Source: Octopus sinensis
Taxonomy: Eukaryota
Reading direction: 5' to 3'
NCBI RefSeq assembly: GCF_006345805.1
Contig: NW_021832230.1
Coordinates: 186,001-250,000, forward strand
DNA length: 64,000 nucleotides
Each line of letters begins with the position of its first letter. Within the stretch, counting starts at the first letter, position 1. Below, in pieces: positions 1-64,000 of this stretch. The translations under genes and the position numbers were made by a program. The notes beneath the pieces are model-generated. The model made no database searches and was not told where the DNA came from. It was given only the letters and a program-made list of their open reading frames with translations.

Positions 1-1499
1 AAACACCTCAAATCTTCATTACAGTTTTTTCTGTATGCAAAGAGAGGTGGGAGATGGTTCTCCCAGATCCCATTTGTCAACCTCTTACCGTCGCCGAGAA
101 AAAACTTCATTTGTTTCCGGCAAAGATTTTATCATAATGAAGAGTTTTAATTAATAATGTAAGCAGGAAGGTAGAAGGGGGGTTTGTCAGTGAAAAGAAC
201 CGTGAAAAAATCGAAAAAATTCAAGAAAGATTTCGGAAAGCACTACAAGGACCGAATGAACATCTATCCATCGCCTCATTTAAAGAAATCATTTAAAGAA
301 ATTAAAGACAAAAAAATTTCTTAAGTTAAAAAATTTTCTATTACTTTAAACAATGCAATTTTTGGCATACTATGTATTAATTAAATTTGCTATTCTTCTC
401 TAAAGTCACTCCAAAATAATTTAGCACTTACTTCACTAGGATTGGTTTCCCATTTAATAATGTCCAAGGTTTGAAGATATTATACCCTAATCAAAAACGC
501 TAAAGCAAAGCAAAATTTGTCACAACAGCACCTTGGAACTATTTATACTTGAAAAAGTGAATAGAGAAACAATAAGGATTAAAATTAATTTGAAACTACT
601 AATTTTTCTTTTTTCTACGTCGATTGTGTGTTCTATAATAAATTTATAGTATTTAAATACCTTGAACAATATATCTTTCCTCCATTTCCACTACAAAAAG
701 GTCGTTGTTGATAAAAAGACAACGCGGTTGAATCAATATTTGCAGACGGAGGAGGTAAATTTTGAGGATCCATTTCGACTATTGGGATAATTTAAGACGA
801 TTAAATACTTGGGCCTACCCCTGTAAATTTCTTCTTTTTCGTAAAGTGCTCTTTTCTATTAACCCATGTTATGGCTTCCTCGTCATACTATATGTACTTT
901 GTGTTAATTATATAACAACCATTGAAGATTTCCGGATCTGTCGACCGGGATTTCTCAGAAATTTAACTGCGTAGAAACTTCTAACCATTAAATTCGGTCT
1001 ATGGGAGTCATTAAATCATTTAAATTAATATATTAAAATAGAACAAATCTTAAATCAGTAAATGTATTAATGACAGAACTAACCACAGGGATGTAAATTA
1101 ATAAATAATTTATTTAGAATAATTAAAATAATTTTTAAATTTTTATTATAAACTATAATAAAGTTAAGAAAGAATTATTGTTGTGCGAAGAGATATGATT
1201 GAGTAGTCCCGCAAAGAATGGCAATCTAAATTGTTTTTCAGAGCCATGACTATTTCTCTGACTTAATTAAACAAAAAATGACCAGAACTAAAAAGATGCT
1301 AAATTTTTACTTTTTTGGCGGTTCTTCTAAAAGAGGGAAGCTGCCATCAAATAAATCAAATGCAACCAGGATTACCCTGGTTAAGGCCTGCTCTTTTTGA
1401 AAATGGGTAGCAGAGCTGATAGTTTTGTCGGCACACTTTAGATGGATGTATTTAACATTAATAAGACGAAAATGAAGGAAACCCGATCTTTGTATTAAC

Positions 1500-1790
1500 A
1501 CAGTAGTTATAAAATCAGTTGAAAATCTAAAATATCTCGGAATAATTTTGGATGCATCTGGATCATTTAAAATTTATATAATAAACAGAAAGAACAAAGC
1601 TACCTTAATGTTGAAAGCTCTTATATGATTTTGGTTGAAACCGGAAACCTTCCTATACGTATACTCTGCCTTTATACTGCCTATCCTGATCTATGGATTT
1701 CAAGGATGGTTCAAAAGCTGCGAAGAAAAAAAAATTGAACTTTTGGAGAAAACGCGGAGATATGCCATTAAAATGGGGCGTGGCTCGATT
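1500..1790 (+). mobile_element. Degenerate non-LTR retrotransposon (CR1/L2-like) RT C-terminal fragment
   Basis: Manual translation gives ENLKYLGIILDASGSF...ILYSAFILPILIYG, matching the KYLG and post-RT motifs of LINEs; contains stops. Confidence 0.55.
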
Positions 1791-1904
1791 TAAAATCAAA
1801 ACTGACCCCAAAGTTGAAGAAAATTGTACGATCCATTGAAAAATTGTTGCATTCCTTAAGTAAATAATAGTGCATTAATAAAATAAGTCCTAATCGGCTG
1901 GTTA

Positions 1905-2400
1905 CTGGTTTTGTGCTGTGCTGTCGCTATTTAGGAGTGTTGAAGACAGGTGCAGATGATATAATCAAAAATATTAAAGAGGAAATGCAAAATCGTATCG
2001 GTAGACAATCAGAAATTAAACTAAATGCAGGTAATCTACTTAGAACAATTATTGAGCTTGATCTAACACTGTTATGTCGGTCTTCTCAATCAAAAACCAT
2101 TTTTGACGAAATAGACAAATTTATAAAATAAGTCAATCTCCTTAGAAAAACAGTAATCCAGCATCCAGCATGAACACAAACACAGAATTCGTGCATTTTA
2201 AATATAAAACAAGCACATTCGAAGAAATTGCCAATTTAAAGAGAAGCTGGAATAACGCGTGCTATTGGAAGAAAAAGCGGAATTCTATTATTATCGATGA
2301 ACAAAACAACTCCATGTGGGACCAAATACGGAGAAAAGTACTATGAGAGTAAACGTGCCTGTGATACCAGATTATATAGAAAGTAAGTAACTCAAAGAAT
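1905..2400 (+). mobile_element. R4/Dong-clade LINE fragment
   Basis: ORF 1913-2131 reads RYLGV...IKEEMQNRI...KLNAGNLLRTI, the same region as the better-preserved copy at 27282. Confidence 0.6.
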
Positions 2401-2620
2401 AGTCGAGAGCCTGGGGGTCAGCTCAACAACGCCACAGTGCGTATTAAATGGCAGTTTTCGCTGAGTACGACGACCGAGCTGAAAGAGTCAGCTCGTCTCC
2501 CTCCGGTCATTCGTTTTTGAGGAAATTCTCCTACCAATGTCAGTGAGAAGTAGAGTCGCGGTCCCAAGGTTTCGAAGGCAGGGGGGCAAATCAAGAGTCT
2601 GAAATAAGCAGGTTGATTCG
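2400..2620 (-). mobile_element. CRE-clade retrotransposon 3' fragment
   Basis: Minus strand reads PAFETLGP...DIGRRISSKTNDRRETS; the DNA is visibly similar to 44420-44620. Confidence 0.65.
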
Positions 2621-2703
2621 TCCAACTGAAGAGATATAAGGAAAAAACTTAATTGGATCTCTGTAATAATTTAGAACAAAATATCATTGCGTAACTCGCG
2701 CAC

Positions 2704-3600
2704 CAGGGTTGTTAAAAATCATGATTTTTTTCAAAAAATCAAAAAAATCTGATTTTTTTGATTTAATCACGATTTTTTGATTTAAATCAGATTTTTTTGA
2801 ATTAATGATCTTTATTTCAAAACGACCCTTTCCACCTGGCTTATCAGAGAACCTCTCTCTTGTACATAAACACTGAAAAACGGCCACGCAGAACGATCTA
2901 TCGTAGTTCCTTATGTCCACGGGATCACTTAACTAGTTTGCATTACGCTTCTTTCTTTGTGGTCTTCGGGTAATAAATAAAAAAATATTTTCAAAGCGAA
3001 CTAAAATAAAAAACAAAAACAATGGAATCGTTTTATTTATTAAAAGCTTGTAAATGGAAACAAGTTTGGCTGCTTTTTCGATCCCCAGCCTATTGCGTAC
3101 ATTTGAATGTAGAAATCCGAATGTTGAAAAGATTCTTTCTATTCCACCTGTCGAAGCAACTGCTCCAAGAATTTTTTTGCATAGTGAAATTACTTGTGAA
3201 GGTAACTGGTATGAATTCGACTCCCACCAAGCTATAGGTGATACTTTACTCAATTGTTTAAATGGATCAGCTTTTGCTCTGAAATAATCAGAGTCGGAAG
3301 TGCATATTCATAATTTTGAGCACAATAACTCAATGCAATGTCAATCTCAACATTTGAAAGAGATTTCCCAACATGTCGGGTCGATCAAATTCGCAAGTAA
3401 GTGGAAAGGTGTTAATGCTTGTTTTGCTCGAATTCTCACTTTTCCTAAAATATTCGTACATCTTGTCAATATATGTCTGTTCAAGTTCTTTCCAAATTTC
3501 TACAGCATGACTAATCGTGGTAGAATCATTCTGAATTTTATCTAAAGCGACAGCAATTGGTTTAATAAGCATCAGATATTCTTCAACGCGTCGTTTTTAG
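2704..3600 (-). mobile_element. hAT transposon 3' half with terminal repeat
   Basis: ORF 2933-3253 has the hAT dimerisation motif WWES...ASTGGIERIFSTFGFLHSNVRNRL; terminus CAGGGTTG at 2704 is followed by repeated GATTT(T/A)AATC-like subterminal motifs. Confidence 0.8.
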
Positions 3601-4439
3601 GAAATATTTTGGACCTTGGAAAAAATCTCTGTATCAATATCCGTTCTGTGTTCCTCACAAGTTCTCAAATAAGAACCAATTATCCAGATAAGATTGAAAA
3701 CAGTCTGATAAGTGTTCCACCGTACATCAATCGGAAGAACGAGTTTTTTCCTCCATTAGATTTGTACCATGCAGCTGGAAGACGCGCACCCTACGGGTTG
3801 GGAACCGCTGTATAAGGTGTTAATGAAAAATTGCAGATTAGACAAAGCTTTTCATTGACCTCAATGACAGAATTTTTCTTCCCATAATGATTGAAAACAC
3901 CTATTTTTCGTTGAAATTTTTTGAGGACGTTTAAACTCAGGAATTACAAAGACAAATATTAAAGTGTGGCAAATAAAAATTACAGTACGTTTTTTAATTT
4001 AACAAAAACGATTTTTAAATTCACTTATGTGTGCACGTAAGAATACGCAAAAAAATCGAAACATATAATTTCCAAAGAAACCTCGAAGCTTTTAACTATA
4101 CAAAATTTAAAACATTACACAATCTCAATTCAGTAAAGTATTCAACATGCCATTAGGAACAATAAACAAAATCCCAGGCTTTGGACAAAATCCCAAGTTT
4201 GACAACCACTGTCCTAAGCAATGAATCATATTTTAAAATAAGAATTTTAACAAAATTTCCTCGAAGTTTTCCTCAATTCATATGCCGTTATATGAATGGA
4301 TTCAGAATAAAAGATCATTTGGCAATACTATTACAAATGCAATGCTAAAACAAATAAAAATAAAATTGCAAAAAATTTTCATTTCTAAATTTTAAAGCTT
4401 CGAGTACACGAATTAATTCTTTTAAGAATAAATTTTGAA

Positions 4440-5280
4440 TAAAATCTTGTATTATATCAGGAGATGATCAATTAGTCAATCCTGTCTTTTTATATGAAAG
4501 CCATGCTGACTTTTTACCGAAAATGTCATCTTATGGTCTCAAAGATGTGTTTAATTGTGACGAAATCGCATTGTTTTTTAAATGCACGCCACGTAAGACG
4601 TTGACACTACAATCCGATGTAAGAGCATTGGGAAAGGTTTATAAGGATAGAATTACACTTATGTTGTGTACCAATTATTTGGGGGATAAATTAGACCCAT
4701 TTATCATCGGAAAATCAAAAAATCCTCGTTAAACAACTTCCAGTAACATATGGCAACAGCAAAAAACCTTGGATGAATTGTATTTTGTTTGAAATTTGGG
4801 CGAAAAATTTTAATGAAAAAATGAAAATCGAAACATTTTTCTTATGTTAGGCTGCGCATCTGTTCATTGTATTGATAGAAAATACAGTAATATTGATTTT
4901 TTCCATTTCCGCAAATACAACCTCGAAAATATAACCTCTTGATCAAGGAATCATCAGATCTTTTATAGCGAAGTATAAAAACCTCTTGATGAAAAATATT
5001 ACGTTAACTGAAAGAGAGGATACATTTTACTTTCATGAAAAAATCAGAAATTTAAAACTAGTGATGCAATACCATTGATAATTTAAGAGTGGGATGAAAT
5101 TATAATAACAACAGTAACGAATTGCTTTGAAAAAGCATTTAACAATTGGGCAAAGCAGGAACTCCGGATGAAACTAAGGAGGACTCTCCGGTTTCAAATG
5201 ATAATGAAAATTTTGCGTATCAAATTTGCAAAAACAGTGATGAATTTTTGAGAAGAATCGAGTCATGTGTGCACTAAACA
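4440..5280 (+). mobile_element. Tigger/pogo (DDE_1) transposase pseudogene
   Basis: DVFNCDEIALFFKC...KDRITLMLCTN...KLDPFIIGKSKNPR, then PLDQGII; stops and frameshifts present. Confidence 0.85.
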
Positions 5281-5490
5281 TTTCTTGTAGCACTCAATAA
5301 ACATGAAACTTGGAAACAAAATAGACTTTATCTTTAAGAGATCGAATAGGAAGACGATTGGTCGCTGTGGTGCATAAAAGCGAGCAAAGCTCCTCCAATT
5401 TCTTTAAGATGAAGGCGTCTCATTTTTTAGAAGACTATTATAAACAAATTAAGGATTCATAACAAAAGGTAAATAATCACAGACTCAGGA

Positions 5491-5957
5491 CTAACGGGCT
5501 CTACCACGACCCCGTACGCGCGCCCTTCCCCGTCCTCTAGGTCTGACGATATTATTTTCTTGTTTTCTACGCTGACGTTCGTCATCTTTATCCAAAACTA
5601 CGAAATTGAATATTCATATTAAGACCTTCTCCTCTCTTCCTAACCTTCGGTCCGTCGTCGATTAGAAGAGAATCAAGCGGCAAACTATCGGGCAAGATAA
5701 AATAACGAATGTTGTTTCCACGGACTGAAAGAGTATCCAATTGATAGGTGTCTCCACTTTTAGTGGTCATTTTCACCGTCTTTAAATGAGTATTCATGTA
5801 AATGTCGACTCCTATTTTAATATTAGATTGATGCTTACCAGTAATAGTTCCATGAACTTGGGAAGAATTTTTTAATTCAATCGTGACAGTTTCGTGGCTC
5901 AACTTCATTAAAAAACTAGGAAAACTTAAAAACAGATCTAAACCTGACGAGCTTCAT
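5491..5957 (-). CDS. SNRPD1: snRNP core protein Sm D1, 4 exons
   Basis: Removing GT-AG introns 5943-5916 (28 nt), 5838-5812 (27 nt) and 5625-5598 (28 nt) gives [21 protein letters not shown]...HGTITGVD...[17 protein letters not shown] with an RG-rich tail ending at TAG 5491. Confidence 0.95.
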
Positions 5958-6239
5958 CACGAGACTTCAAATTAATATTTAACATTTATAAACTGTTATA
6001 AATAAAAGTAAATTAAAAAATGATAATTTTTAATAACCTTTTTAATTTACCTAAGTGAAAATAAAGATTTTATCTGTTTTCTATGAAATGTATTTAAGTC
6101 TTGCGTATATGTTTTATTCAGACCGCACTTTTCCAAGTTGATTTTTTTGACTATTTTCTTCTGATAAATTCTAATTATATTTGCAAACATATCAATTTCG
6201 CTTCCAAAAGAAGAGCAAAAGTTTTTAGATATTTCAAAA

Positions 6240-7830
6240 TTATGTTAGTTTTGCGCAGAGAAAATTGCTTTTTTGTTTCCGCAAAGAATCTAAATCGAAA
6301 TTGTTTGCCAAAACCATAATGATTCCCGAGGGTAATTTTTCCAAAGCCAATTCTTCTCCCGTTGTTGTGTATAAAAGCCGCGGTTAGATTTCCTGCGTCT
6401 ACAGAGGTATCAAATGCGACGTAGACAAAAAGTGATTTGCCAAGCGAATTTGGTATTTGATACCTTTCATACGCTCGGTTTTGTTCGTAGTGTGCCCGTG
6501 AGATATGGCCGGCGATGTTAGCTTTAACATTGAGAACGTGTCCGTGCAGGTAGCGTCTTAGACAAGTGATCGGCCTTCCCATTATGGGAAAATTGTAAAT
6601 CCGTCCGGTCTCTTGCTATCATCGCGATCGAGGTTTGCTGGCTCAACGATTGAGCGGAACTCTAAGATTTGATTGCGCAAGACACTACATTATTTAAAGT
6701 CGCGTATCCGAGAAGACGGTCGGCGTTGCGGTGGCATGAAGAAAGGTGCATTTTCTTTTCATCTACCATGCTTCCACTGCGACAACGCTGCTTTGAACAT
6801 TAGTTTAGACCGATTCCGAAAGTAACTCCAGTTCTGATGTAGTTATCGTCGAGGAGAATTCCTGTAGATGCAGAAGGAAATACATTCAGCCAGGCAACAT
6901 AGCGCTGATGTGCAGCAGAAAGGAGGTAGGCCAGATAGTGCTAGGTTGAGCGCGGGCTTTAGCCCTTAAAAAGACTTAGTGGCATACAGTCCATTTCAGT
7001 GCGATTGTCTTTATAGGTCAGAAAGAAGTAGGAGGTTTGAGTTTGTCAAGAATTTCCGACAAAAGATATTGGAAGGCGTTAAAATTTCGTGGATAGGACA
7101 ACCGCTGTAGGAAATCAAAAGTTTTCCCTGTCTCCAACCGATATCATTGAATTTGAAGTAGGATCGACTCAGCTAATTATTTTAGGGATTTCTAGAAATT
7201 TCAAAAGAGATCGGCACGAAAACAAGACGGAAAGCAGCGTAGTGTGTATAGTAGTTTAAGAATATGTAACCTGCTCTTCAGCATAAACAATGAGTTGTGA
7301 AAGTTAAGACGAATGTTAGCTTGCAAAGTTCTTCTTTGAAGGACAGTCCACGCCAAAATGCATCAGTTCAAAAAGGAAAACCCAAAAAGGAGGAATTGGC
7401 AAGTTCTATGACAAATAAGCCAGAAAGGTTATTCAAGATCGGCTTGCAGGCCACAAGGAAACCGACCTCAAGGAAGTTGACGTTCACGATTTCGGTTTTC
7501 GACGCATTTTCCACTAACCAGAAGGAATAAATCGCGGGATTAGCCGTCATAACTTATCGATGATTGAGTCCATAGGGCCGTACTAGAAGTCGTCCATGTA
7601 ACAGACGCCCCAAGGAAATGGCTTCGTCGATGTTTTGTCTTCTAAAACAAACGAGCTGGTTGTACCATTAAGAAATGCACCAGATAGGCGATCTTAGTTG
7701 AATACATGACTTGAATTAATCTGAAATACTCGTGAGATAGTGACGCCCTCTTCGATTAGATTGACTCCAGACCTTATTTTTTGAGTGTCCTTTCAAAAAT
7801 TTCCCAAAATTCCCAGATTTATTTGATGAC
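6240..7830 (-). mobile_element. Decayed CRE-clade retrotransposon (RT remnant plus restriction-like endonuclease)
   Basis: LDRDDSKRPDGFTIFP...LV*DATCTDTFS around 6640-6530; the listed ORF 6175-6582 is an off-frame reading of it. Confidence 0.75.
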
Positions 7831-8739
7831 CTAGTTATCTTAATTAACGATTTAAATAAAACAATGAAAAATCATATATTTTTTTAAACAGAATCTTTAC
7901 TGTCTAATCAGCTATAAAATGGGATATACTCCAATAGCTCCGGAACATATAACAAAATTAAAAAGATAAAAGTAATATTATTTAAATTATTACTAATGAA
8001 CGGTAGGCGGACAGCGCAGAAACTTTTAAGCGCAGAAATTTAAGTACGCGTAGACAACAAACATGTTTAAAACATCATTTAATTAACAAATTATGTGCAT
8101 TAATTAATCTTTATTCAGAATACTATTAGATTGGTGTTAGATAAACAAAAAACTTTGGTAAATAACTAATGTTATGTTTTTTAATAAAAAATCTCTACAA
8201 AAAATAGATTTTACATTTATTTTAATAAATTCCCAACCAAACATATTCAATTTTTTTATTCAATGTTTTTGCAATATGAACATTCTTTTTTAATCCCAGA
8301 AAAACACCAAATGAGGCCGCAAGGAAAGCAAAGTATTGCCAAAACGATTCCCTTAATCGTGAATTTTTCTACCATATATCCGATCTAATAAGAAGCTCAG
8401 ATTATTATAATACTCCGCAATTCTTACACATTTTTATATCTCCATCCGCTTTAATTGTTTCCCCAGTCATTAAAAGAAAAATAATTTAATCCAAAATTAT
8501 GCTATTAAAATAAATATTGAATAAAATACAGATAATTATTTGAAAATTTAAGAACTATTCGTTTAAAAGCTTTTTTATAATCGATCTTTATTAAACATTC
8601 GAAAAATATTTTACATGCAAATTAAGAAAAACTGATAATTTGTGAAATTTCTTAATCACAGCTAAGATGATTGCTTCTTTAAATAAATCTTTATTTCTTT
8701 CAATTTTAAATTAACCTAAAACTATGAATTCCTTTCTTC

Positions 8740-9700
8740 TACACATGCCACGAGCACCCTTGTCCAAGAGATTCTCCAACCCGTTACCGAATCTTTTATG
8801 GACTCAGAGTCAGTCGCCGTAGAAAGTCGCTGGCTTGGGTTGTCCCTTAAGTTTCCGCAGAATACACACGCACAGGACGAATGGGACAGGATTCTCTGTG
8901 ATCAGAAGTCAAACAACCTCAAGCCTAAGCTTAACAAACATAGCTTGGCTTGTTTATTGGGCGTCTTGCAACCATATTGACCGCCATCCCTATGAGATCG
9001 ATTTGAACCTTATTGGACGATGATTGCCTGAGGATCGGCGTCTCATTCTGCCTGGGGCTAAACGTATGCAGAGAACACTGGTGCCGCTGTGGATCAACCG
9101 TTGACCCCTTTGGATTGCACCCATTATCGTGTCAGAGAAGCTCCGGACGCTTTCCCCGACACGACATAGTCAAGCGGACTCTTGAAACTGCCGGATTCTC
9201 ATCACAGTTGGAATCGGTCGGCCTGGTTCGGGAGGATGGTAAACGTCCTGACGGCCTAACGACTTTCCCCTTCATCTGGGACGCAACTTGCACGGACACC
9301 TTCTCCGACGGAAACATCTTTACGTCAGCCACAGAGCCGGGCTCCGTGGCCAACCTTGCGGAAACATTAAAAGTCAAGAAATACAGTGCATTATCGCACC
9401 GTCATATCTTTGCCCCGATCGCAGTGGAGACGTCGAGAGTCCTCGGTCCCAGAACTAAAATATTCCGGTACTTTTGTAGTAGTCTACAGCCACTTTCTAG
9501 CGAGTTTCAAAATAATACTATTTTTTACAGTAGACTACTACAAAAGTACCAATATTCCTTATGGGGGAGCTGGCAAGCAGAAGAAAAAATGATCATCGGG
9601 ACGGATATGGCTTTTACAACGCATATCAAGGGCTATCTTGCGTGAGAATTGCCATTCCATCTTATCCTCTGCTGCTAATTAAATACTAAATAATTAATTT
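8740..9700 (+). mobile_element. CRE-clade retrotransposon 3' part
   Basis: ORF 9013-9645 has CCHC (CRCG...HPLSC), RH, DGKRPDGLTTFP, WDATCTDTFS and FAPIAVETS; interrupted by a MITE at 9467-9550. Confidence 0.9.
9467..9550. mobile_element. 84-bp micro-MITE with 21-bp perfect TIRs and 8-bp TSD
   Basis: GGTACTTTTGTAGTAGTCTAC (9467-9487) is the exact reverse complement of 9530-9550; AATATTCC is duplicated at 9459-9466 and 9551-9558. Confidence 0.88.
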
Positions 9701-10249
9701 TTAATATTAAAACTTAATATAAAAAAAGATTTATAAATTGTTTGTTGATGTTAAGTAAAGTATAGAAAAATCTTTATTTTAAAATAATGTAAAATATCAA
9801 TCTGGAAAAAACAAATAAAATAATCAAGTAAATGATCAAGTACAATGTAAATTTATAACTCCGAGCGGACTTTCCTATTTTACTAACATTAAGAATAGAC
9901 TGCTTAAATAAAGAGGTTTGTCTTTCACTGGCAAAATGCTTAAAAATGTAATGAAAATATTTTATAATACCAGTTTGTTAGATAGGAGTTTACTGTCTTT
10001 AACTGCCTCTTTCATATCTAAAGCTACCTTGAATTAAACCAACAAAAATACTTGTTTGACATTCATAGCTTTACGCAGCATGATATCATGTAATGAATTC
10101 TCAGAAAAATAAGATTCATTATCTTTTAAAATTATAAAACACAAGGTAACCATTCATTAGAATATACTATTATATATTTAAACATAATTATATTTTTAAA
10201 TAGCAATAATTATAAATTTATTAAATGTTATTTATATATGGCAGGGGAA

Positions 10250-10510
10250 AAAAGGTTTTGGACTGCGAGAGTTTGATATTTGTTGGCTTTCACGTGATCC
10301 GTCTTGTTTGCTGCATGTCTTGGGGACACGCCCAACAAGACCATATTCGACGTTGAAAACGTGTTCGTGCAGGTGCCTTCTCACATCAGTGATCGGCTCT
10401 CGCGGAATAGAAAGTTTGTCATTCCGTCCAGTCTTTTTCCGTCGCAAGGCCGAGACCGGCTGGTTCGAGGATGGAGAGGAACCCCGCAGCTTGAATGCAC
10501 GAGAAATGAC
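10250..10510 (-). mobile_element. CRE-clade 3' fragment
   Basis: DGKRLDGMTNF...TCTNTFSTSN...AANKT on the minus strand. Confidence 0.7.
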
Positions 10511-11039
10511 ATCATTCAGAGCAGCGGAAATTGTAATTCGGAGTCTATATTATTTCCCATACTAAATGAGATTAGACCCAAACTAAGTGGAATTAATAAC
10601 AAACTAATTGGTACTAGCAGAAAACTTTTTTATGACCCTTAAAGTTGTACATTATAGGTAGCAACTCAGGCACAAACAACAGGCATAACTAGCCTATCGA
10701 AGGCAGAGACAGAGGGAAGAAGTCGTTTGTGCCAATCAACATAGGCCTCCAAACCTTCATTAAAGCTTTCCGTATTTAATGAGAGGTGATTTTTCCAAGT
10801 AAAGTTAAATCCTTCTAAACCGATTCCTTTTGGGATCGACAGAATTGTCCGGTATAGAGGAGAGGCCAGTATATTGAACAATTCATTAAATTTGTTTATA
10901 ACCAAAAAGTGAAAAAGTAAAATTAATAGAATGTGTCGATAAGGATTGCCTCGCATTTAGTTTTGAATCAGCAATCGCTTTATTTTTCAGATGGATCAAT
11001 CTGTTGACAGGATCAAGTAAAGAAAGAAAAATTTTTATT

Positions 11040-11555
11040 TAAAAGAGGCTGTTAGTAGAGGATAGATAAGGACCTTCGGCATTCCTTCCTTTTTAGTTCC
11101 GCACACACGCTCACCTCTCAGCCGCCTTACCTGCAACCCAGACATTTTCTTCTCTAGGACCTCAGGGAGACCTTTGAGGGACAATTCCTGGGTGTCCGAG
11201 AGCTCCTCTCGCTATCCTAAGTTATGGGCTAGCCGGATGGCTCGTTTTCTGACTTTTTGTACTTCTCCCTGTCCTCGCAGAAGTGCCCGGCATGTACGCC
11301 ATAGGTCAACACGGGTAACACCATGGCGTTAAACACGCGTAGCCAGGCACCTCTCCGCAGCCGGAAAGCACGCAACGCGCCTAATCGCTGTATTGCACGC
11401 ATGCTTAAGTACATGCTTATTGAATATCTTGATTCGGTAATTTCAGTGCTTATTGGAACGGATTTTGCTATAGAGTACAATTTCTTGTTTAAATCTTTTT
11501 TGGCTAATCTAACCCGAGTAAATTTTGTAATAGTTTTTCGATGAAATGTGTCCAT
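11040..11555 (-). mobile_element. Composite LINE remnant (RTE-like 3' piece fused to a CR1/L2-like piece)
   Basis: ORF 11229-11555: DTFHRK...NKKLYSIAKSVPISTEITESR (RTE-like) followed by LRVFNAMVLPVLTYG (a different LINE type). Confidence 0.55.
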
Positions 11556-11989
11556 TATGTCACATAATTGAAAGAGGAATTAGTCGAAAATAGAAGAGAG
11601 ACAATGTGGCCGTTCCAAAGGATTTCAGTCCCGATCTTGATAAAAAAGTTTAGCTATTTGATAGACCGATTCTTTAATCCTGGAATAAATCAATAAAATT
11701 TATATATTATTGCATAAAGAGATTTCTCTCATTTCATTCACTTGGTGTTTCATGGGAATTTTTTGTCAATAATTATGTATAGATTTATATTGCCCAAGCT
11801 TTCGAAGTCTCTTTCATTCATAGTCTATAAAAATAGTTCAAAAAAATTACAATTGCACTCGAAATAAGTGGTGCTATCGACAAGAAAGCAAAAGCATGAT
11901 TTAAAAAATCGGTAAAACGATTTAAAATCTATCACAGACAAAAACGATTTAAAATCTATCAGGATACATTTCAATACCACTATGGCTGG

Positions 11990-12780
11990 TACAATTCAGG
12001 GACGTTCAAACAGATTGTTTATAAACGGTTACTAGACTTTCTTTTGCTCGACCGAACAATTGGCCTGATATGGCTTTTAGGGCGACTTTACTGCATGTGA
12101 AGTCAATTTCCTGAGAAAAGAAGAGGCAGTGGTCAAAGATGACCCCCAAAATTCTGGAATGTTCGAGGACGGGTAGTTTTTTAGGGCTGACGTTGAACTG
12201 TTGTCGGTCGGGGATGAATAAGGTCACATATGATTTTGACGGGGAAGGCATCATGTGGTTAGATCTTGCCCAATTGGTAAGACAGTCTAGGTGTGTTTGG
12301 AATCTGACTGTGGCTTCTGTGATTTCCCGATGTTTTGATGCAGTCGCAATGTCGTCTGCGTAACTTAAGAGTAGGGGATGTTCTCAAATGGAGGTTGAAG
12401 AGTAAAGAGGAGGAAGAAGAGTCCTGTGGTACGCCATTTGAAAGGTAGCGGAATCAAGATTTTTTGTTCGCGTATTCTGTACGACCGTGTCTTTCTGATA
12501 AAAAGCTGGTCAGCCATATTTCATAATGTTGGATTCACAAATTTCGGTGCTGATGACATGAAGCGATGTTTAGTCAAATGCCTTACTGATGTTTATTGAT
12601 GTCAGAATTGTTCTTTGGGGTGGATTGTAGTTGTTAAATCTGTCTGCAATGCAATCCGTTAGAGTCATGAAGTAAGTTGTTGTTGAATGTTGTGGGCGGA
12701 AGCCATGTTGAGTTTTGGATAGGTTCAATATGTGTTTCATTAAGTTAAGAATGAATCTTTTTGTGGCGATATTCGGATGT
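11990..12780 (-). mobile_element. I/Jockey-group LINE reverse transcriptase pseudogene
   Basis: QHGFRPQHSTTT...ISKAF...YADD...ILGVIFD motifs in the correct order. Confidence 0.8.
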
Positions 12781-14859
12781 TATTCTATGCTTAGCAAAAA
12801 AAGACGCACCTTTTCCGCCCTATAGGACTCCCTCTTCTGAGATGCTCTCTTGGCAGCAATTGAAAGAGCACAAATCTCCAATTCCACGGAATTATACATA
12901 ATTGTCCATCTTTATATAAAAAAAAGTTAATTTGTTTAACATACATTTATTTACCGCTTCTTTAAACACTTTAAACACTTTTTACATTTACCGCTTCTTG
13001 ATTTTATAGTCCTAATAATATCATTATTTTGACAAATTTTAAAAGTTCTTAGATTATCTAATAATTTTTTAATTAAAAAAGATCTCGAAACATCAACGGG
13101 TAGGAAAAACTAATGGATTTTAGCTTGCGCAAATTAGAATTATATCTTGATCGCGACTAGTTTTGTTTGCTTAGTCATAGATTTTAGGATGCTTCGGTAA
13201 TTCCAGTAAAATTTTGATTTCGACATCAATTTCAATCCCCAAAATTTTCAAAATCTTAAAATGCGGTTTTATTGACACAAAAGCGGAAAAAGGAAATAAT
13301 AAAAAAATTAGCTCAACAAGAAAAATATTCAAGGAATTAGCGCTTAGGGGAATTGAAAACCATAACCACAAAGGTCTCAACTCCAGTTTTGCCCCGGGAG
13401 ATTTTTCTTATCTCCCTCAACGAATTTCAAGTTTTGAATAGGATCGCGGCTATCGTCTCAGTACTCCGCTCATGCGAATCCTCAAGCGGACTACTAATTC
13501 CGGGCCAAATGCCAGTTGATGGGAAGCGTCTGGTTTCTTTGAGTTTGACAATTAGACGTTCTCTCTCGTCCGTTTAATACCAGCCCTCCAATCCATGTAT
13601 TAGTAGAGGCTGAAACTAGGTCAGTTTAACGTGAAGAAACGTTTCCGTGTTAAGTCGGAGACTCCTTAGCTCTTTTAGGATCTTCGTACATTTTTTACGC
13701 TTCGCGTCCACATGTAGTTTGTAGGACCCGGTGGTGTCCACTGTTACTCTTAAGTAGTGTATGTTCCACGATATAATTACTTAAAAAGTTTTGAAGAATT
13801 TAGCGGAAATCCTAATTCCAAATGATTTGTGTTCTTTAGAATGTTTGTTTTTAATTTCTCTAGATTGAATCACAGCTTCAAATGCATCAAGTAACAAAAA
13901 TTTGTGAGCTGAGATCTAACAAAAAGTTGAAAATATTTTTCAGATACAATTTCATATGTTTTTGATTTTTTCGAATACAAAATCACATTATCCTTGTTCC
14001 CCGAAACGGCTTTATTTTTGGTTGAAGGGGAGATGTCGTAAAAATAATCGCCGACATTTTTATCGATTATTGTTGCTTGCAAAAAAGCACATTTTCTCAA
14101 TAGTTCTGCATAACTATAAATTTTGCATTTGTCCAAAGCAAATTTTACTGGACAGTATATCTATCAGTGGACTATTCCCAACGTAATCTGAGAGTGATTA
14201 TCCGTAGTAGTGTTTTTTTTTAATTTTGCATCTTGGGAATCAATATAAATTGATGGAAGTCGCCAATTTCCTAAACTGTAAAATATTTTAAAAACATGCC
14301 CAAAATTTTATCAAAACAAGAAACTGTTTTTGGCTGTCTTTTTTCACAATGATCTATTTTTATAATTAAAAACACCACTTACGACTGGTTCTTCTGGTTT
14401 GACCTATTTAAATAAAATAAATTAACAAATAACATTTTCTTCAAATATTCTGCATGATTCTTGAACAGCGAAAATTTGTCTAAGAAAGTCAAGCCGTAGC
14501 TGCCAAATATATATAGAATTGAAAAATAATTGGTGGTCCGGAACATTTGCACGGTACTGTATTTTCTTCATTTGAAGGTAATTTTTCACCGAATATGATT
14601 GATTTCAAAAGATTTCGTCGGCGTAGATAATCAATCTGCTTGTCAAAAAAGAGAGTTTGGGACATCTGCCAAGAATAATTTGAAAAGCAGAGGGCTGGGA
14701 ACTTATCCCTGTGAGCCGCCTCTCTTGAGGTTCACAAAGTTTGATAACAGATTTCAACATTGAATTATTGAATTTCTCTCGGATAGAAAACATTCTAGTC
14801 ATTTTACAGTTTTTTCCCAGCACCCGATTCTGCCACTTTCTCCATCAACCCAAGGTGCC

Positions 14860-15300
14860 AGACACTATCAAAGGCCTTGCAGACGTCCAAGCAACCGCGG
14901 TTAGGCAATCTTTATAAAGTTTGGCTGGAAATAGTTCTTTATCAAATACTAAGAAAAAGTTTCCGATTTACCGACCAGGTCTAAAGGTCCACATTTCTTC
15001 TGGAAGTATATTATTTTCCTACGCATGTGTCGAAAAACCATTAAATACGATCTTTTCCATTACCCTCGAAATTGTAGCGATAAGGCTAATTGGCCCATAG
15101 CTTCCCTCTTGCGTACTTTGGGATCATTTGGACAATTACTCGTTTCCAGTCAGCTAAGATATGACCAATGTCCCAAATGGCATTAAAAAGTTTAACCAGA
15201 ATTCAAAGCAGGCATCCCGGTGCCTTTTTGAACATCCCCATAGGAATGAAGTCAAATTTTGATATTAGGTCCAAAACACCTCTCGTTTGTTTTGAAGTCT
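14860..15300 (-). mobile_element. LINE RT N-terminal fragment
   Basis: LFNAIWDIG...WKRVIVQMIPK...FRPGR...LDVCKAFDSVWH. Confidence 0.7.
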
Positions 15301-15443
15301 TAGTTTCCGTTGTAACTTCAATTCTTTTGTTAAACAATTTACAATGAATCGTAATTTTATTTATTTTAAATATTTATTATTTTATAAATTATCAAAAATA
15401 GATTGTGGTTTACAAAAAATCGTTCCGATGTATTACTAAAATT

Positions 15444-16651
15444 ATGACACTAAGCTTCTTACTCATAAGAAATTTTTCTTCGGAGACTGAAGCTGTATCT
15501 AACATTGCTTCTAACTTGTTTTACGGGATTATAAACGGCAACAGAGGCGCACTTTCCCGTTCAGTAACACTGGTGGAATCGACAAATATTTATAAAAGGG
15601 AAATTGGGCAGAATATTATATCAAAATGCCTTAAATATGCCAAAGAAAACTCAGATCTCCAAAAGACGTTCCGAATTGGTATACTATGTTTATTTAAAAT
15701 ATTATAAACTAATCAAAACTAAAAATATAGGCATCTCAGGACCGCCTGGGGCCGGAAAAAGTACTTTTATAGAGTCGTTCGGTACTTTTCTGATTAAAAA
15801 GGAAAACAAAGTGGCTGTCCTTGCTGTTGATCCTTCTTCTGTAACTCGAGGAGGTACAATATTATTAAAATAATAAAATAAGGTTCACTCTTGGGTGATA
15901 AAGTGAGAATGCCTCGACTTTCATTGAACAAAAATGCCTATGTAAGACCGTCTCCAACAAGTGGCATGCTTGGGGGGGTTGCAAGAGTGACAAATGAAGT
16001 TCTTTTCCTTTGTGAAGCCGCCCAATATAACATTATTCTTATTGAGACTGTTGGTGTTGGCCAGTCAGAAACGGCTGTTGCTGATATGGTGGATTTGTTT
16101 TTACTGTTGATTCCTCCGACAGCTGGAGATGAAATGCAAGGTTGCAAAAATTAATAAATAATACTAATTTAAAATATAAACAAATCAAAGGAATGAAGAG
16201 GGGAATTACTGAACTGAGCGACATCATTGCAGTGACTAAAAGTGACTCAGACATGCTGACTCAGTCAAAACGTATTCAAGCAGATTACAAAAGCGCTCTT
16301 AGATTTTTGTCACAAAAATCCCCAAATTGGAAACCAACTGTACCTTGGGGATTTACAAAATGTATAGGTTATAAGGATATCTTCGATGAATCATGATGGA
16401 TTTGATCAATTATATAGCAAAATATTCGAATTTCGCTCCAAAATGATAGAAAGTGGGGAGTTTATGGAAAATCGACAAAAACAAAAGCAAGCTTGGTTAT
16501 AAAATCCCTTCAAAACAGTATTTGGGGAGCTGTTCAAGATAAATTTGGTGAAAGAATAACAAGTTTACAAGAAAAAGTTGCTAAAGATTTACTTACACCT
16601 TCTCAAGCAGTCGATCGTCTTCTAGATGAAATTTTAACCCGTAAATTATAA
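15444..16651 (+). CDS. MMAA: Methylmalonic aciduria type A protein (MeaB/ArgK GTPase), 6 exons
   Basis: [60 protein letters not shown]; introns include 15679-15730 (52 nt), 15854-15882 (29 nt) and 16496-16518 (23 nt); stop TAA 16649-16651. The start codon is uncertain. Confidence 0.93.
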
Positions 16652-17256
16652 CTTAGCTCATAGACATCTATAAAATATATTTTGCATAATTTTACTATAT
16701 GTGTAAGGTACTAGACAATAAATTTTTTTTATTTATTGACGAATTCGTTATATGAATTGGAAAAAAGATTATAAAAATTTCCACTTATTGATTTTAATTT
16801 TCAAACTCAAATAATATTAAGCAAGCTGGTGTCTATTTCTGGATAAATGAAATTACAAAATAAATGGTATTGGAATTTCTTGATCTTAACCTCAGATCAG
16901 AATGAATTTTCATTAGTTTTCAAAAATGGTAATTTATTCCAAATATCTAATTTTCCCATTAGATAGATTGAACTAATAGATTTTAATAACGTTATTTCAA
17001 AATAAATCAATCAAGAAACTTTTAAAATGCATCTTTACCAAAATATAAATCAGGAAACAAATCCTCACTGAATGTTTTATGATAGCTTAGCAGTGTGAAG
17101 AGATACGAAGTGGTATATTTGAGAGTAATCGAAAAGGCAGAATATTGGTAATCAATAATTCCACACCTAAATTATCTTATTCAAAATATTGTTTTAATTA
17201 TGATGCATCGTAATACGTTAAACTAGATAATTCATAAAAATGAAATCATAAAGAAA

Positions 17257-18317
17257 TTAATCACTATTAAAAAACTCCGTTCTGAAATTCTCACAAAAAC
17301 TACAAAGATTTGAATACTTCTTTGATGCGTTATCCGTAAAAGTAATTAAAGAATCGATAGTCATGAAAGCATAAATATGGCCATAGGCAATCGCATCCAA
17401 TTCACACGGAATTCTAAAACAGTAAAGTCCATATAAAACACGTTTTTGACAAAAAATATCTATTTTCCCCCAATAGTCGGGATAAATAGTCAAACGAATT
17501 TAATACACAATCAAAAACCTAAATCAATAAAAAACAATAAAAACTTCTTTTTTAGTTTTTGGAGTTACTTTTGAGGAAAAATAACGATACCTATTTTTCT
17601 GGCATTGAATCCACGGAATAATTAAATTTAGTGGAAAAGGATAACACGAAGCAATACGGGGACGAGTTACCTTTAATAAAAATTCAAGTAAATATGAAAT
17701 GCCCTCACTTTTGAGGTAGCATCCCATTATTAGAAAATATAATTAAATTAAACAACCTTTTTATAAATATTATCATCACACCACGTTATATATGTCTATA
17801 TTTTTAAAGAAAATAATAAACTTCACAGTCAGCCAAATCTCCAATGATAATGTACATAATTGTAGAGGCCAAATCACGTTTTTGTATTCCGAATGATAGG
17901 GTAGGAGAAAGTCCCTGAATTTTTTATTATGAATATCACTTTGATCTCAATGAATTTAAATACAGATTCAATTCCAGATAGAAGAAGAGGGCCGACCTTA
18001 ATAAAAGGAATCTCCCCTAATATGTTACATTTTGTTAGATTTTTAACCGTTTGGAGAAATTTCTTCTGCATTTTTATAATATTCTACATTATATGGTATT
18101 TTGATAATCTTAAAAAGTGCTTGCATTGCTTGACAGTTTGCATACTGATCGGGTAATATCTGAGAACCTGTTTTAAGTTTATTGAAAAAAAGTTTAATAC
18201 TTTCATTAACCTGATATAACGTAATTGTCTCCGGCAGGGGTAATGATTCTACGGAGAAATTAAAAACATTTTCGAACTGTATTTAAGGAAATTGGTTAAG
18301 TTGCACACTAGACTCAT
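17257..18317 (-). CDS. MTX2: Metaxin-2-like mitochondrial outer-membrane import protein, multi-exon
   Basis: Spliced translation: TITLYQ...QILPD...NAEEISPNGEIPFIKVG...RIASCYPFPLNLI...PCELDAIAYGHIY...YSNLCSFC, parallel to metaxin-2 AEYMSPSGKVPF / YPWPLN / TELDALVFGHL / YSNLLAFC. Confidence 0.8.
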
Positions 18318-18489
18318 TAATAGTAATAGGGAATTTAATGATTGATTCGAAAAGTTTTTTAATTTTAAAATATAAACTTTATCAACAGAAATTTTGAACG
18401 GATCGCTTTGGAACGGGAATGTTTCCCCCAGAAGTGAGGCATTATATTGCCTATTGCAGGATTGAGAATCTGTTTTTTTAACCAAGGGA

Positions 18490-19090
18490 GCTTTGTTTAA
18501 CTATTTTATAAGAAGCAAAAAAACCGTTGATCATTTGGCAACCCAATGTGGGAAAATGCTCAACAGTAATTACGTCAGAAAACATAACGAAGTCGTGAAA
18601 TGTATTCACTTGTATGTCTGTAGGAAGTATAGAATCCGCAAAGTTAAAAAATTTAAAGAATATTCACTTCAGTCAATCATATTCACATAAAATGTTGAAA
18701 TATGTGAAGATTCTTTAATAATTACAGACACAAAAATTTAATGTAACAAGACTGATATATTCATGTACGACAAAATAAAAAAACGAAATTACTATCATCG
18801 AAGTGGGACGTCCCCTCTCGAAGTAGGACAGGACCTGCCTGAAGCAGGCCGAAGTTGAGAAATGCCATAAATGCAATCCTTTGGGCATGGATTTATCCAG
18901 CCTCTACGACGCTCAAATCAAAATAATTTTACTGGATATGACATGTGACGGTGTCGTTTTTAAGTTTTTCAAGAATTACATTGAAAAGTTGGCAATTGAA
19001 GACGTTTCTGTGTTTCAGCAAACACTTCTTTAGAATTTACAATTTATCCAAAACCAAGCATGTGTTTCTTAAATCTATGCGAGGAATTTA
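18490..19090 (+). mobile_element. R4/Dong-clade LINE zinc-knuckle plus RLE fragment
   Basis: KTVDHLATQCGKML...RKHNEVVKCIHL...NKTDIFMYDKIK...IIEVG; stops present. Confidence 0.85.
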
Positions 19091-19454
19091 ACACACTTTA
19101 GAGACATGGAATACTAAAAAAATCCCTTTAAACAAAAAATTCGAATTTGATTTAAATCTGTTTGATAAAACTTAGTGTACTACAAGGAAATAAATAGAAA
19201 TAAATAGAAAAATGAATGTATACAACAGTAAATACGAATTTATCTGCGGAGATAAAGTATACCTAAAAAAATTACGGATACTCAAGTTAAAAAAGATTAT
19301 GGAACAAAACTTTCGTCACGGCTAAATAAATTAGAGTCTCCATTCTATTCAGGGGTCAAAACAATTAACATTTTGTCAAACAATCAAGTCGAGATTAAGA
19401 ACCATTTTTATTTAATAGATAAAATATGCTAAAGAAGGTGTATAAAGGATTCCG

Positions 19455-19790
19455 ACTTTTCTTTTCCAAAGGGGAAAATGTCTGCTCTTGGACGTCAAGG
19501 GTATAAACTCGTTTTTGGCTAGAACATAGTAGCATCAATCGAAAGCCCTGGAGCCCCAACAGAACGGGCCGAAAAGATGAAACATGCGAAACATGATGAT
19601 GTCAGGAATTGCAGAGTGTTTGGCCTCCTGACGCCTAAAATACGAGGACCTTCCGCTCGGAGCCTGCTCTGACATATCGGGTTACTTCTGGATAAGGTTA
19701 CTGACGATCAATCCGAGAACTGGTATCTCCCAACAAGATTTCCTGCTTTAGTCAAAAATAATGCCCTGTCTGTCCGACAATAACCATTTT
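19455..19790 (+). mobile_element. CRE-clade 3' fragment
   Basis: FPFSKGK...ASIESPGAPTERAEKMKHAKH. Confidence 0.62.
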
Positions 19791-19858
19791 TTTTCTTTTA
19801 AACAATTTTTTTCTAATAAACATATTCTAATCAAAAAAATAAAACTAAAAGAATAAAA

Positions 19859-21438
19859 TCAGGTATTTTTATTGATAAAACTTTCCAATATATTTATTGT
19901 ATTTTTCACATTCTTAGCTTTTGCCTTTATTGCTGCTTTGTGACGTTTAGTCTTGTTATGTAGATTCCAGGTTTTCTCATCAACATAAAACGTCATTTCA
20001 CAGATTTTACAAGTTCGCATGGATACGCCCCTCGATCTTTGCTCGACTTCAGTAATAAAATTAATCTTCTCTTTGGGAAATTGGCATTCACGTTTCTGAA
20101 TTATAATCACCAGAGACAATACAGCCAAATAGTCCGCAACAATGGTAATTGCCATTGGAATTACGTCTGTCGACAGATCCTTGGATCCTGTGGCATCTAA
20201 TTTATATACACAATAGCATTCAGGTCTACTACACCCCTCATAGGTCTCTGAAATAATACAAATAGTCATTAATTTTTACGAGTTAAAAAACGTTTTCTTA
20301 TCCAGCCAAGTTGTTGTCTGGCATAGCGCTTAGTTGAATTTTTCAACCTTTCAACGCCTGAAAATAGTTTTAAAAAAAATAACTTTTTTCAAGTAATTTT
20401 TTTCCTTCTATCGAGTCTTCGCACACATTTTCGTTAAGCATCAAATATTCGTGAAACTCCTTAAAGCCTATAGACTGGAAAATTCCCCGTTGATAGTCAT
20501 AATGTCTATAAATATTATTCATATACAACAACCCTTTCTGGGTTTTACGATTTTCACTATAACGATGATGAAAATCGACAAGTTCATCAACCAGACCATT
20601 TTCCAGCATTTTATCAACTCTTTCGTCAATTAACTTATCAAGCTCTGAAAATAAATATTTAAAAATCCAGACCTTTCAAATCCCGATAAACAAAAACGAT
20701 ACAAAAATCATCAATTCGGAGTCTATATTTTGTCCCTTGTCTTTGTGCAGAGTATAGTTCAGTGATAGACTTGCCAGTTCGTTTATAAACTTCAATCGCT
20801 CTAAAAAATGTTTTTAAAAAAACTTTTTTATTTTCCGAGAATCGTTTGGATGAAATTTTGAGGCATGAACAGAATCAATCTCCATTAACAATTTGTGGTT
20901 GTCCTCGTTCTCCTGGTCCACCAAAATATCTTTAAAATAATTTAGAAAAATCACCATTTGAATTATAATTATGACAAAAACTAATAAATTTTAGTAAATT
21001 ATTTTTAGTACTTAACTTCCAAAAGTGATTCCCAGAGAATCGATTCCAAATAATAATTTGTACCTCCCTCGATGATTGGAAGTCCACTGCCATTTTTGTA
21101 TAGATTTTCAATGTAAAATAGTTAAGTGAAAATGCATGAAAATATTAAATGATAATAAAGGATATAATTTGTAATGCAGAATCACTGTACATCTTGACAT
21201 TATAATTTTCATATAAAGGGTCCAAAAAGTCAATTAAATGATGAGGACACGCGTTTAACTCAGAAGGAGTGGGTTTATTGGTAATAATATTTAATCCTTT
21301 GTACATCTGCATAGCATCAGCATTTATAATGCTTCCATTAAATTTTTTGGCCAATGCAAATGCTATTTGTGATTTTCCAGAACCAGTTGGGCCAAGTACA
21401 GCTACAAGTGGACGCAATCGGCCACCACTAGTCTTCAT
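19859..21438 (-). CDS. TRIT1: tRNA dimethylallyltransferase (MiaA/MOD5 family) with C-terminal zinc finger, multi-exon
   Basis: [63 protein letters not shown]...HNKTKRH. Confidence 0.93.
21113..21165 (-). other. U12-type (minor spliceosome) AT-AC intron, 53 nt, in TRIT1
   Basis: Minus strand: CAA ATT | ATATCCTTT...TTTTCACTTAAC TATTTTAC | ATT GAA AAT. It removes an in-frame TAA and restores [25 protein letters not shown]. Confidence 0.9.
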
Positions 21439-21639
21439 ATGGTTTTTAATTTTTTAATTAAATATAAATTAATAAAAAACATTTAATTAAAAAAATATTT
21501 AGGAATATATTTTTCTATTTTATTGAGATTGTTTACATCCCATAAACTGGCTTATGTGCTAGCCGTCGTGTAATTTAAAAATTGATAAAACCAAATAGTC
21601 TATTTCGAAATGAAAATTAGGTACTAAGGGAGTGAAAAA

Positions 21640-22400
21640 GGATACCCTAATATTCTTCCCAAAGAAGTAGTAAGATAATGTTTAGAGAAATTGCTGCCAC
21701 TGAGCTAGGTTTAATTCCTATTTCAAATACTTCTGTGAGCAGACTGATCAAGGATATGTTTGATGACATCGAAACCCTTTTGGTTCGGCGAATAAAAAAA
21801 TCTGAATTTTTTCCATTTCAAGTAGATAAAAGCTCAGATATTACAAGAATGCAATTTTCTGTTTTATTTCGTTATATGGACGATGAATCCATTATTGAAG
21901 ATTTTTTTCCTCAAAGAGTCGTCGAAACAACAAAGGGATATGACATTTTCAATCTTATAAATTCATATTTCGAACATTTAAAGTTGGATTGGAATGAATG
22001 CATGGGTATCTGCACTGATGGTGTTCTATCAGGGACGGGGGATGATAGAGACTTTGTTTCTGTTGCGAAAAATAAAAATCCGTACTTAATTCACAAGCAT
22101 TATTTTATTCATCATGAAGCATGCTTTGGACAGGGTCGTAAAAATTATCAATTATATCAAAATGAGTCCGTTGTAATTACGATAGCTCTCGGAACTTTAT
22201 GAAAATACAGAACATTCAATTTTGATTTACCGCACTGAACTAAAATGGCTTCGAATTGTTTCTATGAACTATACAAAAAAAGTTGGATAACTTTATTGAA
22301 TGCTTTAATAATGAATGTTATTGTTGCAAGATAGCACACCTTGCCGATATTTTTAATGAACTTAATGTTCTCAATAGCAGCATACAAATCTGTCGAGTTG
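21640..22400 (+). mobile_element. hAT Buster/Charlie (ZBED5-like) transposase pseudogene
   Basis: IPISNTSVSRLIKDM...FQVDKSSDI...ICTDG...IHHEA...IAHLADIFNELNVLNSSIQ. Confidence 0.85.
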
Positions 22401-22437
22401 TACAAACAAATTTTTTTTGCTATGTACAAAACATAAA

Positions 22438-22509
22438 CTCCCCGACCGGGAATCGAACCCGGGCCACCGCGATGACAACGCGGCATACTAACCATTATAC
22501 TATCGGGGA
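22438..22509 (-). tRNA. tRNA-Asp (GTC)
   Basis: 72-nt cloverleaf: acceptor stem TCCCCGA/TCGGGGA, anticodon stem CCGCG/CGCGG with loop TTGTCAT, T arm CCGGG TTCGATT CCCGG; T-run downstream. Confidence 0.95.
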
Positions 22510-22549
22510 CGTACTTGCTATTTTTGTTTTTTAATAACGGGACACTAAT

Positions 22550-22800
22550 TTTGCTGTAACCTTTAACTTATCCATCACTTCTTTTAGAGTTATTCTTGGT
22601 TTTGTACTGGCTATTCTTTTTATTTATAAAGAAGAGGATTTAGTTATTTTACTCTGAGCAGCTGATCTTGGTGTATTAATAACAGTTTTGTGTTGTTTCC
22701 GCTGGGTAGTAATATACCAACCAGTAGTTTTTGGCAACGTCAGCTATTTAGAAATCTCTTCACCACTTTTAGCTCTTTTGTATGACGTTATAACTTGTTT
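22550..22800 (-). mobile_element. Tc1 transposase N-terminal HTH fragment
   Basis: DLKKQVITSYKRAKSGEEISK*LTLPKTT...INTPRS...KITK...TKPRITLKEV. Confidence 0.7.
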
Positions 22801-22809
22801 TTTTAGATC

Positions 22810-23110
22810 AGTAATTCTCAAATTTGGGTACGCGAGATTCAGTAGTTTGTACGCGTAGAGGATTTGTTTTTTTCCAATTACATATTACTGCCTTCCTTTG
22901 GAATATACGTGACCCACTCCACACGATTTTGTTTATCTTATTAAGAAATCGCTCACTTAAGTGGACGATGTTTCTCAGTCCACGTCCTAGTTGCCCTCGA
23001 GACAAGTATAATTTCTCCTTATTCCTAGCCAACACGTTGACGTGATTCTCCCCGTGTACTCTTCTAACAATAAGGTCTATTTTATCGTACTCACATTCGA
23101 TCAGGGCAAC
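22810..23110 (-). mobile_element. R4/Dong-clade LINE fragment
   Basis: NKEKLYLSRGQLGRGL, equivalent to NKERLYLDRKTLGRGL at 27282-27572. Confidence 0.65.
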
Positions 23111-23944
23111 GTAGATGTCTAGGTAGTGAGATCGCGTACTCGTTCAAAGCATGAAATCAGTTCCGTGCATTGAGGACGGTTTTGCATAACATTGCTACCC
23201 TACTACCTACACACTCCATTACACACTTTCTCACGGGTAACTGCCCCATCGAACTTTTTGCGGATGTCAGAGACACCACAAGACTTTGTCATCAAGGGAG
23301 CATCGGATCCACAACACGGAAACAACACACCCTTGCGAGAACGTGCTGTCCACATACTCTCCCATGTGTCAAGTATTTCGGGCATTTGCTGGATACACTC
23401 CTCCGATAAAACAACATGCGATTAAACTCAAACAGTTTGTTCTTTTGCCTGCGCTGACACTGAGACACAAGAGTTGTGAGCTTCTTCTGATAAACGAAAA
23501 TCAGCTCTTCCCTCTCACAATTGAACTTTACACAATTGAACTTTTTCGGTGTTTAGCTTGGGAATTCACAATAGTTCCCAAGCTGTTTGTATAAAAATGT
23601 TAGAGAACTGATTTTTCTTATAAGCATGCTTTAGAGTGACAGCCTTTTTTCAGAGTTAGCTAGGAATACATCTTGCGTTTCATGAAAATGAGTTGAACTT
23701 TTAAATTGCTTTACAACATTTAATCGTGCAGATATTTCTTTACCTGCTTTTTAAGTTTCTGCACAAAAACCAAACAACCTAGCTTAGTCATGTTTATTTT
23801 CAATATAAATATGGCTGTTCTTTTGCTTTCGCTGAGCACACCTTGATCCTCGTTCACTTCTACACTAAAAGCATCTCTCTTTTTCTTTGTAATAAACATC
23901 TGACATCTGAAGCACAACATTTTCAAAAAATTTTTCTTGATCCC

Positions 23945-24340
23945 TAAAAAGTGATTGTGAGACTTTGAAGGACTTACGCCCTATAACGTGTATGCCAACT
24001 TTGTATAAACTTGTCACCAAATGTGTTAATGCCAAACTGACCGATTTCATCGAGGCATTTGGCTTAATCTCAGAGAATCATCTTGAAACGAGGAAGCAAT
24101 GTCAAGGCGTCAAAGAGCAGGCCCTCATTAACCAATGCTTAAATAAGGAGTACGGAAATGCCGTCTATTTCGCTTGGGTCAATGTCAATAAAATATTTGA
24201 CTCAGTTTATCATGAGTTATTGTTCCATGTATTGGATTGCTCTTGAATACCACATTGGATCGTCAACTTTGTGAATAGCATAGTCAAGAATTGAACAGTA
24301 AACTTACATATTGATGGGAAAAGAATTGGGAAAGTAAAGT
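23945..24340 (+). mobile_element. R4/Dong-clade RT N-terminal fragment, followed by an 85-bp RTE piece (about 24353-24437)
   Basis: LRPITCMPTLYKL...QGVKEQALIN...FDSVYH; the following 85 bp match 28189-28273 with about 3 mismatches. Confidence 0.85.
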
Positions 24341-24760
24341 TAGGCCGGAGAGAGTCACGGAATTGGATTTCGGGGTCGGCCAAGACACACGCTTCCTCTC
24401 TGCCTGAGAGATGATTACGCGAGAATTAGCTTCCGACTTATAGATTTGATCAATTATACTTATTTTTTTTCAAAATTGGAAAACTTAGATAACCAAAATA
24501 AATTTGCATGGTAGATTAATTTGAAAAAAAACTTTGATAAATTACTAAAATAATTAAGAAAATCAAAAAATCTAATCATAATTAATTTGAATGAAAAATA
24601 TTTATTTTTTTAAAATAACGTTGACGGGGCATTATCCAACCGAGGGCATTATCCAGCCGGTGACAATGAATCGATTAAAATTAGTTTTATCTATTTTATA
24701 ATTTGTTAGTTAGCCTCATCGTTAACAGGCAAAAAATAATCATCAGAACCAAACATATTT

Positions 24761-24982
24761 GGCTCCGGGACCCTCACTTCCTAAAGAAACTGGGACATCT
24801 TTGTTCTTCGCGGTCCAGGACCCTAGGGAATTTACTTTCCTCATTCAGAGGATCCTGCTGGCTGTCATGCGTGGCAACAGCTGTTCCCTCCGTCTCGCTG
24901 GAGAAATTATTAGTTTGTTGACTTTACTTAGTAGTTTGACCCTATTATGATTAATTATTTTAATAAATAAAAAAAAAAAAAA
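24761..24982 (+). mobile_element. 5'-truncated CRE insertion with poly(A) tail and 10-bp TSD
   Basis: DPREFTFLIQRILLAVMRGN, then a poly(A) run at about 24969-24985; AAACATATTT at 24751-24760 and 24983-24992; the empty site is at 33640-33649. Confidence 0.87.
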
Positions 24983-24992
24983 AAACATATTT

Positions 24993-25056
24993 TGTTGCGC
25001 CCCACGCTGTCGACCAAAGCGACCTTCGTTGATGACAGGGTTGACAGGATGACCTA
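24993..25056. mobile_element. Isolated end of the Ginger-like element at 33650
   Basis: TGTTGCGCCCCACGCTGTCGACCAAAGCGACCTTCG...GACCTAA is near-identical to 33650-33713. Confidence 0.8.
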
Positions 25057-26600
25057 ATATTCAGTCTTGCGCGATGATTTTTTTTTATATTGAGAAGTGC
25101 TGAGAAGCCATGTTTGCATAAATATGTTGTCGGGAATATAAGCAACAAATTTAATGCATTTGCGCTTACGAAAGGATAATGCTTACACATTTCGCACCAA
25201 AATCTTGATAAAGCAAGTTTTTCATACAAATCTTTGCGTTTGAATTATTGATCATGTCAATTAGAGCCTCTTCGATATTTTCATCGACCAAACGTGGATC
25301 AACACTGAATGGTGTACGAATGAATTTCAAATCAATTTCGTTCAATTCTGGAAAGTATTTATTTACTTCTTGTTGAAGATATGTTAAATGTGCATAAATA
25401 AGTTCGGTATTTTTTTGATTTCAAATGCATCTATATTTACAGATTGTTCTTCAAAAGATTCAAACATAGTAAAATTATTTAGTTTTACTTTTTCTTTCCA
25501 CAGTGTTAACTTCATCAAAAAAGCACTAATAATTAATATGAGACAGTTAACAAACTTAATTTTATCCACAAAATCAATTATTGTTTCATGTCTCCCTGAA
25601 GCGATTTGTTGAGTGAATTTATACGAAAGAAGACATCTCTCAAGTAAGCAAGTTTAGATAGCCATGAACTATCCATTAATTCGAAATAAATTCCGATGAT
25701 TTGGAATGTTTTCGCGAATAAAATATTCAGATAATTCATTCCTCAAAGAAAAAACTCTGGCAAGAATGTTTCCCCGAGATAACCATCTCACCTCAGTGTG
25801 GAATACCAAAGCCTTTCCATCCTTTTCAAATTCTTCGCAAATAAGTCTGAAAATGCGCAAATTTAAAGCACTCTTTTAATATAATTTATGATATGTACGA
25901 CATCATCGAGAACATATCTTAAATCTGAAGGTAATGTTTTTGCAGCAAGTGCATATCGATGTAGCATACAATGCATATGTTTCGTTTCCTGGTTAGCAAG
26001 TCTGACTTGGCCTCTAAAGCCAGAATGAAAGCCAAGCATTGCTGGAGCTCCATCGGTTGCGCAACAACATACATTATTCCAAGATAACCCAACACTGTCA
26101 AAAAACATAGAAATTGCTTGAAAAATATCTTTTCCTTTAGTGGTCGATTCAAGCGAATAGGAAAATAAAAATTCCTCTTTAAAATCTCCGTCATAGACAT
26201 AACGAGCAAATATTATTAATTGAGCACAGTTCGCTACATCGGTGGATTCATCAACTTGTATAGCGAAATTTTGATGGCATAAGTTTTTATTTGTTCTACC
26301 ACTGTTAAAATAAATAATATAATATCAATAACCTGACACCTAATATTTTCTGACATTTCAGAAATTCGTCGATGAACAGTATCATTCGATAATGATATTT
26401 CCGAAATCATATTTTCAGCGTGAGTGCCAATAAGAGTACGTATATGTCTTTACAACAAGGAAGAATCAGTTTTTCGGCAATATTATGAGGTTCTTTTCTT
26501 TCGCTATACGTAATGAAATTATGTAAGATGCTAATAGCATGGAATTATGAGAAGGCAAAGTTTGTATGAAACGAGTCAATACTTGATTTTTCATAAAAAA
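25057..26600 (-). mobile_element. hAT Buster-like transposase pseudogene
   Basis: FAIQVDESTDV, CCATDGAPAMLG, HCMLHRYALAAK, HTEVRWLSRG, FPTTYLCKHGFS; frameshifted. Confidence 0.9.
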
Positions 26601-26834
26601 CTAAGTGATCCCAGAATACTAAAGTATACTTGATTTTTCTCAACCACACTTATACCCTACTTCTCTTCCAAGACTTTGACTAGGTCAAATAAGTGACCCC
26701 AGTACATATACACCCTGGAATCGAGCTAGGGTCAAGTGTTAAATGTTCGATTGCTCGCACTTGCAATCATGGATTGGTTTGCAATTTTTTTATAAAGAAA
26801 TTATACACCTCATTGATTTCAGGTGTCTTCCAGT

Positions 26835-27105
26835 CAGAGAGACGGGTAACTGCAAAACGTTCTGAAGAGTTGAAGAAAAAAAAAACTCTTTCCTGGCAGA
26901 CAGATATCTTTTCCAGCCGATCGCTGTGGAGACTTCTGGAGTCTTTGGAACAGAGAGTTTTTCGTTCATTCGAAGATTGGGTGGTCTAATCTCCAAAAAA
27001 ACAGGTGATCCGCGGGAGACGTCGTGGCTCTTCCAGAGGATTTCGTGTGCAATTGTCCGCGGAAATTCACACGCTATCCGAGGCTCATACTAATTAATTA
27101 AAACT
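26835..27105 (+). mobile_element. CRE-clade 3' fragment
   Basis: FQPIAVETSGV...DPRETSWLFQRISCAIVRGN with a TAATTAATTA tail. Confidence 0.8.
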
Positions 27106-27139
27106 TTATTGGTCTAAAAAACAATTTGTAATTAAAGTA

Positions 27140-28010
27140 TTGGTTTAGAAATGAATTCCGAAAAATCAGCATCTAATGTGGGATCATTATCATGCTGTGA
27201 GACTGTGGATGGAATCAACGGATATCGGTACTTGGGTGTACGTGAAGACGGGGGAAGTATAATGCTCTCAAGAAAAAAGTTATGGACTCCATACTGAAGA
27301 ATGTCAAGAAAAGGATAACCATGTTATCAAAAACAAAGCTGAATGCTGTGAATTTGTTTCGTAGCATCAATGAATATGCATTATCTTTATATAATTATTA
27401 TATCGGGCTAATTAATATCGAACCGCACGAATTTGACGAAATTGACCAACAAATACGCCGATTGCTTACGACTCTCAAGTTACATCTCCAGCTTGCAAAT
27501 AAGGAGAGGTTGTATTTGGATCGCAAAACGCTTGGAAGAGGACTTACCTCAATTTTTTTAAAAACGAATTAATAATCCTCCAGTTTCTTACAAGTTTGGA
27601 AAAAAGTCGACTATCTGTCTAAGGAAATCGGGTATTCTGCGAGTAATCAAAACAAGAAAATGGCACTTAGTCACAATCGCAGAATTTCTTGTTTTTAAAT
27701 TTCTTGTCAGTGGGGAAAATCTGAACATTGATTCACTCAAGGACGCTCAAAGAAAACTTTTGCTTAGCCGAATCAGCTGTAAATCACTACATTCGGCGAT
27801 TTTTAAATGTATGGAAGAATCAAATATCGATCTATCTACTTTTTTGCAATGGCTATCAAAAGGTAACAATGGTTTACAGTGCGAAGCATTGTACTGTCTT
27901 TTACAAGAGAGGAATTTGTTTTTTGCATACGCGGGATCACTCCGCGTCCATTGCAAAAAAGCAAGCAGACTGTTGACCATCTAGCCACGCGGTGTGGTAT
28001 AATGCTAAAC
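27140..28010 (+). mobile_element. R4/Dong-clade LINE (post-RT region to zinc knuckle)
   Basis: YRYLGV, KLNAVNLFRSINEYALS, KERLYLDRKTLGRGL, LQERNLF, TVDHLATRCG. Confidence 0.9.
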
Positions 28011-28420
28011 AGAAAAATTGCGGGTATTAAATGGCAACAGACTATCAAAAACGACACTCTCTACAAATTATGTAAATGCAAACCGATTAGCAAGGAAGTT
28101 ACTACTTCACGCTGGAGACTTTTCGGACATTTCCTGAAAATTGACGAAATGATTCCTTGCAATCAAATCATGGAAGAATACTTCTCTAGTCACGGAATTG
28201 GATTTTGGGGTCGGCCAAGACACACGCTTCCTCTCTGCCTGAGGGATGATTACGCGAGAATTAGCTTTCGACTTAAAACTGGTGACGATCTTGAGGACAT
28301 TTGCAAACGTGCGAGGAACAAGGCTGGATGGAAAAGACTGAGTGGGAAGATATTTGAAAGTACGTCATGAGCGAAACCTTAGGCTCTTACGTGCTTATGA
28401 CAACGCGGAAGTGCTATTAA
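28010..28420 (+). mobile_element. RTE-like LINE 3' end
   Basis: IKWQQTIKNDTLY...RWRLFGHFLK...GRPRHTLP...WKRL; same family as 46500-46760 and 61600-63400. Confidence 0.8.
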
Positions 28421-28505
28421 CTAACAATTACAGTTTTTCTTCTTAGTCATCTATCTTTTTTGAAAATATCACTGATTAGTATTAATGTAAAGAAGGTTAG
28501 TTAGT

Positions 28506-30018
28506 TTAGACAAACGGAGACAAAAATAAAATGAGCAAAAACAATAAATTTCCAGCAGTCGAAATAAGCCCGAGAACATACATTTCAGCTCTAAAATTAA
28601 ATAAACATTTGATACGCTAAGCTCGAACATAGATTGCATCTCAGCTCTTGGAACTTAGATGGAAGTCCTTTGCAGCTTAAAAGTAATTTAACGTTGCTTA
28701 TAAATTGTGATGCTGTTTGGTTAAGATTAGTAGCTGAACTTTTCATTGAATTCTAATATTTATGTTTATGCAACCGACCAATAATTTTGTTTTAATATTT
28801 AAACAGTCTGCGTAAACAGTTGTCTGTGGAGAGCATGTAATGTTTAACGGTGGAAAATATTTATTTGTATCAAAGTTCATCGCCGATTTAATCTAAAATA
28901 AAAATATAATTATAACTATCGGATTAGGGTTAGCCGGATCACATTTTATAATATTAGTGATTTCGCTTACATCTAGATTTAATATTATAAAAAGTACTAA
29001 ATGACTTTACAATTGAATCTATTTGAGGGCAACCACGTGTTAAAATCTATAAATGATTTACAAAATGCAACCATTGGAATTGCTAGAAATAATATAGTGA
29101 TAAGAAGCGATAGTAATGAAACTGTTGACATTAAACTGGAAAGTCTGCAATAAAATCCACTTATTCTGTACATTTTAAAAACAGTTTTATTCAAGCTCCA
29201 CGAGAATATTGCAATTAAAAATGTTAGGACTGAAGAAAGACCGAATATCGTCAAAATTGAGGGAATTCTTACCAATAATCACACATTTCTTACATGTATT
29301 TTTTAATGTATAGATTAGCCAATTCTCTCGTATCCTCATATTTTGTCAAGTCAAATTGGTCTATAAATATTCCAGAGATAGGATTTTTAAAATTTTGAAT
29401 ATTGTTTTTAATGTCTTGTATAAAGTCACTTTGGTTAGTTATTGCAAGCATTCTGACATAATTGGGATCATTTTTCAGACTCGTAAGGTTACTGTCAAAA
29501 CCAATGAGATTTTTATTTATTTCATTAATCGTTCGTGTCTTAATAGTAGTATTAAATTTACCATATTGTTTTTAAAATTATTCAGACTGCTGACCGCAGA
29601 TGTGTATGGTTTTTGGTAATTTATAATTTCTTTCTGAAAAAATACAACGAGTACAGTCGCGTAAATGAACAATGCTCTATAATTCAAATAACTACCATTA
29701 ACTACGTTGTTCCTAAAAATAGCATCGGAGTCAAACAACGCCGAAATTTATTGTCCTTTTTCCCCACCTTGTTTCCAAAGCAAGAAAATATTGTTGTTAA
29801 CAGGATAATTATCATCCCAGTCAAAAAAGGGATAACTCCCCATACTCCAACAGTCTATAGCAATTTAACGCTCCAAAATGAAATACGATTATTTCAGGGA
29901 GTGAGTAGTTGTTCAGCCCTATTTTTTGTAAACCTTTTCCAATTTGATCCGAAGGTATGATATCTGGAAATTTCAATGTTGTGTCAAGAATTGTTTGTCG
30001 AGAACAGTTTTGAGCCAT
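28506..30018 (-). CDS. Tweety-family (TTYH)-like five-TM protein, multi-exon
   Basis: The hand-spliced product has two TM pairs plus a final TM. The second outer loop AFC...LYKCDPANPNP...LLSCKGLPSKF...NLC parallels tweety DFC...YLYC...P...DCRGLHKDY...IC. Exon boundaries are partly tentative. Confidence 0.6.
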
Positions 30019-30221
30019 TATTAAAAAATCCGGCTTTCAAAATTTTAAATATTAACTACCGCAAAAAAGCTGAAACCAAACAATTATATGGTAAATTAAT
30101 TAATCAATAATTTAAAAATTGGTTTCGTCAATCTCAAAAAAAATTTTAAATAAAAATATTAACTTACAAAAATCTATATTAGTAAGACGAGTTTATTTCT
30201 AAAAAATAAATTTTTAAGAAT

Positions 30222-30425
30222 TTGGCGAAATTGCTTGAAAAAGTGACGGAATTGCTTGGAAAAGTAGCGAATTTGCTTGAAACAATAAACCGATAATCTT
30301 CTTATGCACGAAATTGCTTGAAAAAGTGGCAGAATTGCTTGAAACGAAAAGCCGATAATCTACTTTACACGAAATTGCGTGAAAAAGTTGCGAAATTGCT
30401 TGCAAAAGTGGCGAAAAAGTGTGGA
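30222..30425. repeat. Degenerate about 21-bp minisatellite (GGCGAAATTGCTTGAAAAAGT)
   Basis: About 7 visible units with two longer interspersed variants carrying CCGATAATC. Confidence 0.8.
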
Positions 30426-30439
30426 AAACCCGATAATAA

Positions 30440-30910
30440 TTGATTATTGAGAAAACAAATTAAGTTAGGAATGGGCAGAGGGGAAGCTCCGGGGGGCTAA
30501 GGCACGCACCCTCCTGCGGAAAGTACCGCATGCGTGTTGCCACGGAGAATGGCGATGGATATCCGCTGCAATAGCCACGAAACCTCGCGTGGCTCTTTCA
30601 TCCTGTGGGCCAATTTCCTCCCGATGTCGCTGATGAAGGCCGAGGTTAGAGACCCTGCGACGCCCGATGTCTCCAAAGCGATTGGTACGAATATAAAACG
30701 GCATCCAAGTTCCTGGTATTTTTTAATTTTGGCCGTCTCAGCCTTTTCCGCAGCGGACCCGGGGGAAGTGGCAGATGACATGATTGCCGATGGAAAGAAT
30801 CGATGCACGTAGCATCCCAGACGAGGCACTTGCCGTCCCGAAAAGGAAAGATTGTCATTCCGTCTGGGCGTTTGCCGTCACCACGGTCCAATCCGACAGG
30901 CTCAAGTTGT
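30440..30910 (-). mobile_element. CRE-clade 3' end (RLE domain)
   Basis: [29 protein letters not shown]...[11 protein letters not shown]...WLLQRISIAILRGN. Confidence 0.9.
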
Positions 30911-31859
30911 GAATATAAACATAAATCCAGTTTTTATCAAAAAAATATTAGTGAATATTTAAGGCATCAAAGATACAACTGTCGAACCGATTGCTTCTCC
31001 ATTATCCATATGATTGTAATTTTCAAATACCCATCTTGAAGTACCTTAAATTACGATACTTTAAAATAATCGAAGGCTCTTTTATCCTGTATAAATGCAT
31101 CTGAGCAAGACGCAATTGAAGATGTTTTGTTTTCCATATTCGTCAATTTTAATATTCAAATGAATTAAAAACTCATTAATCATAGATCTGTCACATGAGA
31201 CTTTTTCTCCCGCCAAATTTTTGAACTTAAGTTCAGGTCTTAATTACAAATTTTGTAACTATCTATTTAAAGCTTTAAAATTTGAAGTAAAAAAATTATA
31301 AATTTCAAACTTTCAGTCCTAATAAAATGTTTTTAAAAATTGCAATAATACCGATTTTTTGAATTAAAAGTCCAAAAATTAAAAAATTTGTTTCTTAGGT
31401 GTTGAAATCTGCATTTGAATTAATTTGTCTGTTTTTTATATCAATGGAATAATGTTTCTCTAAATTCAAAAGATTGTTCCGATACTTGTGTGAAACATTC
31501 TAGCGAGTTATCGAATTGAATCCTCCTTTTTTGGAAGAAGTTTAGCAATTTCAATTTTTCATTGTAGTTTAAGCCCATAGAAGGTAAAAACTGTGAAATT
31601 CACTTTTAAATTAAAATAATCAAAAGCGTTCCAAAGCGAGATCCTTTTTCTAAAGATTTTATAAATTTTCTAACAAAAGTCTCTGAGTGTTCCGAATCCC
31701 GAGAATGTATCAAAAACAGAGGTTTTCCACCCCGAGGTCCGTTTCAAATCGCAACATGCACATTTGATTCGAAATTGTGCTTTAAAATAAAATTAAATTA
31801 CACTGAGTGGCTAACTTAGTGGGCTGCATAAACAGACTTGTTCTTAAACACAGTAGTCG

Positions 31860-33500
31860 AAGGCAACTATTTGCTAAAATAGGACTATCTTATAAATGGG
31901 GAAGCTAGCTCCAGGCGACCAAGTATTATGCTAAACATTGAATTATGATTTTTCGTTGACCAATATTCATTTCTTTAATCTAAAAAAGTGTGAAATGAGG
32001 TTATGGTGACTCTGTCGTACGGAAAGTCGATTCTTTTTTCAACCTGTGGTACCTCGATGATGCAACCATCGGGGGCCCCTCTGATACCGTGATTCAGGAT
32101 ATTTTCAACATAATTCCCACCCTCCGTGAAATTGGACTGGAAGTAAACGTCAGCAAGTGCGAGCTTATAAATATCTCTTGCTCGCACGAAGAATTCGGTT
32201 CCGCACTAAACAAGCTGCAACTTCGCCTGCCGGGCTGAAAACCACACCCATTGATGATGTTCTATTCCTCGGCGCGCCCATGGGCCAATCCAACTTAAGA
32301 AGTCGCTATCTGAGAAAGCCAAATGGGTCACTGATTTCACAAATAAGCTCATGTTGCTTGATTCTCACTACGGATTTTTCGTGCTCAGAGCAACCCATGT
32401 TGCCAAGGCTTCTATATTTGCTGCGAACTTCAAAATGCTCAATACAATCCGACATGCTTCAATCGCTCGATACTTCTCTGAAGTTGGCCGCTGAAAAAAT
32501 CCTAAACATATCCTTTGATGACGCTGGTTGAACTTGCTGCAAATTACCTCTACGCCTTGGCGGAGTTGGACTCCGTTCACCTCTGGACATGGCTCTTCCT
32601 GCATTCCTCTCCTCACGTGCGAGCTCCCAAGCCCTCATCACCCAAATCCTACGTAACTCTCGCGGATTGAAGAGGACCGGGTTTTCTCTGGAGCTTGCGA
32701 ATTCTGGAAGGGATCTGGATTGGCCATTCCATCTAACATTTCATGCTAATGGGAATGGGATGATATCTCCAGCAAAGCTAAAATGGAAGCAATCAGACCT
32801 ACATTGGATCAGCATCGCCTCGCTTGTTTCGGTGCCGCTGCCAGACCTGAAAGTGGGGCGTGGCATATGCCCTCCCTTGCTCCCAATCTGGAACCCTTCT
32901 CGATAATGACTGTGTGAGGATTGGCGTAGCAATGCGCTTGGGACTTAATGTCTGTTCGGGGGGCCAATGCCGATGTGGGAGTAAAGTCGATACCAAAGGA
33001 CTACATCCCCTGTCATGCAGAAGGAGTGCTGGCCGTGCTCCCAGACACTCCGCTATCAACGAGACTATTTCGGCTGCGTTACAAGCAGCTGGATTCCCGA
33101 CAGAACTGGAACCCGTTGGGCTTGACCGTGGAGACGGTAAACGCCCAGATGGAGTCACCATTTTCCCGTGGAGTAATGGGAAATGCCTCGCGTGGGACTC
33201 CACGTGCACAGACACCTTCTCAAAGACCAATATAGTTGACTCCGCGATCAGTCCAGGCTCAGCCGCTGAGAAGGCTGAGGTACATAAAGCTCAGAATATT
33301 CCAACCTGCTGGACAACTTTATCTTCTCCCCAATATCTGTAGAAACCTCCGGGGCCATGAGCCAAAAATCGTTTGAACTCGTCGTTAAAAATCGGGAATC
33401 TGATCTCGAGAAGCCGGAGAGAGCCTCGGGAGAAGCAATGGTTGTTCCAAGAATATCCATTGCGATCCTGAGGGGCAACGTCTTCTCGATCATCAGCAGC
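31860..33500 (+). mobile_element. Longest CRE-clade remnant (RT YLDD, CCHC and RLE)
   Basis: WYLDDATIGG, LPLRLGGVGLRS, CRCG...HPLSC, DGKRPDGVTIFPWSNGKCLAWDSTC; several frameshifts. Confidence 0.92.
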
Positions 33501-33649
33501 TTAAGATTATGATAATCATTTTCGCACGTTTTTTTAGGTTGTGGTTTCTGATTAATGAATCGATTAAAATTAGTTTTATCTATTTTATAATTTGTTAGTT
33601 AGCCTCATCGTTAACAGGCAAAAAATAATCATCAGAACCAAACATATTT

Positions 33650-34543
33650 TGTCGCGCCCCACGCTGGCGACCAAAGCGACCTTCGTTGATGACATGGTTG
33701 ACAGGATGACCTAAACAGTTTGACACTAATTACTTAGTAAAGATAGTTGTTAAAAATTTAAAAACTTAACATTTTTAATAATATTTATAGTAACTATCTT
33801 GGTTTCATTTTTTAATTCGATCTAAATTTTAGGAAATACAACTAACCATTAATCTGCTATTAGACATTATATTTTTTACTTTTCTCTTTTCTTCGTATGG
33901 GGATTCAAATCTATGTAGCTTCAATGACGGATTCGTTTCACAATCTTTTAAAAATCGAACCTAAACTGTTATTATTCAATTATACCTCGTTCCCTGTGTT
34001 AAAATCATATTTTTATCTGTGTACTCCTATCTTTTTATTCATTCTCTTAAAATAAGATGAATTCGCATCTGGAAGAGCAAAATCAAAAATTTTATTATTT
34101 GTTTCTAAAAATAAATACATCGTAAATTACTATCAAGTTCACCTTCGATAAAGGTGAATGGTAATTAGAATGGGGTACCTAAGTATATTTAAAAATACTT
34201 TTAATGGCAGAGCAAATTTACAAATTTCGCAGTCTTTTATAATTTATTATCATAAATTGATTCGCTTTCTTTATAAGTTTATATTTTTCGGATTTAGATG
34301 TAGTTTGTACTGGTTTTTGAAAGAGTAAATTTACAAGATTTTGGTATTCACTGTCATTTTTTACGTAACCTAAGGATTGAGACTATAGTGATAAAAAAAT
34401 TTTTGGAAGATACTATTTTTCAATTAAAATGACGCTAAAGCCTTTTTTATAATAAATAATTTTAGTTGTTAATTGAATGTCAAACTATGTAGGTCACGCT
34501 GTAAACAATGAAAGTCGCTTGGTCGCCAGCGTGGGGCGCGACA
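33650..34543 (-). mobile_element. Ginger-like integrase DNA transposon A (internally deleted, 894 bp)
   Basis: About 30-bp TIRs TGTCGCGCCCCACGCTGGCGACCA...; TSD TATTT (33645-33649 and 34544-34548); remnants EYQNLVNLL...EKYKLIRK and DCEICKFALPLK. Confidence 0.85.
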
Positions 34544-35793
34544 TATTTTATTAAAGTTTAAAATCCATCATATTATTCACTGAAGGATTTTACAATTTAA
34601 AAAGTGAAATTTCGGTCACAGTCAGTTATTCGCAGACTTTTTGAAAAACTAGAAAGGCACAGATAATTTTTAGAATTTTGTCAATCAGTTGAAATTTAAA
34701 AGTTGGCATTATCAAAAGGTGCATTATAAAAATTAACTGAGGTATATATGATTTAATAATATTTATTTTAAAATTAAATTTACTATTAAACAACATATAT
34801 TAATAAATAACAATTTTGTAAAGTTTTCATTCTTTTTCGACAATCTGATTACTTTTGAACATTTAATTTTTAAAATCAGTAGTTTAATGTATTTTTCATA
34901 AAGATTGTTATTGAAACCTTGTTGGATAATTACAAATAAATACTTGCAAAAAGATATGTTTTTTGGCATTCAAAGTTTGGTAATTCTAAAATAGGAGATT
35001 TAGATAGGATATAAATTAGTGCTCGTGAATCTCTGGAGCAATTGGCTAAAAGAGAAACTATAGATTGGTTAAATTCTTTATTCAAGCATCTATTTTGGAG
35101 GCAATTCCCAATCTTCATTGTATATAAATTATAAAAAATACGAACATAAAATATAGAAGAAAAGTTATTTTTGCAAGTTATCTGTACTGCGTCTTCGTGC
35201 GTGACTATTAACTCAGATCTTTAAAAATATATATTCATTTACCTGTTGATCATTTTATCCCAGTCAATATTATGAATTTTTCTACATAAAATTAATTTGT
35301 ATATTGAAATGAGAAGTAGAAACATTGAACTCAAGATAGACTTATCGTATTCTTAATTAATATATACGATTGTACAATACTTAAGTGTTTATTTCTAAAA
35401 AGTTATCCTTTAATGTTTAGTACATTGATTGTTTTCACTCATTTCATTAAAGCAGTTTAAAATACATTACTGTCAATCATTCAGTTGCATAAAATCATTT
35501 AGACACTTAGATTCATCTTATTAGATTTAGCAGGTGATTAAAATCGAATTTTAAATAGACTCAAGTGGGTTGATTGTGTTTTTATCGATAAACTTATTGG
35601 AATTATGGATTTACAGTTTATTCAAAATCTTAATAAAGTTCAAAATTTTTATGAAAAAATAATTCAACTTATTCTCCCGATTTGCAAAAATAAACTTAGC
35701 TTTCAAAAATATAAGAAATTAGTACATAGTTTAAAATCTAATTAAAATCAACAAATTCTTATTTTATTAAACATTTTCAAAAATTATTAAATG

Positions 35794-37478
35794 TTATTCA
35801 AGTGGAGGTGGTTCAGAATTGTTGTTATAATCGTTTTTTTCTACTTTTTTGGTGTTTGGAGTTGAATGCGACGTTATGCTAACAATGTCATTCAATGAAA
35901 CAGATTGAGATTTGTATGTCGTGATATTTTTTGGCTCAATTTTTCTATTTTCATAGTTAATACTTTAATTTAAATATTTATTTTTAAAACTAAATTCTTA
36001 CTTTGTGATATTATTCAACTTGTTATTGTTTTCTCTTGAACTTTTAGTTATGATATTTTCGCACTTAGGAAATATTTAGAATTTAAAATTACTTTGGGCA
36101 TAGTTATACTAAGATACCCGGATGTTTTCGAACGCTGACATGTTGATCGAGTTGGAGAAATTTCCATTCCCAAAGAAAGCTGAAATACCTATTCAAAAAT
36201 ATAAGAATACAATATCATCAAAAACCTTTCCTTTAATTAAAACACGAACATATTTTGGCTGGATGTCCACATTAATTAATGAACTATCCAGATACCTTTT
36301 TGTTCGATTAGTCATTAAAAATATTACTTGTATAATTTCATATCAAGGATTAAACAATTGTCATCATCTGTCAGTTTAAAGTCAATTCTTAAAATAATAT
36401 TGATACAATTTGTTTACTTGGATTCGTTTATGTTCATAGGTCGACCGTCAGGCATAAAATATGAGCGGGGTCGTTTTTCCTTTATTTTATGTTCTAAATC
36501 TTAATCACAGATATTCAATGTACATTACCATTTGCTTTTTCTTTATCTTTTTGAATTTGTTGATGAATCCGAATTCGAGATTCCGGTGTATATTCTTCTT
36601 TTTCTTCATTACTTATAAAATATTTTTTTATTATAAATTACTCTGAATTTAGAATTGGCCTCACTTCTTTGCAATCAGATTTACTATTTGAATTAGACTC
36701 CAGATTTTTTTACCTTTTCTCTTTCTCTTTTTGCAAATTCTAAAAATGTAATTAAATTATACTCTTTTTTGAAAATATATATTTTGTTGTTTGTTTATAA
36801 GTTTTGAAATTTCTTCATAGTCCTATTATTCAATTTTATAAAACACCTGAATTGCTTTAATGCGTTCAGATTTTTCGATTTGAACACCATCAAGTGTCTG
36901 TCTAATCAGATATTATTGAATATACTTTTAATCTCCGTAAAGTTGATATCACATAACTTTTATAACCTTCATAATCTGTGCATGGGTTCCCCATTAAATA
37001 TCTTAAATCATGTTCATAAAATATTACAATTCTTCAAAATGTTCGAGATCTTGTAAGATTTTTATACTTGTGAGTTCTCCGACAAAATTAATAGTAAGAT
37101 CAAGTTTAACAAGAGATTCACAACCTATATATTTTGTTATAAATACCTTCTAGATTTTCAATTTTTTCAATGTTATTTAAAGCTAAATTTAAATATTCGA
37201 GATTTTTTAATCTTGCAACATTTTCTAAAAGTAGTGTTTATGTTTAAACCAATTTTTGATATCAAGTTATTCTGTAAATATAATATTTTTAGTTTTTTAC
37301 ACCACCTATCGATATTTTCAATTCTATATAAATTAATAGTATTTTTACTTTTCTATATCAAATTGATGAAGCGAAATTTCTTCCAAAGTATATATTTCTT
37401 TTTCATTGTGTTCCGCGCGTTTTCGGATCAATTCCTCGGTAACTTAAAACGTTGCCAATAAAAAACAAAACTTCGCAT
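35794..37478 (-). CDS. LRRC6: Dynein axonemal assembly factor 11 (LRRC6/tilB), multi-exon
   Basis: [98 protein letters not shown]-type CS domain ([16 protein letters not shown]), C-terminal PPLE*; first five introns 29, 25, 25, 22 and 26 nt. Confidence 0.95.
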
Positions 37479-37619
37479 TTATTGTCGCCAAGTAATAATA
37501 ATAAATTTTTTTTTAATTTTTATATAAACTATTCGTTTGTATTTTTTGGAAAGATTATTAATTTTTTGGTGAAGAATTAGTTAGATAGTTAAGTAACAAA
37601 AGGTAGTTGAGAAAGCCTG

Positions 37620-38030
37620 CTGCCTATATCGAAAACGAGTTTTCTCGGAGTATGGCTATTACAATCTTTTTTTAGCCATAATTTTTCTCGTTGATCCCTC
37701 TCCTTTCTGGCAACATTCATCCGAGTTTGTGTAAAAACTCAGCAGTCATTAGACAATGTCTCGACCGCAAAAGGGGGTAAATCGGCGGCAGTCCCCAAGC
37801 AAAGAATATTTCTTGATTTTTAAGTTTTCCACGATCGAAACAGCTGCTCCAAGTGCCTGAACCGATTTAAGGAGGCTCGTGCTTGAATAAGTATCAACAC
37901 AGGTTTCATCCCAGACCAAGGATCTTCCAGATGTGAAAGGGAAAACGGTTCATCTTGTCAGCTCTCTTTCCACCTCCTAGATCGAGACCCATTCGTTCAT
38001 GCTGTGCTGGGAAGGCTGTAGATTTCAGAG
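37620..38030 (-). mobile_element. CRE-clade 3' fragment
   Basis: GLDLGGGKRADKM..FPF...PFAVETLS...DQREKLWL. Confidence 0.7.
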
Positions 38031-38623
38031 CTCTGAAGATCACACGTTCAGAGCAGCGTGGCGTGGTCGTCTTCCAGCGCTTCTCCTTCCCATCAACTGT
38101 CTTCCCGTATTGGCATCCGTTCTTCTGACAAACGTCTAGTCCTAACCTTTGTCCGATTCCAATTTTCAATGAATCGTCGTTTAAAAAACTCAAGAAATTT
38201 TGACAAGGTATTGCACCAAGCCATGGTACATTCCCTCCACTTGTAGCTGACACCAAACAAGCAAGAAGCTGTTGATATTTTTCTTTTTAAGGTCTTCCAA
38301 AATTTTGAAGGAGACGAATATTTTCCCAATTATTTTGTTTTGTTGAATTTTTGGAAATTTTAAGTTCGGACCCGTTCCATTGCTTTTAACCAAGTTCGTA
38401 GAAGCGGACGTTGATTAGTGACTCAATAGTCTGTTTGCGAGATTTTTCTATCAAAAGTAGACTGTATTATTGTTCGTAGCAATGTGAACAACGAAGTAGT
38501 TAGACAAAAATGCTTTCAACAAAAAATTAAATTTAAGATTTATTAAAAAATAAATAACAATAAAAATTCAAAATATTTATATGCATGCGAAATTAAATTA
38601 TAATTTAGAGAATAAATAATTAA

Positions 38624-40327
38624 TCATGAATTGTCAAATGACAAAAAATAGCTCCTCCTGCTTAAAATACGATTATTCGGAAATGTAGCAAGCCATTCAA
38701 ATGCTATCTAAATTTCAAAAAAAATATAATTACAGAATTAAGTTTATTAAAATCATAGTGTCGGTTACCCAATTCTTGGAGAGCGAGTCGAATCTCAATT
38801 GACGAATTAAGTGAAAGAAGGCTTTCTTCATTATACTTTAAAAAGGCAATTGCAAATCGGAATATAATCTGCGAATTAAATTTTTTAAGAACATGCCTTC
38901 TCTCCTTCAAAAAGAAGGCAGTCCCAGATATGTGACAGAATATCAGTAGAAAAAAATCCAGTGAATAATGTAAGAAACCATCCTGTTGAAAATTCGTCGA
39001 TTGAGACATCAAATTTTTTAAAATGTTTTTCTAAATTAGAACATCTACTGGCAAAAATCTCTCCCAAGATTTTCTGCATTTAACATTCATAGATCATTGT
39101 CACTACCTGATTTGCCACAATATTCTCAAGTTTGTTTCCAAAATAGTTTTGAGGGAGGATTTTATCCACAAGTAATACCAGAGTAAAGAACACATCTTCC
39201 TCACATAAAAATTTTAATAAGAAAGCAACAATGAAATTTACTCCCTGGTTTAAATTATACTTAGTTTACCTGACAGTAACCATCTGACTTTTTATACAGC
39301 GAAAATACATAGAGAACTTTTCTAAGCGATGAATGATTAAGAGGAGTCCCGACAGTGCTTTCATTAAGTTTAGTTCGATAGATATCTTTTTCAATCTTGA
39401 TAAATAATTAAAATTTGGCATTACATCCTTAAAAGCCACTGAATTATATTTTCCACTTTCAATTTCTTTGCAAAACCCCACATAACACATGTGAGAAATC
39501 CCTCGGTCCCAGATATCTAATCTAAGATGTACTAATCTATCTTTTTAAACAACCAATTAACCTTTTCCAGAGTAAGCCTCGATATTCCGAAGGAACGCCA
39601 CGTCTTATGGAAAATTTGATTTCAAAGTCGCTAAAAATTACAACATCGGTCAATTCTCGAGTAGATTAACCAAATACTATGCAGTTCGTAGCTATTTTTC
39701 TAAGAAAACATTCTTGTTTATACAAACTTTGTCGATTCTTCTCTGACTTTTGAATAAATTTGATATTCTGGAAGATCTCTGGTTATTTTCTTTGGTATTA
39801 GTGGGACTTGATTCGTTATCAAATGTGGTTTCTTCAATTGATAAATCAGTGCGAATCGGCCATTTCAAATTAATCTTAATGCAATTCAGGAGTTCTTCAG
39901 AAAGAAAATCCTTTAAAAAATTTATGTCAGTTATGTTTTTATTCAATGTGGTCTTTGTGGTTTCAGTTCCGAATAACTAAAATGTTATGGCCTAAGCGAT
40001 TAGCAACCTTCATTCTAAAATTGCATAGTTTAACGAGAACTCTGCGCATTCTTGGACTATCAATGCATCCAAGGGTCCATTGAGTTTTGTTATTTCTAAT
40101 TTGATAATAAAACAAAAAATTTACATTATAATGAAACTTAATTCTTCTGAAGGAATGAGAATGAAATATATATTTAATGGAAAATCATAAACAACACAAT
40201 TATCAGCCCGTGTATAACTTAAACGGTGATTTGTATTATCTATGTAAAAATTGAAGTAATCGTTAGTTTGAGAAGGATAAATCAATTTCATATAATCAAG
40301 CAAATCATCAGGTGAGCTCATTATCAT
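38624..40327 (-). CDS. TBC-domain Rab GTPase-activating protein (TBC1D2-like), multi-exon
   Basis: Arg finger IEKDIYRT, Gln finger GYCQG, FSTGWFLTLF...IWDCLLFEG, IIFRFAIAFLK. The N-terminal boundary is uncertain. Confidence 0.85.
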
Positions 40328-41820
40328 ACATTATGTTATTCATTTTTCTATAAATAATATAAACTAAGAATTAATTAAAACTAATAATTTTAATTTAAAT
40401 TGGATTTCTCTGGGAGAGATCAACGGAGATAATCTTAAGGAACACGGTACAAGGGAGTCTTAATTAACTTTATGTTTTTTTGGGACTGTCAAATAATTTT
40501 CGTGGGTATAGTAAGAGGTTATGCCCTGGCTATCCGCAAATAACCAAACTAATCCAATGATCCTTTCTTTTTGAATTTAAATTGGATTAAAATTGAGACC
40601 CGACAAGATGATAACCTTTCCCTTTAAAGAGGAAATTGTCTAGTCTGGGACGTCATAAACGTAAACTCTTATTTTGACCATTTTGAAAATTGGAATTTTT
40701 AACAAAAAAATCAACTTTACAAAATAAAGAATTTAAAATTTTTATTATAATTGAAAGATATGAACACATCAATCAAATGTTATATATGACAAAAGCTTAT
40801 AGAAGTGACATAAAACAAACTACGATTATGGTTTGACAAATTTCTAGCCCATGAAGCGGACTCATATTAAAAGTAACTGGAAATTGATTATAATATAATA
40901 ACAGGCTGCTACCTTAAAAAACAGAATATGAGATGAAGACCTAGAGTTATTTCAATAGTGTATATAAACGAGAATGATTTCTTTGAAATGTAACCCACTT
41001 AAGTTAGAGACAAAAATCAAAGTATCCAATGAGACAAGTAAATATTATCCTTGCTGTTTATAGAAAAGTATCTGAAAATAATTTTGAAAAGCAAAAGAAT
41101 AATGATTTTTATTGTAAGTCAATACTTTTGCCGGCAGAGTTGTCTCTTTATTAGAATTTTACATTTCTTTATTTAGTGTTTATGCCTCTAAAAATTATTT
41201 ATTAACGAATCGATAAATTAAATCTCAAAATTTTAAAACTAATGAAAAGTTTTTGACACTCTCCCTACAATTCTGGGATCACTTAGTATTTTTTTATTGG
41301 CATTTCAACCCGCTTATCCTAGATAAAATAATAAAAATTACTACCAGAGAATCGACTTTGAACTTACAGATACCCACTTAGCTTAAAATAATAAAATATT
41401 TTTTTTGAGTAACATCATTTAATATAGAATTGTTTTACGTTTCCCAATTCTTGCACAGATCAAAAAGAAATTATTATCAAACGCAATTAGTAACATGAAA
41501 TTGCAGTAAAAAATAAACAAGCATTGTGGTCGTTTCTAAGAGGCCTAATCAGATTTTTGTACACTTTTACTTGAGTTGCCAAGGTGTCCAGGAATGGCGA
41601 AACAAAAAGTTACAATTTTAAAAAGAATATCAAAAAACGTATAGAATACTACAATATTAGTGAACTATAAAAACAGTATAAATTTATACAAAGTTTGAGA
41701 ATTCACAATTTAGTGTGGTTTTATCAACGATCGCGAATAAAACATTAGAAAGAAGTAGTAGAATAAAAAAATAAAAACACAATAAAAATTAATATTAACA
41801 CAGCTAGAAATTAAATAAAT

Positions 41821-43300
41821 TCATGTAGCTTTGCTGTATATCGCGTGCATAGATAAAATCCTTGGGTCCGAAAAATATTTTTTAATATAGTCTTGCAATT
41901 CGATTCCAACCATTATAACGAGCTTAAAATTAAAAAGAAACAATTCACCTCAACCCAACAAGGCGACTCGGTAATATACTTTCGTAGGTAATCGCCTCCC
42001 CATCCTTTATTAAAGCTAACTTTCACCTCGCACATTTCTCTCTTTAATGAATGAATATTTTGAATATCTTCGCCTATCGTCATTAATTAGAAATACAAAC
42101 TTTTGCAACTGAAGAGTTCATCAAGAATAATATCGAACAACCTTCTTAAGTTAAAAATCTACCCAATATGAAAAACCAGTTTATTTACCTCAATCCATGT
42201 TTTTGGAAACAACTTAAAAATGTCATTCCTCGACTCCATAAGCTCCCCTTTCAAAAACATTGGGATAGTCGCACGAGATCCAAGATTCATGGTATCAAAT
42301 TGATTCCTCTGAACCTCAAAACCACTGCCCACAAACTTACTGAACTTTATAAAGACATGTTAAAATACCGTGACTTGATCGAACTGGAAGATCGCCTGTC
42401 ATTCATAATCTTACCAATAGAAAATCGCCAAGGACGAGCACAATTTGCGTATCCGTCGACGGTAAAAATTTGGGATTCAAATTCAGTGTCGTAATAATCT
42501 CCAAAATGAGTGTCATACTCGTAATAGTAGACTCGACACCATGACTTTTTGTCTAAAACATATAAGTCTTGTCTAACATGAATCCCTGATCTGATGATAA
42601 ATATCGTACAAATCGCCAAACAGAGGATTTGACTGATGTTTCCAAGATTTAGGGATGTAAGTTTTGAGTTCAGAGTAAGGCTGGTTATAATATGCCATTT
42701 CATTAGAATTGTAGCTTTGTCGTGGATTGAAAGGAGGTGGTTGAGGTTGTAGATAAAACTCCTTATTCAATCTAACAGCCTCATCCAAAGACCTCTTTTT
42801 TGATACTTCAGGATGACTAATTGCAGGGTTAACTAATAATAGAACACGTGCAAACTACCACTGAAGCCATAAATAGAGGTAATACGATCATAATGATAGG
42901 GATTCACACATATGTTGTCGAGTTTGAGGTCAAATGGGTAATTGCAATGAATTTTATGTCTGAGTTCACCCCTTTGTAGATCAGGCCAGCGGAATATCTT
43001 TGCGAACATTATATGGGGAAAGCCTTTCTTTCCGTTAACCTAAAATGAGTCTGCGAAATAAAAAACTTGGAGTCTCCCGTCGAGTGTTCGTGGAATGGGG
43101 ACACAGCCATTGGATTTGGTCCCATTACTGATGATGGCGTTGTAAAAATTATTCAAAATGTCATCATCATCTTTCAGTTTTTTCAAAAGACTCTCCAGAG
43201 ATCTTCTGGCATGATCCAAATCATCGGTGGAAGGAATTTTAGCCATGAGTTCATTGATGATTAAGTGCTGACGTTCGTTCCAATTAGATTTATGATTCAT
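41821..43300 (-). CDS. SMAD4: SMAD4/Medea-like co-Smad, multi-exon
   Basis: MH1: SLESLLKKLK...IPRTLDGRLQVNGKKGFPH...FRWPDL...CVNPYHY. MH2: WCRVYYYE...TVDGY...VSFNKGWGGDY...ESPCWVE. No C-terminal SSXS motif. Confidence 0.9.
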
Positions 43301-44059
43301 TCACCTAATAAATGTAATTTTAGAGTTTTATGTTGTAATTTTCAATTTGATAAACAATATACAAGGTAGAAGTTTGGCAACGAACAAACATAAAATAAAA
43401 TTGAATACAAATTTTAAATAAAGTATAATATAAATTAATAAATAAAAATTATTAAAAATAAATATATTTCAAATAAGGTTAATAATATAAGGATTTTTAT
43501 CAATTCTATTTTTTAAATCAAACGAGTTTTTTATTATTAAATCCTTTTATTAAGTTTTTTGAAGAAAATGTCAGTTGGACTAATAGACGGCTGTTAGTTG
43601 ATGTCGTCAAATTGATTTTCCCATTTATTTATCCTTAAAAAATCAATTAATTTGTCAATAATTCAGAGAGGTTTACAGATTAAAATTAATTAATCTTGAA
43701 ATTTTATTTTACAGCAAATACAAAAGTAATCCTGAGTTTCAATTTTTTCATTTTATATTTAAAAATGATAATCATTACATATCAATTTCATTATAATTAG
43801 TCCGCCATGATTTATACGTTTATCAATCACTAGCTTAACTCTTAAAATAGTAACAATTTTGATTTGTTAGCCTCATAGTATTATAATCAATAACCAAATT
43901 AATCGCATTAACATGTACTTTTAATTACTCTAATTTGAATATCAACAAAATGATTGATTACAGGGCAATAACTAACGTGTATAAATGTCTGGAAATAAAA
44001 TTTTAGTTTACGAGTATAAAAATCAATGGAATTTTATATTATAAGTTTAGACACAATTA

Positions 44060-44280
44060 CAATAAGGCGTTGCGAGAGTAATTCGCCTTCTATCCAATTG
44101 TGGTCGAGACAACTAGAGGAATAAGTGGGAAATCGCTTCACTTCCTAGAGAAGCTTCCACGACACATGTGAAACCCGGTTGATTCTCCAGTTGATCTCTG
44201 TTGCTATCGTCCGAGGCAACGCAACGTCAATAATGTTGGCTGGGTGCACTTCGGATGGATGGCTTTTTTAACTTCTAGTT
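44060..44280 (+). mobile_element. CRE-clade 3' fragment
   Basis: FYPIVVETT...ILQLISVAIVRGNA. Confidence 0.65.
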
Positions 44281-44409
44281 AATAATTAAATAATACTAAA
44301 ATTAGAATGAGAATAACGATTAAAATGATAAATCATAGTTTAAGTCGTCAAATTTTTTTTAATAGAAAAGGTTAAATGCTAGCTAGAGTAGGTTGCTGAA
44401 TGAGTAATC

Positions 44410-44810
44410 AAAAGCCTAAAAGTCAGCTCAACGACGCCGCATTGCGTATTAAATGGGAGTTTGCACGGAGCACGGCAACCGAAATTCGGAGAAAAAGCCA
44501 GCTCGTCTCCCTTTAGTCGTCTGTTTTTGAGAAGATTCTTCTACTAATATCAGTGTAGAGTTGAGTCGCGACGTTGCCAAAGAGTCGCGAGGTTTTGAAG
44601 GCAAGGGGGGCAAACTCAAAAGAGTGCACAATACACAGGTATTTCGTCCTCTCTAAATTTTGAACTGAGCACTGGCTGAGTCCGGGTTGCTGCAAATCTT
44701 AGGTAGCATTGTCGCGAAAAAGAGTCGACGCATGTGAAGTCCCAAATCAGGAGCTTGCCATTGGTAGAAGAATCTCTCAGAGTGGAGGGGAAACCAGCCG
44801 ACTCTAGAGT
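44410..44810 (-). mobile_element. CRE-clade 3' fragment
   Basis: LESAGFPS...GKLLIWDFTCVDSFS; DNA similar to 2400-2620. Confidence 0.75.
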
Positions 44811-45682
44811 CGTCAAAAATAATTAATAATTTCCAATTTATATCCTTTCGCAAACTATGTTTTCATTTCTTTGTTAATTGTTAGCTTCAAAAAAATATTT
44901 TTTTATTATTACAGAAAGTTTGAAAGTTTCTTAGGATAGAAGAATCATCTTGGAGCAAAGAGACATATCCGAAAATCAATATATTATTTAAACACTCCAT
45001 ATCAAATATCAAATTATAATTCAGCTGCCAAGAAAGGAACGTGTGATTTTCACAAGACTTCGCTGCGAACACTACCCCTGCCTTGGACGCGATTTCATAA
45101 TAAAAAACCAGACAAAAGGCCCTGCCACGTGTGCAACCTGATTTCCTTCCACCAGTTGTTTTCCACCGGAAATTTTGCTACCATGCGCACCGTTTCGGGA
45201 TCTCTGGGAGCGACCGGCCCAGAGTGTACATCACCTAATAACCGCAGGCTTCCTACATGTTGAGCAGTTCGAAGCTACTAACTAACTAATTTAGCTACAT
45301 TTGCAATACCTGAAACATTAACCGTTGATTATAATAACAAAATATCATTGAGTTCAGTCCTTTTCATCCCAAAGTCATTCAGTCAAATACAACAAAAATA
45401 AAGCGGATTGTTCAAACTACGAAAATATTTTTGAAAACAATAATAAAATATCGACCAGGCACGCGACGTTCCAAGTCAGGTACTTTCCTTTTTTAAACAA
45501 ACAGGGCGCCATCCAGTCGGCTTTTCTGCCATTCCTTAAAAAGATCCCCGTAGGTTCCAGTTTAGAGTAGAATACAGAAGCGAAATCCAGAATATAATTT
45601 TTAATATTTTTTTAAGCAAATTTCTTCTATTGTTAATAAATCCTTTGATAAGATAAAGTTAGTTAAAATTCCAAACAAAAAA

Positions 45683-46214
45683 TTAAATATCTCTAGTCTC
45701 ATTTTTATTACTAGAAAGTCCAACGACATCCTTTGCGTTGTCAATGACCGTAGATCTATGTTTACTTTAAGATAATAAGGATAACGTGTATTCACTCACG
45801 GATTTTCCTATACTGCCAATATAGTCGTAAGCAGTCGAGACCCTATTTAATTACGAGTGGATATTTCACATTGGATTTGACTGTATTTTTTTGACTGTTT
45901 CAGAGTTGGATATTGAACTTTGAATCTGATTGATAGTTTTGTTTGTTTTAGCATATCTAGAAAATAGAATTAAATTCATTACAATGTTGAATCCTTGATG
46001 GTCTGTAATTGGTCTTTTAGATCCGTTTTGATTAGACCGAGGGTTGGTAAGTTTAAACGTTCTCTTAGTGCACTTGCTTCAGATTTCTTATCAGAAAGAA
46101 GCTTCTTTAAATCTTCTATTTCTTGTTCTAATACAGCTAACTACGCATATAATATTATTATGCATTTACTGTTCTTTCATCTTCTGTATCGTGCATATCA
46201 GTGTAGCTTGACAT
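45683..46214 (-). CDS. TPD52: Tumour protein D52 family coiled-coil protein, multi-exon
   Basis: LAVLEQEIEDLKKLLSDKKSEASALRERLNL...DSTLYAKTNKTI parallels D52 LxKVEEEIxTLxQVLAAK...KLG...YKKT; short GT-AG introns. Confidence 0.72.
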
Positions 46215-46499
46215 TGTAAACAATTACACAACAAAGCAGTAATAATTAAAAGAATATAATAATTTATTAATGAGATTTTGAAAAAGCAAAATTATTTTAT
46301 ATATTAAAATAATTATTAGAAAGTTCCGAATTCGCAAATTTTTTAATTTCAAAGCAAATAGATTACTTCTCACAAAGATTTCTATTTTAGTTAGTTTACT
46401 TTAAATGCTTCCTCAAGATAGAAATTGGAAATCAAGTGTTTGCGTTAAATTAGAAATTTTTTTAAGAGTAAAATTAGAAATTATTATATAGGACTGACG

Positions 46500-46760
46500 G
46501 AAAATCATAAATTTAATTAAGTTTTCCTTGTGCCACAGTATCCTCACACACATCCGTTTCCAAGCCCCCTGTTCTTTGCTATAGTCCGTAATGAATCAAG
46601 ATCGTCCCCACTTTTCAGTCTTTTGTTTACTCCTGTCAAGTCTTCGTTTAACGCGGTAGGTAAAGTAACTCTAGGTCTTCCACGGAAAGCTCTTTTGGAT
46701 CGGGCATAATATCCTGAATTGGCAATTTTTGGTTCTTCAAAAATTTTTGGCCAATTTGAG
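46500..46760 (-). mobile_element. RTE-like LINE 3' fragment
   Basis: AFRGRPRVTLPTALNEDL...LKSGDDLDSLR. Confidence 0.7.
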
Positions 46761-48085
46761 ACTAAAATCAAAATAAATTTTATCTCATTACAAACGTTTC
46801 TGAAAATAAAATTCGATTCCCATCTGTTTTTTTACATTAAAACACTTTTTTATAACATCTGATTAGAGAAATCTACCAAAGCTTCATGTTTGTTTTTAAT
46901 ATCTTCGAACAATTTATTTTCAATTGCAGTTAGTCTGACCGCGATTTCACTCTTGTTATTTGGCATTGAATATTCTATTTCATCATTATTATTTTCCAAA
47001 GTTTTATTTTGTGAATTTTCACATTTACTATTTCAATTAACAACAACAACAAGAAGCCCTGCCGCAAGATGAGAACGAAATGTTAACATCTCGCTTGGGT
47101 TAGCCACATAAGATCAAAACAAAGAGAGAACATGTTATTAGAAAACTAACTAATCCAAAGGAAGACAATCCAAACGATGACATGTGTCTCTGCTCCATCT
47201 ATTTTTCTTTTCGAGTGCGGCTGAAGTAGACTATTTCAATTGCATTATTTTCTTATCCATAATTAAGAAATTCTTCTATTTCCAACAGATCAAAAATATC
47301 CGTTTTTTCATTAGGAATATTTTTTAATTGTGCAAATTGTATATTATTTAAATTTCAAAAGTAATTATTGATCGTTTGTTTAGAAACGTGCTCCTATGCC
47401 ATTTTCACGAAAATTGTGGTATTTTTAGAGTGAGTATCTTGTAATATTTATAAACAGAATAGTTTTTATGTTCAGCTAAATCTATAGAATAGATAATTTT
47501 ATGTTTGTTAAAATACGTTTAAAAGATTTTACAATGAAAATCCATAGGCTGAACTAAGACAGTACTATTCAGGAAAAACATAAGAAAAAACATGCTTTTA
47601 ACTGTATTAAAAAATCCATTTCCTGTAAAAATTCAGATTTCGATAAGTTTATGTTTGTTACAAAAATATTTCTTGGAAAATTTTTAAAGATGTGCTTATT
47701 ATAAAAAAAGACAAAATAAGAAAAGTCAATTTTAAGGAAATCACTATTATAAAACTAATACACCATAAAAGGTCCACATCATTGCTTCACTGCCCAGGAA
47801 TTTGCTTATCCTTATATTTAATCTCGACAAGACAAAGAACTACCAACTCCCAGAGGATTCCAAAACCATTGATAAAAAAGAGATATTCGTATAATAGAAC
47901 TAAAAAATCTACAGATTTACAATTCTCCATTTGAAAACGGAAACAATTTAAATTTCAATTCTACGTAGGAACAGCCAAGCAGTCCTCTTTGCAAATAAAT
48001 GATCCTTCCCTTTCATTTTTTTAATAAAAGCATTAACTAGAAATATTTTAATAAGAAATTCCCAACAAAATAATTCAGAATTATA

Positions 48086-50079
48086 CTAAATGGGCACAAA
48101 TCGCGGACCATAAATGAGAATATAAGCAATATGCCAATCTCCAGTACCACCCGACGTTTTAACGACGTCGTCAAAGCAATGATTTGATAGTGTCGTATCA
48201 TTCGCTTTGATCCAAACATCGTCTAATTATAAACACAAATCTATAACTCTCTCGTCTAATCCAGGCTACATAATGGCCAGAATTGGAAGTTCGTCCCATG
48301 TGAGTCACTACAGAGCGCAATTGATACATTCCCGACGCATTTGACCCAAAATCTATAAAAATTATCAAATGATTATACCATCATCGAACCAATAAGGTTG
48401 ATGCACGTCTGAATTAAATTTAATTGACGGGGATTCATCTTTAGAACCAAAATTCTTGTCAAAATTTTCAATTTTAGTTCGAAAAGGGATCATTTGATTT
48501 TGCAGATGAGGAGTGCATAATGGGTAGAGATCCAATATTTTAGGGAAACCCACTTTTTTCAGAATCTTTGCATTAGTTTTAGTGTCTTCTTTATAATAAA
48601 ATCGGTTAAACTGGACTATTAAATAAGCTGGCAGACGTTTTAAACGACTCTAGATAATTGTACTAACTAGAAAATACTATTCGAACATAATCTCTCTCTT
48701 CTTGATGTTTAGCTGAGAAAAAACGAAGATTGCTTTCCAATGTCTAAAATTGTAATTAGACAGTAGACACCATCTCAATTCCTTTTGTTAGATGGTCAAC
48801 ATTCCTTGTTATACCACAAGAGAGTTGGTATTCAACCTCCTCAGACATGAATTCCTCGTCATCATTCGAGGTTCTGTTTAACTTGATAAAAATAATACTT
48901 TGATTCTATTTCAATTCCAAAGAACATATGAATAAAGTTCTTGTCTTGTATTTTTTGACACTAAAATTTTATTTGATAAAAAATTTGTACGTCAATTTTT
49001 AAACCATCCTTTAGAACAGTCAGCATGTCATTTAAAAACTCTGCTGCATCCTTTTCAATAAAAAAACAAATAAAAGCAAACATGTTGTAAAAAATGCTGG
49101 GTCGTCATGTCCTTCTCAGCATAGCGAGGAAACAATCGATGTAATTCAGCAATGAATAACTTTAACATAAAAACAGCCTCACCGCTGGTTGTACATATGA
49201 ATAAATACCTCATTACTTAAAGTATTACAACACAAAATTACTTTCTAAAAGTTGATTATAAATATTTGATTCTTTAGGCTTGGTTTCACAAAAAAGCGAC
49301 ACTTCCTTGTAAATTAGAGGTAGCATTGGCAATTTTCCAACATTGAAAGAGAGGGCTTCAATTATTTCTGGAATAGCCCATAGGCACTGAAGAACAGAGT
49401 TAAGATAGCACGTATTGTCATTATTTTCCAAGGGAATAACCTTATGGAACCATAGCGAGAAAAATTACCTCATGATGTCTATTTCTAAGTTTGTTGAATG
49501 CTAAATATGACGCACTGAAATCTGATTTTTCTTCTGATGGAGGCGCTATTTTGGCAGGAGAATCACTTTTAGAATTAACAGTACACGGATTTAGTGGGGC
49601 AACATCTCCTGCCTGTCCGAGCAAAATAATCGTCTGCCCCTATATACAACAGTTTAGTTCAATAAAAATATTTTCTTTATAATAATCATAAGAAAAAAAT
49701 AGCCAGGTAATTAGCGACTCTTAGATAGTTATTATTTTCAAATATTAGCATCTAATTAGTTAAAATTATAAATATTTAAATAAGTAGTGGTTTCTTACTT
49801 ATGATGACACAAAATGCTTTTTAATGCTTACATCTATAACTTTGATATCCTCCCAATCATCCTATCAAGTTTTTTAAAATAATAATGATTACTTCAATAA
49901 GTTTTCCTTTAATAATAAGTTTCTGTCGTTCAACACACACATTGGTCAAAGTCATCAATTGTGCTTTGAATACTATTGTGGGCTCATCGGTGTCAAGCGT
50001 GATATTGTTAAATACTTGTGATACCCATTTTACATTTACTAAAATTGTTACAAGTTAAAATACCTTTATATATTGGCAT
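48086..50079 (-). CDS. USP14: Proteasome-associated deubiquitinase USP14/Ubp6, multi-exon
   Basis: UBL: MPIYKVNVKW...LDTDEPTIVFKAQL...RQK. Cys box NTCYLN; RLPAYL..QFNRFYYK; His box THMGRTSNSGHYVAW; GDWHIAYILIYGPR. Confidence 0.93.
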
Positions 50080-51109
50080 TTGATTTGAATCTAGAATAAA
50101 GTATTAGAGTTAAAAAATATAATCATACTTTAGAGACAAATTAAATAATACTGTACAACAAGAGAGCAATAACTCAATGACTTAAATATTAATTAAATGT
50201 CATTTTGTTTGAATAATAATAAATTACACGATTTTATTACATAACTCTATTAAACAAATTAAATAATAAATGAAACCTGGATTAATGTTAAAAAATTTGT
50301 AATATATTCCGAGTAAAAAAATGCTGGCTCTATCAATTGATATCGCTCGCGATACTACGTGAAAATTTCCTGTTCATCCACTCTGTGATTAATCTTTTCT
50401 CTTTTTTGTTTGACTTGACTAAATTAAAAATAAAGTAAAAAAAATACGACTGAAAACTTGTGTCCATAAAAATTGATTTGGACCATTTAATTTATTATTA
50501 TTATTATTTAAGCCAAACAAAATCACCGTCTTAACCATTAACTAACACGTTCAGGTGATTCCGACACTTCTCAACAGTCGAGCCATCTTTTCACGATGTT
50601 CCGACCGTGACCCCACACACTTTCTGTATGTACGGTGAATGGTTTGTGGTCCATTTCCACGATCCCCCCATTTGCCTCTACGAGAGACTCCAGTGTTCTA
50701 TGGACAATTTCCCTATCGGTATGGTCCTTCAGTAGGTTGATAGATCTTTCTTGAATTTTTTCGATTTTTAGTCGGTTCGTTGCCGTCAGGTTACAGCCCC
50801 AAACAGCACATGCATAGTCTATTGTTGGCTCGATATACTGCTTGTAAAGGGTCTCTACCCCTGGCGGATAAGTTCTCCCACAGTTCCAAAGGAAGGCTTT
50901 TACAAAATTGATCTTCTTTATACAGGTTGATACGATCGATTCTACGTGAGGTGAAAAACAGAGGAAAGTAATTCCTTTAGTTAAAACATTAAACTAAGAT
51001 TATGAAGAATTCCGGTAAACTGACTGTATTTCTACTGCTATTTATTAAATTTTACACTTTTTGCTGTGCAACATGTATGGTATTAGACATTTCAGAAAGC
51101 TGCAAAGTC

Positions 51110-51364
51110 ATAACCTGTAATCTGTGGTAGAGAACACTATACCATTTTCCATACTAAATGGGATTAACACCAAACTAAGTGAAATAAGCAGAAAACTAAA
51201 TGGGATTAACGTCAAACTAAGTGTGATTAACATCAAACTAAGTGGGATTAGCAGAAAACTAAATGAGATTAACATCAAACTAAGTGGAATTAATACCAAA
51301 CAATATGGGATTAATAGCAAACTAAATAAGATTAACACCAAAAAATTCTTTGTTTAAAATTTTA
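51110..51364. repeat. Array of nine 21-bp units (AAACTAA(A/G)TGGGATTAACAYC-like); subterminal repeats of the Tc1/IS630-like family
   Basis: Strict 21-bp period; the end of the array matches the reverse complement of 56860-56935. Confidence 0.82.
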
Positions 51365-53205
51365 TTTTGGAAATGTTTCAATATTTAATATTTTCATAAT
51401 TTTGATCCCTAAATTAATTGTAAGATGATTAGGTATGGACGCAGCCCTGTCGGCACCCACACGTGGCAATTTAACATGCTTTGGGATTACAAGTACTACT
51501 CTTTCACATTTTCAGGACGGAAACCCAAAACGTTAAACCAAAGACTTGACATTTTTATGTACAAAAAACACGGAATAGATCCAACGAAATTTGGAACGCT
51601 GCTCATCAGTTCTGGCCTAGTTCTCAACCCAAGAAACGTTTTTATCGGATTTCTAACGATAAAAGATACAGATTTTTCCATAATTTTGATCCCTGAATTA
51701 ATTGTAAGATCTTGAGTTTGAATAAAATTATGTATTGAAAAATGAAAATTGTTTTGTTAGAACTACTCTTGTATTTTGGAAATGTTTCAATATTTAATAT
51801 TTTCATAATTTTGATCCCTAAATTAATTGTAATATGTGACATGGTTTGCGTGATACCTATGGGCCGCGCGATACCTGACGTGACCTTGCAGCTTAACTTA
51901 ATGTCAATATTGTAATGCAAATCTATAAAAATTGTTAAAAAAACTAACCTGCTATATACGTCAATGACCGTTAAAATCCATTTAAAATTTTTATTTATAG
52001 TAGAAAAACTTTTCAGATCTATAAGATATATCTGAAATCTTTCATTTGGGCAAGATGCAAAGACATGGTTATTTATATCTCCAATCTAGGATTTAAAAAA
52101 GTTAAAACTTTTAAGGGTCGCGCAAATTTACAAATTTCACAGTTTCGAATGACTTTTCGAATAATCTCATTTTTAACTGTGAAATATCGTTGTCGACATT
52201 CATATTCAATTTTGTTAACTCCTCCATGCAAGAAGTCATGCAAACTTTTAGCAACGATCTCCATTCGGGTTCATTGTCCAGACAAATCACTAGCTTGTGA
52301 TCTGAATTCGCACATTTAAGATACAATCTATACATTTACAATTTGTATGATACCTTTCATTAATTACAGTAAAATTTTCAATTTTCTTAACTAGTCTATA
52401 TTTTTTTGCTTTGTAAGATGTTCAGGAAATTTATCCTGTAAAACATCTTTTAAAATTTGATATTCCAAACTATTCTTTACATAACTTTGTACGAGGACAT
52501 TGCTGCAAAACATACTTGCACGCTAGAAATAACTCAAGAAATTTAGGTTTCCCACCAAAAAAATTAATTTTCGATAATTAAATTCTTACAAATATAATTT
52601 TTTGTCAAAATGAGAGAGTCTTTAGCTAATTTAGTAAATTATTAAATGATAAGAATGAGTCGCGGTCTAATTAAAAGATTTTATAATTAATCCCATCAAT
52701 GTCATAATTGCACATTTCAAGGTCACGTCAGGTATCGCGCGGCCCATAGGTATCGCGCAAACCATGTCACATAATATGATTAGGTATGGACGCAGCCCTG
52801 TCGGCACCCATACGTGGCAATTTAACATGCTTTGGGATAACAAGTACTACTCTTCACATTTTCAGGACGGAAACCCAAAACATTAACTCCATCAACTTCC
52901 TCCAAAACCAAGGACTCGACATTTTTAGAAATTTAGAACGCTGCTCATAAGTTCTGGCCTTTTTCTCAACCCAAGAAATGTTTTTATCGGATTTCTAACG
53001 ATAAAAGATACAGATTTTTTCATAATTTTGATCCCTGAATTAATTGTAAGATCTTGAGAGGGGTAATGTATAGCTGATGTAAATGTAAGAATTTATGTTT
53101 AAAGTAATTTTGATATTTTCTGTTTGAATGTTTTTGGATAAAATTATGTATTGAAAAATGAAAATTGTTTTGTTAGAGCTACTCTTGTATTTTGGAAATG
53201 TTTAT
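51365..53205. repeat. Tandem duplication of an about 409-bp unit; the second copy is interrupted by Ginger-like element B
   Basis: TGATTAGGTATGGACGCAGCCCTG at 51426 and 52777; spacing is 409 bp after removing the element plus one TSD. Confidence 0.85.
51835..52771 (-). mobile_element. Ginger-like integrase DNA transposon B (internally deleted, 937 bp)
   Basis: 54-bp TIRs with 1 mismatch (51835-51888 and 52718-52771), TGT...ACA ends, TSD TAATA; H2C2 motif HDFLHGGVNK...RNCEIC. Confidence 0.9.
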
Positions 53206-53250
53206 TTTTATTTTCTGGAATTAGAATTATTAATCAACACGTTTCTCAAA

Positions 53251-53546
53251 TCTTAATAATAAAATGGTATGGTGTGTGTCTGTCTGTCTGTCTGTGTGTC
53301 TGTCTGTCTGTCTGTGCACACCCACATTCAAATTGTTACAAACCAGATCAAATTGTCAAAACCTTCCCTTTTGTAGTTATTCGATAATGAGGCACAATAA
53401 AAGGTTGATCTTAATAATAAAATGGTATGGTGTCTGTCTGTCTGTGTGTCTGTCTGTCTGTCTGTGCACACCCACATTCAAATTGTTACAAACCAGATCA
53501 AATTGTCAAAACCTTCCCTTTTGTAGTTATTCGATAATGAGGCACA
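53251..53546. repeat. Two 158-bp tandem units containing a (TCTG)n microsatellite; possible non-autonomous Helitron 5' end
   Basis: Units start A|TCTTAATAATAAAATGG at 53251 and 53409. Confidence 0.7.
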
Positions 53547-53549
53547 TAA

Positions 53550-53845
53550 AAAAATTATTTTCTGCGTTTTTGTTAAAATGACCAACAAGAAAGTCCTCGA
53601 CTCACATGATGTGGTCCCCCAAAACCTTCAAGCCAAAAAATTAAAAAAAATTATTTTCTGCGTTTTTGTTAAAATGAACAACAAGAAAGTCCTCGACTTA
53701 CATGATGTGGTCCCCCAAAACCTTCAAGCCAAAAATTTAAAAAAAATTATTTTCTGCGTTTTTGTTAAAATGAACAACAAGAAAGTCCTCGACTCACATG
53801 ATGTGGTCCCCCAAAACCTTCAAGCCAAAAAATTAAAAAAAATTT
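53550..53845. repeat. 96-bp tandem repeat, 3 copies
   Basis: ATTATTTTCTGCG at 53554, 53650 and 53746. Confidence 0.92.
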
Positions 53846-54972
53846 CTCAAATCCGTTTATATATCATCTAAACTAAAAATCAATGAACGCTGTTTTTTTC
53901 TAAATTAAATTATTCTTATTACTTTCTTCCTATTTATATCCAATCTATAAATAAAAAATAAACTGCAGTTTGATTAAATTTTAATTAGTTTAGACTGAAA
54001 TGAAAAATTGCATTAATTATGATCCACTATTATTAACTAGCAATTTTTTTTATCAATTATTTTTTTTCTGGATACAAAGAATCAATAACATTTATAAAAA
54101 AATTCTTAGCTTAATATCAACAATCTTTTACTATGATACTTTTTCCGCCTTTGTGTAACGAGGAAAATAAGATTTTCCTAGTTTCGATTAGAATCTTGGT
54201 TTTATGTAATCTATCTTGATGTTTCCTCATGGTGAACTAAAAAAGAAATTTATCTACATGACATTGATTTTTTAATAATGAGATAATTTAAATAATTAAC
54301 AATTACAATCCTGGTTAAAATCGAAACTAAACATAATAAAAGCGGATTAAAAGCTTACATATTTCAAAGTCCATTCTAATCACTTTTTAAAAAATCTTTA
54401 AGGTCACTAAATTAAAAATAATTGTAATCCAATTATTTGATTTCAATAGAAAATATGACTTTATGGCCAGATAAATTCAGCAATTTTTTGGCCCTTTTTT
54501 GCAGGCGGGAACCAAAAATCGGGACTAAAAATTTAAAAATAACCAGATTTTTAGTAACAAATCTTATTTTGTAATTTTTTGGACTTGTAGTTATCTAAAT
54601 TAAAATATTGAAAAATTCAAAATTTTAAATAAAATTTTCCCGGACATTTCCATATACACTAATAATTCAGTAGGGAAATCTCCCAAATTAGCTTCTTGAA
54701 TGCTATTCCATGGCATTGAATTTGTTCTTTTTTTTAATATTATGCAATCTCACATGGATCTTCCTTAAAGTCGATAGAATTAATACTTTGAATAGCATCT
54801 TTAACAGTATAAAAAGTATCTTCACATTTCTTTTTTCATTCGATTAGACATTTGTAAAATGCTATGTTTGCTAGGTTCCGCTCCAGTGAATCAAAATTTA
54901 TCGCCTTCTTTGCATTCAAAACAATTTTTCCATTGTTCGATAACGAGGAAACTATCTTTTGGATTTTGTTCA

Positions 54973-56950
54973 AATGATTAACATCAAACTAAGTGAGATT
55001 AATAACGAACTAAATGGGATTAATAAAGGATTACGTTTATTATAAATATTATAATTCGACGCAGCAAATAAAAATGCCACGTAAATCATTGGAGGAGAAA
55101 AATCAAATGCATAAAAAAATACATTTAATTTCAGCTGCAGAATCAGGTGGGGATTGGAAAAAAACAGCACTTGAACTCAATATCTCGAGAACAACAGCAT
55201 ATCGTTAGATAAAGGATGGAGTTAAACCTGACACGAGAGATGGAAATTATAGAAAAAAATTGACAAAGAACATGTAGACTTTTTTATATCATGCATTGAA
55301 GACGATAACACAATTACCCTTCATAGATTAAAACGAAAATTTGAATTAAATTTTCCAAAATTATCAATATCAAAATCAAGTATCGCTCGACATCTCGATC
55401 TAAGTACTTGAACAAATAATTGTAGATAAAATGAAAACCATTACATTAAAAGATTGTGTAAGCTTTATTTCTGGAATACAGGGAAATATTGCCGACACAC
55501 TAAATATGGTGTCACCGTCCAGATAGGTCGGGGCGCCAGATCGGTTATGTATAAAATTTTTAATAGAAACTACCTTTCGGAAGTTATTTTCTTTTTCTGT
55601 TCATTCTTTTGTTGATTTTAATATTATTTTTGCCAAAATATTGAAGTTACTGTGTTCATAAAAAACCAACATCCAGTCATTTCCAGATAATTACCGTATT
55701 GATTTTGCATTTTATTTAAAAACGCTTTAATCAAGGTTAGCCAAACAATTCTCAACAATAAAGCTTATTAGAACAATCCATTTTTAATTTTTAAAAATGT
55801 TGTAAATTTCTATTTTTATCATTAAAACTTTAAAATACAATCCGGCCAACTGCTGGATGATTCAATCTGAATATTTTTCCCTATGCGGCCTTCGGCCGCG
55901 TCGAATTTGTAACAATGGCACAATTATTTCACAATTAAGTAAACATGACACGAGAAAAAACACAGAACGAACCCCATGAATATTTGCAGTTAAAGTTTTT
56001 TTACTCTGCTAATATGTATCCTTTGATCTTTTTCATCCTCTTCATTAATTATCGTTACGAGTTCTCGATCCCTGTTTTCACAATATATTTTTGTGCAGAT
56101 ATCTCGTCGTATAATGGGTATTTTCTATAACCCGGGTTTGCATTCCCATCATGGCGTATTAAAATTTCATCGCCACTTTCAACTTCATCATATTTCCATT
56201 TTCTCCGCCTTTTCATTTTTTCTCCCGATTTTACAACTGGGGAAGAAGCAATAATAGACGTTATTGCTGGTTTAGTCGCAAGCAATCGTTTCGACTAGAA
56301 TTAATAAAATTGGTAATTTACCTGACAATAAACACATTTAGATACCACATCAGTACGTCTGGCACCATAAATGGTGAGTGTAAATAAACTGTACAATTTA
56401 TCACTTCCAAAGTGATTAAGATTGTGTTGAGCCTAATTTAAATAAACAAATACACTACTTCAATGAATTTTAACTTAAGTTCAGTGTCTTCGATACAAAA
56501 AAACGCAACTTTGAGCCATTTTTAGAAATGTAGGTGTTGTTCTCCTTGAAACTAAATTTTTTGGCATATCTCCGTATTCATGCCCTTTCTTCCGAACTCA
56601 AGGAATCATCAAGGTGGCCTGATTCCAAATACTCCCTAATTTTTTCGAGGGTGTCTCGAGTTAATTCAACTAAAACCATTGATTAATGCTAATCTTTTCA
56701 ACTTTTTAGAACTTTTTTATTAATAAGATTTTATTTTTTTATTATCAATATTTTTTTGCAATGAAATTTTTTGTAGGAAAAATATTTGTTTTGTATTTAG
56801 ATAATTGACCTGACCGATCTGGCGCCCCGGCCGGTCTGGACGGTGACATATGGTTAACATAAAATTTTAAACAAAGAATTTTTTGGTGTTAATCCCATTT
56901 AGTTTGCTATTAATCCCATATTGTTTGGTATTAATTTCACTTTGGTATCA
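54973..56950 (+). mobile_element. Tc1/IS630-like DNA transposon, internally deleted, host of Ginger-like element C
   Basis: MPRKS...ALELNISRTTAYR...ISKSSIARHL (HTH); 21-bp repeats face inward at both ends; the C-terminal frame NIADTLNM|VNIKF* resumes after excising 55510-56853. Outer boundaries are approximate. Confidence 0.72.
55510..56848 (-). mobile_element. Ginger-like integrase DNA transposon C (internally deleted, 1339 bp)
   Basis: 36-bp TIRs (33/36 identical), TGT...ACA ends, TSD TATGG (55505-55509 and 56849-56853); KIREYLESG...IRRYAKKF, H..NHFGSDKL...C..C, and GDEILIR (GPY/F-like region). Confidence 0.9.
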
Positions 56951-57274
56951 ATTCTATCAAAGTACCACAAGGGCTATCTCAGGTAGTTAGGAGTCAATAG
57001 GTACATTCAGGCCTATATAAAGTCCACTGGCCTGAGAGGACTTTAAAGAGTGTATTTATTAATGCACGCAGATTTAGCCCCCTAATTTCTCATGGGCAGA
57101 TGGACCGGTTGAAAAAAACTCTCTTCGAGGTGTTTCTTCGACTAGAAGCAAAAGAACTAATTTCCATAGTTCGCAAGGGATAAGTCATTAGATTAATTTA
57201 GTTAACTTTTATTTATCTCTGTTCTTTGGTTAATAAAGTATATTTTTAAATTTAAATAATATTGGTTTTGTTCA

Positions 57275-57610
57275 ATGTGTGAGAATCCGTTATTTTACGA
57301 TTTTAAAGAAAGTTTCGACGATCAGGAAGTATCATTTCATATAACAAATATGCCTGGTTTTTTAATAGTATGGATAGGAACTTTGCCCGTTTTATCGTCA
57401 CTGTACATGAGTTCCCCCATATTCTCGGATCATCCATCATACAGTTTGTGGGAAAGTAATGACGAGAGTAATTATAGTTGTATTGCTTCGAGACTTTCAA
57501 TGATATGTGGAAAAACTGTTTTTCTTTCTATTAGTCTAAACAACTTGGATAATGATTTTCTTAATTTTATTCAATCTCGTATTGCTGGTTATCTTCGAAA
57601 TATTAATTAA
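57275..57610 (+). CDS. PSMG4: Proteasome assembly chaperone 4 (PAC4), intronless
   Basis: VSFHITNMPGFLIVWIG...IASRLSMICGKTVFLS...IQSRI parallels PAC4 VHFHV..L..SLFLWVG...LAQRLA.KT.KQVFVS...VENRI. Confidence 0.85.
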   Translation: MCENPLFYDFKESFDDQEVSFHITNMPGFLIVWIGTLPVLSSLYMSSPIFSDHPSYSLWESNDESNYSCIASRLSMICGKTVFLSISLNNLDNDFLNFIQSRIAGYLRNIN

Positions 57611-57692
57611 CTTTTCGTTATAAATAAAAAATGACTACTTGTTTTGAGTTTTCTTGAGTAAAAAAGTTCTATAGTGATGAAATGACTTTTTG

Positions 57693-60659
57693 TTAATCTA
57701 AATCATGTCCATATACCAATTCCTTAGTGAAGTTGTACTCATTTTATTTGTTAACTTATTTACTGTTGACATAATGAATATCTTCGTCAATAAAAAATGA
57801 TTTTTAGACTAGCTAATAATACCAAAAATTAAGAAAGAATCTTTATTTTTATGTTGAGTATTTCGTTATTTTGGCTGATGACAAAAATAGAGGGGTGACT
57901 ATTTTTTATCCTAAAAATAATTATTTACTATTAACCCCACGTGCCTTAATTCATACTCAAATATTCATACTGAAATCCTGACTATACTAACATTGCAAAA
58001 TAAATGTAAAAATAATGAGTTTGTCCCATAAATGTAAACTAATAAACAATTCCTCAATAATAATATTAAAAAAATGTTCCCACAACTACTAAAAATTTTT
58101 CTTATGTCTTTTAATCTGCACAATAAGATTATGCACTGATATAATATCCGATGGAAGGGGTCCGCACTGTCCAACAATTGAGCAGAAACGACTATAATAA
58201 TTTACCAATAAAGCCAAAATTCCCTGAGATAAAAAACATTTGATCTACCTTTAAAATATTTGACCCATTCGTAAAATTAGAAAATGAAAGCGTCACATCA
58301 GAACAAATCTTCTCAATAAGAGACTTCCAATGAGTATTAAAATGTTTAATGACTCGTTCCAAACAAGAATCATAACTCAACTCTAAAGTAGTAATAATAA
58401 TAAAACTATCAATCTGGTCAATAGCAATTTCTTCATATTTTTTAACAAATACAATCAAATCGGAAAAGAAAATAAGAAGTATTTCCTCACTGTAATCTTT
58501 ACACCACTTGTTCAATTTATTTTGGCATGCCTCCACTTCACTGCTGGAAGTCACATGAAACTAATGCGTAAAATAAAAATGAAAACAAGGAGAGTAGAAA
58601 GAATCACATCGTAGTTGTTGATTGCAAGTGAAAACTGATCCAATGACTTTGGAAAGAAAGAAGCCATTCTTTGAATGAAAATGTCAGTTTGAGTCCACAA
58701 CTGTTCAATATATACGTATAGAGTTTGTGAATATCCTCGTTTATTAATAGCCGTTAGCGAAGATAATAATTCGGCACAGCGACGAACAACCTAGTATTAA
58801 AATTATGGTAATTCACAAAAAATGGAGAATGTGGCGAATAATCCATTCCTCCCAGATCTCGCATATCGAAATTTCTCAGACTGTCGAGATTCAGCCCAAA
58901 AATACAGACAAATCTCTCCCAAAACATCTGATAGGCCATAAGCCAGTAGCTAAAAATGTCAATTAAGCATAATTTAAATATGGTTTCGCGCTATTTTATG
59001 GCTTCAATTCATTATTTAAATTAAAAATACTAATTAATAAAATACCTATCCATCGAATAAATTTTATCTTCATTTGCTGCGTTTTTTAATTTAAGTAAAA
59101 TCTGGGAGCAAAGAAGCATTCCAATGACGTCAAAAGAATTGGAAATGTTAGTCGCCATCAACTTCTACAAATAATTGGAATTAACGAACCGTCAAAAAGT
59201 GGCACGTGGAATCAATAATCTTAGAGTGGAGGAAGGATAACAATTCATTGTCACGAAGAATAAAAAAATCATTCAAAAATATAAATTCGCGAGAATAATT
59301 TGCCAAAAGAGCATATTGTTCACTCCGCAAAAGTACTTCGTAGTTATGCTAAGAAGACACTTAGTACTACAAATACATTTTTCATATTATTCTGATCGAT
59401 ATAGGGAACTATCACCTGTCCCATAATATCATTAAGAACTTCGTCCCTTCGGTCGATGGAGAAGAGAGAAGCACTACGCGAAATGTTTCCAGAAGATGAA
59501 TTTACAATAGTATTAGTAAAGATATCTAAAAATAGAAGTATAAAATAAAACTTTTTCTTCTTTCTTTAACGCTGGCTAATAAAATTTTTCCATTTGTCCG
59601 ATGATCTACGACCTAAGAAAAAAAATAATAGAACAACGATTAAATCGGAAAGGGCTTTGCTATATGCTTTGAAATAAGAATAATAAAGGCATTTCATAGT
59701 ATTTCCATACTCTTCTAAGATTTTAAGAGCACAGTCAGGTCTATGAGCAAGCAGAAAGGTATATAAATCTCTAAAAATAATTATAAGAAACAAACCTGTG
59801 CTCCATAAGTGTTTCCTGAAGGTATTGATAATTTGAAAGAGTCCCTCGCAGTTCATATATTTTTGAATTCAAAAAATCATGTATTTTTGTAGAAGCCTTA
59901 ATGGAAAATTAATATCAAACATGTTTTATGACTATTTCTAAATTTTCAATCACCTCTTGACAAGCTTTTGGTTTTTCCTCGTCAAAATTCGTTATAAATT
60001 GCATTTTTCGATCTAACATTTCAAGTTGGTTTTTAAACTCGCTTTCAGTGACTGGCAAGTTAATTATAATTCTAAAACATATTCCATTAATTAAAATAAT
60101 TAGAAAAATTTAAATATGTGATAATGAAACCTCATCACTGAATCAGGTACTGTAAGCTCGTCGAGAATTGGTCCAAGCCGATTTGAAATTGACTGACAAT
60201 TTTTAGTGACAATTTGAATTCCCTGAGACTGACTTTGAAGAGAAGTAATTTCCTCGTTGAGAGTGTTAATATTTTTTAAGAATCCACATAGAAATGTTTC
60301 TATTTTCTAGTTATTCATAAATGAATAAAATACTTCGAGAACTTTATCACATTCTGAAATTTTTTTCCTGACAATATTTACATTTTTTGCCTCCTTTAAA
60401 TCTAAAATGTTATTATCTAATAAAAACATGTCTGAATAGCGACATCTTTGGATTGTTCCAATTGTTTCTTAGCATCTTTAATATAATCGTCGAGGCTTAT
60501 GTCCTAAATAGCATAGCTATTGAGCTAATCAACCTTATTAAGAGAAAGTTTCATTACTTCATCTGAAATCAATTCGTCGTCGTTCACTATTCTAGTAAAC
60601 AAAATATTTTAATTACATGTCAGTAATTCAAGTAACTCTTTATCTTCCTTTGTACACAT
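57693..60659 (-). CDS. VPS52: GARP/EARP complex subunit VPS52, multi-exon
   Basis: ISECDKVLE..ETFL..F...I..LNEEITSLQSQS...RLGPILDELTVP and FWERF..IF.LN..S.R......LGGMDYSPH match VPS52 hallmark segments. Start and end are approximate. Confidence 0.85.
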
Positions 60660-61599
60660 CAAATAATTAGCCACATAGGTCAATTCATACTATTTTATTT
60701 AAAAAAATTTTAATTAAAAAGTTTTTTTGTACAGAAAATAATTTCAAAATAAACTAACTCTGTTTTGAGTACATTTCTCTTTTCGGAAATAGATTGCGCG
60801 TAATAATATTCAAAAAATATTTAATTCATGTCTTTTCAATATAAAAAGGTCTTTTATGTTTAATGCTAGTGAAACTCATCACAGACTAGGTTTGTAAAAA
60901 CCAAGCATTTTTATCATTTTACTTGAGAATTAACAAAATGTTACATTAACCAACAAATAAATACCTCAACAACGTACTGAGACTCAGTGACTATATGTGT
61001 AGATGTGAAGTAAAGATGTAATTCGATTGCCTTTGTGGTTAATCAAGTTCGTTTCACGTATGTAGAGGACATCTACAATACGACAAATTTGATATAAGAA
61101 GTGTTAAGCCATAGAAGAGCATATTATGTGGTGAGCATATCTCCATTATCTTCGTTCTCTGTTTGTACAGCTAAGTACTCCCTGCTAGTTCAAAAAAATG
61201 TTGATAGAACAGACAGACAGAAATTTTTATTAAAAAAATAAGAGACTGTTACAGAAATTTTTTGACGTCCGATACAACGAGACGACTGCTCTAGGTACTC
61301 TAACTCTTCTGAGGAAACGTCTATTTTCTGTCTGGAGCAAGCTGGGCGGTTACTGGTCCCGATCGATAAATAGGTCGGTCACTCCGGAAAGACCGGATAG
61401 ATTTCTCAATGACCTAAAATATCGATAAAACATCACACCGGTTATATAATAAACAATTATTGACGATATCAAGAAATTCGCTCAGCGTATAGAAAGCATC
61501 CATTCGATTTCAAAAATTTCGAGTCATTTAACAAAAACTATTGGTCAAGTCTTGGATGAGCACAAAGTTATAAGTATCTTGTTGTAGTGAACTACATAC

Positions 61600-63400
61600 A
61601 GTCCTGACATAATAATTTAAAAAAACTAAAAATCTTATTTAAACAAAACAGGAAAAAATCAGCCACTGCATCCACGACATCCACAATGAACACATTCAAT
61701 TATTCTGCCCTGTATGAAAAATAACAAAAACTATTTTAAAACCCTTTCCAATTTGGTTTTTGGAACTCTGCAAATACAATTTGTATTAAAATTAGTGTCT
61801 GTTGGCTGAATACACCTCAGACAGCACAAATTCTCAAATCCGTTCTTTTTCCATTTTGCAATCAGATTTCCGTCAGCAATTTTTTCGTCAATACAATATT
61901 GGAATAATTCTAAAATATTCGGAATATTATTAAAGCACCTTTACTAATTGATTTGTTTTTATTATAGAGATCGAAGATATATCGAGATTTTTGGTTTTGA
62001 ATTTTAAAAATCGGCCACAGAGATTCTACTTTTCTTTTTCCTTCGTGTGGTTCATTTTCGACTAAATTATATAAGCTATAATTCTGTTACCTTCTCTCAT
62101 ACGGTCTTCTAGTTCATTTATTTTGGGCTCAATTTCTTCCCAGCCTTCGGGTGCAGGCTTTCGGCTGCGACGTATTTTACCCATCTATTATATGTGATAC
62201 AAATAAGAACCACAACAAGCGAACGATAAACTAAGTTTATTTACAAATCTGATTTTAATTAAAAAAATATTAATGTAATGAACAAATAACACTATATTTT
62301 TCCTTTATGTCAAGGAACGGACTGAGATTCAGATTCAGGCAATGAAAGTTTTGAAGGACAATGGAAGGTACTATGAAGCAGTTGGAAATAATTTCTGAGA
62401 ATGTTCAAAGACCATGTGCTAAGCTCAAAACAATAAAAGTCCAGGACCAGATGAACTAAGACCAGAACTACTTAAGTAGGGAAGTGAAAACTTACATGTA
62501 ACCATAGCGGACCTCTTTAACGGAATATTTAAAATAAATGATCATCCCCCTGGGACAAAGGATACTGTTCTCTGTCCAAAACCGATCAAAGGGAAAGTAA
62601 AGAACCTCGGGCCAGTAATCCACATGAATGCATACAGATAGTGCTGGCGATTATTACTTTACAAAGAATTAAATCTCGACGGAACTATTTATATCCGAAC
62701 TATTTATATCCCCCGTTATCTCTTGTGCTGTTTGTCGTATATCTGGAAGCTGCATTGAGAGACTTAATACCATACTATGAAGGAAAGTTCAATGTGGTGG
62801 CACATAGAAATGATGTGAATTTTATTTTTTTGAGGAATGCTCTGGAAAGCCTATTGAGAGTGATGCCAAATAAACTTTTGGAGTAGTTCCTCAATGTCGA
62901 TGTGGCGAAAACAGAATTTAGTGAACTTGTCAGACAAATTTCCAAGTTGAACGAACACTCGAGAAAAGTTAGGAAACTTGGATCTCTATTGGGAGATAAA
63001 CAAGGCGTAATTATGCGGACAACACACACAAACAGCGCACTACGTAGCCTAAATGGAAATTAGCTAAACACAAAGGACTCAGCATACAAACACGGATACT
63101 CTTATACAATTCACTGGTGAAACATATCTTCCTCTATAATTCAGAAACATGGGGACTTTATAATACGAACAATCTTAGTCTAGACTCGTTCTATAGAGAT
63201 CAATTTTCACGTAGCATCCAAATAGCATTCGAGGCTCAGCTGTTAAACGGTTTATGCCAAGACGTCAAGCACACCAATATCTCTCAAAGTTACAGAATAC
63301 AAGTGGAAGCTATTTGGATACATTTTAAGGATGGATTTCTAGGCACCGGCAAACACCGCTATGGAGGACTATTTCGAAGCGGACAGCCCACATTTGAAAT
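61600..63400 (+). mobile_element. Decayed RTE-like LINE
   Basis: KSPGPDELRPELLK, LFVVYLEAALRDL, KLGSLLG, NSLVKHIFLYNSETW; multiple deletions. Confidence 0.75.
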
Positions 63401-63616
63401 GCCATACGTATATTTTCTATGTAGTTTAATTGAATTTATTAAATCTATCTATGTGCGCATTAATTTTATTATTTTGATTCTGATAATTTTTGTTAAAATG
63501 GTTTAATTAATTAAAATTATTGACAGATTCCTCAAAAATCTTAATTAAAACAAATTCTATTCCTTGTGGTTTTTTACTCGTTTAATTGCGGTGTTGTATT
63601 ATTATTCTTGTGACCA

Positions 63617-63997
63617 ATGTCAAATGAACTAAATAGATCCACAATAAAGAGATCATTTTCAGCAGTTTCTAAATTATATGAGGAAATAATATGCCCGATA
63701 TGTTTGGACGTCATGGATGACGTTTTAATAAGTAAGACTTGCCTTCACAGATACTGCAAAGTCGTTATTTTATAATCAAATATTTTACAGAACTGCATAA
63801 CCACATCTATTAATACTGGAACTAAGGCTTGTCCCATTTGCAGAACAAAAATCATTTCTCGCAGATCCCTTCGATCGGATCCTATCTTCGAAAATATTGT
63901 TGAATCGATGAAGGTTTTTTCACCAACCAAAGACGATGTAGTTGTATTAAACATTTTATATCAACTAGGAGTGTTACCCAGAAATGTTAATAATTAG
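63617..63997 (+). CDS. RNF2: RING1/RNF2-like C3HC4 RING E3 ligase (possibly continuing beyond the window)
   Basis: LYEEIICPICLD...KTCLHRYCK|NCI...GTKACPICR...SRRSLRSDPIF with a 30-nt intron at 63761-63790. Confidence 0.82.
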
Positions 63998-64000
63998 ATT

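Follow-up and report, generated by a model that had tools for sequence, protein, structure and literature searches.

An intron of 53 nt with U12-type AT-AC signals in a TRIT1 gene, most likely of a dicyemid, within the Octopus sinensis assembly

The stretch of DNA analysed here, a 64-kb window from the 279-kb contig VCDQ01001615.1 in assembly GCA_006345805.1 of Octopus sinensis, contains on its minus strand a gene for a tRNA isopentenyltransferase of the TRIT1/Mod5 type (table 1). The protein predicted from the spliced model matches Pfam IPPT at 9.1e-58, can be aligned over residues 11-436 with yeast Mod5 (3eph; E 3.7e-52) and carries a matrin-type zinc finger at its C-terminus; its closest database homologues are animal TRIT1 proteins, with 35-41% identity. 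The NCBI models at this locus are ab initio (Gnomon) mis-splices of 204-208 amino acids, in which ...NYNVKMY is joined to distant exons. A ciliate genetic code, which the TGA stop codon and the tiny introns had brought up as a candidate, was rejected, because the 453 codons include no in-frame TAA or TAG and all best hits are metazoan. Arranged head-to-head with TRIT1 and 240 bp upstream of it is a 174-aa ZBED5/FAM200-like ORF, which is on record in NCBI and ties the window to the above contig; relics of reverse transcriptases and hAT elements abound in the window.

Table 1. Positions of the TRIT1 gene and of its modelled exons, introns and splicing signals, numbered from the first letter of the window.
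Feature	Positions	Strand	Description or basis
TRIT1/Mod5-type tRNA isopentenyltransferase gene	19859..21438	-	8 exons, 453 aa; ATG at 21438, TGA ending at 19859
Exon 1 (P-loop, ends ALQI)	21166..21438	-	spliced model and structure alignment
AT-AC intron, U12-type by sequence	21113..21165	-	53 nt, phase 0, between codons I91 and I92; ATATCCTTTATTATCATTTAATATTTTCATGCATTTTCACTTAACTATTTTAC
5' splice site ATATCCTTT	21157..21165	-	9/9 versus U12-type consensus RTATCCTTT
Branch-site element TTTTCACTTAAC	21121..21132	-	stops 8 nt short of the intron 3' end
3' terminal AC of the intron	21113..21114	-	read from sequence
Exon 2	21012..21112	-	spliced model and structure alignment
Six GT-AG introns of TRIT1 (whole range)	20248..21011	-	spliced model
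GT-AG intron, 31 nt	21011-20981	-	spliced model
GT-AG intron, 25 nt	20954-20930	-	spliced model
GT-AG intron, 23 nt	20823-20801	-	spliced model
GT-AG intron, 28 nt	20672-20645	-	spliced model
GT-AG intron, 26 nt	20383-20358	-	spliced model
GT-AG intron, 32 nt	20279-20248	-	spliced model

If left unspliced, the frame of exon 1 (ORF 21145..21438) runs from SDSALQI into ISFIII and then meets a TAA within the 53-nt segment that follows. Deleting this segment joins ALQI to the next exon (IENL) and restores the reading frame; the resulting protein is gapless at the junction when aligned to yeast Mod5 (3eph), 2qgn and bacterial MiaA structures, and the 362 codons downstream of the AT-AC intron are open and conserved. 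Read on the minus strand from 21165 to 21113, the segment starts with AT, has the layout ATATCCTTT...TTCACTTAAC-N8 and finishes with a terminal AC. The core of the branch-site element, CACTTAAC, agrees with the consensus TCCTTAAC at 6/8 positions, i.e. it is off at two positions and has an intact CTTAAC core. U12-type introns have their branch site near the 3' end (about 8-20 nt) and do not need a polypyrimidine tract; the two candidate branch adenosines, 21123 and 21122, are located 10 and 9 nt, respectively, from the 3' end of the intron. All these details—the AT-AC ends, the U12-type 5' site, the branch motif and the TAA in the read-through frame—had already been noticed in a sequence-only reading of this DNA, as had the restoration of the TRIT1 frame, and each of them was found again here. 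No further GT or AG is present inside the segment as read from its sequence, and the sole nearby GT..AG pair, from a GT at 21185 to an AG with its last base at 21087, is 99 nt long by manual count. Since 99 nt is 0 mod 3 and 2 mod 3 is required, this alternative is out of frame, just as the earlier reading had it, and splicing there would also remove conserved residues.

Three contigs of the assembly, which represent haplotypes, contain the same 53 nt, the two further ones (64 kb and 30 kb) carrying copies that are ~99% identical. A local assembly error is therefore excluded, but because about one change or fewer is expected in 53 nt between haplotypes that are ~1% apart, these contigs say nothing about selective constraint.

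One question is whether the segment is spliced out in a functional gene. If it were retained, the locus would be a pseudogene or would yield a truncated product of 97 amino acids, and the likeness to a U12-type intron would be residual. The TAA seven codons into the segment in the read-through frame speaks for this explanation, and no junction-spanning transcript-derived protein came up in the protein collection, either in exact look-ups of spliced TRIT1, SmD1 and MMAA and of the read-through ORFs or in a junction peptide search; all that came back were Gnomon proteins that are mis-modelled and a marine sequence that is unrelated and has no intron. However, once the AT-AC intron and the six tiny introns are removed, all 453 codons are open, and the frame is open in all three haplotypes in the regions compared. 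Moreover, the P-loop, DxMQxY, PHH, GGTNYY and HPND motifs as well as the zinc finger have been kept. A dead gene in this fast-evolving genome would have gained stops. Retention of the segment in a pseudogene or truncated reading frame thus seems highly improbable to us.

As for the splicing signals, RTATCCTT occurs eight times in the 64-kb window, with 5.5 occurrences expected, and a permissive composite of RTATCCTT, CTTAAY and a terminal AC or AG was present in 31% of Markov-simulated 64-kb sequences. Because the motif alone is not rare enough, the composite was dropped as an argument, and position and orthology were used instead. Among the RTATCCTT sites of the window, only the one at 21113-21165 combines all three U12 elements, and none of the other RTATCCT sites in the window has, within coding sequence, a branch site and a 3' end that would match it. 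For fixed boundaries, base composition gives a rough chance estimate of ~1e-7. What makes the 53-nt site significant is its exact placement, i.e. its location at the very frame-restoring codon boundary that bears a U12-type intron in other animals.

The decisive evidence, that for orthology, comes from three TRIT1 homologues, those of the pufferfish Tetraodon, the capuchin Sapajus and the nemertean Tubulanus, whose proteins were mapped onto the DNA of their genomic loci. Each of them has an intron with U12 consensus, in phase 0 and in the same alignment column as ALQI|IENL in the window. The AT-AC intron of the window lies between ALQI and IENL and reads ATATCCTTT...TTCACTTAACTATTTTAC; that of Tetraodon, also AT-AC, lies between ALSL and IDDM and reads ATATCCTTTCAC (also given as ATATCCTTT)...TTTTCCTTAAAACACCCCCAC; that of Sapajus, again AT-AC, lies between ASAL and IEDI and reads ATATCCTTAGG...TCTTTCTTAATGTTCAC (also given as TTTCTTAATGTTCAC); and that of Tubulanus lies between ALAI and IDKL and reads GTATCCTTATT...GGCCTTAACTTAAGTTTCAG, with GT-AG ends and U12 consensus. 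The vertebrate introns thus share with the 53-nt intron the gene, the phase, the codon boundary (which follows the residue in the L/I column of A-L-x-L/I), ATATCCTT as the 5' site and, a few nucleotides ahead of the terminal AC, a branch site resembling TCCTTAA, with a branch-site spacing that is comparable between the 53-nt intron and its capuchin (CTTAAT plus 6 nt) and pufferfish orthologues. They differ in length, with 1624 nt in Tetraodon and 3303 nt in Sapajus versus the 53 nt predicted here, in a genome whose introns are mostly 23-32 nt. A minor intron at this junction of vertebrate TRIT1 had previously been put forward, together with the proposal to compare intron positions among orthologues; the AT-AC introns of pufferfish and capuchin, identical in junction and phase, bear this out, the comparison adds Tubulanus with the same column and phase, and human TRIT1 is on a published list of genes with minor introns (PMC7507305).

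The intron of Tubulanus polymorphus resembles that of the window in position, in phase and in its U12 5' consensus GTATCCTT, and has a branch site, GGCCTTAAC, 13 nt from its 3' end, but it is of the GT-AG rather than the AT-AC subtype and 776 nt instead of 53 nt long. Switches between the GT-AG and AT-AC subtypes are common among U12 introns. Nemerteans belong to Spiralia. As dicyemids—to which we will come back below—have also been placed in Spiralia (PMC6736024), Tubulanus may be the closest comparison in this set. Of the seven intron positions in the TRIT1 gene of the window, six are common to Tubulanus and five to Tetraodon; in view of the six positions shared with Tubulanus, this gene keeps ancestral intron positions, including that of the 53-nt intron. 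The intron is absent from TRIT1 of the beetle Diorhabda and of a marine eukaryote represented by one metagenome sequence, which is consistent with loss in those lineages, and a gene for a TRIT1 homologue in Oculina is intron-less and marked as low quality.

The introns surrounding this one are tiny, as had been observed earlier. Altogether, 14 GT-AG introns were modelled in TRIT1, SmD1 (28, 27 and 28 nt) and MMAA (52, 29, 50, 28 and 23 nt), which range from 23 to 52 nt with a median of 28 nt. For intron 4 of MMAA, a 50-nt GT-AG candidate was rejected as out of frame, and it is the 28-nt intron that restores colinearity instead. With 53 nt, the AT-AC intron is the longest of the 15 modelled introns; it nevertheless falls inside the local length range, since MMAA, only 5 kb away, has two GT-AG introns of similar size (50 and 52 nt).

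Intron size also bears on the question of which organism this DNA comes from. The contig was deposited as Octopus sinensis and the RefSeq models on it are named as octopus proteins, so that the locus could be true octopus DNA or could belong to some other octopus-associated eukaryote such as a myxozoan, an apicomplexan or a ciliate, in which case the conclusion that a reduced animal keeps minor splicing would be misattributed. The introns of 23-52 nt, on which Gnomon failed, argue against octopus, and so does the divergence of the encoded proteins. MMAA of the window and human MMAA (2www, E 3e-102) are colinear, but the former is only 50% identical to MMAA of Octopus vulgaris, i.e. no closer than to that of scallop or frog, and no cephalopod TRIT1 is found among the best 120 hits to the TRIT1 of the window, the best of which is 41% identical. 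The top match of MMAA was discarded as a relative of the organism; it comes from an unrelated assembly, where a contig of 2.2 kb bears it as a duplicated, MeaB-like ORF. Ciliates and apicomplexans are disfavoured by the standard genetic code and by the metazoan best hits of TRIT1, MMAA and SmD1. Myxozoans are not known as typical parasites of octopuses. They have also been reported to be without minor splicing (PMC10639083). Taken together, true octopus DNA or an octopus-associated eukaryote of one of these other groups is a very unlikely source.

By its sequence, the contig is very probably not octopus DNA. Animal introns of less than 30 bp have been reported only from myxobolids and from Dicyema japonicum (PMC13644364), with a median of 27 bp given for dicyemid introns (PMC6543705). 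For D. japonicum, which was collected from O. sinensis, a mean intron length of 38 bp, a GC content of 36.7% and a genome consisting of 49% repeats, with many LINE copies, have been published (PMC6736024). With a GC content of about 33% in the window, these published dicyemid figures fit with respect to intron length, host, GC content and repeats. Based on host, intron size and divergence, the window is most likely dicyemid DNA, assembled together with that of the octopus in whose renal organs the parasite lives. The 'reduced animal' of the sequence-only reading would then most likely be a dicyemid contaminant in an octopus assembly.

Overall, we consider it highly likely that the 53-nt segment is a genuine U12-type AT-AC intron, orthologous to the minor intron of TRIT1 in vertebrates and a nemertean and compacted to its present size in an animal that is most likely a dicyemid. 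Taken as an intron, it is nothing out of the ordinary: the class is well known, and so is the human minor intron to which it is orthologous. The novelty lies in the lineage and in the size. In molecular terms, an intron of hundreds or thousands of nucleotides would have shrunk to 53 nt, in an animal in which most of the ordinary introns measure 23-32 nt. The U11/U12 di-snRNP would pair with ATATCCTTT as well as the CTTAAC branch site, U4atac/U6atac.U5 would join next, either of the adenosines located 9-10 nt before the 3' end would serve as the branch point, and CAA ATT would finally be joined to ATT GAA. If so, the organism very probably still has a working minor spliceosome with U11, U12, U4atac and U6atac. 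That this machinery operates is suggested by the persistence of perfect signals in a very fast-evolving lineage, in which the proteins encoded in the window are only 40-50% identical to those of any other animal.

The main alternative is that of a fossil U12-type intron, i.e. that the minor spliceosome has been lost and that the major spliceosome now removes the AT-AC intron, perhaps inefficiently. Reduced and fast-evolving animals have repeatedly lost minor splicing, and the listing of nematodes, myxozoa, oikopleurids and tardigrades among the losers (PMC10639083) agrees with what the earlier reading had said about such lineages. Furthermore, dicyemid U2-type 5' splice sites are the weakest and least conserved known (PMC2483917), such that the spliceosome may be permissive, and rare U2-type AT-AC introns provide a precedent. 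Rfam scans, at the gathering threshold as well as at E<=1, detected no minor snRNA but only a tRNA-Asp in the 64-kb window, a small part of a genome of ~65 Mb, and none in its near-identical copies either; nor does the window have a minor-spliceosome protein. For so small a sample, this outcome was expected and carries no information. Yet, it is established knowledge that U2-type AT-AC introns, while having the same AT-AC termini, come without the ATATCCTT 5' site and without the TCCTTAAC branch site, i.e. they do not combine ATATCCTTT with a TCCTTAAC-like element. Without pairing to U11/U6atac and U12, nothing would hold in place a 9/9 splice site and a properly spaced branch site, and precisely because dicyemid U2-type 5' sites are so weak, the perfect 9-mer of the 53-nt intron stands out. 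In addition, all 14 neighbouring introns are strictly GT-AG; the ordinary spliceosome therefore seems still to need GT-AG, and the 53-nt intron would represent a distinct class. A fossil intron served by the major spliceosome is thus unlikely, and a U12-type intron in a lineage with functional minor splicing remains the reading we prefer.

With respect to size, the proposal made in the sequence-only reading that an intron of 53 nt may come close to the smallest size for minor splicing has been weakened. The minor introns of Blastocystis have a median of 39 nt and an average of 42 nt (PMC10639083), and thus 53 nt is not a lower limit; even locally, GT-AG introns reach 50 and 52 nt. In Blastocystis, minor introns have likewise shrunk along with the major introns in a reduced parasite genome, and they are strongly AT-AC-rich and often in phase 0; it differs, however, in being a stramenopile and in having hundreds of minor introns (PMC10639083). 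A single example allows nothing to be said about a length floor for minor introns. It is as a rather tentative idea, to which we give clearly less than even chances, that we put forward a more general scenario, in which dicyemids have kept the minor spliceosome with introns at the animal minimum and in which their U12 introns of ~50 nt are the shortest minor introns known in animals, yet consistently longer than the U2-type neighbours. If this were true, the length excess over these neighbours would be a measure of the need for U11/U12 to bridge the 5' site and the branch site. Should the minor introns of dicyemids, viewed genome-wide, turn out to have a length floor of their own, the present case would gain in interest; it already offers a very short natural substrate for asking how small U12-type introns of animals can be.

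The most interesting contrast is with the myxozoans. Myxobolids are parasitic animals with a convergent and equally extreme intron shortening (<30 nt; PMC13644364), yet the minor spliceosomal system is reported as lost in myxozoans (PMC10639083), with minor snRNAs not found in Thelohanellus kitauei (bioRxiv 10.1101/2022.10.12.511939), whereas the lineage of the window seems to keep at least one intact U12-type intron. Under the general scenario, the fate of the minor spliceosome would thus have been opposite in the only two groups of animals with introns below 30 nt, with the myxobolids having discarded minor splicing. Where and why this system survives, given its repeated loss in fast-evolving reduced animals, is a question in intron evolution, and an intact ancestral U12-type intron would add dicyemids to those that have kept it despite extreme genome reduction. 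No paper dealing with the minor splicing of dicyemids came up in the searchable literature; large minor-intron surveys left out introns of less than 30 nt, and Dicyema is absent from their text. The orthonectid Intoshia appears in a figure legend, among the species compared for conservation of minor introns (PMC10639083).

Finally, the origin of the contig has a practical side. Very probably, contigs in the public Octopus sinensis reference and the RefSeq proteins predicted from these contigs derive from a parasite, an example being the RefSeq entry 'adenylate isopentenyltransferase 5, chloroplastic-like [Octopus sinensis]'.

The window corresponds to about positions 186001-250000 of VCDQ01001615.1 (GCA_006345805.1), a contig deposited under Octopus sinensis. 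The genes on this contig have introns of 23-52 nt, and the encoded proteins are only 40-50% identical to those of octopus or any other animal; the contig is very probably DNA of a dicyemid, i.e. a renal parasite of the octopus, within the reference assembly of its host. RefSeq models on it are mis-spliced, as seen for 'tRNA dimethylallyltransferase-like' and 'adenylate isopentenyltransferase 5, chloroplastic-like [Octopus sinensis]'.

The locus is present in three copies that are about 99% identical, i.e. on the window contig and on two further contigs of the same assembly, L001 (VCDQ01011650.1) and L011 (VCDQ01009522.1); the three copies are either haplotigs or several parasite genotypes. Within TRIT1, the Mod5-type tRNA isopentenyltransferase gene, two GT-AG introns (20823-20801 and 20672-20645, minus strand) differ by single-base indels between these haplotypes (window versus L001 and L011), with lengths of 23 versus 22 nt and 28 versus 29 nt, and in another tiny GT-AG intron position +4 of the 5' site is altered between haplotypes (GTAC to GTAG). 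The tiny introns seem free to vary in length and internal sequence.

Short introns also interrupt other protein-coding genes of the window (see the table). In the MMAA gene, five GT-AG introns of 52, 29, 50, 28 and 23 nt place lengths of about 50 and about 25 nt side by side in a single gene. The SmD1 gene has three (28, 27 and 28 nt), of which the 27-nt intron is in frame and free of stop codons, so that a naive ORF passes straight through it.

Features of the window other than TRIT1
Feature	Position	Strand	Remarks
hAT C-terminal dimerisation domain relic	2933-3253	-	
SmD1 gene	about 5490-5957	-	127 aa, RG-rich tail
Cysteine-rich ORF	9013-9645	+	
MMAA/MeaB G-protein gene	15445-16650	+	341 aa, colinear with human MMAA
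ZBED5/FAM200 RNase-H-like ORF	21678-22202	+	174 aa; record lists PF27073 and DUF4371
tRNA-Asp(GTC) gene	22438-22509	-	Rfam, 64 bits
Reverse-transcriptase (RVT_1) fragment	23965-24246	+	
Cysteine-rich ORF	30497-30829	-	
Cysteine-rich ORF	32860-33342	+	
Cysteine-rich ORF	37906-38256	-	
Two adjoining ORFs with internal near-perfect duplications	53264-53871	+	
ORF matching proteasome assembly chaperone 4 (PAC4)	57275-57610	+	E 2.2e-07

Upstream, TRIT1 stands head-to-head with the ZBED5/FAM200-type ORF (cluster representative XP_029654424.1), which lies only 240 bp from the TRIT1 ATG; the two have a short intergenic region in common. This ORF is a truncated hAT-type transposase fragment, domesticated or decaying. 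Just past it, about 1 kb upstream of TRIT1, lies the tRNA-Asp(GTC) gene.

The four cysteine-rich ORFs, none of which has a Pfam match, have in common the motif ...RIGV..RLGLNVC....C.CG..VD..G.H.LSC.....R..RH... with DATCTDTF after it. They probably derive from a non-LTR retroelement family whose C-terminal part is present here in several decayed copies, one of which sits at the GC maximum of the window (44.8%, at 32-34 kb). The hAT relic and the RVT_1 fragment are additional transposon debris, consistent with the dicyemid genome being repeat-rich according to the literature. The duplicated ORF pair, in which the peptides VCLSVCLSVCLCTPTFKLLQTRSNCQNLPFCSYSIMRH and NNKKVLD.HDVVPQNLQAKKLKKIIFCVFVKM occur twice and three times, respectively, is a local tandem repeat with units of about 150-200 bp.

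The top database match to MMAA is a 444-aa MeaB-like ORF with its GTPase core duplicated in tandem. It comes from an unrelated assembly (GCA_029782595.1), where it lies on JARCCX010172276.1, a contig of 2.2 kb. The ORF is a chimera, produced by assembly or annotation, unless the internal duplication is real.
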